NCBI GenBank assembly: GCA_951406725.2
Contig: OX597815.1
Location: forward strand, 106,826,001 to 106,890,000
Reading direction: 5' to 3'
Source: Octopus vulgaris
Taxonomy: Eukaryota
DNA length: 64,000 bases
Part shown: piece by piece, positions 1-64,000 of the stretch
Position numbering within the stretch: the stretch's first letter is position 1
Layout of the letters: every line of letters begins with the position of its first letter
Translations under genes and position numbers: made by a program
The notes under the pieces: model-generated
The model's database searches: none
What the model was told of the DNA's origin: nothing
Seen by the model: only the letters and a program-made list of their open reading frames with translations

Positions 1-61
<61 letters not shown>

Positions 62-85
62 CACACACACACATACACACACACA
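1..85. repeat. (CA)n microsatellite
   Basis: Direct reading of sequence. Confidence 0.95.
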
Positions 86-348
86 GGTACAGGCACTTAC
101 ATGCGCACACATATACGCATACGCACTTGTAAATAAAGCTGTATATGTATGTATAAATAGTTTTAGTTGTGATGGCTAAAACAAACTAAAGAATTAACGG
201 AAACAAATACACGCTCACACATGCACACACACATACACACATACAGACACATGGACGCATATATACACATTTGACAAGTGTTATATAAGAAACTGGAAGC
301 TTCTGCGTAATGTTTGCTGTGTTTATATACACATATGTAGAGACTAAA

Positions 349-443
349 TTAGATAAACAGATAGATAGATAGGTAGATAGATAGATAGATAGATAGATTG
401 ATTGATTGATAGATAGATAGATAGATAGATAGATATTTAGATT

Positions 444-516
<73 letters not shown>

Positions 517-547
517 AAAAAACAGAAGTATAGATAAATAGATAGAT
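349..547. repeat. (GATA)n microsatellite abutting the 3' end of the Tx1-like LINE
   Basis: Direct reading; explains the YLSI-type ORFs. Confidence 0.95.
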
Positions 548-552
548 AAATA

Positions 553-3012
553 TGTTTCTTTGTTAGCCACAGCGGAGCTGAACACAGAGGGGACAAAATA
601 CAGAAAGTAAGCTTTTCTTTTTTTGACGGAAAAAAAAAAGTGGGGGGAGAATTTCGATCAAAAGGGATCGTGGAAAGAAAAAAAAGAAGGCGATCAATAG
701 AGATCGTGTATCACAGAAATGTCATAATGTAAAGGTGGAAAGAAAAGCTTACGGAAAAGATCACGGTAACCTCGGGCAATAATGTCATGCAAAAGACACA
801 TTACAGTAAGTGATTCTCTTTTTTTCATTTCTTTTTCTGGTTCATAGGATTACGCTCAAGATGCCTCCGTCATTCACACGTGCCATCCTTGCTACATTCA
901 CCTATCTTTTTTTGAAACATTCACTAGACAAAACTTCCCTCACTACTCTCACCTTCCTCTTCAAGTGATACTTGAAGAAGTTGATGAGAGATTCCCCTGA
1001 GGGGAAAGTGTTTGTCTGTAGACCTTTCAGATGCGCCCACCATACACACTCTTTCGCCATAGCCACAAGTACGAGGAAAATGGCTCTTCCTTCCCGTTTC
1101 AAGGAAGGAGGCGCGACAGTATTCACGATAGACTCGGTTGATAAACTGACTCGTCCCGCACGCGATAGTAGTCGTTTGACATAGGCTCACAGGTCGGAAA
1201 TGGTTGGATACTGTACAAGTGCGTGCAGAACGGTTTCGTCGCTCTGACCGCATCTCGGGCAGGTCAGCCACGTGATTTCGAGCCATACCTGTAGAGTTTA
1301 TCCTGAATGGGTAGTGCTCCTCGATAGCACTGTCAGACCAGGAATCTCTGGCAGTTGTCCATAGGTCCCAGCCCGAAAGTCGTCTTGAACAGTCGGGTCA
1401 GGTATTCCTCGTTGACACCCAAGTTTGCCCCGAGATCGTCGTCGTACATTCCCTCCACTAATTCCCTATAGAATGCTTTGGTTGTGTTACAGTCGCTCAA
1501 GGTCGACCCGGGACGTCATAGTTGCTGGAGAGCAACGCGACACTCGCTGTGCCGTTCGCCCTTCCTTGGCCTCTTTTTGATCCGCGACTGCAGTTCAGTC
1601 ATGGAGACGAGGTGCGGGAAAGCGCGCCTCACAAACGGCGACCACAGCTGTTCACCGTCATCTACGTAGAGCTGGAGATGTCGCAGTCTCAGCACGTGTC
1701 TGCACATCATCAACCTCGGTATGCCCAACCCTCCTTTTGACGGGTGTTGGCAGCAAACAGATCGCCCGATCATCAGAACGCATCCTTTCCACAAGAAGCG
1801 GAAGAGAATGCGTACCAGTTTGATGATGGTAGGGTCGGGACAAAGCGGTCAGGCGGTAGTAGATGACGGACGCGATGTACGTGTTCGACACCTCTGCCCG
1901 ACCTTTTAGCTACAGCTTCCTCTCGGCCCATTTCCGGGTGAGAGTGATCCCCCTACTCGTTATCTTGTTCCAGTTATTCTCCGTTTGGAGGTTTGGACCA
2001 AACCATACCTCAAGTAACTCGACCGGACCGTCGGTCCAGCGTCCCACGACGGAGGCGCTGCTGGACGGCATGGGCTTGCTTCTCCAGGTGCCGAGCCGCA
2101 AGCCCACTGACTTTTCTCAGTTGATTTTCGCTCCTGTTATCGCTTCGTAGTCTTTCAGTGTCTCACCGACCAGCTTGATGTGCTTCTGGCTAGACCCTAT
2201 GACGGTGACGTCGTCCGCGTATGCGGACACACTCGTCCCGCATCTCAATTCGCAGCGTCAGTTCTCGAGCCACTACAGCTTCCGCAGTAGTAGCTCGAGA
2301 GTCAATACGTACAGAAGCGACGAGAGAGGGCATCCCTGACGGACCGAACGTGCAATGTCGAAAGGTCTCGATAGATGTCCATTCACGCGAATTACCGAGC
2401 GAATGCCTCTGTACTAGGCAGCTATCCAGCCGCGGAAGACAGGACCGAGACCAGCCGCTATGAGGCCCGGCACGGCGCACGTTTGCGCCTTGTCGACCTT
2501 TCGATGACAAGCGCCAACACCTTGGCCTAAATTTTCAAGTCTGCCTAAAGTTATCTATTACGTCCCCCTTGTTTGGGTCTTTCTTCAGCAGCGTTACGGC
2601 TCCTCGGCTCACAAAACTGCTGCCAAAACGTCTCTAAACAAGTCTGGCATACTACTGTAAAGCTCGTAGAGTAGACCATCCAAACCCGGTGACTTGTCCC
2701 TCGGGCATTCTTCCATCGCGTCCCGCACTTCCGCCCCCGTGATGGCACCTTCGCAGCACTCTGCCTCTCTTGTCGGGAGGCGTGGAAGACTGTGCATGTA
2801 GGCACTGAAGTCCACCTTGCATTCTTGCTCACCATTCGTCCCGAACAGTCGGGCAAAATGCTGTTGAAAGGCCTCACACATTTTACTTGGCTCCTGTAAT
2901 TCGCGCACCTGCTCATCTACCAGAGACTGAATGGTGGCTTTGTTGCTCTGTTGCGCCTCCGCCAGCCGGGCCTCGCGCAGCTCCAACACCTTCGTTCTTT
3001 AGAGCGCGCCTC
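553..3012 (-). mobile_element. 5'-truncated, frameshifted Tx1/L1-clade non-LTR retrotransposon (ORF2 RT region to 3' UTR)
   Basis: Minus-strand ORF pieces with L1/Tx1 ORF2 motifs: FQQHFARLF...ITGAEVRDAM...KSPGLDGL.YELY (2609-2989), GPVELLEVWFGP...NWNKI (1910-2107), CQHPSKGGLGIP (1516-1794), VAMAKECVWW (902-1126). GC-rich island against AT-rich flanks. Confidence 0.85.
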
Positions 3013-3106
3013 TACATGCTTGTTCATAGGTTTTTTCATCATGCCCAATTCTCCAATTATTTTACCCTCATACCTCACTATCATCATCACCATCACCATC
3101 ACCATG

Positions 3107-3149
<43 letters not shown>

Positions 3150-3697
3150 GTCTACTATGACAGCAATGAACGTTGAACTAACACTGCGTAATGATCGTTT
3201 CTAAAGCAACAAGGATGAAGAGGAAGGAAAGGGTTGAAACAGTAGTTATCAGTAATGATGAAAACATCCACAACAATAAGAACGACGACGACTACGGCAA
3301 TATGGATAACAACACCAGCAGCAACATATTGCGGAGAAGAATGAACAGTTACAGTAAACGACTCCATAAAGAGGATGGGTCTCTAAACAACTGATGATGA
3401 CAACATATGTTAGCAGATTAAATAATTATTATTGCATCAGGATCTTTCTCTGGACTACATGATATACACGTGAGTATAAACACACAAAAGGTCAACTCTG
3501 GCATTAAGAGAATGCGTGAGCATATGTGTGTGCGCGCGTGCGTGTGTAGATGGGTGTTAGTGTGTGTGTGAGAAAGAGAGTGTGTGTGTACATACATAAG
3601 CATGCATATATATTCAAACACACGCATATATGCATACATACATGTATATGAATATATATCAATATGTGTGTATCTGAGTGAGTGTGTAGAGTTGAGC

Positions 3698-3990
3698 TGG
3701 TGAAGACGTGTGGTTTAGTGGTTAGGGTATTCGGCTCAAGATCGTTGGGTCGTGTGTTCGATTCCTGGGGACATTTTGTGTCCTTGAGCAAGACACTTTC
3801 TCGTTACTCTAGTCCACTCAACTGGTAAAAAATGAATTGTACCTGTAATTTAAGAGGCCAGCATTGTTATATTCTGTGTCACGCTAAATCTCCCTGAGAA
3901 CTACGTTAAGTGTACACGTGATTGCGGAGTGCTTTGCAACTTGTACCTTAATTTCACGAGCAGTTTCATCGGTTTATCGAGCCACATTCG
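3698..3990 (+). mobile_element. tRNA-derived SINE (third family), degenerate
   Basis: A-box-like TGGTTTAGTGG and B-box-like GTTCGATTCC, followed by GTGTCCTTGAGCAAGACACTT, which resembles a conserved SINE central domain. Confidence 0.7.
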
Positions 3991-4505
3991 AGCTAGTGTG
4001 TTGTGTGTTTGTACGTGTGTGTGTGTATGTGTGTGTGTGCGTGTGTGTGCGTGCGTATCTATGAGTGTCTGTATTGGTATATTTGTGAATTGGCATATTT
4101 ACTCAAATATGCAGTTGCCCAGTTATTTCTCCTACAAATGTTTTCGTTTCTGCGGGAAGGACCGTTTCAACGAAGTCGCGTATTGTCATTGCCTTCGAAC
4201 GCGGAGTAGATGAAACAGGGACAACTGAAGAAGTGGAATACTTTTTTATGTTGCATGTCTCGTTCCTCTGTTTGTTTTTTTCGTTGATCGAAAAAAGTTC
4301 GTTTTCTATGTTTTTGTTTTTATGTTTTCGTTTCTCATTGTGTTCAACGTTTTTTTGATATCCTGTACCCATATATGCATGTATATACACATATATATGT
4401 AAGTACATATATGTATGTATGTGTGTATGTATGTATGTATGTATGTATGTATGTATGTATGTATGTATGTATGTATGTATGTATGTATGTATCTTTATCT
4501 TTATA

Positions 4506-4713
4506 TCTTTTACTTGCCTTAGTCATTAAACTGCAGCCATATCGGAGCATTGCTTTGAAGTATTTTAGTCAAAATGTATTAATTCCAGTATTTATTTTTC
4601 TTTTAAATGTGGTACTTATTTTATCGAACTCTTTGCCGAACCGCTAGGTAAATGGGACGTATTCAAACCATCACGGGTTGTCAAGCAGTGTGGGAGACAT
4701 ACGCAGGCACAAA

Positions 4714-4781
<68 letters not shown>

Positions 4782-4972
4782 CGCACACATACAAATATAT
4801 TTATATATACGGTGGGCTTCTCTCAGTTACCGTCTACCAAATCCCCTCACAAAGCTATTGTCGGCCTGGGGCCATAATAGAAGACACCTACCCAAGGTGT
4901 CAAGCTGTGAGAATGAACGCGGCACCATGTTATTGAGAAGCAAACGTTTTACGACAGTCACTCCTGCGCCTA
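4506..4972 (-). mobile_element. SINE family A copy (tRNA head, CORE-like body, internal (CA)n/(TA)n)
   Basis: Collinear with copies at 22711-23163 and 55925-56316; head reads TAGGCGCAGGAGTG on minus. Confidence 0.85.
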
Positions 4973-5387
4973 GGTATGTATATATACATGCCTACACACA
5001 CACACAGTTATTCCCTTGCATCGTCCTGTGATGCACTAGGATACATCGTCAGTGATGGTTGCTAGGGTCATTAGGTGTTCCTGATTTTTCAACAGACATC
5101 CCCCCCCAGGCAACGAAACCAATGTCGATCAAACCTCATTTTGTGTCCATATATATTACACACACACGAGCGCGCGCACACCCGTACACACACACACTCA
5201 CACACGTACACACATATATGAATATATTGGTACAAAGACAGACATTTAGATAGACAGAAAGATATAAACTGACAGATAATTACAGATATATATACAGAGA
5301 GAGAGAGAGAGAGAAAGGAAAGTAAATATGAACAAATATACAAGTACACTCACTAAGACAGACATATGCAAAACATGCTGATATACA

Positions 5388-5480
<93 letters not shown>

Positions 5481-6251
5481 ATATATATGTATATATGTAT
5501 GTATATATATATATATATACATTTACACACACATATGTATACATTTAGGTATATAGTCATATACATTCATGCATGCATACATTGTAACACCTTTTCAGAA
5601 TGTTATACATCAGCAGGTTTTCTAAACACAAAACTCATGTTCGTTATAGGCAAGTAAACATGCAAATATATATTTGTATACTATGAGTAAACACACTTAT
5701 AAATAATTACACATTCATATACAAATATACAAAACTATGTAAACGTGTGCATGATTAAATACACATGCAACAATCCCGATCGATTTCACTCTGTCTATCA
5801 TGATACCGACCGAGCACACCGGCATTGCCAGCTCGCCAGGCAGACAGAGAGGCATACAGGCAGGCAGACAGGCATGCAGCAGGCAAGCTGGCAGGCAGGC
5901 AGGCAGCTAGGCAATGCAGTGGCAGGCGGTCAGTCGGTTTTAAAAGACACTGTTATCATTCTACTTCACTATTTACGGTATTGGCCAATATTTCGATGAC
6001 GTTTTATTGTTTGAACCTGGTAGTGGACTACAAGCAGGATGAATGCAAACTTTGAGGTTTGGCCGGAAACGTTGTTCTCGTGTAAATGAACTGGAAGGCT
6101 TGTGATGTTTCCTGGATAATTATTCCCTTTATATGTTATGAGTACTACGTTCAGTTTATATGCACCTATATTTACATGTATATATTTGAATGTTTTTTTA
6201 ATACATGCACACATACGTACATATATATACATATACATGTGTTTATGCGCA

Positions 6252-6296
<45 letters not shown>

Positions 6297-7068
6297 ATGC
6301 GTGCATATGTATGTGTATGTATATGTATATGTATATGTGTATGTGTATGTGTATGTATGTGTGTGTGTCATTGTTCAGTTTTATTTCAAGATTTCCTGCC
6401 AATAGAGAAAGAACCGATTTTTTATACCTAGTTCCAAGGCTTCTTCATTGGAATTTCAACATCAACAACAGGATATTTTTGTATGTATGTATGTATGTAT
6501 GTATGTATGTATGTATTTATGTATGTATGTATGTATTTATGTATATATGTATGTGTGCACATTTGTATGTTTTGTTTTATGTATGTATTCTCATGCCGGC
6601 CAGTATCCAAGCACATATTTCCTTTCATGTGGACAGAATCCGGCTTTTGTGAAAGGGGTATGATCCTAGATGAATTTCCCTCTGAACTTCTCTCACAGGT
6701 GCTTTTGTTCATGTTTCCACAACACCCACAAACTAGATGTGACACTTCCTGACGTCCAGTAACAAAGATCCATCGCTATGCTTTTCATAGCAGATCTGAT
6801 GAGCCCCGGGACTGGATTCAGTAAAATCGGCTGAAATGAATCTATAATACCATATTATATAAATAGCTAGCATATTTACTATTTTGACAAGTATAGGAGT
6901 TCCTGTTTTTTTTTTTTCGAGTTATAAATTCTTAAAAAACAATGAATATGTATATGCATATGTACATATGAATATGTATAAGTACACCCACGCACACACA
7001 CACACACATACACAGGTGTACAATATGTATATGTACATATACATATACATATACACATGTGTATAATA

Positions 7069-7102
<34 letters not shown>

Positions 7103-7180
7103 CACATACATATATGTATGTATGTATATATAGTGAGAAAGGGGACGGAGAGAGAGAGAGAGAGATAGATAGATAGATAG

Positions 7181-7270
<90 letters not shown>

Positions 7271-7512
7271 AGATTATGCTTTGATACATAATCTAACGGT
7301 CTGAAGCGTCATCAAACAGCAAGATGTAGAAAAATGTCACCGTAATTGTTTAAGAAATATTTTCCCATGGATCTGTTTCATGCTTATTTATAGAATGTAC
7401 GCTATACCTTTATAATGTATAGTGTATATATATATATATATATATATATACACTCATAAATATGTCTCTCTCTCTATATATATATATGCACACATATATA
7501 TACATACATATA

Positions 7513-7563
<51 letters not shown>

Positions 7564-8182
7564 TTATATGTATATACTGGTGTGTATGAATTTAGACATG
7601 TGAGCATGTGTGTAGTATGTTAGTCCGTGCACAGTAGGAGGAATCTTGCCAACAGCACATGAAAGCTGTGCTAAGGTCTTAGCTATGATGGGCACATGTA
7701 TTTGAAGTTCTGTGTGAAATATTTTTGGCTGACAATCATAGACACGAATAGAAGCAGCGGCTTTACAAGCACACTGATATTAATGGTTGTTTGTAATAAT
7801 GTATATGATATAATGATACTTAAGATTAAGACCCCGTTTGGAGGTTGAATTATTCACATGAAATATTAATAATGTTTGCCTCTCCCAGTTAATCTAAACG
7901 GTTCTGTTTAAAATATATTACATTATAACTACATAGACGTGACAAATAAAGATAGCGCTCTGCAATAGTTCCTAAGCAGTGTGCGGTGCCATACATGTGT
8001 ACCGCAAAAAATAAGCGACGTGCATGGCTGTAACAATATATTATATTGGCTGTGACAAATATGAACAGGTGTTTTGAATTTAAAATATTGATAACAATGC
8101 TTCATTTATCGAATGAGTAAGTGAACAATATCATATAGATTAAATATGTAATATATTACATATTAATTTTATATCATATATT

Positions 8183-8530
8183 TGTTTCAATCATTGGATT
8201 GCAGGAATATTGGGGCACCTTCTAAAAGGGTTTAGTCGAACAAATGGAATCCATTACTTATTTTTAAGTCTGTATTTACTCTATCGGTATCTTTTGCCTA
8301 GCCGCTAAGTTAGAACAAACCAACACTGGTTATCGACCGGTGGGTGGGGAAGAACACATGCCGACACATATATGTACGATGGGCTTTCACACAATTTCCG
8401 TCCACCAAATTCACTCACAAGGCATTGGTTAGCCCAGACATATAGTAGAAGTCACTTGCCCATAGTGCTACGCAGTGGGACTGAACCAGAAACCAAGTGG
8501 TTATAAAATTTGCTATATAACCACACTGGC
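8183..8530 (-). mobile_element. SINE family A copy, degenerate
   Basis: Same modules: agtcgaacaaat, ccaaattcactcacaaggc, cagtgggactgaacc. Confidence 0.75.
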
Positions 8531-8629
8531 ATGTTTATTAAATTAAAATTTAAGTATCTCGGTTTTCGAACAACTCTGACTACGAATAAACCGTGCTTTA
8601 TCTCATGTCTTTCTCATATTCATTTAATA

Positions 8630-9856
<1,227 letters not shown>

Positions 9857-9933
9857 TGTAGTATAATTTAAAGCTAAAAATATAAATATAAAAATAAAAA
9901 AAACTTATTTAAAAATTTTTTTTATTATATGTT

Positions 9934-10843
9934 TCAATTATGAGGCCAAATGTTAGGGCTTATGTGATCTTGAAAATTTTCAGCCATCCATTCCCAGAGC
10001 CATGTGTGATAGTGCAGAGTCTTAGTGAAACGCATATATGGCCTTCCATTGCATACACTGTCTATACAGGGTTTAACAATTATTTCGAGGACATCAATGT
10101 AGGCGGCAGAGTTAACTCTAACACTTTGTGGAAAGAAGTTAGGAGGCATCACATGTACTTCATTGTTGATAACCCCTAAAACCATAACAGTTGCAGGAAA
10201 TTTTGCATGCATAACACTTAAAATTTCAGCAGGGTCTGCACATAACCATCCGCCATTTCTTCTGTTAACTTTTTGATCTTGGTCAAAGTTTTTCTCGTTT
10301 GAGAAAAACCAAATCAAATCTTCTGATGGATTTTTCAGTTTAAGAGCCTTTTAGATCTGATGTAGTTATTTTCTTTTGTGCTTTTTCTGACTAATTGACC
10401 TTTCTTTACCATATAAGACTTACATTATGTCTTCGTGAACCACATTTCTGACTTCCTTCTGACATATGGAGACCTTTTGCAATTGACTGCATGGACTTTC
10501 TGGAATTGTAATCAATAGTCTGTTGAACTTGCTGGATAAATTCAGGTGTTCTGATGATTTCAGAGCGTTTAGAGTGCTTTTTATGCACCCTAAACGTTTC
10601 CATCTCCAATCTCTAGCCCCTTAAAACTTTGTAGACGAAAGATCTGGCAACTTTTAAAAATCGAGATATTTCTAAATCGCTATGCTCAGCCTTTATAACC
10701 ACAATAGCAACATGCTTCTTCAATTCATGAGTGAGCTGATGGTGTACCATTATTATTTTCTGAAATAAAGATTATACAGAGTAAGCAAAAAATGCAGCAA
10801 CGACCCAAAAAGGTATGTCCTCAAATACCTAACGCACCCTGTA
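9934..10843 (-). mobile_element. Tc1/mariner-superfamily DD37D (maT-like) transposon remnant
   Basis: ORF 9934-10317 WFFSNEKNFDQDQKVNRRN..W...KFPATVMVLGVI...MPPNFF...VNSAAYIDVL; HTH-region fragment 10406-10609; terminus TA|CAGGGTG at 10843-10835. Confidence 0.8.
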
Positions 10844-12189
10844 TATTATTGCTAGCTGAATAGTCCGTCGATGCCGAACAATTTTTACAATAGAGTGTCT
10901 TATATAAATTTTTGTTTATTCCATGTCAGACGATGCCTTTCGCGTCAGATAGGCCTTTTGATGAGGACAGATTTCTGCAATTTTTCGCAAATAAACGTCG
11001 TTGAGGATTCTTTTCCTTTATATTATTTACATGTGTGTTCGACCGTTTCACATGACTTTATTCATTAAAACTTATTAAACTTCAAAAGTTCTTACAAGTT
11101 TGGTTGTTGTTGTAATGTTTTACTTTCGCTTGATAAAAATTCCTCTTCGTAATGATTTTTGCTTTTATTTTGTAATAGACAGCTCTCATATAGAAAATGC
11201 CAGCTTCCAAATCCTGTTTTTTGATTAGGTAAAATTAATTAAACTTTAAACATCAGTAATATTTTTCTGCAATTTTTCTGGAACAAATAAATAACAAAAT
11301 CGGATTTGCGTGGACAATTATTTCAATATACCAAATTTTAAAATTTTGACGTAATTTTAAAATTTCACAATATGTAACATCATCAGGGAAAACCCTACAA
11401 AAGTAGAGAGGCAGACAGTTATAGGACGTGACACACGCACACGTCCACACACATACACACACACACACATTTACAATCATATACACAGGTAATCACGAGT
11501 TTAAAATGGTGTGTAGTAGACATATGTATGTACGTATGTATGTATATATATGTATGTGTGTGTGTATATGTGTGTAAGTATTTCTTTGCGATGGACAGCA
11601 GAAAAGCCACCTATGCCTTCTCTCCTTAAAGCTACGTATTCCTCACACCCACCTTTCTTTAATTTTCTCAGCGTTTTAAAAGTTAGTTATGTGTATGTGT
11701 ATGTGTGTGTGAGTGTGTGTATGTAGTGTGTGTGTATACATGTATGCATGTATGTATACAGCGTTGCGTGTATATCCGTGAACGACAGCTGTATGAACGT
11801 TAACATCCTACTGCCACTCCATATTTGTCAGTTACACAACGCTATACTCCTTCTCTGATATCATCCACACTCACTATGCCATTACATTTCCCTCACACTA
11901 ATACTCTTTGTACCCTTTTCATTTTGTCAAATAATAGCCCCCTTCCTAGGAGACCCATTATAGATTTTTATAGACTAGCCTATAATTGAACTGGATGTTA
12001 GTTTAACACGTATACAAAGTTTCGTCAAGATCAGTTCATTGGTGTAGGCAGCAAGATGGTAACAGACAGAAATTGCTATTTATTGTTTAAGTCAGCGAGC
12101 TGGTAAAATTGTTAGTACGCCGGGAAAAATGCTTAGGTTCTAAGTTCAAATTCTGCCGAGGGTCCAGGTATAGCTTCTATGCTTTTGTT

Positions 12190-12845
12190 AATATGTTTTT
12201 TTATCATGCCCAGTGCTCCATTTATACTGGTATATTTCCCCCCTTCGCTCCCCACATCTTGAATACTTCAATTTCGAGGCCTTTGTGCTTTCACAATTTC
12301 TCCACTTCTTTTTGGGTAATATTTTAGTCATAGTTGACTGTAATGTCTATTAGTAAGCAAGTGTTTTTTTGTTCCAGTCCTTGATTATTATGTCCGGGTG
12401 ATTAGCTTTTATTTCTTCGTCAGTTTGAAAAGGCATATCCCAGATGATTGTAGCCTGGTGGTTGTCATGTATCTTGTTTGGCACATGCTTATACAACTTT
12501 TTGTCAGTTTTTATGTCGCAGTGTTGGCATATTGTCCAGTGGAATTAACTACTTACTCGATAATGTCTGTATATATATTCAGATATGGCAAGGGTTGGAC
12601 AGCCAGAAACGATGTGGTAAATTGTTTCATTGTGCCGGGTTTACATTCTGCATTTGGTGTTATGTCTGTTTTCATTATTTTGCTTTAATAGTTGATTGTG
12701 GTCAGGCATTGGCCTTGTTCAGCGAGAATTAGTTCTTCCGTTTCAGCTTTTAGCCCAGAGCTTTTGAGCCATTGTTGGCTTTTGCTTAGACATACTTCTT
12801 ATCTGCAGGGTATTGGCCATGGAGTGACGTGTGTATTCATCATTA
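12190..12845 (-). mobile_element. R4/Dong-like (RLE) LINE 3' fragment
   Basis: Minus-strand translation gives PDIIIKD...TCLLIDITV...NITQKEVEK (PD-(D/E)xK-type endonuclease) downstream of a decayed Cys motif. Confidence 0.7.
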
Positions 12846-13604
12846 TTTTATTCAATTTTAGAAAAATTGAAGCACGTCTTTGACAATTTCGGAGCGCATT
12901 GAACTTATTTTGTGCGTGACTTTTCCCATTTCTACCAAGCCGTTTCAGTTCATTTTATCTTCATTTTCATATAAAAAGTATATAATCATTTCCTTATCTA
13001 CAACCCCGCCAGAAAACAATATTGAGTGACAGTATATTTGATTAGAATATAAGACAGATTGAATAATAGAAAAAAAATTACCATTTTCTTACCACAAGTC
13101 GATACTAATTGATACGATAAATAACTCAGGGAAAGTGAATACAGAATGGGTTTCTGAACTGATCTCTTCGAACCCAAAGCAATTCAGCTCGTTATATCAT
13201 GTGTTTAATAAGGTCCCACTCAAATTTGAGAAATGATCGATATTACTGTTATTTTGTTCTATTAGTCCCTTATTACTTTAGATGGTTCGAAGATATGCAT
13301 AAAACATTAATTTTATTTATCTACTTATTTGTAGCTATGAACTTTACTGAGAATATATTAAAATTATTTCATTATCGAATGAGGTAATTCAAAATTCGGT
13401 GTAAATGAAGAATTAACTACAAATATATCAACTTTTAAGCAATATAAAATATACTAATGTAGAAAACATGATCAAAACAAGAAACAAAAAGCCAAGAATA
13501 CCAATAAAGAATACCAATAAACTGATATAAAGTTATGCATACTGTGATTGCTTTAGCCTTCATCTAGTTTTCGTGCCCACAATGTCTATGGATTTGTGTG
13601 GAAT

Positions 13605-13760
13605 ATTGGTTTCAAATTTTGGCATAAGGTCAGCAATTTCGTGCGTGAGGTTAGTCGATAACATCGACACCAGTACTCAACTGGTACTTATTTTATCGAC
13701 CCCGAAAGAACGAAAGGCAAAAATCGACCTTAGAATGTAAAGACGGATGAAATACCGCCA
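13605..13760 (-). mobile_element. SINE family B copy with tail type 2
   Basis: Core GCCTTTCGTTCTTTCGGGGTCGATAAAATAAGTACCAG and tail CCTTATGCCAAAATTTGAAACC on minus. Confidence 0.75.
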
Positions 13761-14149
13761 ACATAAAATATTTTGTAATTCGTATAATTATTTTGGATCA
13801 ACGTTCACGTTGCCTCCTACAGTAAGGAGCTATGAGAAAATTATGATTAAATTATCAAGGTGTTTTTTTTCCTTCCTGAAAGAATAAGGAGCTTATTTTT
13901 CACTATCTCTTCTACATCTACCTCAGAAATCTTTTCTGTCACTCATTTACTTTTTAATGAAATGATGATAGTGATGGTGATCGTTATCATTGTAAATAAC
14001 AACACGACAACTACGTTTGTTACTTTCACCACTGCGTTTATAACATTTCTTAGTCCTATCTTTATACACGTCTTTATCTTTGTTATTCTGCTCCTCCTCC
14101 TCATCTCCCAATAAATTTTATTGTTATGTTGATAAAATACTCCTTGTTG

Positions 14150-14247
14150 TCGTCGTCGTCGTCTTCTTCTTCTTCTTCTTCTTCTTCTTCTTCTTCTTCT
14201 TCTTCTTCTTCTTCTTCTTCTTCTTCTTCTTCTTCTTCTTCTTCTTC
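14150..14247. repeat. (GTC)n(TTC)n microsatellite
   Basis: Direct reading; source of the poly-R/E/F ORFs. Confidence 0.95.
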
Positions 14248-15099
14248 CACTGTCACTATCATCAAGATCATATTCTGTATCATCTTTACTACGTATGGCT
14301 AAACTATTTTCAAATCTATTGTCATGTAGTGTAGTGAGTGTAAACTTAATCAAAATGTCGCGTGTATTTCAACTACGGTTTCGCAGTTTGTTTTCTTTGT
14401 TTCTTGAAGTCACTTAACATTTGAAAATTGACACTTTCCTTTAATTTCTGGAATAAAAAATATCGATTTTGTTAATATCACTAACTTGACCTTCGGCAGT
14501 ATTAATGGTTCCTAACCACAAATGACAAACATCATCAGTCATTTATTAAAGAATTTTTTAAAATTCAAGCAAAGCATAAATAGAAATATCTAGAGTTGTC
14601 CTGTCTCAGCTCAACCTCGAAAAAGATCAATGGCCACAAGCTTTTCAGCAGTGACTATTCCATCATTTTAGGCTTATGTAAGACTACAATATTTGATTAT
14701 TTCTTTTTCTCCTATTTAAAATAGAACATAATTTCATGAAGATGTGGTTGTTAAATCTAGAATTTTGAGAAACTGTGTTATTGGCTTCTGGCTTGATGTT
14801 GAAAGAGCGAAGTATATTTCGGGACTGTTAAATGTGGGGTTTTTATTTCACTCAGCTTCAGCTGATTGAGATTTTTCACCGACCTGCAAAGTAAATGATG
14901 GTTAACTTTTAGAATGTGCGGCAGAGAGACAGCTTCATCTCTTAATAGAAATGTAAATTTTTCTGTAAGCGGATTAAAATTACTTTAACATTACACACGT
15001 TGTCTACAGGGATGGAATATATTTCTAGTTTTTCACAGGACACAAGAGTCAATGTAGCTAAACAGCTGCTTAAATAATAACTAGTAGGGCTGACATCCC

Positions 15100-15850
15100 A
15101 AGGACTCAGTACATTTCACTAACAAGATATTTATTTCATTACTTTAAGGCATTCGCGTTGCATCGACAACAAAGAGGTGCTTATTCACTATCTCAGCACG
15201 TGAACAATGGCCATTAGAGAAGCAAAGAATAAGAACATCATAATTTGCATAATAACCACATCTAAATTATCGCTGGATGTTTTGATCAGTAACTAAAACG
15301 AACTCAACTAACCTTGCAGAATCTTTCTGCACACAACGCATCAACCAAGATACCTCTAATAAGCACAAAACTTCCAATTAAAACTTCAACAAATGCTGCC
15401 AGAAAAATTTGTGATAAAAAATCATGTTGTTTTCTGCATTAACAACCAAAAATTATGGGACTATAATAAATGAATTGACGAGTTTCAAGTTTTATTTCAG
15501 CTCGCTCCAAATACCTTCTCTCAAACTTTCATTCTAGACCTCACAACAACGTGCACGTATTTACAAAATGCAGAAATTTCTCCGGTAAATTCATTCGAAA
15601 AGTTTCATTGGTTCTGACAATGTTCCTGCTAAACAAAACTGTTATCTTTAAGTCAATAAAATAAATTATCGAGCAAAGATTTTGAGGTAAGTTCGGTCGA
15701 CGGAATCTGTCTGGAATCACGTCAGAAGTGAAGGAACGTTCATTTCGTTGAGTCGCATTAATGTTTTATCATCCAACTTAACACCAATGCCTCGTTCTTG
15801 GTAAATTTAGCGGAGTCCACTGATGTGCAAGAATTCAGGCCAGGTTTTCG
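15100..15850 (-). mobile_element. Possible ancient hAT (Buster/GTF2IRD2-like) transposase remnant
   Basis: Weak minus-strand peptide echoes (EKFLHFVN, VDALCAE similar to HQEALCAK) broken by many stops. Confidence 0.25.
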
Positions 15851-16280
15851 GATTAAGGATAGCTTCCTCCCTTCTTTCCACATGTTTCGGACTCCGTGGC
15901 TAAGAGCACTTATAGTCTTTTACTAAAGCAAAAAAACAAAACAAAAAAAAACTATACATTTTTCGTTCGTAGAAGATTGAACCCATAACTTCTAACACAT
16001 CGATGTAGCCAGCGTAAACATAGTTAGGTATGTAACTGTTGCATGGTACATGGTCTATGTTGTACATCATGCAGCGAATTAAATATGGAAGACGGCTGTA
16101 CCATTATAATCAGTCTCAACCTTTCTAAAAGCACAGAAATATTACAAAATTCAGCGTGGATGCATAAAAAGCTCTTACTTTCAATTCTATTTTTCACTTT
16201 GACTCCAAATACAGCAGAAGCAATCATAGAAATAAGATTTTTGTGAGAGTTCTGTTTTTCGTTATTATTTATTGATAGCA

Positions 16281-16365
<85 letters not shown>

Positions 16366-16551
16366 TCATTGATTTCCGATTGCTTCAATAAATCCTCTTT
16401 GAACAAAATATTTGCTGAGTTTATTAGGTCCAACTTTCATGCTGTAAAGTTGACAAATATATATATATCTGTCGACACGCTTCTTTCTTTGTCTTTCTCT
16501 CTCTGTTTCTACATACATACGTTATATATACACACATACACATACACACAC

Positions 16552-16626
<75 letters not shown>

Positions 16627-16801
16627 CATACACTACTTATAAAATTGAACCTACCGGTTCCTCTATATATGACGAAGTTCGTGTTCAAGTCAAGAAAGAA
16701 GATGGAAATGTATAGTGCAGCAGTAGTGAAAGAAATAAGAATGTTGTGTCACATTCTCTCTTTGACCTCTATATACTTTCTAGCTCTCTTTTCCCCCTCT
16801 C

Positions 16802-16837
<36 letters not shown>

Positions 16838-17586
16838 AGTTATATATCACTTTTCATTTATGCGACAAGAAGCAAACTAATCTGGTCTTTCGAATTCTGT
16901 GCAGACGACAACTTTTTATTGAGTTAATATTCTATAACTGCAAAATTAATTCAATAGTTATAAAACTAAATCAGTGAATGAACTAAGAGAAATAATACTT
17001 CCAAATTAAAATATCAATGAAACCTAAATGTTCTGATTAGTAATTCCACGAAAAAAGGGGCTTTGTTAAACTGAATACCCACGATACCAACTAATTCTGT
17101 AAAAAAACATTTCGTACACAAAGTGATATAATTTCATGTAAAGCTAAGCTCTTTTACTCCCAGAAGTAAATCACAAGGAGAAACTTGATTTGTTGCTAAG
17201 CTACAATTGGAAGAACATTGCTCTTCTCACGGATCACTTTATATTGCATGTTCAAGAAATAGAAATTCATGCATGTTTTGTTTGTTTATGCTGCTTCTGG
17301 TAAAACATGTAACAATAGTATATAAAGAAGTATTGGATTTACTTTGAATAGAAAATAACAGAAATAAATGTGACAAATAAGAAATGACCTCATGCCGAAA
17401 ATGGGAAGCCCACAAATATTATGCAAATTTATACACAGCATATTAAAACCAAACGTCTTATAAAACATTTGCTCGTGTAAGACTGTGCATCCATCGAGAA
17501 AACATTCTCATGGTATCTAGACCTCATAGAAATAGCACCTAAATATCCCTCAAAAGACAATCTACTGCCATATATGTGTGTGTGTA

Positions 17587-17639
<53 letters not shown>

Positions 17640-18220
17640 TTGTATATGAACACACGCATGAAGACATGTATGAGCTGATGAGGCAGACTTCTGTATATTA
17701 GCAACACCTAACAGAAATATCAGCCAAGTCTCCCTCAAATTATATCCAAGTGTCTAATTGACGTATACACGCTTACATGATTATACACAAATAATGACTC
17801 CAAATTACATCCTAATGTTTTATGAATATATGCTTATATGTGCATGTGTATGTGCATGCGTGTGTGCATGTGTGTGTGTGTATTTGTGAGCCAGTGAGTG
17901 TGCATTTGTATTATATCAAAACACAAAAATGCATTGTTATATAAATCAATAAGTGATAAGTAATTATTTACTTTCTTAAGGCTACAACAGAAATATTCGT
18001 TTGCAGATTAGCATTGCTTTCATATACAACGGAACCTAAGTGGTTCAGAAAAATTCTACAATCATTGGGCCGTCACTCGAGTACGATGATTGTAAGATTT
18101 CCAGATACTCATTTAGGGTCTGTTTTCCTACTTGAAACCAGTGCTAACCTACATATAAGTAATTGTGCAATATGCTTAAAAAAGTCTCCCTGTCTCTGTC
18201 TGTCTGTCTGTCTGTCTGTC

Positions 18221-18259
<39 letters not shown>

Positions 18260-18292
18260 TTCTCTCTCTCTCTCTATATATATACACCAATA

Positions 18293-18807
<515 letters not shown>

Positions 18808-19564
18808 CTGGTTTTGAGAATGATGTAATTGTGAATTATGGAACAACTTAAGTAAATAAGTAAATGTAAATATTTCTTTTTTAAAGTACATTTTAAATTT
18901 CATATTTTCTGAATACATATCGTACAGTACACATTTTTATATATGTGTATATGTGTGTGTGTGTGTGTGGGTGGGTGTGTATATGCCTATGTGAACGTAT
19001 GTTCGAGTGTGTGCGAGCGTGTATGTATATGTGTGTGCGTGTTTCTAAATATTTAGAATGCTTGTAACCAATGAGGAATGAAAACAGATAAATGAAGTTT
19101 TTTCACGTGCACAAATATACCTACTCAAGCACTGATACACATACACTTACACACATACACACGTATACACATACTTCAAAAACTTGAAATTATTTTTATT
19201 CTTGTTTTCAAACAATTTTATGACTGTAGCAACGAGACGACCATTGAAATCCAGGATCTGGAGTATGGCAAATTTGAGTTAACTGGGTGAGCTCAAATAC
19301 AAATGTGGACTTTTCCCAGTCAGTCTTTTTGCCTATTGGGCCTCTACAATAATAGATATAATAATGATTTCAAACTATCATTTAGATTTTTTAATGTTTC
19401 AATTTATTGATTTAGTATTTCGAAAAATTCTCTATTTCTGTTTTTGGCGTGTTCATATGTAATGGACATGTCAGATTAACATCTTCATGTCTAATGGACA
19501 TGTTAAGAACGTACATATATTCGTTGGTTTATCCTGAGCAGCAGTAATGAATAATATTTAGTTT

Positions 19565-19637
<73 letters not shown>

Positions 19638-19640
19638 GAT

Positions 19641-19822
19641 ATATAAATTAGAAAACGAAACACTTTTTATCAATTCAAAATGAAAAATTAAATTACACCA
19701 TCAAGAAAATTCCATATAATAGAAATATAAAATATAAAATAATAATATACCGTTGATTAAGTAATGTGCAAAACAATTTTTCATTTTTGAATTGATAAAA
19801 AGTGGTATTTTCTAATTTATAT
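19641..19822. repeat. AT-rich inverted repeat (about 48-bp arms) between (TA)n tracts
   Basis: ATATAAATTAGAAAA...CACTTTTTATCAATTCAAAATGAAAAATT (19641-19689) vs reverse complement at 19775-19822. Confidence 0.7.
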
Positions 19823-19902
19823 ATATATATTATATTTTGTGAAATTTGATTTAGTATTTCTAAATTGAATTTTTCCCTGTAAGTTAGGAATAATATTCCC
19901 TC

Positions 19903-19946
<44 letters not shown>

Positions 19947-19986
19947 TCAAACTGTTTCGACTTTTATATACATTCACATATGTGTG

Positions 19987-20085
<99 letters not shown>

Positions 20086-20768
20086 CCTATATATATTGTA
20101 TGCATCGATTATCTCTTGGTTTTGAGAAAATATATTAGTACAATTGTGTTTTTAAAATGTGAGTTAAAGAAGTCAACAAGGAAGAGAATTTTAAAACAAA
20201 TTTTAACATAAATTTTAATTCACTGATGTTTCGGTCCCACGTCCCCAAGATATGGTAAGAGGAATTAAGACAGATTTGATGGCAGTATTCCGGCAATCTA
20301 AATCCACCGGCTGAGAATTCCATCTAAATTCTTTAGTAGCCACTGTATATTAGGGAGAAATTGGTTACAGAATTTGTTTGCAGCGAGTGGTGGCTGCTAC
20401 TGTCCATTCGACAAACACAACGCATGACAGGGATGTTTTCTCAGAAAAAGGTATTTCTCAACGAAGAGATCGGATGTGGCTTTTAGGTGGCGAATTTAGA
20501 TTACCTTACTACTGTCGTTATGTGCTCAATGCGGAGCAAAATGGATGCTTAGCTTGTTTCAACTCTTATTTCCTGTTTTGTCGTATCAATCAGATATGAG
20601 CCCAAAACATCGCTAGGTTGAAATGAATGTGATTTATTTTAAATAAATAGCAGATAGAAGAATCGCTTCGTTGTTGAAAAATTATCCAACTAATATTTTA
20701 AGAACAGATTGACTCTCATTAAATCCTCTCCAATCAATAAATAATAAAATGAGAGAGATACACACATG

Positions 20769-20988
20769 TTTCTTTACTACCCACAAGGGGCTAAACACAG
20801 AGAGGACGAACAAGGACAGACAAACGGATTAAGTCGATTATATCGACCCCAGTGTGTCGCTGGTACTTAATTTATCGACCCCGAAAGGATGAAAGGCAAA
20901 GTCGACCTCGGCGGAATGTGAACCCCGAACGTAACGGCAGACGAAATACCGCTAAGCATTTCAGCCGGCGTGCTAACGTCTCTGCCAG
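20769..20988 (-). mobile_element. SINE family B copy with tail type 1 (Tx1-like tail)
   Basis: Head CTGGCAGAGACGTTAGCACGCCGG, core GCCTTTCATCCTTTCGGGGTCGATAAA, tail CCTCTCTGTGTTTAGCCCCTTGTGGGTAGTAAAGAAA on minus. Confidence 0.85.
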
Positions 20989-22114
20989 AGATACACACCA
21001 CCACACGAATCTGTATAATTACACCTTGCGGAGATGAGGATAAAATAATTGAATTTTACATGTTATATACATCGACAGCGAGACAAAAGAAATGAATTTT
21101 GAACTGCTGGGGGAACATCCGTGAAGCAATTTGCTTGCACCGATAGGGTGGTGACTGTTCGAGGGACACAAAGCGGATTGTGTTGTTTCTTACCTACATA
21201 TAGTGGGTAACGAGGTGGTACACTACGTATAGTTAGTCGATTCCAATCAAAATGGACCGGAACCATAGCTTTAAAACAGTCTTAATTCCTTTTTTGTTTT
21301 GTCAAGAGGGCATTGATCCGAAATATCAATTATCGGAAAATTAAAATGGTGGGTGTTTAAGTTAAGGAATGCACATATTTGACGGTACCTTCATCTGTTA
21401 TATATATATAGATATATATATATATATATATATACAACTCGCACGCACACATGCACGTGCGCACACACACATGCACGTGCGCACACATACACATTAAACT
21501 ACGATAAGTGACTGATTTATCATAAAGATATTCACTAACTTATGTTAGTCTGGCATCGAGCCAGAAGAATATATTCATAAGTTTATTTCTGTTTGCCCCG
21601 TGTGTGATAACTCGGATCTATATTCTATTTGAATGAGCTTTCGTTTTGTATAAATACATATAAATTATTTTATTAATATATAAGATTAATATCACCGATT
21701 CTTTCCTTACATTCTGTCATTAATATGAATTTGTTGCTATCGTTTCTATTTATGATTAAACAACAACAATACTAGTTTCACTTATTGGCTACAAGGGCCA
21801 AAAAGATGTTATGGACAGCACAAGAACGAAATGCAAACAGTGGATATTTACATGGAGTAAAAAGGGGATGATATCATTAAGATAAGTAGATAGTCAAAAT
21901 TTCAGAAATAAGTTCCTAATAGAAGGAAATATCGAGGCCGTATTAACGAATGAAGGCAAACAGGAGGCTGAAATGGATGCTAGAATTGTATGTGCTTGCA
22001 CAGGAATGCCCCATCTCCAGCATTTGATCGTCAGAGGGGGAGATTTTGGTGAAAACTTGCTATCTTCATTTCAATTTGTGTGCTATCTCCATCTCGGGTC
22101 ATGGATGTTGGGTA

Positions 22115-22517
22115 ATGACTTCAAGGGAACGATCACGAATACAAGCGGCCGAAATGGTTGAAGGATCTCTGGAGTAATGTTACTCGACGGGGTGCGTCGC
22201 TTGGCGATCAGGGAGTCTTTCCAGGTAGAGCAACTTTTTTCGCATTAAAAGCTCACAGTTCTAGTACTACGGGCATGTGATTATAATGCCACAGAAAAGA
22301 ATAGGAGTACGGATTTTTAAAGCCGAACCAACGGACAGGAGACCTAGAACGAGTTGGTCGGATAATATTTATAGTCTCATTTGGTCAGATTTAGGAATCC
22401 AATCAGAAAGTGTAGTAGCGGTTGCTTCTGATAGAACTCTATGGAGGGGATGCCTAAGGACTTTACCTCAATAATCCTCCCAGGAATAGTGTGCAGAGAA
22501 GATGGGCGAATGGATGA
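22115..22517 (+). mobile_element. RTE-clade (Expander/Rex3-like) LINE 3' end
   Basis: YYGHVIIMPQKRI...RRPRTSWSDNI...VASDRTLWRGCLRTLPQ C-terminus followed by a GATG-like tail. Confidence 0.7.
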
Positions 22518-22710
22518 AGTTTCTAACAGTTAAAATCATTCAAGGTAATTCGGGGAAAATTTCATTCCTACGGTGCATCAAAGACAAAACTGTCCTCTCC
22601 TCGTTCCTTGCTTCATGTTTACAGTTAGTTGTGTAACTAGAGCTTGTCCGTTACTGTTCTCTGCCGCTACGTCTTTGCTCTTCAGCGGGAACCACCACGT
22701 GACCACCTGT

Positions 22711-22920
22711 TTTACTGTTTTACTCTTTTACTTGTTTCAATCATTTGACTGCGGCCATGCTGGAGCACCGCCTTTAGTCGAGCAAATCGACCCCAAGACT
22801 TATTCTTTGTAAGCCTAGTACTTATTCTATCGGTCTTTTAGGCCGAATCGCTAAGTTACGGGGACGTAAACACACCAGCATCGGTTGTCAAGCGATGTTG
22901 AGGGGACAAACACAGACACA

Positions 22921-22968
<48 letters not shown>

Positions 22969-23163
22969 TATATATATATACATATGCATATATATATGAC
23001 GGGCTTCTTTCAGTTTCCGTCTACCAAATCCACTCACAAGGCTTTGGTCGGCTCGAGGCTATAGTAGAAGACACTTGCCCAAAGTGCCACACAGTGGAAC
23101 TGAACCCGGAACCATGTAGTTGGTAAGCAAGCTACTTACCACACAGCCACTCCTGCGCCTATA
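22711..23163 (-). mobile_element. SINE family A, full-length copy
   Basis: Head TATAGGCGCAGGAGTGGCTGTGTGG (A box), GGTTCAGTTCC (B box), CORE-like GGCACTTTGGGCAAGTGTCTT, internal (TA)n(TG)n, tail TGAAACAAGTAAAAGAGTAAAA. Confidence 0.9.
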
Positions 23164-23164
23164 G

Positions 23165-23214
23165 AAAAAAATGGAATGCTTCACGAATTTGCGAGTCATC
23201 CTTGCGCAGTGGCC

Positions 23215-23247
<33 letters not shown>

Positions 23248-23271
23248 AATATGTACCGCCGCAGCTAGTGT
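23165..23271 (-). ncRNA. RNU6: U6 snRNA full-length copy, probably a retropseudogene
   Basis: Reverse complement ACACTAGCTGCGGCGGTACATATTCTAAAATTGGAACGATACAGAGAAGATTAGCATGGCCACTGCGCAAGGATGACTCGCAAATTCGTGAAGCATTCCATTTTTTT. ACAGAGA box and AGC triad intact, several substitutions vs canonical metazoan U6. Upstream is LINE ORF2 rather than a PSE/TATA promoter. Confidence 0.95.
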
Positions 23272-24750
23272 CACCGTTAATTTCCGCTTAACTAATATCT
23301 TTGAACATATTTCTTACTGAGAAAGACACGTTCAGCGCTTCCAATATCTAATAATCTTGTCTATCTTCACTGTACAGATAATGAAATTATGGTCTGTGTA
23401 GCCTACAACCCAAACCACGAGCTTCAATACTACATGTACAGCTTAGATGATACGTTTCGTTTTGTTCAAGTTGACACTGGTGTATTGAGGAAATGAAGTT
23501 GATACTTGCCAAACAGTTGGAACTATCTGAGCAGATTTGTGATTTTTGCCTTCTCTTCACACTCCCAGCTTATGTTTAATATGTCACAGAAATATTTCTA
23601 ATCCGTCTAAAGAAATCCGGCCGTTAGGGAGTTAGCCATTAGTGAGACTGCAACAGCAGCACTCACTATAGTTCACGTCTAGTCTCATCTGAATTTATGA
23701 AGGTTGTGCTTACTTTTGCATCCAGGCTTTTCAGAAACATCGCTATCATATCACTTGATCTGTGCCGCTCAAAGAAGGCACAGACGTTGTAGTGGAACAA
23801 AAACAGGCGAGTGATTAAGCCTCAGAAAGTTTTGGTCTCGATGATGGCTGCTATATCTATTTGTGGTGACCTTAGATCATTGAGCAGGTGTCCGTGTTTC
23901 GACTCTGAGACTGTGCTACGTTCAGTTATACGCTCTATTCTTAGTATGATCACGTGAGGAAAATTGGAGACCAAATAAACAAAGAGTGGAAAGTTTTCAA
24001 TTACTCTGTTTTTGAGACATTCATTTTTCAAAATATTTGAAAGGTTATTCCAACACGTTCTTGTTGAGGATATGTTGAAACGCCATCGGTGAAATGTTTA
24101 CTCAGCATGCTATGCATTTCTGATGTGCTTCTCACCAGATCTTCATTTGATGTTTCATAGATCAATGAGTGCATTAAAATCCTCAACTTTTGTAAATATT
24201 CTGTCCTTATTTGCACAAATTCCATGAACTTTTCATTTTTCATATGGAGGATGGTGTAGCTGAGGAGTTCCTCCGTGGTTTGTAATTGCCGTGGTGTAGT
24301 TTCTGCGCGTGTTGCTTCTGTTGTTATAGTAGTAGTTGTTATGTGATTGTTGCAGTTGTGCTATAGCTCCTTTTGTTGCTGCTATTGTTGTGTGGTTTTT
24401 GCATCTATTGATATTGATTCTATCGTTGTTTTATTGTCACTGTTGTGTTTTTTGTTGTTGTTTCTGTTAGGCTGCTGTAGTAGTGATAGTTATTGACGCA
24501 TTGCCTGATTTGTAATTTTGGCCGCGTCTATTTGATTTTTCGCTTATCTTGGTGCTGAATGGAGTCAACAACTGGTTATTCCGCTCGTAAACACTTTTTT
24601 CTTTTGTTGAAACACTTGTCACTATACCATACTCGGACACTTTGTGCTTGTCTACAGCATCTTTCTTACTCAAGGGGTCAGAAGATGAGGCTATGTTTAC
24701 CTTCCTGTTCCTTCTTGCTATTTCTTTTTTTAGCAGAGACATACCCATGA
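23272..24750 (-). mobile_element. Decayed Tx1/L1-clade LINE 5' part (APE endonuclease, possible ORF1 remnant)
   Basis: ILRIERITERS...KHGHLLNDLRSPQIDIAAIIETK (APE N-terminus, 23830-23950), VGYTDHNF (SDH motif, about 23385-23408), YWK.LNVSF (about 23322-23347). 5' boundary uncertain. Confidence 0.7.
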
Positions 24751-27699
24751 TTCACGATGGATAAGTCAGTAGCAAGTTATTGCTGTCGTTACAATTTTCG
24801 TTGCTTTGGCAGTAATAATATCAACTGTAATATTCATTATTATTATCATTATTAATATTATTATTATCGTCTTTGTCATCCATGTTATTATAATGCAAGT
24901 GTCATCATCGATATCATGTTCAACAAACGTTTTCCTCCATAATATATTTAAGTAAATAGAATTGAACTCGCACATATGTATGGGAGCGTCTGTATCCAGA
25001 GAAGATATAGGCATACGTGCAAATTGATAGGTAAAGAAATGTAGATTGAAAGATAGGAATGGAAGATATATCAGAAAGAATCTTTTTACATAGGTTAATT
25101 CAGTTGATGGATGAAGTGCTAGAAAGTCTAGAGCAACAGTTTTATGGCTGAATATGAAATATCGAGAATTTACAGGCTGCAGGATAAGCTAATCAAAGAA
25201 AAACCCAAATACATAAAACAGCTTAAAATATACGCTTTAATAAATAGCTAGAAGTCGTAAAACGGTAAAGTCGACATTTGAAAATGTCATCAACTCCATC
25301 ACTTTCTGCTCACCTTGTTATGCTACTAATAGTTCCTGGAGAAGAAATTGTGTCTGTTTCATCACTTAGTATTTGATGTTTCAGTTACCTTGTAAGATGA
25401 CAGTTAATAGAGATTCGGTTGCTGTTTATAGTAAAGTCAAACGATTATATAGAGACACATTCCTTGGTTTACATAGAGCTTTCTGCTGCTATGAGTGGAA
25501 TTCTGGAGAGAAATGTGGGGAAATGTTGAAGAATTCTTAATTCAGGCGTTCCCCAGTGGTGTGCTGAAAAACTAATCAAGATACACTATATTGCAGTGGC
25601 GTACACCGAATATGTACCACGGCATCTTAAAAGCTTTCGATGTGCTGCAAATATTGGTGGCTTTGCTTGCTATTCACTTGATCTTCAATGTATTTCTTAG
25701 CCACACAAAATGTACTAAAATAAACATTTTATTTTTATTATCTAGCTTCAGTTATTCCCCGGTCAGGCAGGCCTTTAGTAAAAAGTATATCCCGCATTTT
25801 TGTATACAAGGAAAGGATGTGCCCTATTTCTTCTAAGACGGTAAAGTATACCTTAGTGGAAACTTGCTGTTAATTCTGAAGTTCGGGGGTTCTTGCAACG
25901 GCCCTCTTGTTGGTAAATCAATTTGGGAGTTGTCATAATTATTCCAAGTATACTGGGATTGACTAGTGTACTTTTAGGTATTTAGTTATTTTGTTAGTTT
26001 GACTTGTCATTTTATATAGGATATTTTAACTTCCAAATTAGGACCATGTTTTAATTGGACAATCTCTACTGGTTGTAGTCGTGATCGACTGTATCACATA
26101 CTTAATTTTATTGTTTATTGATGGTTCAGTTGGAAATTCAGTGCCTTTCTTTTCAGTGTTCTATGCTAATGAGATAACTACTTCAAAATGTATGCATCTA
26201 TCGATCTGGATAGAGGGCGCTTTGAACTGACCTGCTGTGTTTACACTTTTTGCCTTTTTGTCTACGGCGAGGATATTTCTCCATGACAAAATGCTGTGAA
26301 CGGTCTTCTTGAGAGTTCGAATATGTCTAAAACTTATTTGAACTAGAACAAGTTTATAATATAATTCACACGATTTAGTTTCGTTGTCTGGTCTAAGTTT
26401 AAAATTCACTGATGCCTTTAAAACAACTCCTATCATATCTTTAGAAAAACTGACATTCTGCCAAGTCAAACAAAACTAAATTTCTTTTCACTCTTGTAAT
26501 ATAAAAATATTTTCAGAGCCATAAATCTAATAATATTACATGATATGTGAGTGAGATATGTGCTGATATCTGAATTATGATTTGTTATGATTTGTAGGTA
26601 TCTAATGCCATATGCAATGCCTAGTATATAATCTATACTTAGTATATATTTTACATTATGTAGGTGAGATCATTAAGTACCAGGAGAGAATATTTGGTTA
26701 TATCTGATATGATAACTAGATAGAAATATATGCTGAGTTGAATGAAAATAGCTAAATCCGCCCGCAGTGTAAATGAAAGACGTAAAATATAAGACAGAAA
26801 AGATAGCAGAAACAAATATGTTTCTATTACGGTACAGAATGATTGAAAAATGATTGTTCACTTGTATGCCGTATGTGTATCAACAAATTACATATTACCA
26901 TTTTATGTGAGTCAGTGTCCATATGTGTGTGATTTTTTGTGATGAAAAGTACTTTTCAAAATGTTACGCCGTCCTATTGATAGCTTATGAACGAGTATCA
27001 GCTAATATCTATTTTACTAAAATGTATCTTGCTGGCTTAGACGACTACTAACTGAATTTCTACAGGGCTTTTCATTTACATTTGTGTATATATTTATGTA
27101 TGCACAGATGTATGTATATGTGGGTATATGCGCGTATGTGTAAGTATATAGTCATATATTTCTTGATTTCAACTAACGATAGGAAAATATTTGTTACTCT
27201 AGAGTGCATCTGCTAGTCATTCTCCTTTCTCACATCTGGGCCTGTGATTTTTCTTTATTGACTTCCACCAAAATCCTGTTTGTGAGATTTTTATCTATAT
27301 ACATACATATCTATTTTAGTGTGAATGCATGTGCGCCTGTGTTAAACCGCAGTTAAACGGTGCAAAGAGTTGCTGCCTTTCATATCAAAGGGTAACTTAG
27401 CTTTTAGATAAATAAAGATTGGTATAATGGAATCAAGATAGTAATGGAAACAAGAATAAGTTCTAAGCTTATTACAATCATTTGAAGATTTTTTTAAGGC
27501 GGTACTCGAGCGAGGTGGAAGTCTGATAACTGAAGCCATTGTGTGTGTGTGTGTGTGTGTGTGCTTACCTGTGCGTGTTTGTGTGTGTTTGTGTGTGTGA
27601 TTCTGTGTGTGTGTTTGTGTGCGCGCGATGAGTGACAAACGTATTGATAGGCAAATGTGCAAAAGAGGAGCATGATGTCCGTAGATTTTTCATGAACGT

Positions 27700-30540
27700 A
27701 TGTATATGTGCATGTCCAATTTTGTTTCCATTTTCCCCCAAGTGTCTTCCCAACTCCTACGGCAAAGAAACTCACTGTATACATTGATAGGCTATTACAA
27801 AATCAATCGAAGTTATGTGAAAAAAATTACATGGGTGGTAATCGTTCTCATAGCGACAATGCTCTTCTCAATACGTGTGATGTACCAGTTAAAACAATGC
27901 TTTGCTAGTATACTGTATTCACTCAAAAGGTGATCGATGCTTTCGTCTCTTTTTCTACAGACTCGACATTTTCTCTCTGAGTTTTGTCGATCCTTGCTTT
28001 TATCAGATTTGTTCCAAGGGCTTGTTCCCAAGCGGCTATAACTATTGTTTCTCTTGTTTCAAGTTTCCGTCTGGCAACAAGAGCCAGCGATCTTTACTTC
28101 CAACACACTCGGTTTGTTGCATAAATTGACCATGTAGTTTCATTTCTTTCGTTTTTTTTTTTTCAAATCTTCCTTCTCTCTTTCAGTTCTCCTAATGTTT
28201 CCGTCACTTTTGAGGCATCTCTGGCTGCCGATAGTATTCTTTCTTTGCTCAGAGCAACATAAATTTTCAGGCCCAGTATCGCAGTGTCATTTACCTTCCT
28301 TTTTTGGTAGCTAGAGTCAGCCGGTATTACTTTTAGGGTAGAGTGCGTAATGCAATGTGAGCAGCTTTCGAGGTCTTCTATCCAAGTTCTGTACTTCGAC
28401 TTTTGTCTATTTCAGAAAAGGAACAGAAAATCTCAGTACGAGCATATCACATGTATTTATGGCTTTAATGATGTTCCTTCCATTCAATTTTGTTTCAAAC
28501 ATCTTCCTAATTCTCTTCTTGTACTCTTTAGTGACTTTCTCATTTCTCCCTCCATTATCCTATCGTCTTGCAGCACTAGTATTGTTATCCCACGTTATTC
28601 CACAGAAATCTAATGGTGTTGTCTTATGGTAGTTTTATGTCATCAGAATTTATCTTTTGTCCTCTCTTCTTAATTAGTACTCCGCACTTATCTACGTGGA
28701 ACTGCAAATCAATATCTTTATTGAATACTCTCACTCTTCGGGTAAGAGAGATTAGGTGTATCTAATTTCTTTATGTATACAGTTGAAGTCACCCATATAA
28801 AGGAGATGATTTATTCTCAACTTGGATTTGGTAAACTCTCTGGTGGGCCTTGATTTTCTCAGTATACTTGTCAGAGGGATTAGCGTAATGACGAAGAGTA
28901 ATGGGGTCAGTGAGTCTCACTTGAAAATGCCCCTGCGTATTTTTATATTTCATAGTGATTCATTTGCACATGTCAGTACTACTTCCCACACTCTCATTGC
29001 TTTCTCCAAAAAGTTGATTATCGTCTCATTGGATTCGAGTCTCCTCAGACATTTCAAGAGCTAGCTGTGCGGGACACTTCATGTAATCTGTCCACCCAAC
29101 AGCTAAATTCTTCCTCCTTACTTAGTTCCTCTTGATTTCTTCTGACACCCTTTTGCTTTTCTGGCTGTAGGTTCTTTTTCCACAAAATTATTCATTTCAT
29201 CTGCTATGCAGCCAATTACTACTTTCCTGAGTAATGGTAATCAAGTAATAAATCTATAATTGCTGACTTCCTCTCTCTTTTCTTTGTCCTTCTGTATTAG
29301 TATTGTCCTTACTTTTGCCATCCATATTGGTGTTCCATTTTCTATGTAGTCAGTAAAAAAAAAAAAAAATGAACATATGTAACTGAGAATACTTGGGAGA
29401 TTTTAAAGCCAGAAACCCTGGACATCATCTGGTCTGGGGGCTTTCCAGTTTAATATTTTCTTAATCATCTTTTTTATTCTCTTATCCGTGATTGTTACAT
29501 TTTCTTGTGTCACTCCAACTTTCATTTCTCTTTCAAATACATATAACCAGTCTGCTTCTGTATTATGTTGGACTTCTTTGCTTCAGATTTTTTTCCAGAA
29601 TTTTCTTACTGCTTCAGCATCTGACACATCATCACCTCGTCCCGTTGTTTATAGAAATTTCTCTCGATGTTCTTCAAAAGTCTATTCTGCTGGTACTGAT
29701 TTGTTGTCTGATGGTATCTGCTGTTTTTACCCGATACTGCTTTGATTCTTCCTCTTAGTTCCTCTTGAATTACTTGCAGTCCTTTGTGTCGTATGTTGTA
29801 TTTCCTTTGAAGTTTGTTCCTGTGTCTTTCCCATTCCCTCTTTATTCTATGAATGCATGTGTCCATCCAAAAGTCTCTCTTGGCCTGTTCAGCTTGGTTC
29901 TGAGACCTTCGCTCCCACCATGGAGCTTTATCCTTGTTTTTCTTTCACATTTAATCCCAGGAGTTTGCTCAACGATAGAAGCTGCGCAGTATATATAGTC
30001 GTTTAAATATGCTATGTTTTCGATGTAAATTTTCGTTAACAATTCGTCCATTTTTTCACTACTTTATATACTTCTTCTCTTTCGATTCCTCTCAGAGGTG
30101 ATAGCCTCTTTCTTTCGCTCTTTCGTGCCTCATTCAAGTGTAATAGAAATTTTCTTTCTTCCTCAGTAAAAATCTTTCCCTCAAAAAAATAAAATTTACC
30201 GTCATCCTGATAGCTGTTTCTTTTGTATGTATTTATTGATCCCTCTATTAATCCCTGATCTTGTTCTGCTACTTTTCTTCGTGTTCAGCGTTCTTTCATT
30301 GTTGTGGAGATCTCCACCAGTTCCAGTTGGAATACCTACTGCCTTCCCATGATAATTTTTTTCTGGAATCCAATTTGGTTAACTCGCTTCTGTAATAGCA
30401 TTCCATTACAGTTCTATAGTCGTTTTGAGTCAATTTTCTCTTAAACTTTGTAGCAGTATTTGAATAATGATTAGGTCCACCCTGTTTTAAGGTGGAGCAC
30501 GCCGTGCGAGAGACTCGGGGTTCGGGACTCATGAACGCTG
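27700..30540 (-). mobile_element. R4/Dong-like (RLE) non-LTR retrotransposon, decayed
   Basis: NWKAPRPDDVQGFW (about 29412-29452), IRRGIF..DSLTPLLFVITLIPL (about 28870-28940), INHLLYMGD (about 28790-28815), CRVCRKRDESIDHLLSE zinc knuckle (27813-28031). Confidence 0.85.
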
Positions 30541-30799
30541 TTGTGTTGATTTTTATTTGGCATTACACTGATAAAAAGGACTGCATTGGTAAGATGTCAC
30601 AACCGCCAGTGTTTTTATCGAGACATCATCTCTAGGGTGTTGCCAGCCGATGCTAAAACCTTCTTCTCTCTGTGGTAAAGTTATCCCCATGAGGACACTC
30701 TGCCGTTTTTCTTCGCAGGGTCGTCATCGTCGTCGTCGTGATGATGATGATGATGATGATGATCATCATCATCATCATCATCATCATCACCACCATCCA

Positions 30800-30980
30800 C
30801 TCAGCAGCATTTTATTGTTCTGTTTCCGAAATATTTCTGATATTCATTGCTGTGTCAAGCAAACAAGCTTTCTGTAGAATGAAGGCATCTCAATATCTTC
30901 AACTATCTATTCAAGCTTCTTGCCAATGTTCCGAAGGTTTCTTTGCGGCGATGCCGCATCCTCTGAACTTCGTAATTTAG
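30800..30980 (-). mobile_element. RLE-LINE extreme C-terminal fragment
   Basis: Minus translation LQKACLLDTAMNIR resembles the QKAxLLGTAxILR end of R4/Dong ORFs; followed by an (ATG)n-type tract. Confidence 0.55.
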
Positions 30981-31413
30981 GTCTTACTATTTCCCCATTT
31001 TCTAACGGTATTTTTTTGTTTACTTTACCCTACAACTAAACATATTTGAGAATGCTGTGTCGATGACGTACATTGCGGCAAGAACACGTGTTCATGGGTG
31101 TTTTTTTGTCTCTGAGACGATTTCTGCTTCTCATTTGTAGCCGGATGAAATCACCACTAGGTGCCTGTTTATCTTCTCTCTCAGAAAAAATAATTTCCAT
31201 AAATCAAGAATCACCTCTATGGTATTTAGTATTACTTTCTACGTATATGTTGTCCAAATTCGTACCACTGACTACTCTAAGTTATTTCACTTCGTGCGTA
31301 TATAATAATCTAACTCTCCCCCCCTCTCTCTCTCTCTATCTATTTATCTATCTTTCTGTCTCTCGCTATCTATCTATGTAGATACATACATACATACATA
31401 CACACACATATGC

Positions 31414-31455
<42 letters not shown>

Positions 31456-31457
<2 letters not shown>

Positions 31458-32199
31458 TTAATATCTAGATCCGCACCCGGTGGGAAAAATGGAAACGAAA
31501 ATGTGTAACAGTTGTAAGGCATCGTATATTGACGGAATAAGACGGAAAAAAAGCGCGCTGACAAACGGGGTTGGGGGTGGGGGTGGTGGGGCTCGGGAAA
31601 TTCCCAGGATCAACCGTAGAGGATCATGGAAAAAAATATGTGTAACAGGTGTAAGGCATCGTATATTGAAGGAATATGACGAAAACAAAGCGCGCTGACA
31701 AACGGGGGGGGGGGGCTCGGAAAACTGCCTACGATTTAAAGAAAAATTTACCATCAATTTTCACCATTTTAAACGCATTTCACACACATAGCCCAATGTC
31801 ATAATTCAAAACTAACGCAGCGAAAATTTTGAAAAGTTCCCCCAGTTCTGAAAAAAATCGATAAATTCGACATGGGGTCGCGAATCAGAAACACAATGGT
31901 GAAAATTGATGGTAAATTTTTCTTTAAATCGTAGGCAATTTTCCGAGCCCCTCCCCCTCCCGTTTGTCAGCACGCTTTTTTTTCGTCATATTCCTTTAAT
32001 ATACGATGCCTTACACCTGTTACACATATTTTTTCCCATTTTTGCCTCTACGGTTGATCCTGGGAATTTCCCGAGCCCCCACCCCCCGTTTGTCAGCGCG
32101 CTTTTTTTTCCGTCTTATTCCGTCAATATACGATGCCTTACAACTGTTACACATTTTCGTTTCCATTTTTCCCACCGGGTGCGGATCTAAATATTAACC
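31456..32199. mobile_element. Foldback/MITE-like element with about 310-bp inverted arms, inserted in (TA)n
   Basis: Arms 31456-31768 and 31895-32199 (GGTTAATATCTAGATCCGCACCCGGTGGG... / ...CCCACCGGGTGCGGATCTAAATATTAACC); about 137-bp sub-repeat within each arm; (TA)n on both sides. Confidence 0.9.
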
Positions 32200-32246
<47 letters not shown>

Positions 32247-32269
32247 AGTGTGTGTGTGTGTGTGTGTGA

Positions 32270-35200
32270 AGTCACTCATGAGTAGTCAACGGTCATCCAA
32301 CAATATGTATATATGTATATACCGTTTTATCTTATTTTATTTAAATTTTGAATTTGATGTATTCAATTTCATATATTAGGGGGCAGATGGGCTCTTTAAC
32401 CGCAGTGAAGGCATTCCATCAAGGAGAGAGAAACTCTGATATAAAACCAGGTCTTTGATTGCTGAGAGGCTCCTTAACAGGGCTGTACTATCAGCAAACT
32501 CTGATTCATAGGGTAGGCGAGGCTTTCCATCTTGTTTGTAGCGGCTTATCTAGATGGAAACTTCTGAAGAAAAAGCTTCTTGCTATCATAACTTCAAAAA
32601 ACGTGGGGTTGGTTCTACACAAACCTTCAACACTTAAACCAAATCATATGTGTGAGCTTTCTGACAACTTACATTCATTCAATACTGCACATCCCCAAAA
32701 GTCCTCTGGTGAGAGAGTGAAAGCGGCAGGGACAGGCAAAGGATATTACTGGAAGTCTCTTGCCGGACTCTCTACACAACTGGCGACCATTGGGTGATGG
32801 CTGTTCCAGGACAGAAGTTGTGAGTAACTGGGCTGTCCGTTTCCACCAGTGGTGACAAAGCAGGTCTATTTAGACACAGCACTGCTTTTCCCAACAGGGG
32901 GAGTGGCGAGAAAAGGAACCCTAAACATTGCTATATTATCACTTCGAAGCGAGATATTAGGGACTTTAACATTACACATTCCTTTCATAACACCTGCTAT
33001 CTCTCTGACCATTCTCTTCTCCGTAGAAAGGCAGTAAAGTTCTGCCTTTGAAAACTGCTGAAAATTAGGCTGGGCTCTCTATCAAGTTGGACACTGCACT
33101 CAACACTGTTGATATCAGTGATGACATAGAATCATCTTGGAAGGCTCTGCGTGATGCAACGCACTCTGCTTCTGTAGATGTTTTTGAAATTCCTGTTCGT
33201 AAACATCAAGATTCGTTCAGTGATAACAGCATATCCAACAGTTGATAGATAAAATTCACAACTCTCATAAAACATGGATAAATAATAAGAGCTGATCTAG
33301 AAAAGAGAATGCTTAAAAGAAATGTAGAGGCCAGGTCCAACGTGCTCTGAGACAGATGAAAGAGGCTTGGTGGTCTTCGAAGGCTACTGAAATCCATGAA
33401 ACTGCAGACAGAAAGGATTCTAAAGCCTTTTATGATGGCCTCAAGAAAGTGTATGGTCCTCGAGAGCACCGTGTTACTCCTATTTTCTCATCCAATAGAG
33501 AGACACTTAACTGACAATTCTGACATCCTGAAACGATGGTAAGATCACTTCGAAGCCGTGTTGAACTCTACCTCAGTCACTAATGATGACGTCATAATGT
33601 CTATTCCACACCACGCTGAAATACCGGAATTGTCTCTGGAGCCAATCTTCCTGGAATTGGTAAACTCTGTTTAACAGTTTTCTTCTGGTAAAGCACCTGG
33701 CAAGGATGCTGTCCCTCCTGAAATTTACTAGCATTGTAGACAGGTTTTTTAAGAAATTGCATGACCTCTTCATAAATATTTGGATGGTAGGTCATGTACC
33801 ACAGGACTTCAAAGATGCCTCAATTCAACATCTTTATAAGAACAAAGGAAACAAAAGTGTCTGTGATAATCATTGTGGGATATCGCTTCTGCCTATTGCT
33901 GGTAATATTCTTGCTCAACTCATTCTTGACAGGATCACCAAACACGTAAATGATATCTATCCAGAATCACAGTGCGAATTTCGCTGTGGTCGCGGCACTA
34001 TCAACCTGATATTTTACCTTTGTCAGGTCATGGAGAAGGTACGTGAGAAAAATCAAGAGTTGTTAATGATATTCGTTGACCTTAGTAAAGCCTTTGAAAC
34101 TGTTAACCGGTAAGCACTATGGAAAGTTCTGAAAAAGCTTGGTGTACCTGACAAGATATTGAATGTTATCATCTCCTTTCATGGGAGAATGAAGTCTGCT
34201 ATCGTGTTCGGTGGGGAATCTTCGGCTTCCTTCGACGTTACAGACAACACAAAGCAAGGTTGTGTTATGATCCTTGTTTTGTTTGCACTCTTCTTTTCAG
34301 TGATGCTGAGGTATGCTTTTGGCGGCATACAAAATGGTGTCAAATTTCAGTTTCGAACAAGTGGTGGACTATTTAGTCTTCAAAACACTGCTATGCACCA
34401 GTATCATTCGTGATCTACTTTTTGAAGATACTGTACTAGCAGCGACCTCTTTAGAGGAAGCTCAGAAACTTCTAGACATGTTTTCAGCTGCGTGTAAAGC
34501 TTTTGGTTTGACCATCAGCATAAAGAAGACGGTAGTAATCCGCCAACCTTGCCCTACTCCTAAACAAATTCGAGGTGTCAATCAGAGGCCACCTGTTCAC
34601 AATTTTCCTGACACTCCTATACAGGCTGATGGAAAAAAAACTAAATTATGTGAAGTCATTTACATATCTTGGTAGTAAAGTGAATTCAAGCGCTTCTCTT
34701 GATGATGAAATCGTCAACCGTCTTGCAAAGGTAAACCATGCATTTGGCTAACGCCGTTATCTCCTATGGAATGAAAGGGTCATTAAACTTGAGACCAAAG
34801 AACAAGTCTATAAAGCTGCCATTCTTACTAATCACTTGTATAGCTCAGGATCGTGGATACCCTATAGACAACACATTAACTAACTAGACATCTTCCACAA
34901 AGGCTGTCTCAGGACAATCTGCGGTTATTCACTAAATGCCGACCTGTTTAGCAGGTGTAAGATTGGAGGAATCGAGAGCTTCCTTATGCAGTCACAACTG
35001 CGTTGGGCTGGGCATGTCAATAGAATGAGTGACGAAATAATACCCAAAGTTCTCATGTACAGCCAGCTTGATAGTAGGCATGAGGATGTTGGTCGACCAT
35101 GGCTCATATATAAGGGCAAGCTGAAGAGTAACTTTTTAGCCGTGAAGATAGCTCTTAACACATTTCAGTGAATAAACTTGGAGTGAACAAAGTGAAGATC

Positions 35201-35440
35201 ATTGTGTCAAAATAGTATTAGAAACTTTGTAGCAACCAGCATTAACAGGCTTTGGGGTGCAAGGCAAAGGAGAAAATCTGCTGCAGATACACCACCTGCA
35301 CTGACCTGTAATCCTTATACTTGCAGCATCTGTGAGCTCTTTGAAAATCGTTGGCAAGACTTAAATGTCACATTCGACATAAACGTTATGACTGACAAAG
35401 AAAAAGTAGGTTGTCGAAACCGACGGGAGAGTCCATCCGT
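32270..35440 (+). mobile_element. RTE/BovB-clade LINE, near full length with most of the APE domain deleted
   Basis: VPQDFKDASIQHLYKNKG...CGISLLPIAG...PESQCEFRCGRGT...FVDLSKAFETVNR (33706-34113), KQGCVM, FGLTISIKKTVV, QLRWAGHVNRM; 3' stem-loop GTCG-AAAC-CGAC-GGGA. Confidence 0.92.
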
Positions 35441-35603
35441 TTTCCTTTCTATTGGATTTTCCTCTGTTTCTAAAGAAGAGCGATGCTCGAAACGTTAAAC
35501 CATCTTTCTTTCCTTCCTTGAGCGTCTGCTAATACTTTACATGTACCACGTCCTCGCGTTGTTGTTTTTTTGTGTTTGTTGTTGTTCTTTTTTTTGGTAT
35601 TTA

Positions 35604-35685
<82 letters not shown>

Positions 35686-35812
35686 TTGAAATTTACAGAA
35701 AAACAAAAGGCGAAGACAGGTGTATGAACAACAAGCAGGTTTATTAGTTTGACGCTCGGGAAAGTGAGAAAGTCTTTTAAGTTTCGAGCCTATGCTCTTC
35801 AACAGAAAGGAA
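35440..35812. mobile_element. Two convergent Penelope-like terminal fragments with hammerhead-like motifs around a (CA)n tract
   Basis: Plus CTAAAGA-A-GAGC-GAT-GCTC-GAAACGTTA (35470-35497); minus CTGTTGA-A-GAGC-ATAG-GCTC-GAAACTTA (35805-35778); both followed by similar TTTC..GAGCGTC..CTAATA sequence. Confidence 0.5.
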
Positions 35813-36539
35813 TATACACATATAACGCATAAACATGCTTAAGCAATTTACAGTTTGATTCTAAAAATGAGATAGACTAGCATAGTTTTAAGGACAAAAG
35901 ATTCAACATTATTTACTGAAAATTTTTCTTCATAAAATATTTTCTCTTTTTCAGTCTCTTCAGTTGTTTTTTTTTTATTTCTAACTGCTCACCATTTCCA
36001 TTTAACATAAGAAAATGCACTTCAATAAAATTTCAGATCAATTCTCAATTGTCGATAAAGTTTCCTTTTATATGCCCACTGGAATTTCACTTGAGAGCCG
36101 AAGATTGTTTTCGAAAATCTGACATGGAACTTTCTGTGATTAAATAAGATACGTGTACTTCAATCAATATAATACTAAGATCTGAATCTTAGTTGCGGCT
36201 GCGTTATCTTAGAACAAATAGCACTTATCTGGAAACAAAATACACACGCGATTTTACATGGAATGGAGAAATTGTTTTGATTGAGATGATTAAAAGCTAA
36301 CATATCATTTCAATATCAATTTCTAAGCTATCTACCATCGAGGTTAGTGATATATTAATCTTGTGTGATTCTATAAAGATTTTCAATTGTAAATCCTTCA
36401 TTGTGATGTATGTGTGTGTGTGTGTGCGTGCGTGAGGGGTTGTGCGTCCGAGTGTTTCTATAGGCATATTTATATACATATACATACATGCATACATACA
36501 TACCTACATAATACATACATACATACACACACACACACG

Positions 36540-36577
<38 letters not shown>

Positions 36578-37406
36578 CATACACATACATATAGTTATTT
36601 GTATTGAATCTAAATGACATCGGGATATGCTACGCAAGATGCTTGAAAGAAGTGGAGGAAAAGCACGCAGATTAATCCCTTGATATTTAGCCATTAAATA
36701 TATATATAAGAAGGGGCCCCCACCTTACAAGTATTGGAGAGTGAGTTTCCATTGTGAGTAGTTCTCAGAAAATCCAAATCTTAAATGATTACAAATATGG
36801 CGTCTAGAATCTGCCAAATTTACAAGTTACTAAAAATAGTTATAGTTTTACAGTAATACTCCTTAGCTGTCACTGTAATAATTCGTATCCACATGTTTTT
36901 GTTTTGTTTTTGACTACATGTATCATTTAAATTACAGAAATTATATAAAATACCTCACAACATATGAAATAAATACAATGAAGTGATACATGTAAATATA
37001 TCTGAAATTACCAACAAGAAATTTTGTGCATGTAGCTTTCTTCAAATTGAGTTTATATATATACTGAACGCAATTAATTCCTACTAATATTATTTGTGGT
37101 TTTCAACATAGGTAGAAAGCCAGAAATTTCAGAGGAGTGTGTAGACATTAGATTGATTTTTGTATTTAATAATGCTTAGTGCACCAGCTTAAAATGTTAT
37201 GTAGGAATGTGACACTAGTTGAGTAGTGCTTTATGACATTTGCTTTACAAAATCAAATTGAACATGAAGAAAAATAATCATATGAATACACTTCACTTTT
37301 TTTGCGTTTAAGTATAGTTAGGTTGTGGTATAACGTTTGAACTATTACATCACCACTTCACTAAAACATTAAGTTAAGGATATATGAGTGTGTATGTGTG
37401 TGTAAG

Positions 37407-37449
<43 letters not shown>

Positions 37450-37632
37450 ATATATATATATATATATCTAACTAACTATCTATGTAAATGTATTTACGCA
37501 CACACACGCACACACACACACATATATATATATGCATGTATGTATATGTATATATGTATGTGTGTAAATATATTACGTTTGTTGTGTTTCTATTTAAAAT
37601 TTTGGAATACATACGCACATATATTTCTGTGT

Positions 37633-38570
37633 GAATTAGAGGTTGGGAAACCAACTAACGGATAGTACCTATCCAATATACTGATGGTAGTGTACCCAAT
37701 TATTCATAGACAAGTGCTAATTATTGCATGGCAATCTCGCAATTGAGTATTATATATGGACGGGGGTAAACGAGTGGTTTACCCTTGATTTATACGGCAA
37801 ATAAGAAAACGGAGAGGATATAAAATCGACAGACATCAGCCGGTAAACATTCCAGTATGTTTATTTATTTAAATGTATTGGATGAATACATCATGTATGA
37901 GTGGTACAAATTAGCGAGTGGAAAAAGCTGGTAAGTGCACAAGGATATAAGGATATGAAGCCAAAGAGCAATTGAGCAAATGAGCAAATTGGCAAAAAAC
38001 TAAATGAGTGTGCAGGTACTAGTTTCTTACGGCCGTTTCTGTCAAGAGGCAACGAAATCTTCCAGGTTATCTCCATATCTTCAGTATTATGCAGGGATGA
38101 GCAGACAAGGCTTGGATAGTGGATGTACTACTAAGCTTCTTCAGAGGGTCTAAGTGGTTGGGAGGGGAATTACACATATAAAAGTCATTTAAGAATAGCT
38201 AAGGTGTGTTTACCCTTTTAAATAGAGTAGAATAAGAATAAGAGTAAGAGTAAACACGAGAATACAAGTGAAGTACAGCATAGTACAATGATGTGGGCAT
38301 AGCAAGGGGAAATAAGGTACAGACAGTATAAGGTACAGACAGTATAAAATCAATGTTATTTCATCCAGTGGTGGGTAGGAGAATATAACCGTTCTCATGA
38401 GGAATTTTTTTCGGGTGGGTTAATTTTAGGCAGTAGTTCACATTGTGTTTCCAGAGAAATTTAGTGGTGGGTTTGATGGTATGGTCCATGTTACTGAGGT
38501 GAAATTTTATATGTAAAGTGCCAGTTAGTAGGTGTAGCGTTGCAAAGGCATAAGCAACTTATAATGAACC
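37633..38570 (-). mobile_element. Penelope-like element 3' remnant (possible GIY-YIG region plus terminal repeat)
   Basis: Weak KLSSTS-LSK...EITWKI peptide echo of the PLE endonuclease region; terminal segment homologous to 18293-18490. Confidence 0.4.
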
Positions 38571-39739
38571 CATCTTAGGAAATTTTGTACATGAACGTAT
38601 CACTGAGAGAAAACTAGGTGAAGCCAAAATGCTATGTTAGTGTTCGTTACTTTATTGCCGATCAACAAATCTCGAAACCCCTATGTGTAGTGGGGTGGGG
38701 GTCATGGTCAGACTGACCATGTATTCTCCCTCTTTTCCATCACTCTTCCCCTTACCCTCTTTTCTCCTTTTTCTTTCTCACTGTTTTTCTCTTGCTCTCC
38801 GCCTTCCCCTCCAACTAATCTCATAAAAATGTTACTGACAGAACAAAAAATGTTACAACGGAGCAAAAAAAAAAACTTAGTTAAAAGAATTACACATTTC
38901 GCTCATCACCTTCACTCCCTCCATTCCCTCCACTTCCTCCCCCCTTCCACCCCTTTCCACCCTATCCAACTAATCACGTGAAAGCGTTACGGACGGAATA
39001 ATTAACGCGGGGAACAAGCAGATTTAATAGATGATTAGAATTCTTTTTAGAAAGAAGATGCTGGTTCCTAAAACAGCAAACGCTGTAATTTAGCTATAAA
39101 AAATGACGATGCTTACATTTTGTACTTCAGAAAGTTCTTGCATATTTATATCTCTTTCAGATTGCATATATGAATCGCGTGTTATCCGGCCTCTTTCCTT
39201 GCCCGAAAATCCTAGCTTATGCAGGTTATCACTTGCACATTTACAAACATAACAAGTGCACTCGTGACTATCGGGGAAAATGTAAATTTATGATCAGAGT
39301 AGAGGAGGTTAAGGTTTCATTGCATTTTCTTTGTCATCAACGGGACAGCTAACCACTATGACTGTACATAACTTTGATTTTCAGTCTCAAATAACTATAT
39401 TGCTTCATCAATAATCCTTGTGTCGATATATATGTATTCAATAACAAAATTATTGCTTATATTTATCGTCTTGCAGTGCTCTGCGGATGGCATTGTATAT
39501 CGCTTTAGCATCAGCATCATGTCACATAGGAAGGTATTGCATCCACTAAGAAAATACTTACATTAGTGTGCTTTGCTGTCATAGACCAGTGGATAATCGC
39601 AAAGGAAATTACAGAGGGAATTAGGGGAAAAAAACCCCAATCCAGCAACAACAAAAGCACAAAGTATCTCCTTTGAATATTGCCTTTGAATATTTATAAA
39701 ATGGGAGATAACCGGTTCACTTTCAGCTACAAGCGCAAG

Positions 39740-40405
39740 GATTGAAGATCAGGTCTTTCATGTTCATTCCATTTTCATCTTCTTCCAAGACCGTACTTCT
39801 CATACAATCGCCATTGAAGAAACTTAGCCACGTCATCGTGGCTTCTTTCGTATTCCTTTTGGCTCAATTTGTTACTCAGTCACAATACGTGTTGTTTCGC
39901 TTTTGTTGTCAGGCACCTTACAAAGGGGCGGTTTACTGCTCTTATCTATTTGGAACTTGGTGTACTTAATTCTCAAAGTTTGTTCCTGAGAGCACTGTAT
40001 ATCAATGCCTCAGTGCATCCTTTCAGGTCACTTTTCCTCCAAGTTTTGGTCTTGTTTTTCCCTTCGGTTTCTCTGGGGTACTGCCCAGGCAGCGTTATCC
40101 TTTTCCAGATGTTTAATCTTTCCATCTTGTTTCTTAAATGTATTTTGGGTGTGTCATATTTGCGTTATGTATCGTGTAGCTACTTTTGACAGCGACAAAG
40201 GTTCAATCTGCTTTTTGCCGTACCATCTCAGACTTCTTTCCTCATTGACAACACAGATCATGCATCCCGTGAGACCTCTTCCTCTCTTGTAACTAGGCAC
40301 TTACAGTCCATCGATATCACTTTTAGGATGCAGCTCCTTGTTCATTGTCATCATTTTCCTGGTTTTTCTATCCATTTCTTGGAGCTCGTTCTTTGTTATA
40401 TTCAA
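39740..40405 (-). mobile_element. R4/Dong-like LINE fragment (post-RT region)
   Basis: ELQEMDRKTRKMMTMNKELHPKSDIDGL.VPSYKRGRGLTG on minus. Confidence 0.75.
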
Positions 40406-40661
40406 AAGTAATATTTTAAAAATAACAAATAGATACCAAAGAAGTCAGTGATCTGGCCAAAGTCGCTAGATCTCACTGTGATAAGAGAATTCTTTTGCCT
40501 ATCTTTTCTAGTCCATAACTTTCTCTCAAAATCAATAACTGTATTTCTAACACTAGCATGTAGAATATCTATCTTGTCTTTAGTAAGAGAAGAATTCTTT
40601 TAGCAAAGATTAAGGCTTTATATTTTATCTGTACAAAATATATATGTACACATATGACATA

Positions 40662-40712
<51 letters not shown>

Positions 40713-41501
40713 CACATATACATATATGTGTTTGATTCTATTGTGTGTGTATGTGCGCGCGCGCGTGTGCTTGAGCGCGTGTATTGCAGCTCATGTGTGT
40801 AAATAATTGTAGATGTGTTTGGTTTGAATTTGAGCTGTTTCTAAATGTATATGTGTAAGTATGCATGCATGGATACACGTTTATAATTTTTAGTATATGA
40901 TATCTTTAATACTTAGTTTCCTATTCTGCATCCATACACTGACTCATATACAATCTCATCCGGCGTTCTCTGTTAATCTCCAGCTAGCATTGTACAAAAG
41001 TGGAGGTCCTTTAGAACATATATGAATGTAGTGAATGTAGAATATATAAGAATCCTCAAAAAAGAAAAGAAAAAGAAAAAAAAAGAAAAGTTATTGTGGA
41101 AAATGTTATAAGGGAAAATAAATCCCAATCACACACACTCTAACATGTAATGATGAAATACATTCACTCATGCTGAGCAAACGAAGAAGGTGTGAAAAAT
41201 AAATGAGAATAAACAGTTTTTGAATTATAAATGAGAAATTTGCTGTGCAAAAACTGATACCCACAGTTACTAGGTGATTTTGCTCTGATAGTATATTTTA
41301 TGAACCAAACATTGAAATGTAATGTTGTGGAGATGACTGTGTGGCTAACGGGCACGGTTAGCTTTGTATCCATGCGATTCGAGTCTGGTTCTACAGCGTG
41401 GCACTTTGGGTAAGTATTTTCTTTCATAGCCTTGATTTCATGAATTCTTTGTAAATAAAATTCTCCAATGCCTCGAGAGAAAATGTGCGAAATCCCATTA
41501 T

Positions 41502-41591
<90 letters not shown>

Positions 41592-41794
41592 AAAATATAG
41601 AGAGGGGCAGAAGAGGAGTTAAGAAACCCCCCCAACTCCATACGTGTTGAATGGCCGTTGTCTTTAAATAAAACAAGGGCATTTCTCTTTGGTACAAAAA
41701 TGATGTAAGGCGAGTGAGATGAATTTCAAGGTCAGCGTCAACCACGCTGACTTTGAAATAGCCTTTACATAATACATACATGCATACATACATT

Positions 41795-42355
41795 CACACA
41801 TGGTGGCTGCTCCCTCGTTATCGAGTATGGCCATTGCACGAAGCTTAATCAATGTTGTTATCGTGCAATGCCTGTGCAAGAAGATATTTTTTTAAGTGAG
41901 GAAAGGCTGTGCACTGAGTCAATCCCACTCACTAAGCAACAGCAGCCATAATCCGAAAAGAAGAACAAGTCAATATCATCGGTAACCACTGAGCCGCAGG
42001 TTTTATGTCGGAGTTATCCCAGTTACCTGAGTTGCCTTCTCCTAGAAGGATGCCCTGACAAAGGCTAGGAGTCCTTCACTCCCAATGGTTTAACTGCGCG
42101 ATCGGGTATTCAATCCGATTATTTCTATGTCTCCGCGCATGATACAGCTTTAAGACATTTATTGGATGGTCGTTGACTCTCAAGAGTTCCTCCGCCCTTT
42201 GACGGGTTTTATTTTTCATCCCGCAGGTTGACCAATAAACACCCTCCTCACCAAGCGAACTTGGTGGGGTTGCCGGTTTAGTCGCCGACGACCCGACCAT
42301 GCAACAGGTAGTACTGGGTTACATGTTACCAGTAGCACTCGAAAGTGACCTGACA
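41795..42355 (-). mobile_element. Non-coding RTE-derived element (5' UTR-like part joined to RTE-type 3' end) flanked by (TACA)n
   Basis: Shares ACTC.TGAG.AGTCAACG..CATCCAA and the AGGAGA.G..AACTC motif with the 5' region of the RTE at 32270-32450; ends CTCG-ATAA-CGAG-GGA like the RTE 3' stem-loop. Confidence 0.55.
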
Positions 42356-42371
42356 TACATACATACATACA

Positions 42372-42403
<32 letters not shown>

Positions 42404-42492
42404 CATATATACATATATACCTACATATATATATATATATATATACATAATTATATATATATATACATACATACGTATATATATATAAATAT

Positions 42493-42519
<27 letters not shown>

Positions 42520-42525
<6 letters not shown>

Positions 42526-44057
42526 AAACTGAGAATGTGTGTCTGTGTGTCTGTCTGTGTATTTCCCTAAAACTTGAGAACTACACAACCAATTTCATTC
42601 AAATTTTACACTTGCCTTACTTAGGGTCTATGTACTTTCATTGGCAAAAAAATGTTCAATTTCTTGCCTAGAGTGAGCCCATAGCAATATCATATCTTCT
42701 CCACTATTTCAGTATTACGTGTTAAAAGTCTCTATTTTATGTCAGATGCTTTAACTTTAACAATAAAAATAATAATAGCAATTGAATTATATGTAGTAAA
42801 TAATAATTAAAATCAAACTAAAGTATAATATAATCGTAACATAACAAAAGTAAAAATAGCGATTGGTATAAAATTGCATCAATGATTTGAACTTGAATAA
42901 GTGGTTTCACATGAATGGGAATAAATTAAAAATAAAATTATCGTGCAGAAATGGAATAGTCCAGATGAAGCTGTGCTTTTACATTAGATTATCTGCTAAT
43001 TAGCTAGCATTAAGTATCTATATGAAGTTTAGCTGTATGTAATATCTGTTTTCTCGAACTGCCGCTCCTACAGAGCTGTTGGTTTATTTCTTATACATAA
43101 AGAACTAAAGCTTCAACTGCTCACTGCTTTCTGACTCATCGTAAAGTTTGTCATTATTATTATTACTGTTTAACTATTGTTATCACGTTTGTTGGTTCCT
43201 CGTAAAGGAAACATTGTTGCATTTGTTAAATAATTGTAAACTGTAACCCCCCCCCCTTTGGGAGAAGGAGCTTTGGTTATTGTTTAAAAATTGAATTGTG
43301 TCCCTGTTTGGGGAAATTGACAATATTTTCACCGTTTACACGGAAGCATTTTTGTTAGAATGCATTCGATAAAAGAAAGTCCAAAAATGAATTTCGCTGC
43401 AGCCGTCGGCAGGCGCGAACTCATTGAAATTAAAATGGAAGAAATACGGATTGATCACCGACAAAGACGGTGAATCTAGGATAACACCACCAAACGAAAT
43501 AAAAAATTAAATTAAAGAAAAGACTATTGTCTATAAAGTATACAATATAGAGAAAAAAAAGATTTGAACACCTGTAGGAAAGCACCATCGAAAAGTGTCT
43601 TGGTGCAACTATGAAAGATATCTAACCAGAGGCGGTAAATTCGCCACAATAGAAGCAAGGTTCGAGTCATCGGGGCGTGCAAGGGAGTACTCGACTCGAA
43701 GCTTGCAAAGTGGAAATATTTTATTCTTACCTTTATATCTGGGACGTAGGACGTCCCGGATAAAAATTAAAAATATCCCCCCAGAAGTAGAGGTAGGCTG
43801 GATTGTAGCCACATTTCTATAAAAGAGGGAGGACAAGATACAATTGATCGAAATTGCAAGAGACGAGCCTACAATTCCAGTCTGTTATATATTTTGAGTA
43901 TTGTTATCACTAGCGATATCAAGACATAACTTTGTATTTTGTATTTTATATGTAGATGTATATATATAGAAGTACATGTAATATGTACACATATATATAT
44001 ACACATATATACATGCACTAGCACTATGACCCGGCAACGACGGGTCATAATGCTAGT
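42520..44057 (+). mobile_element. Non-autonomous Helitron-like element (second family)
   Basis: Head TATAAAACTGAGAATGTGTGTCTGTGTGTCTGTCTG...AACTACACAACCAATTTCATTCAAATTTTAC; 3' hairpin TATGACCCG-GCAACGA-CGGGTCATA followed by CTAG|T at 44053-44057. Confidence 0.6.
43250..43870 (+). mobile_element. Probable 5' UTR/ORF1 fragment of an L1/Tx1-type LINE
   Basis: ATG AAT TTC GCT GCA GCC GTC (MNFAAAV) start; YLTRGGKFATIEARFES...LPLYLGRRTSRIKIKNIPPEVEVGWIVA resembles RRM-containing ORF1 N-terminal region. Confidence 0.5.
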
Positions 44058-44083
44058 ATATATATATATATATAATATATATA

Positions 44084-44340
44084 TAGGCGCAGGCGTGGGT
44101 GTATGGTAGGAAGCTTGCTTCCCAGTCACATGGTTCTGGGTTCAGTCCCACTGCGTGGCATCTCGGGCGTGTGTTTTCTGCTATAACCGAGAGTAACTAA
44201 AGAGTTAGTAAGTACTGAGTACTCCACAGCAACTGATGCAATGACCTTACTCATTTATGTCTTTGTTGGGTTACTATTTTTATTTCTTTTTCAAAGCCTT
44301 GTGAGTGGATTTGGTAGACGGGAACTGAAAGAAGCCCGTC

Positions 44341-44379
<39 letters not shown>

Positions 44380-44618
44380 CCCCCCCATATATATATGTAT
44401 GTGTATGTATGTGTGTGTGTGTCTGTATCTCTCCCCAGGTATCGCTTGACAACCGATGTTGGTGTATTTATGTCCCCTTAACTTAGTGGTTCGGCAAAAA
44501 GAGGCCGATAGAACAAGTACTAGGTTTCCAAAGAATAAGTCCTGGGTTTGATTTCTACGACTAAAGGCGGTGCTCCAGCATGGATGCCGTCACATGACTA
44601 AAGCGAGTAAAAGAATAA
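44084..44618 (+). mobile_element. SINE family A copy carrying a roughly 100-bp insertion
   Basis: TAGGCGCAGGCGTGG head, GGTTCAGTCCC B box, extra sequence about 44186-44291, tail AAGCGAGTAAAAGAATAAA. Confidence 0.85.
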
Positions 44619-44703
44619 ATGAATATATATATACATATATATGTATGCATATATATACTTATATATACATACATGCATACATGCATATATATATATATAC
44701 ACA

Positions 44704-45566
44704 CTACATATGTGGGGTATTCTGTCTGTGGGTGTGTCTGTGGAGTTGTTAGCTAACTCCTCCTACATCGTTTTATCGATTTTGATGAAACTTGACACGT
44801 GAGTAGAACTCATGTCTGGAAACCTCATAGTATACTCAGATTGTTGAATAAATCGATAATAGGGCCCCTGAAAAGGATCCTTATATATTTGTAATGTAAT
44901 TCTTTTTAACAGCCAAGGGAAATAACCCATTCATTTTCCTAAATCATTTGGTATAAATCAAATTGAGTATGCTTATTTCTTAGTATTTGAACTGTTAGAG
45001 TTATTTTTGCCATTTATCCAGTACATCCCTTAAACAACTAAATAGCATTTTCCTAAACAATAGATTCCTTTATTTCGGTTAGTGACTTATTCACGAATAT
45101 ACCAACAGTAGCGCCGCTGTGGGTAATATTCTCTGGGAACGCACAAAAGCCCTTTTCAGAGTTATTTACTCTGAATTGTTATTATCTCATATCTGATTAG
45201 CCTGTTATTACGTAACATACCTCACGATTTTATTATACATACCTTATTAGCATTTCTTCCTAAGTTCTATATACTCTGGGAACGCATTAAAGCCTTTTTC
45301 GGAGTTACTTTATTTGAATTCTTACTATCGGGTTACTAATTTCATGTTATTACATAACTGATTTCATAATTTGGGTATCCATAACTTATTGGAAATTCCT
45401 AAAAACAAGATCCTGTATAAGACGGTTCGGTATTCTCTGTAAATGCACAAAAACCGTTTTAAGGGCTACATACTTTGTATTGTTGTTATTGAATTAACGA
45501 AACAATTATGAGAACGGAACCAAGGAAAAGCCCCGCTTTCTCGGGAATTACCGGGTACGTCAACTC

Positions 45567-45568
<2 letters not shown>
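44704..45568 (+). mobile_element. Non-autonomous Helitron-like element, copy 2
   Basis: Collinear with 8857-9768; ends CAACTCG|T. Confidence 0.7.
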
Positions 45569-45612
<44 letters not shown>

Positions 45613-45624
45613 TTTCTGTCTTTC

Positions 45625-45833
45625 TGTTTTACTTGTTTCAGTCATTTGACTGCGGCCATGCTGGAGCACCACCTTTAGTCAAGCAAATCGACTCCGGGAC
45701 GTATTCTTTGGAAGTCTAGTACTTATTCTATCGGTTCCTTTTGCCGAACCGTTAAGTTACGGGGACGTAAACACACCTTCATCGGCTGTCAAGCGATGTT
45801 GGGGACAAACACAGGCACACAAACATATACACG

Positions 45834-45865
<32 letters not shown>

Positions 45866-45920
45866 CATATATACGACGGGTTTCTTTCAGTTTCCGTCTA
45901 CCAAATCCACTCACAAGTCT
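45625..45920 (-). mobile_element. SINE family A, head missing
   Basis: Matches the 3' two-thirds of 22711-23163. Confidence 0.85.
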
Positions 45921-45921
45921 T

Positions 45922-45949
<28 letters not shown>

Positions 45950-45952
<3 letters not shown>

Positions 45953-47110
45953 TAGGTCATCCCATAAATAATGCAGTTTTTTTATACTTCTTTTATCTTC
46001 TTTTATTTTTCAAAATTAAGATAAAACAAAGTTCTTTTTTAATCTAAAATATACCAACCTTCATTTTCTACACTGCTCTTCCATCTATCTGGTAGACTTG
46101 CAAGGCCCTTCTTCCAAAATACACTTGTCCGTGACGAAAAATATTTCTCCAGTATTGTTCTGACCTCGTCTACAGAATTCATATTGTTCCCGTCCAAATG
46201 ATTTTAAAGACTGCGGAATATCCGGCGAATATGGTGGGTGGGGCATCGTTTCTAGTCTTTGGAATGTCATCCTTGCTGTACGTGGTCGAGCATTATCCTG
46301 ATGGAAGAACATCTTTCGTCTTGAAACCAAAGATGGTACTTTTTCTTCTAGCGCTGACTTAAGCCGCTAAAGCTGCTCGCTGTAGATCTCCTTTGTTACC
46401 GTTTGGTTTGGGTTTAAAAGTTCAAAGTGAACTAAACACTTCATGTCCCACCAAACAGATAACAACACCTTACATGAGTAAATACCTTCTTTAGCCTAGG
46501 ATATCGGTGTTTCTCCTTTCCCTACCCACTGTCTTCGGCGCTTGACAGAGAACCCATTTCTCGTCAGCAAAAAGATCCGAAAAAGGTTTATTCGCAAGAC
46601 TTGACAGCAAAGAAGAGCACACATTCACTATCTTCGCGCAATTAGACTCGGAAAGTTTGTGAGGAACCCATTGACCCAATTTGCTGACTTTTCCAATGAC
46701 ATGCAGGTGTCGATGAATGGTTGAATGACCAAATCCAAGCTTCTCTGCTAGTCCCTCAACAGTTACAATGGGATTTTGTCCTACTAGGGTTTGCTGGACG
46801 TCCTCGTCAAGCTCTACAGATCTTCCAGGATGAAGCTCGTCTTCTAGACTGTAGTTTTCGGCTTGGAAATTCTGGAATCACCGTTGCCACTGGCTTATGC
46901 TTATTGCCCGATCCCCATATACTGCATTAATATTCCTCGCACTTTTCGTTGCGTTGTTGCCTTTATTGAACTCAAAAAGCAAAATATGCCGAATATGCTC
47001 CTTTGTTGTTTCCATTATAGCTTTAAAAACATAACTGTTAAAATTGAACTGCACTCTTCAAAACTTGCACTAAGAATAATTACAAGGTAAAATTACTATC
47101 TGCTTTTATA
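45950..47110 (-). mobile_element. mariner (DD34D) transposon remnant
   Basis: WVPHKLSE and DEKWV (46491-46679); HQDNARP and PHPPYSPD (46085-46330); TIR TA|TTAGGTCATCCCATAA at about 45950-45967. Confidence 0.9.
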
Positions 47111-47226
47111 GCAAGGTGTGTGTGTGTGTGTGGGGGGGGGGGTGAGTGGGTGTGGCGTACGATTATACATCTACTAGAAAACAGATAAACAAGTGCACCG
47201 AATAAAAATATCTCGTGGTATTTTTG

Positions 47227-47892
47227 TTAACCCTATTGAAACTGACATGTCTGAGACTACCTCTGGTTTTCTCATACATAATCTTTCATTTTAAAATACT
47301 TATGCTTAGATTTAAACAGCGCATTTGCGTTTGAGTGGTAGATAGAATAGCTTTCGTTCCAAGTTCAAATGTAGCCGATCTTACGCTTGCTTTTTATCCA
47401 TTCAGGGTCGACACATAAAATTTTCATTGAAGTACGATGGTAGAGAAGATCGATTCTAACTTCTTCTTTAGAATCTGCGATAGCTGATAATATGGATCCT
47501 TGTAAAAATCACTTGAAGGAAAGCAGCATTTTATTCTCGCGTGAAAATTTCATGACAATCATTGTAACACTATGTCCTTGTTAAGGAAGTCACCAGAAGG
47601 TGATCGCCGATCTGTTTGTGCAAGGAAGGAAGATTTGAATGAAATCTTCAATGCTGTTTTTTTAAAAATTAATCTGATAAATCCGTCCGCACGCTTTAGC
47701 TAGCGCGATTTCGTTTCACTATATACTCTGGAAGATTCAGAAGTGGAAGGCCTCTTGGTTTTGCATTAACGCTCGCTAATTTGCAAAAACAGCGTTATTT
47801 TTAGCCGTAAACACATAACTATAGTGTCTTCTAGGACTATAGTCAAACAAAATTGCGTTCGTTTAAACGTACCCGCGAGTTCAAAGGGTTAA
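47227..47892. mobile_element. Possible piggyBac-like non-autonomous element
   Basis: TTAA|CCCTATTGAAACT ... AGTTCAAAGGG|TTAA: TTAA flanks with short imperfect CCCT-starting TIRs. Confidence 0.4.
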
Positions 47893-49529
47893 GTCAGATA
47901 TTTTAAAGTTATGTTCTAAAAACATCTTAATTATGAAAAAGTAATTTTTCTCATTATCTGGTCGAACTGAATCGAATTTACCCGTGTATATTGATATCGG
48001 AATGCCCATAGTAATATATTATTAATGAATTCTAGCTTGGCTCTCCAGTTTACTCCTACAAAACATATGCATCTCTCTTACGACATCAGTGATTGCAAGA
48101 AGACTGCCATACAAGTCTTGTAGAATGCTTTCTCCAAAAGATATTCAGAACGACTTGCAACATGCAAGTGTAAGAACCAATCAATGTTTTCTTCTTGGCG
48201 TTTGGTGAGTGTCTATGTAGAGGACACGTACACTAGCGCTAATTTAAGAAGATACGTTTAAAAATATAGCTATGTATATGAGCGTGGCGGAATGTCAGCA
48301 GCGGTAGCACAGTGGACTTTACAGTTTTAGTTTAGTTTGTGAGTTCAAATATCGCTAAAGTCGACTTTGGCTAATGTTCCTCAAAAGTCCATAAAATAAG
48401 TGTCTGTTATAGTGTGTGATTGATTTATTGGCTTATAAATCTTCCCTACAAAATTGTGGCTTGCACAAATTTAAAAACAACTCCTCATTATTTGTTGTCA
48501 GTATCGACGTGTGGCTGAAGACTTTCATTTCTATTCTTGCCACACTCCAAGAATTAATGTCTGTTTATACACTCCAGGGAATCCTTTCATTTCTGTTATC
48601 TCTTACGAACTAAAAACTGTTTTATATCCTTTTAACATTTTTACTATTGGTGATTTAGCAGAATCATTAGAATGTCACACGAGATACTACAAAATTTTGT
48701 TAGTTATAACGCTTTACGTTTTGAGATCAATACATCGAAGCTGAATAAAATCAAGTCGAGTCTCTATAGTAGACTGTGTCCCTTCGCTTAATCTGTGACC
48801 TTGTGTCTGTCTTGGAATCCACTATTTTTACTGGTTGTGTATAAGGAAAATATTGTGAGTGAGAAGTGAAAGACTCACAAGCAAGCAATAAAATTTGAAA
48901 GTGAAGAACTACAATTCTATTGTATATAAATATATAGACTTATATTATTATATACATATATTCTTGCAAGTGTTTTTAGAGTCGTAAGATTCCGATCTAA
49001 ACACGTTCAGCACTCACATTTCGACTTATCTAACTTCTCTCAACAGCAAAACATTTAAATAATTTCAGGTACTAAAATACTTTTTGGTACAAAGTCATAA
49101 TGTTTTTGAATAAAAATGTATGATCGTATAACGTTCTTACCTTTTCCAAAAATCTTACAGTGTAAAAGAATACAAATTCACTTCAGCTTCAGAGAATCGA
49201 AACCGAGTTTACATCATTGTTCGCCATGGACAGCTAAATTAAGTAAAATGCTGAAAGCATACGCTCTTACATTCATACACGCATGCGTAAAAGCATTACA
49301 AGTCTACAGCAACCCAACATGAAATGAAAAGCTTTTTGCTCATTAGCAAAAGGTCATGCATGTTTATGTTGTCAGAGAACTTCAGTGTCAGTAGCATAAA
49401 TAAGCAGAGTATACTTTTGCAATTCAGGAAAAAAAATAATAAATAAAAACCTGGTTCACAAAATTGACAGAGATGTAGGGAAAATAGATATGACAACCAA
49501 CGAAAGCTCTGTGGAATTATCACGGAATA

Positions 49530-51250
49530 TGTTACACATATCATAATTAGTTGTCTGAAATGTCATGAAGAGGCCACCTACCTATGAAGCATGGTGTAGT
49601 AGCTAAAATACTATACAATAGAAAACATAAAAAATAATAGTCTTTAAGATAATTTTAAAAGTTTAAGGGATATACAGGAATACTCGCCTATAACAGAAAA
49701 GAATACTGGAATGATGAAGTCAAATCCTTTGTAAAATATAGGCACAACAGATCAGATATCTGGTATAGGAAAAAGATAGTGCGAGCGATGAACTAAGACA
49801 TGTACAGATTCTACACCCGGAATATAACTTAAAATTTATATCTCTGTTTATTTGGGTTACGTAATCAAATGCCTCAGACTAATCTTGAGAAACTGGACCT
49901 CACAAAAACCAGAAGAGTCAAGAGTAATAAAGAAATTTCACGTCATTAATGGAAGTGTGAAAATATGCAAAGCATTGCTGCTGTTTAGCTTGTGATGCTG
50001 TTTATGCGATTTAACAGTACAACTTTTACATTCGGGTAAAAACCAAAGAAAGTACGGTCATAAAAACTTTCAGCCTTTAATATGTATGTCATTCACGACA
50101 CTTTTGCAATGTTTATGCTGACAACATTAGGCTTCCTGGATTGATCATTACAAGAACTTAACGAGATGGATGTCAGAGATCGCAAGCTGTTCAGTGTTAC
50201 CGGAAATTCCACATCAATAGAGATATAGGCAAATTATACTCCCCATATAATGGTGGTGACCATGGTCCCCAATTTGTATCAATATTATACGAAACCCGGT
50301 TTGTAACATTAAATCAACGTCTCTAGAAGAGAGAAAAAAGATAAACTATTTCGCTCAAGGTGGGAGTGTGATGATGAAAACATTCGAACAGTTATACTTG
50401 AAGCGAGGCATGAAATAAAATCTAACATAGATATCCTTCAAAGAAATATTTTTAAAATGCTACTTCACACACACACACACACAAAAGCTGTTCCTAGGAA
50501 AGATTGTACACGAAAACTTGAATAATAAAACAAGTCCAGAAAGGAAATGTATCATATTAAAAGCCTCATATCGAATATCAAAAAGTATACTTTGAAGGTT
50601 ATCCCCATGCAATCTAGGAAAATTTCCCACACAGGCCCTCTCATATGAAAAGCAGATTTTGCATAAACTTATATTTGTTGCGAGCCGACAACAAATAGAA
50701 ACTAAACAAAATTAAAAGCGAGGACATCTGGCAGATTATTGTCATCTGTGAGAGAATGGCCTCTTGATATCATGCCACGTAATGCGAGAATTAGGAGCCA
50801 AAACTAGTTGGAATAGAATAAGTATGAAGAAAAAAGCAAACAAAGATGAACATATCTAAGCCGGTGGTTCAAAAGAATATTAATTGAAACTAAGAATACA
50901 AATAACAAACATTAAAGCACAACTAAATTGATATTGATGTACGGCACGACTAAATAAAACTACATTCTGTTCTGGTAGACGACTGTCCGCTTGACAGTGG
51001 TACGAAAACTACGGAAGAAAGAAGATATTTATAGACAGTCGATGAGAAGCCTGACAATCCAGCACCCGAAATACACTTTCAGTTTATACCCATTATTACT
51101 GAGTGTGGGATATGTATCAACCTGGCTGGATCAAAATATAGCTGGGCTTGGGTTCTTCGAGGAAAATAAGCAGCTTCTTAATTTATATGCTACAAATCCT
51201 CGCCATATCTGGGACAATAAAAAAAACTTACACATATCATTTCGATGATT
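49530..51250 (+). mobile_element. Highly decayed RLE-type LINE remnant
   Basis: Scattered echoes such as ELNEMDVRDRKL and KKEDIYRQ..RSLTIQHPKYTF; no intact frame. Confidence 0.4.
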
Positions 51251-52341
51251 TATAGCCGATAATAATATTCATTATGTTCATTATAAAACTTAAAACTAGC
51301 GCGTTAGAGCTGGTGTGAGACAACACTAACACTTTAGACGAAATTATTCTATTACTATCACTACTACTACAGCCGCCACCACCAACACCACTTCCACCAC
51401 CACCATAATACTCATCTTCATCAGAGCTACCACAGGCAACAGTATCACTATAATAACCATAACCACATACAACATACCCATTAGAGTTGACACTGCCGCC
51501 ATCATAATCTCCCAACTATGTAAGCTATCACCACAAACTTTCCTGCCAATGAAAACAAACGGTTATCATACATTTTATGGTATAGACATATATAAGATAC
51601 AATTTTCTTTTTTGCTAAAAATGATATATTCCAACAGCAAAGTGATGTTTGCATTCAGGTGCATTTGCGTACAGAAAATAATTTTAGAAACTATATTAAA
51701 GGAAGATCTACATATTTTTTTCACATTTCTAAAGGGAGGGAACTGTTTTTCCCCCCTTCTATAGATTAGAAGCTGTGTCTGCAAAATATTTATCATTCAG
51801 ATAAACAGCAACTAAAGGAACAAAATAAAAATATCTTTAAAGCCAATATGGAAATTTTGTAAAATATTTTTATTATATTTCTTTAGATTTTTATTTTTCT
51901 ATTGTAATCTACCGTTACCTACTTATTATCTGATATACATACATACATACATACACACACACATACATACATATGTGTGTATGTACGTATATATATGTAT
52001 ATATATTTGTGTATATATATATATATATATATATATACATTTGCGTGTATGTATGTATATACATATACGCATACATATTCTTCCATATATAGTAAGTGAA
52101 TGTCTGTTCATATACATGTGTATACACAAATTCACAAACACACACATACATGCATATACAAGCACAAGCACAGGCACACATACACGCTCACAGACACACA
52201 TACGCACACATGCGTCCGTAACCTTTTTTTTCTCTAGCTATCTAGCTCCATATATATCTCTCTCATTTCCACTTACACTTTCTCTTAACGAAAGCTTATT
52301 ACATACTGTTATCAACACACATTCGCTTTCGAGTGTTATAA

Positions 52342-52383
<42 letters not shown>

Positions 52384-52867
52384 CCTTGCATGTATATGAG
52401 TGTATCTATATACAAACATTTATGTATCGATGTAAATTCTTTGTATTCTTTGTATTTCAAGAGTTACATCTGAGAAAGCTGAAGCTAGAAGAGTTTAATA
52501 TAAGGAGACAAGAGTCCCGTTGTGGGTGTATGTATGTATGTATGTATGTATGTATGTATGTATGTATGTATGTATGTATGTATGTATGTATGTATGTATG
52601 TGCATGTGTGTGTGTATGTATGTATGTATGTATGTATGTGTGTATGTATGTGTGTATGTATGTATGTATGTATGTATGGATGGATGGATGTGTGTATGTA
52701 TGCATATACATACACACACACATACACACACACTCATACACACACTCATATATACACACATATATGTGTGTGTGGGTGTGTACATTTGCATATATTGTGG
52801 TAAATATTTCATGTTTTCTTTATGTTGTATATTTGAGGTCCATTTTCCCAATTTAATTGAAATAGTA

Positions 52868-53095
52868 ACTAAGCCGTAGCATAAAAGCCATAAAGTCATA
52901 TATACATAAAAGTCGTAGCTTAAAGTAACAGAACTACAATGTCGTAGTAACAAAGATATAAAGTAATAGCCTAAAGCCACATCGCCATAAATTCGTAACC
53001 ATAAAGTCATAGCGTAAAATCATATAGACATAAATCGTAGCATTTATGCTACAAATTTTATGTCATGGCATGAAAGCACGGCATAACGTTAAACT
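52868..53095. repeat. Degenerate roughly 14-bp minisatellite (AAAGTCATAGCCAT-like)
   Basis: Recurrent AAGCCGTAGCAT / AAAGTCATA / AAGTCGTAGC / AAATCGTAGCAT units. Confidence 0.6.
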
Positions 53096-53267
53096 ATCGT
53101 TGCACTTTCAGTGATCAAATATTTCTTTTTGCATAGGATTTTTGGTCGATAACTGATGAGGGATGAGCGTGTCCAGGTTCATTTTCTCCTGTTTACCTAT
53201 GTTGCTTAGTCGTTTCACTGTGCAGCATTTTAGCACATACATACAAACATACATGCATATATGTATA

Positions 53268-53310
<43 letters not shown>

Positions 53311-53464
53311 GTTATCGCCATACTAATATGGCATTCTTATAAAAATAAGAAAAAAGCTGTCCGCTTATTAGCTCCATGAGGCCATCGCCTTAAGTTAGCT
53401 ATTTGATACACAAACTGTATCCATATAACCTTCGAACAAGGGAGGTCAGTCGCTCCACACTACT

Positions 53465-53526
53465 TGACCGGCAGCTACAGACGCGTTTCGGGGTATTGCC
53501 CCTTTTCAATGCAGCGTAGCCAGCCA
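53465..53526 (-). ncRNA. Minimal type I hammerhead ribozyme (U3-A8 variant), copy 1
   Basis: UGGCUGGC-UAC-GCUGCA [UUGAAAA] GGGG-CAAUA-CCCC [GAAA] CGCG [UC] UGUAGC-U-GCCGGUCA. Confidence 0.8.
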
Positions 53527-53825
53527 GTAGGTGTCGCTTCCGACAATCTCTGTTCGATGGTTTTATTTACCTAGTTTCAGTGGAATACATCCACTTGTTT
53601 TCAATAATAGAAAAATTAAAATAACTAAGTCTCTCTAAAAGAGAACAGCGGCAGCGTTCCCGGGAAATAATAGTTATCGCCATACTAATATGGCATTCTT
53701 ATAAAAATAAGAAAAAACTGTCCGCTTATTAGCTCCATGAGGCCATCGCCTTAAGTTAGCTATTTGATACACAAACTGTATCCATATAACCTTCGAACAA
53801 GGGAGGTCAGTCGCTCCACACTACT

Positions 53826-53887
53826 TGACCGGCAGCTACAGACGCGTTTCGGGGTATTGCCCCTTTTCAATGCAGCGTAGCCAGCCA
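53826..53887 (-). ncRNA. Hammerhead ribozyme, copy 2
   Basis: Identical motif to copy 1. Confidence 0.8.
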
Positions 53888-54186
53888 GTAGGTGTCGCTT
53901 CCGACAATCTCTGTTCGATGGTTTTATTTACCTAGTTTCAGTGGAATACATCCACTTGTTTTCAATAATAGAAATATTAAAATAACTAAGTCTCTCTAAA
54001 AGAGAACAGCGGCAGCGTTCCCGGAAATAATAGTTATCGCCATACTAATATGGCATTCTTATAAAAATAAGAAAAAAACTGTCCGCTTATTAGCTCCATG
54101 AGGCCATCGCCTTAAGTTAGCTATTTGATACACAAACTGTATCCATATAACCTTCGAACAAGGGAGGTCAGTCGCTCCACACTACT

Positions 54187-54247
54187 TGACCGGCAGCTAC
54201 AGACGCGTTTCGGGTATTGCCCCTTTTCAATGCAGCGTAGCCAGCCA
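54187..54247 (-). ncRNA. Hammerhead ribozyme, copy 3 (one C missing in stem II)
   Basis: Same motif with GGGG/CCC; may be a homopolymer error. Confidence 0.7.
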
Positions 54248-54798
54248 GTAGGTGTCGCTTCCGACAATCTCTGTTCGATGGTTTTATTTACCTAGTTTCA
54301 GTGGAATACATCCACTTGTTTTCAATAATAGAAATATTAAAATAACTAAGTCTCTCTAAAAGAGAATAACGGCAGCGTTCCCGGAAAATAATAGTTATCG
54401 CCATACTAATATGGCATTCTTATAAAAATAAGAAAAAAGCTGTCCGCTTATTAGCTCCATGAGGCCATCGCCTTAAGTTAGCTATTTGATACACAAACTG
54501 TATCCATATAACCTTCGAACAAGGGAGGTCAGTCGCTCCACACTACAGTTTGTGTATCAAATAGCTAACTGAAGGCGATGGCCTCATGGAGCTAATAAGC
54601 GGACAGCTTTTTTCTTATTTTTATAAGAATGCCATATTAGTATGGCGATAACTATTATTTTCCGGGAACGCTGCCGCTGTTCTCTTTTAGAGAGACTTAG
54701 TTATTTTAATATTTCTATTATTGAAAACAAGTGGATGTATTCCACTGAAACTAGGTAAATAAATCCATCGAACAGAGATTGTCGGAAGCGACACCTAC

Positions 54799-54860
54799 TG
54801 GCTGGCTACGCTGCATTGAAAAGGGGCAATACCCCGAAACGCGTCTGTAGCTGCCGGTCA
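54799..54860 (+). ncRNA. Hammerhead ribozyme, copy 4
   Basis: TGGCTGGCTACGCTGCATTGAAAAGGGGCAATACCCCGAAACGCGTCTGTAGCTGCCGGTCA. Confidence 0.8.
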
Positions 54861-55160
54861 AGTAGTGTGGAGCGACTGACCTCCCTTGTTCGAAGGTTAT
54901 ATGGATACAGTTTGTGTATCAAATAGCTAACTTAAGGCGATGGCCTCATGGAGCTAATAAGCGGACAGCTTTTTTCTTATTTTTATAAGAATGCCATATT
55001 AGTATGGCGATAACTATTATTTCATGGGAACGCTGCCGCTGTTCTCTTTTAGAGAGACTTAGTTATTTTAATATTTCTATTATTGAAAACAAGTGGATGT
55101 ATTCCACTGAAACTAGGTAAATAAAACCATCGAACAGAGATTGTCGGAAGCGACACCTAC

Positions 55161-55222
55161 TGGCTGGCTACGCTGCATTGAAAAGGGGCAATACCCCGAA
55201 ACGCGTCTGTAGCTGCCGGTCA
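55161..55222 (+). ncRNA. Hammerhead ribozyme, copy 5
   Basis: Identical to copy 4. Confidence 0.8.
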
Positions 55223-55439
55223 AGTAGTGTGGAGCGACTGACCTCCCTTGTTCGAAGGTTATATGGATACAGTTTGTGTATCAAATAGCTAACTTAAGGC
55301 GATGGCCTCATGGAGCTAATAAGCGGACAGCTTTTTTCTTATTTTTATAAGAATGCCATATTAGTATGGCGATAACTATTATTTTCCGGGAACGCTGCCG
55401 CTGTTCTCTTTTAGAGAGACTTAGTTATTTTAATATTTC

Positions 55440-55508
<69 letters not shown>

Positions 55509-55924
55509 TGTATATACACATAAATATATGTGCATGCGCCTGTGCATATGTGTGTGTTGCCGTGTCCTGTTTTGTTCACTTTCTCTGCTCTTTTATAAAT
55601 AGTTACCGTAAAGAGAGACTGCAACTTAGAAGTTTCGCCGGTTAGGGCCTATCAGGAAGTAGCAAAATAACAAGAAATTACGTTATAGAAAGTGGAGAAG
55701 TTGAAAGTGAGAAGGTGTGCTTAAAACATTAGTTGCTCAAATAAATAAATGATGTTCGAAGAAATACAGGGATGAGATTTTCTGTCATCAGAATACATAA
55801 ACTAAGTTCTCGCTTCTGCCGTTTATCTCTCCATTGCCATTATCCATATTTCGTAATCTTCCTTATCACGATTATGTTATTATATATGTATTTATATAAT
55901 AGCTTTTATATTGTTTTTTTGTTT

Positions 55925-56111
55925 TTGTTTTTACTTGTTTCAAGTCATTTGACTGCGGCCATGCTGGAGCACCGCCTTTAGTCGAGCAAATCGACCCCGG
56001 GACTTATTCTTTGTAAGCCCAGTACTTATTCTATCGGTCTCTTTTGCCGAACCACTAAGTGACGGGGACGTAAACAGACCAGCAGGGGGACAAACACAGA
56101 CACACAAACAC

Positions 56112-56162
<51 letters not shown>

Positions 56163-56316
56163 TACGATAGGCTTCTTTCAGTTTCCGTCTACCAAATCCA
56201 CTCACAAGGCATTGGTCGGCCCGGGGCACTTGCCCAAGATGCCACGCAGTGGGACTGAACCCAGAACCATGTGGTTGGTTAGCAAGCTACTTACCACACA
56301 GCCACTCCTGCGCCTA
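55925..56316 (-). mobile_element. SINE family A copy with small internal deletions
   Basis: Collinear with 22711-23163. Confidence 0.9.
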
Positions 56317-56784
56317 TATATTCTTATATTTTGTATTAGGTAATCTTTCATATCTTTTCTTTTCGCCATCTCCAAACGCACATCTGGAATTTTCAAATCT
56401 TAACGGTTTTTCACCTCATATACTCCCAGCATTCCTTTAACCAAATCTTGCTTCACTTCATTCTATATACCTTTCGCGATCTTACCTCTAAGTGAATTTT
56501 TATTTTCCCCCAATAATTTATAAACGCATATCATCTGTAACTGGTTTGTGTTTGTACTCCTAAAGATTGTATATACAAACGTGTTTCCTTATATGTATCA
56601 GTTTGTATTATTATGTAGCTGGCTGTCTACATAAACAGAATATATGGATATTGATTTTTACTTTTTACCAATATTTTCTTTTATTTGCATTCATATTTAT
56701 TTGTTTGCCAAATATATTTATTAATTCATCTACCTGAATATCTACACACACACAACACACGCACACACACACACATACACACAC

Positions 56785-56824
<40 letters not shown>

Positions 56825-57155
56825 ACACAACACGCACACACAACACACATACGTCTTCATCACTTCTCCCTTTTTCCGCTTCCGGATGTATGTGTGTGTT
56901 TGAGTGTAAGTGTGCGTGAGTGCAAGTGTGTGTGCGTGCATGTGTCTATAAATGTTTGCAATTATCTGAGCTACTCTCCAACCACACGCGCGCACACGCG
57001 TGAGTGCATGTATGTATATATGTATGAGAGTGTCTGTGTATGTGAGTGTGTATTTTTGATTCTATGGATATATTTATGTATATACATTATTGTGTGACAA
57101 ACATAGACCTTTGACTATACAGTTATTTATGTGCATATAGATACATACACACACA

Positions 57156-57261
<106 letters not shown>

Positions 57262-57276
57262 AATACCTCCTTTTCT

Positions 57277-57311
<35 letters not shown>

Positions 57312-57460
57312 TAGAGGGAAACCCCTATGTGGACACCCTTATGCTAGAAATAGATCCGCTATGGTCTTACCACTAAGAAATGTTCTCAAGAAAAATTTTG
57401 CAAAACAACCAAAACATAATCGAGCAAGACAAAAGAAAAAGCAATAAAAATATAGATTAT

Positions 57461-57532
57461 TCGCATACATGTTTCACTATTAACATATTACGTAATTTTA
57501 CTTACATAAATGTCCGTAGATCATCGGTGCGA
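57461..57532 (-). ncRNA. Type I hammerhead-like motif with long stem II (unrelated family)
   Basis: UCGCA [CCGAUGA] UCUA...long hairpin...UAGU [GAAA] CAUG [UA] UGCGA; palindromic ACAUGU stem III. Confidence 0.6.
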
Positions 57533-57594
57533 CCGTCCAGATGAATATAATTTGCACGACTGCATACTAGGACGTCCGCACAAAGTCAGACCTA

Positions 57595-57708
57595 TAAACA
57601 GTTCTACCCATTACACTCGTGTTTACTATTTCAAATGTCCTCGTTTTGGCGCGCTAAATTACTCTCATTTGAAATAGTAACCACGTGTGTAATGGGTAGA
57701 ACTGTTTA
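57595..57708. repeat. Hairpin with 43-bp arms (2 mismatches) and a 28-nt loop
   Basis: TAAACAGTTCTACCCATTACACTCGTGTTTACTATTTCAAATG / CATTTGAAATAGTAACCACGTGTGTAATGGGTAGAACTGTTTA. Confidence 0.85.
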
Positions 57709-57714
57709 CAAATC

Positions 57715-58293
57715 CTAGTATGGGAAACAGCCCAGCCACAACCGAGAAGGGAACATCGTGGAAAACAGGTTCTTCTCTCTATCTGGTGGGATTGCAAAGG
57801 AGTAATTCACTTTGAATTGTTTCCACTTAATGCAACAATCAATGTTCAAGTCTACCGTCAGCAATTAGAGCGTTTGAACCAGGCTTTGAAGAGAAAAAGA
57901 CCCGCTTTAGTGAATCGAAAAGGAGTGATGTTTCATCAAGACAATGTGCGACCCCACAATACAAAGGTCACATCACTGAAGATTGAAGAGCTTGGCTGGA
58001 AAAAAATTCCTCGTCTACTTTATTCTCCCGACCTTGCTCCTTCAGACTACCATTTGTTTCGTAGTTTACAGAATCATTTGGGGGACATAACTTTCGCAAG
58101 CCATTTCAGAGTTTTTCGCTTTGAAACCAAAAGAGTTTTACATTGATGGGATTAAAAAGCTTGCAGATAGATGGAAGGAAGTCATAGATAATCAGAGAAA
58201 GTACTCTAATGATTAAATTCCAACTAAATATAACATTTGATCACTTGTTTTCTTTATTCAAAATTTGGACAGAACTTATGGGATGACCTGATA
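57715..58293 (+). mobile_element. mariner (DD34D) transposon 3' half
   Basis: WWDCKGVIHFE...FHQDNVRPH...YSPDLAPSDYHLFRSLQNHL; TIR TTATGGGATGACCTGA|TA related to the TIR at 45950. Confidence 0.9.
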
Positions 58294-59344
58294 AAAACAC
58301 TGATACCTGGAATTAACTAAAGGAATATTGATGTTATAGGACATACTAATCGTATACTAATTATAAACTAAGAGGTATATTATAGGTTTTAAAAGTTTTT
58401 AGTGTTAATCCATACATGATATTATAGTTTCTTAGGGGTACTTAATTAGAAGGGCTACTTACATAAAGGCCCTTATAAATACTAAGATCAAGAGGGTGGA
58501 ACACTTTAAGAAAGCGATAAAGTAATTACTAAAACCGTGATGATATCTGATCAACTAGGCAGGAAAATTCACGTGGATAGTATACTAACTTTGTTTAGCA
58601 CACCAACTAACTGTACTTTATAGCTTTTATTATGTTGTCATATATGCAATGTACTTTAATTTCAGACTAAAAATATTAAAAGAAAGTTTCCATCAAAATC
58701 ACTTCAATCATAAGACCTATAAAGTGCTACTTTCGAAAATATTTACAAGTACAGGTGACACTATGTACGCATGATACCCTAAGGTCTAATCTATTATTAA
58801 TCAGGTTGCCCTTATCTGTATGCTTAAAAATTTCAAGATTCCATAGAGCACAGCTCACACCCATATCTACTATTTCTATAAGGCTGTGCTGTTTTTATTA
58901 TTTCTAATTTAAGGCCAAACCCAATTTCGCTTTCCTTCAATTCCCAAATCTTACTAGATAATGACGTACAATTCGCCTTATGACAAGTCTTTCTTCCTGA
59001 TACCTTGGTAGTTTTTAAGCTGAAGCGAAGACAGCATGTTTTTTGTTTATCTCCTTACCTTCTTGGAGGTTTAAGGCAAAATTAAACTAATGTGTCCATC
59101 TGTTTTAATTTAATTTAGTTCTATGTATTTATGCAGCTGAAGATTGCTCTGCATTTTAATTGATGTAATGATTTCATTGTTCAATTAAATGGAGTCGCTT
59201 GAAACGATCGTACTGCATTACCTCTGGATACCCTTGTTGCTTATTTGGATTTTAATCACCTTATTTTGAAACAGTATGGATTATACCGTACTAAATTCTG
59301 GTACCTCAACTTAAGTACCTAATTCATCTGAATCTAAATTTTTG

Positions 59345-59408
<64 letters not shown>

Positions 59409-59563
59409 ATATATATTGCGAATCATAATGATGTAAGCATATTCATTCTGAACATTTTCCGGCAGATTTGAAGGCGAATATTTTAATCACAGTTGTATTT
59501 CACCCTCGGAAAACTCCACTTTTTTGACGATGTTTGTTGAAAACATACTCAATTCATTGAGTA

Positions 59564-59685
<122 letters not shown>

Positions 59686-59991
59686 CAATGCATTGTGTTA
59701 ATGACCAATTCATTTAACTTGCATCCAGTGCATTCATTAAGCTCAGGGAGCCTCTATGAATTCAACAAGGAAAATTCCTGAGCCAACTTAGAAAGCTCTG
59801 CAAGTTAACGGAGTAACGTGAACGAGGTCTCTCACCATCTCAGAGATAGCAAACAAATCTCCTCATGTTATATCCTAGATTAGAAAGAAGGATGCATTAA
59901 GAAATGTTTTTCTAGAACACTCTGCCTTTAAACAAAAGACGAAGTGACGAGTGCTCTTGGTTAGAAAGTAATTTTATTTTAGATTTCTTTA

Positions 59992-60162
59992 AAGGCAGCG
60001 AGCTGGTAGAATCGTTAGCGCGCAGAGCAAAATGCTTAGTTCATATTGAGTTTTCCTTTTATCGTTTTAGGATCGATTAAATAAGTTTCAGTTCAGCACT
60101 GGGGTCGATGTAATCGACTGAACCCCTCCCGAAATTGTTGGCCTTTTACCAAAATTTGAAGC
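59992..60162 (+). mobile_element. SINE family B copy with tail type 2
   Basis: AAGGCAGCGAGCTGGTAGAATCGTTAGC head; CTGGGGTCGATGTAATCGAC; tail GGCCTTTTACCAAAATTTGAA. Confidence 0.75.
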
Positions 60163-60648
60163 CATAATAGGTCTCTTGGATTAGGTTGCTTTGGAGTTAG
60201 AAGACAGCAACAACATTTTTCATGTAAGTATCGTGAAAAACTGTACAGCTGCCGAGTGTTTTACATCAGGGCGATGAGAATCCCTAATATGTAACTGATC
60301 TAATCGATTAGTATGTGGTGCGATGGTGCCCCATATCGATACATAACGTCGATTCGTATCAGATATTTTGATAATCACATAGGGTTGTTGTCAGGTCTCA
60401 ATACAAAATCATTTATTACATCCGTTGTGCAACTAATTCAAATGATACGGTAACTATAGAAACATGTGCGTGATTAATGATACCAGTATTCTATAATGTA
60501 AAACCATGTCCGTTCTGCTTTATACGCCCCCGCCCCATCTCTCTCTCTCTCTTCATTTTATGAATCATTTGTCCCAATATTATTCTTATTCTCATTCCTG
60601 CTTATCCTACGCTGTGTCGTTTTTATTAATTCCTTGTGTGTGCGTATG

Positions 60649-60867
<219 letters not shown>

Positions 60868-60935
60868 ATGTGTATATATACGCGCTTGCGCCCGCGCGCA
60901 CACGCACACATATATGTATGTATGTATATATGTAT

Positions 60936-60967
<32 letters not shown>

Positions 60968-61767
60968 TGTATATTTTATATTACATTTTACATATGTATT
61001 CTGTGTATTATCTTTCCTACGTATATTTATTTGCTTTCGCTTTCTACTATTCTTGCCTTTCTTCCTCGCTTAATTACACTCTTTTCCTTCCTAATTATTT
61101 CTACATATACGCACTCATGCATTCATACGTAGATACACACGTACATACATACGTACACATACATACACATACAAACAATGTCTCTCATTCTCTCTGTCAC
61201 ACACACACACACACATACAATGACTGACTGATTCACTTACCATCATCACTCTCAATAAAGGCGGAAGCTTTCAAATACTTTTCTCAGCAACGGTTCAGCC
61301 TCAACTGATTACCCAATTCTATTGTTATTGATGTTGGGGATATGTTTTGGCAGGGTTTGAAAACTTTATAATGTTTCTATATTTTTGCTTCTAAATAAAA
61401 ACTACACTTTTCATTCCCTTTCAAGTCCATGCAGCCTTATTTTACGACTCGACGATTTTATAAAAGACCCAATATTACTTTCATTTCTATAAAGATTTGA
61501 ATTCCATTAAGAACCTGGTGTAGGTGACACTCTAAAGATGCCATTTTATATCAGTATTTTACTTTTACTCTTTATCAATTTAAAACTTTTATGCATTTCC
61601 CCTAATTTTACTAATTTCATTCGCGTTTTATTCTTCTTCATTTATTTCCTTTCATTCTCTTCTGGTAATATCTTTTACTTTTCGCTTGAAATCTTTCTGA
61701 AGTTTTATTCTACGCTTTGCGCTTTTATCTTATTTCTTTCTCTACCATTCTCTGCCTTTAACTCCAC

Positions 61768-61980
61768 CTTCTTCTTCTTCTTCTTCTTCTTCTTCTTCTT
61801 CTTCTTCTTCTTCTTCTTCTTCTTCTTCTTCTTCTTCTTCTTCTTCTTCTTCTTCTTCTTCTTCTTCTTCTTCTTCTTCTTCTTCTTCTTCTTCTTCTTC
61901 TTCTTCTTCTTCTTCTTCTTCTTCTTCTTCTTCTTCTTCTTCTTCTTCTTCTTCTTCTTCTTCTTCTTCTTCTTCTTCTT
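61768..61980. repeat. Pure (TTC)n/(GAA)n tract, about 70 units
   Basis: Direct reading; source of the poly-F/poly-E ORFs. Confidence 0.95.
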
Positions 61981-62515
61981 GTTTAGCGATATTTCGTCTG
62001 TCTTTACGTTCTGAGTTCAAATTACAGCGAGGTCAACTTTGCCTTTCATCCTTTCGAGGTCAATAAGATAAATACCAGTTGAGCACTGGGATTGATGTAA
62101 TCGAATTAATCACTCTCCCGATATTGCTGGTATTGTGCCAAAATTTGAAACTGATATCATGATTATTAATAAGGCAACGGGCTGGCAGAATCTTTAGCAC
62201 GCCGGACAAAAAGCTTTGTGGTATTTCTTCCGGCTTTACGTTCTGAATTCAAATACCGCCGAGGTCTATTTTGTCTTTCTTCCTTTCGGTGTCGATCGAG
62301 TAAATGCCTGTCGAGTACCGGGGTCGATATAATCGATTAGCTCCCATCCACCAAATTCCAGGCATTGTGCCTATAATAGGAAAGATTATTATCATTATTA
62401 TTATTTCGATTAAATAAGCACCAGTTACGCACTGGGGTCGATATGGTCAACTTATTCCGTTTGTCTGTCCTTGTTTGTCCCCTCTGTGTTTAGCCCCTTG
62501 TGGGTAGTAAAGAAA
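61981..62515 (+). mobile_element. Cluster of three head-to-tail SINE family B pieces
   Basis: 61981-62155 (tail type 2), 62170-62385, 62405-62515 (tail type 1), followed by (TTA)n. Confidence 0.8.
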
Positions 62516-62518
62516 AAA

Positions 62519-62560
<42 letters not shown>

Positions 62561-64000
62561 GTTGTTAATGTTATTTTTTTAGGCATTTCAAACTTTTTTG
62601 TTTTATTTCATTTTTTTTTGTTTTTATAAAAGGTAATGAAATGATCAAACATACAAGCACAGTTTCATCATTAAAGGCCTCCAGTTCTGCAATGGAAGAC
62701 ACAAAAAATAAGTTTTGAAAATATTAATTTGAACGAAAAATGTACGAGAAGTATCACCACTAACAGCAATAACAACAACAACAACAACAACATGAACATC
62801 ATCATCAACAACAACAACGATAACATTCCATCTTTTGATAAGTTGTAAATTAAACAGAGTTCCTCCGTGGCTGACGAATTTATCCAGAAAAGACAGAAGG
62901 TGAAATAATAATGCTTGTAAAAAAAAAATAGAGGGTGCTTCTTTATGTACTCGGAAAAAAGACATGTGGTTGGGTGGTTCTGCATTGTCATCTAGGTACT
63001 GGTTCTCTAGGGGCTGGTGTTCATTGAGAGAGCAGAGAGAAGGTCCATCAGGGTGTAGTGTTGTGTAAAAGATCCAGTTTCTAAACATATATAAGTAAAT
63101 ACTATTTAAAGACCTTCTGCCCAGAATTGAAAAACAAAAGAAAAAGAATGGGTGCAAATAACTGTGTGGTTTCACTAAAGGGAATATCAGAGATGAAGAT
63201 CTTGGATGCTGCTACCGCTTTTCAGGAGTAGCATCAGTCTCAATTTCTGGTATATCCAGAGCAAAATCAAACATGCTCGCCTCTCCCATCAATACTATGG
63301 GCCAAAGATCACCGGAAGGAAGAGAGGATTAATTATTCAAACGAGAACTGACCAGGGGTGTCAAGCAGCAATACCATCTCATCAATATGAATTGATAGGG
63401 AAGAGATGGAAACTGGAGAAGGATAACAAATTGTGAGGAGCAATAAGAAAAAAAAAAAAATGGCGGTGAAAAATAAAATGTAAGCTCGGGTAAAAGATAG
63501 GAAAGAGATTAGAAATCCTTCACGAAGACATGCTCAAACTCACGCAATACCTGAGTAAGAAATAGACTAGGTAGTGAAGAGAGTGATATATATCCAATCT
63601 GTCGTCACACTGGCCCATACGATTCATCGCGATATATCTAAATTTGCATAATGCTCATTTAAACTGAGATGTATAAATGGGAAGATAGGCTATGGGTTGC
63701 ACCTTGTTGTTCGTTCAGCTACAGTATCGTAACCGTAATAAATGATCTTATAAAAGGTCGTATTAAATGCTGTGTCTATTTTCTCATACTCGATTCCAAG
63801 CAACATCCACCATCCCCGCTTATTTGTCATAATAATTTCTAATCATCTGTGACCTTTGTGACAAATAAAGAAATTGTTTTTTTATTGTTGTTATGTCAGT
63901 AGCGTGGGTTGTTATTTCACTTCTGTGTTCTGATTTTTATGCCCTGCATGGCAACCTCGAGGTTGATAAAATTAAGTATCGGTTAAGCATTGCGGTCGAT

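What the first reader, a model, noticed from the sequence alone, without database searches (positions are those of the whole stretch)
54799..54860. Hammerhead core carries a compensatory U3-A8 pair instead of C3-G8
Seen: the core reads UUGAAAA rather than CUGANGA in all five copies. Established: positions 3 and 8 form a tertiary Watson-Crick pair in the active hammerhead, and U3-A8 restores that pairing. Inference: a double, structure-preserving change indicates selection for catalysis rather than decay, and standard CUGANGA pattern searches would miss this family.
Basis: partly seen in the sequence, partly recalled or inferred. Interest (0 to 1): 0.8.

Follow-up and report, generated by a model that had tools for sequence, protein, structure and literature searches.

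The report
U3-A8 hammerhead retrozyme, targeted by retrotransposon
This is a 362-base mobile repeat, present in thousands of copies in this genome, whose predicted self-cutting RNA motif carries an already published core variant (U3-A8); it is likely copied by Penelope-like retrotransposon enzymes, and the newer point is that the young copies of a second retrotransposon all sit at one spot just in front of this motif.

Summary
Observation confirmed: five type I hammerhead motifs read UUGAAAA (U3-A8). They are five units of one insertion, so they are not independent evidence. U3-A8 is already published as a natural variant, including in Penelope-like element (PLE) ribozymes (PMC4209133, PMC3088659).

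The element is a non-coding 362-bp tandem unit of the non-LTR retrozyme kind. Pattern counts give 1,739 U3-A8 cores, plus 767 matches dominated by an older subfamily. Selection on the RNA fold is supported by compensatory stem changes across subfamilies and a monomer folding z-score of -8.9. U3-A8 itself never varies between subfamilies.

Insertions show the PLE signature: divergent arms, (TA)n targets and two fixed ends 63 nt apart. An intact PLE family in this genome also has a U3-A8 core and is the best helper candidate, though no DNA homology links them.

Not found in print: 21 of 21 young copies of a Tx1-like LINE sit at one 17-bp site just upstream of the ribozyme. Older relatives do not (0 of 8), and two of them are joined to U1 snRNA sequence, which suggests a target switch. 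Cleavage, circles and expression are untested.

The parts
53305..54546 (-). Left arm, 3.4 units of the 362-bp repeat; outer end at unit position 113 (short end)
54544..55445 (+). Right arm, 2.5 units; outer end at unit position 176 (long end); the arms meet 5' to 5' at about 54544-54546
54810..54851 (+). Type I hammerhead motif, copy named in the finding: U3 54816, A8 54821, predicted cut after 54845
54795..54864 (+). Extended helix I (distal stems with an internal loop) around the motif, with compensatory changes across subfamilies
55172..55213 (+). Hammerhead motif, second copy
54196..54236 (-). Hammerhead motif, third copy (one C missing in helix II)
53835..53876 (-). Hammerhead motif, fourth copy
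53474..53515 (-). Hammerhead motif, fifth copy
54846..55207 (+). Predicted 362-nt monomer RNA from cut site to cut site; highly self-paired
   Evidence: -130 kcal/mol, z -8.9; circular fold -125 kcal/mol, 66% paired
55383..55445 (+). [quoted passage not shown]
54784..54800 (+). 17-bp site duplicated by the Tx1-like LINE at other loci; empty here and in the other units of the window
53257..53307 (.). (TA)n microsatellite at the left end (insertion target)
55443..55505 (.). (TA)n microsatellite at the right end (insertion target)

Best explanation
The repeat is a non-coding mobile element of 362-bp units, each carrying a type I hammerhead motif with a U3-A8 core, that is likely copied through RNA by the enzyme of an autonomous Penelope-like element (a non-LTR retrozyme). 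Shown: the unit, the motif, the copy numbers, the (TA)n targets, the two divergent arms and the two fixed ends 63 nt apart. Inferred: arrays are transcribed; two neighbouring ribozymes pair through the palindromic helix III and cut after GUC to give 362-nt monomers that would circularise; a PLE reverse transcriptase-endonuclease would nick both strands of (TA)n and start cDNA at the two sites, one per strand, running round the circle to give arms longer than one unit. U3-A8 would be a working substitute for C3-G8 that was fixed before the subfamilies split. The 781-aa PLE family, which has the same core and helix III as the oldest subfamily, is the likeliest helper (about 55:35 against the 1,200-aa family, 10 for one not found).
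For: Counts with helix III ACGCGT: U3-A8 1,739, C3-A8 14, U3-G8 9, C3-G8 11; reversed controls 3, 3, 1, 4. Of these, about 6 C3-A8 and 2 U3-G8 are copies of this family, as expected from decay after insertion, and none of the 11 C3-G8 is. Older subfamily: 767 matches against 2; by my reading of the 100 listed, 86 are family-like: 84 U3-A8, 2 C3-A8, 0 C3-G8. Structure: 98.9% of 351 cells pair, 4 of 22 pairs change on both sides, 0 of 500 shuffles reach the covariation score, slid controls pair at most 50% (16 sequences); whole unit, 7 of 93 pairs change on both sides (12 sequences); monomer z -8.9; dimer -31.9 against 2 x -12.9 kcal/mol. Ends: 116 of 132 arm ends lie at two sites, 110 of 116 touch (TA)n, and 30 of 31 two-armed loci have one end of each kind (80 loci). 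This matches the PLE tail and inverted-copy anatomy and the two RT start sites measured for a PLE. Units within an insertion differ by 1.2 substitutions on average (62 pairs) against 6.8 between insertions (758 pairs). Autonomous PLE with RT and GIY-YIG domains, U3-A8 core, ACATGT helix III, two ends in (TA)n. Mussel retrozymes of 350-390 bp self-cleave and form circles.
Against: No cleavage, circle or strand-specific expression data; both read-laying runs had contigs only. No DNA similarity between the unit and either autonomous PLE family. The only junction with a PLE found in 171 unit-bearing loci is with the other (1,200-aa) family (L054/L102). In the one PLE studied in vitro, ribozyme cleavage needed protein and was not needed for insertion, and no RNA reads ended at the cut site. 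The covariation rests on a few inherited changes among related subfamilies; on the core-only alignment it was weaker (1 pair, 6 of 500 shuffles as high). The U3-A8 pair never varies, so it gives no within-family covariation. The pattern searches fix most core letters, so their invariance is circular except at positions 3, 7 and 8.
Confidence: 0.8

Rival explanations
1. The element is PLE-mobilised, but the hammerhead fold is kept as a protein-binding or folding module and cuts little or not at all; arrays come from long read-through transcripts or template jumps, not from circles.
For: Ribozyme mutants did not affect PLE insertion in vitro; PLE ribozymes cleave poorly in vitro; a highly successful PLE family in this genome has U at core position 6, where a change lowers activity (A6C).
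Against: Position 7 varies (A, C, T) while positions 3 and 8 stay U and A; the helix III palindrome is kept through a change; arrays of up to about 9 near-identical units are hard to keep without a circular or re-entered template (inference).
Confidence: 0.15
2. A satellite repeat amplified at the DNA level, with a decayed hammerhead in which two independent mutations happened to restore a pair.
For: Tandem units at 98% identity; no coding frame in the unit.
Against: Copies are dispersed as short arrays over many contigs, with fixed ends in (TA)n and divergent arms; compensatory changes and z -8.9; single 3 or 8 changes are rare.
Confidence: 0.03

Closest known systems
Non-LTR retrozymes (Cervera and De la Pena 2020, PMC7229834; Li et al. 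2026, bioRxiv 10.64898/2026.07.22.740005)
   Same: Non-coding tandem unit in the 170-400 nt range (mussel 350-390 bp), one type I hammerhead per unit, short palindromic helix III, highly self-paired monomer, co-occurrence with PLEs.
   Different: Core is U3-A8; insertions are two divergent arms with two fixed ends in (TA)n; no pLTR homologous to the unit was found; cleavage and circles were not shown here.
U3-A8 minimal hammerheads of Schistosoma Cercyon PLEs (PMC4209133) and natural U3-A8 cores (PMC3088659)
   Same: Same compensatory 3-8 pair in a natural hammerhead, in a PLE-related setting.
   Different: Those PLE motifs are minimal (long helix II, short helix I, mostly single and heterogeneous); this one has canonical geometry (6-bp helix I with distal stems, 4-bp helix II) in young tandem units.
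Penelope-like elements, tail and inverted-copy structure (PMC8557442; PMC11167929)
   Same: Partial tandems, an inverted 5'-truncated copy, a tail at one end only, microsatellite targets.
   Different: No open reading frame; the tail is 63 nt, against the 30-40 bp described.
Target-specific Tx1-clade LINEs (Tx1L in Tx1D, Keno in U2, Tx1-Mar in Mariner-N4; PMC4494074)
   Same: ORF1 zinc knuckle and ORF2 APE-RT, fixed site in a multicopy sequence, about 17-bp duplication, tandem insertions that share a duplication.
   Different: The target is a hammerhead retrozyme, and the older relatives are tied to the U1 snRNA 5' end; neither target appears in the passages read. Clade membership was not tested by a tree with named references.

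Membership tests
Type I hammerhead ribozyme | Core with a 3-8 Watson-Crick pair, GAAA and an NUH triplet, in type I topology | tested here: met
   U3-A8, GUC triplet, helices I-III
Type I hammerhead ribozyme | Helices supported by covariation | tested here: met
   4 of 22 pairs with double changes; weaker on the core alone
Type I hammerhead ribozyme | Match to an Rfam hammerhead model | tested here: not met
   a library limit rather than a defining feature
Type I hammerhead ribozyme | Self-cleavage; loop 1-loop 2 tertiary contact | not testable with these tools
   needs an assay or structure probing
Non-LTR retrozyme | Non-coding tandem units of about 170-400 nt with a hammerhead in each unit | tested here: met
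   362 bp, 5 of 5 full units
Non-LTR retrozyme | Palindromic short helix III allowing a dimeric ribozyme | tested here: met
   ACGCGT or ACATGT; the dimer fold is favoured in prediction
Non-LTR retrozyme | Highly self-paired monomer | tested here: met
   z -8.9; conserved fold
Non-LTR retrozyme | Expressed as circular RNA | tested here: inconclusive
   contigs only; no run on record as RNA
Non-autonomous PLE derivative | PLE insertion signature (tail at one end, inverted arm, microsatellite target) | tested here: met
Non-autonomous PLE derivative | Sequence homology to the pLTR of an autonomous PLE | tested here: not met
   two families tested, no match beyond the ribozyme core; other families may exist
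Autonomous PLE | RT plus GIY-YIG reading frame | tested here: not met
   no frame in the unit or next to it
Tx1 clade (the LINE at other loci) | APE endonuclease, RT and zinc-binding domains, L1-like | tested here: met
Tx1 clade (the LINE at other loci) | Target-site specificity | tested here: met
   21 of 21 young copies
Tx1 clade (the LINE at other loci) | RT phylogeny with named Tx1 references | not tested
   no named reference sequences were on hand

The most novel reading that the evidence does not exclude
A three-tier parasite chain: a U3-A8 hammerhead retrozyme rides on a PLE, and a Tx1-like LINE recently switched its target from the 5' end of U1 snRNA genes to this retrozyme. It inserts so that the duplicated 17 bp rebuild the whole ribozyme downstream, is co-transcribed with the array, and uses the hammerhead cut 62 nt past its 3' end (and the cut in the unit before it) to release its own RNA. 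The site specificity is shown; the switch is likely; the use of the ribozyme is untested.
Probability: 0.3. Interest if true: 0.72.

Novelty: new member of a known kind. Interest (0 to 1): 0.42.

Why it matters
The U3-A8 pair alone is a confirmation, not a discovery. The family is still useful. It is a young, abundant retrozyme that Rfam does not detect, so ribozyme counts in such genomes are too low. Its ends give a clean genomic test of the two-start-site model of PLE insertion (one start per target strand in 30 of 31 two-armed loci), which links retrozymes to PLE enzymes by mechanism and not only by co-occurrence. The Tx1-like LINE offers two closely related groups of copies (about 90-97% identical) with different targets, a natural pair for asking how LINE target choice changes, and possibly a case of one element borrowing another's ribozyme.

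Tried and rejected
Rfam gave no hammerhead match; it also missed the C3-G8 motifs in loci L162-L165 and L062, so the miss is not due to U3-A8 alone.

Expression: no RNA holder listed. Eight run layings were contigs only and cannot show ends, strand or circles. A 392-nt contig (362 + 30) in runs X10 and X17 fits a closed cycle but equally a uniform tandem array. No row at positions 54816 or 54821 among the 40 of 60 differences shown; the table is cut, so this proves nothing.

Search for an autonomous element flanked by this unit: long gaps between ribozyme copies held the Tx1-like LINE or unrelated DNA, not a PLE frame. The PLE adjacency test printed nothing because of a faulty option and was redone. 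A C3-G8 ancestor of the family was not found: 0 of 11 hits and 0 of 86 family-like hits. Four metagenome stretches with nearly the same helix II all have C3-G8, but they match only 22-29 nt, so they show the scaffold in its usual form, not ancestry. An idea that A8 arose by CpG decay when position 7 was C was not supported, because the most divergent subfamilies have T at position 7.

In the Tx1 tree row L172 is a long branch because its stretch runs into non-LINE sequence; the root is arbitrary and the bootstrap had not settled. Four look-ups of earlier findings returned nothing. Przybilski and Hammann 2007 could not be opened.

Full report
1. Observation. The window holds one insertion at 53305-55445, made of two arms of a 361/362-bp repeat (3.4 units on the minus strand, 2.5 on the plus strand) that meet at about 54545 and end in (TA)n on both sides. 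A scan of both strands for a core with a paired 3-8 position and three helices gave five hits, all TTGAAAA, one per full unit. Helix I has 6 bp, helix II 4 bp, helix III 2 bp with a palindromic loop (ACGCGT), and the triplet is GUC. The unit has no long reading frame. Rfam found only a U6 gene in the window and no hammerhead even at E <= 10. The host is probably an octopod: the genome has 2.8 Gb and neighbouring repeats match Octopus and Argonauta proteins. This is an inference.

2. The family. A 141-base query gave 1,217 candidates, of which 40 were scored, nearly all at 99-100% identity. With helix III fixed, the four core types count U3-A8 1,739, C3-A8 14, U3-G8 9 and C3-G8 11, against controls of 3, 3, 1 and 4. 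About 8 of the 23 mismatched hits are copies of this family, and none of the C3-G8 hits is. An older layer at 76-88% identity has helix III ACATGT: 767 matches against 2; of the 100 listed I count 86 family-like, 84 U3-A8 and 2 C3-A8. So U3-A8 is the fixed state of the whole lineage, and the change from C3-G8 cannot be seen inside it.

3. Is the ribozyme fold under selection? The five window copies cannot tell, since they are one event. Subfamilies can. In 16 hand-picked copies, 98.9% of 351 cells pair and four pairs change on both sides: in helix I, at 10.1-11.1, and in two distal stems (0 of 500 shuffles reach the score, but related sequences inflate this). On the core alone the signal is one pair. 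Position 7 takes A, C or T. The helix III palindrome survives a double change. The monomer folds at z -8.9 with its ends joined by helix I, the consensus fold holds over 12 units with 7 of 93 pairs doubly changed, and a two-copy fold with an extended helix III is 6 kcal/mol better than two monomers. None of this shows cleavage.

4. How it moves. In 80 non-overlapping family loci (duplicates and non-family loci left out), 116 of 132 outer arm ends fall at unit positions about 113 or 176; 110 of these 116 touch (TA)n; 30 of 31 loci with one such end on each strand have one of each kind. Of the 16 other ends, 7 are LINE junctions and 2 are assembly gaps. This is the PLE anatomy of inverted 5'-truncated copies and a tail at one end (PMC8557442, passages). 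It fits the two adjacent RT start sites and the cutting of both strands measured for the anole PLE (PMC11167929, parts 1-2 of 4). Units within an insertion are closer to each other (mean 1.2 substitutions) than to other insertions (6.8), as expected from a circular monomer or a uniform source array; this does not separate the two.

5. Helper. Two intact PLE families were found. One has 1,200-aa frames (6,133 candidates, 150 scored; RT and a weak GIY-YIG match), ends in (TA)n and has U at core position 6. One locus joins a retrozyme arm directly to its endonuclease region (L054/L102). The other has a 781-aa RT and GIY-YIG frame (16 of 150 listed matches), 27% identical to the first. All 6 full-length loci fetched carry a U3-A8 core with the same seven core letters and helix III as the oldest retrozyme layer, and its copies end at two sites about 37-40 nt apart in (TA)n. 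Neither family shows DNA similarity to the unit, so the helper is inferred. U3-A8 thus occurs in at least two element families in this genome.

6. A LINE that targets the element. Gaps inside some arrays hold a 5.37-kb LINE (ORF1 zinc knuckle; ORF2 APE, RT and zinc-binding domains; best solved relative L1 ORF2). All 19 exact matches to its 3' end are followed by the same 17-bp sequence (window 54784-54800), then by the ribozyme (16) or another LINE copy (3) (control 0). A DNA search (40 scored of 1,039 candidates, 30 fetched) added two more copies at 98% or above, both at the site: 21 of 21 copies at 16 places. Sixteen start precisely after the duplicated site and five are 5'-truncated. Hosts belong to more than one subfamily, so there were several insertions, but two loci (L123, L161) suggest that some copies were carried along by the PLE machinery. 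Eight older copies (81-97%) are not at the site. Seven are followed by ATAC; one is joined to a complete U1 snRNA gene at its first base (Rfam 125 bits), and another is preceded by U1 bases 1-17. A tree separates the 16 retrozyme-site rows from the 6 others by one branch (100/99; rough values, arbitrary root). A switch from U1 to the retrozyme is the simplest reading, but the U1 link rests on two clear loci. The window's units are empty sites.

7. What is known. Natural U3-A8 cores, and earlier in vitro proof that such cores work, are stated in PMC3088659 (section 8 and passages; the cited study was not seen). About 1,300 U3-A8 minimal hammerheads were found in Schistosoma Cercyon PLEs (PMC4209133, parts 1-2 of 4). 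Non-LTR retrozymes, including mussel units of 350-390 bp that cleave and circularise, are in PMC7229834 (section 14 and passages). Their PLE origin is argued in bioRxiv 10.64898/2026.07.22.740005 (parts 1-2 of 5 and passages; no mention of octopus or molluscs). Tx1 families that target transposons and snRNA genes are in PMC4494074 (section 15 and passages). PMC6155905 was read in passages. Searches for octopus or cephalopod with hammerhead, Penelope or retrozyme and for Tx1 with retrozyme or U1 showed no description of this family or of this target in their listings. The library lacks most subscription papers and Repbase, and I opened no supplements; those of PMC4209133 and PMC7229834 could list cephalopod motifs. 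The name Neptune-like for the two PLE families rests on the zinc-finger linker described, not on a tree.

8. Verdict. Real, and mostly explained: a new member of the non-LTR retrozyme kind with a published core variant. Interest is raised by the clean two-start-site signature, a co-resident PLE with the same core, and the site-specific LINE. Interest 0.42.

Noticed in passing
L123:1954-7321 and 15 other places in G000 (target = window 54784-54800): Tx1-like LINE with intact frames; 21 of 21 young copies at one 17-bp site of the retrozyme, 0 of 8 older copies; two older copies joined to U1 snRNA sequence (L189/L196, L198).
   Followed up: yes
L237-L242: Young autonomous PLE family (781-aa RT and GIY-YIG frame behind a second open frame of up to 479 codons) whose pLTR hammerhead also has U3-A8.
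   Followed up: partly
L127-L130, L103-L121: Abundant PLE family with 1,200-aa frames; its hammerhead has U at the normally fixed position 6 (C in L118), yet the family is young and very numerous.
   Followed up: partly
L054:613-1318: Retrozyme arm joined directly to the endonuclease region of the 1,200-aa PLE at unit position 229; may be a template switch or a repair product.
   Followed up: partly
L062:1500-1910: A different repeat with hammerhead-like motifs about 369 bp apart, the first with a C3-G8 core; no similarity to this unit.
   Followed up: no
run X11 laid on window 54765-54898: One contig (depth 7) with many A-to-G changes on the ribozyme strand, including in GAAA; looks like RNA hyper-editing but has no matched DNA.
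   Followed up: no
window 23165-23274 (-): U6 snRNA gene or copy (Rfam 98.8 bits).
   Followed up: no
window 1675-2459 (-): Decayed L1/Tx1-like fragment, 65% identical to the LINE above.
   Followed up: no
window 35701-35820 (-): Decayed pLTR fragment of the 1,200-aa PLE family, 75% identity.
   Followed up: no
window 57700-58146 (+): Open frame that looks like part of a mariner transposase (the name is recalled, not tested).
   Followed up: no
L188:2514-2707 (-): A U2 snRNA gene about 400 bp from an older copy of the LINE.
   Followed up: no
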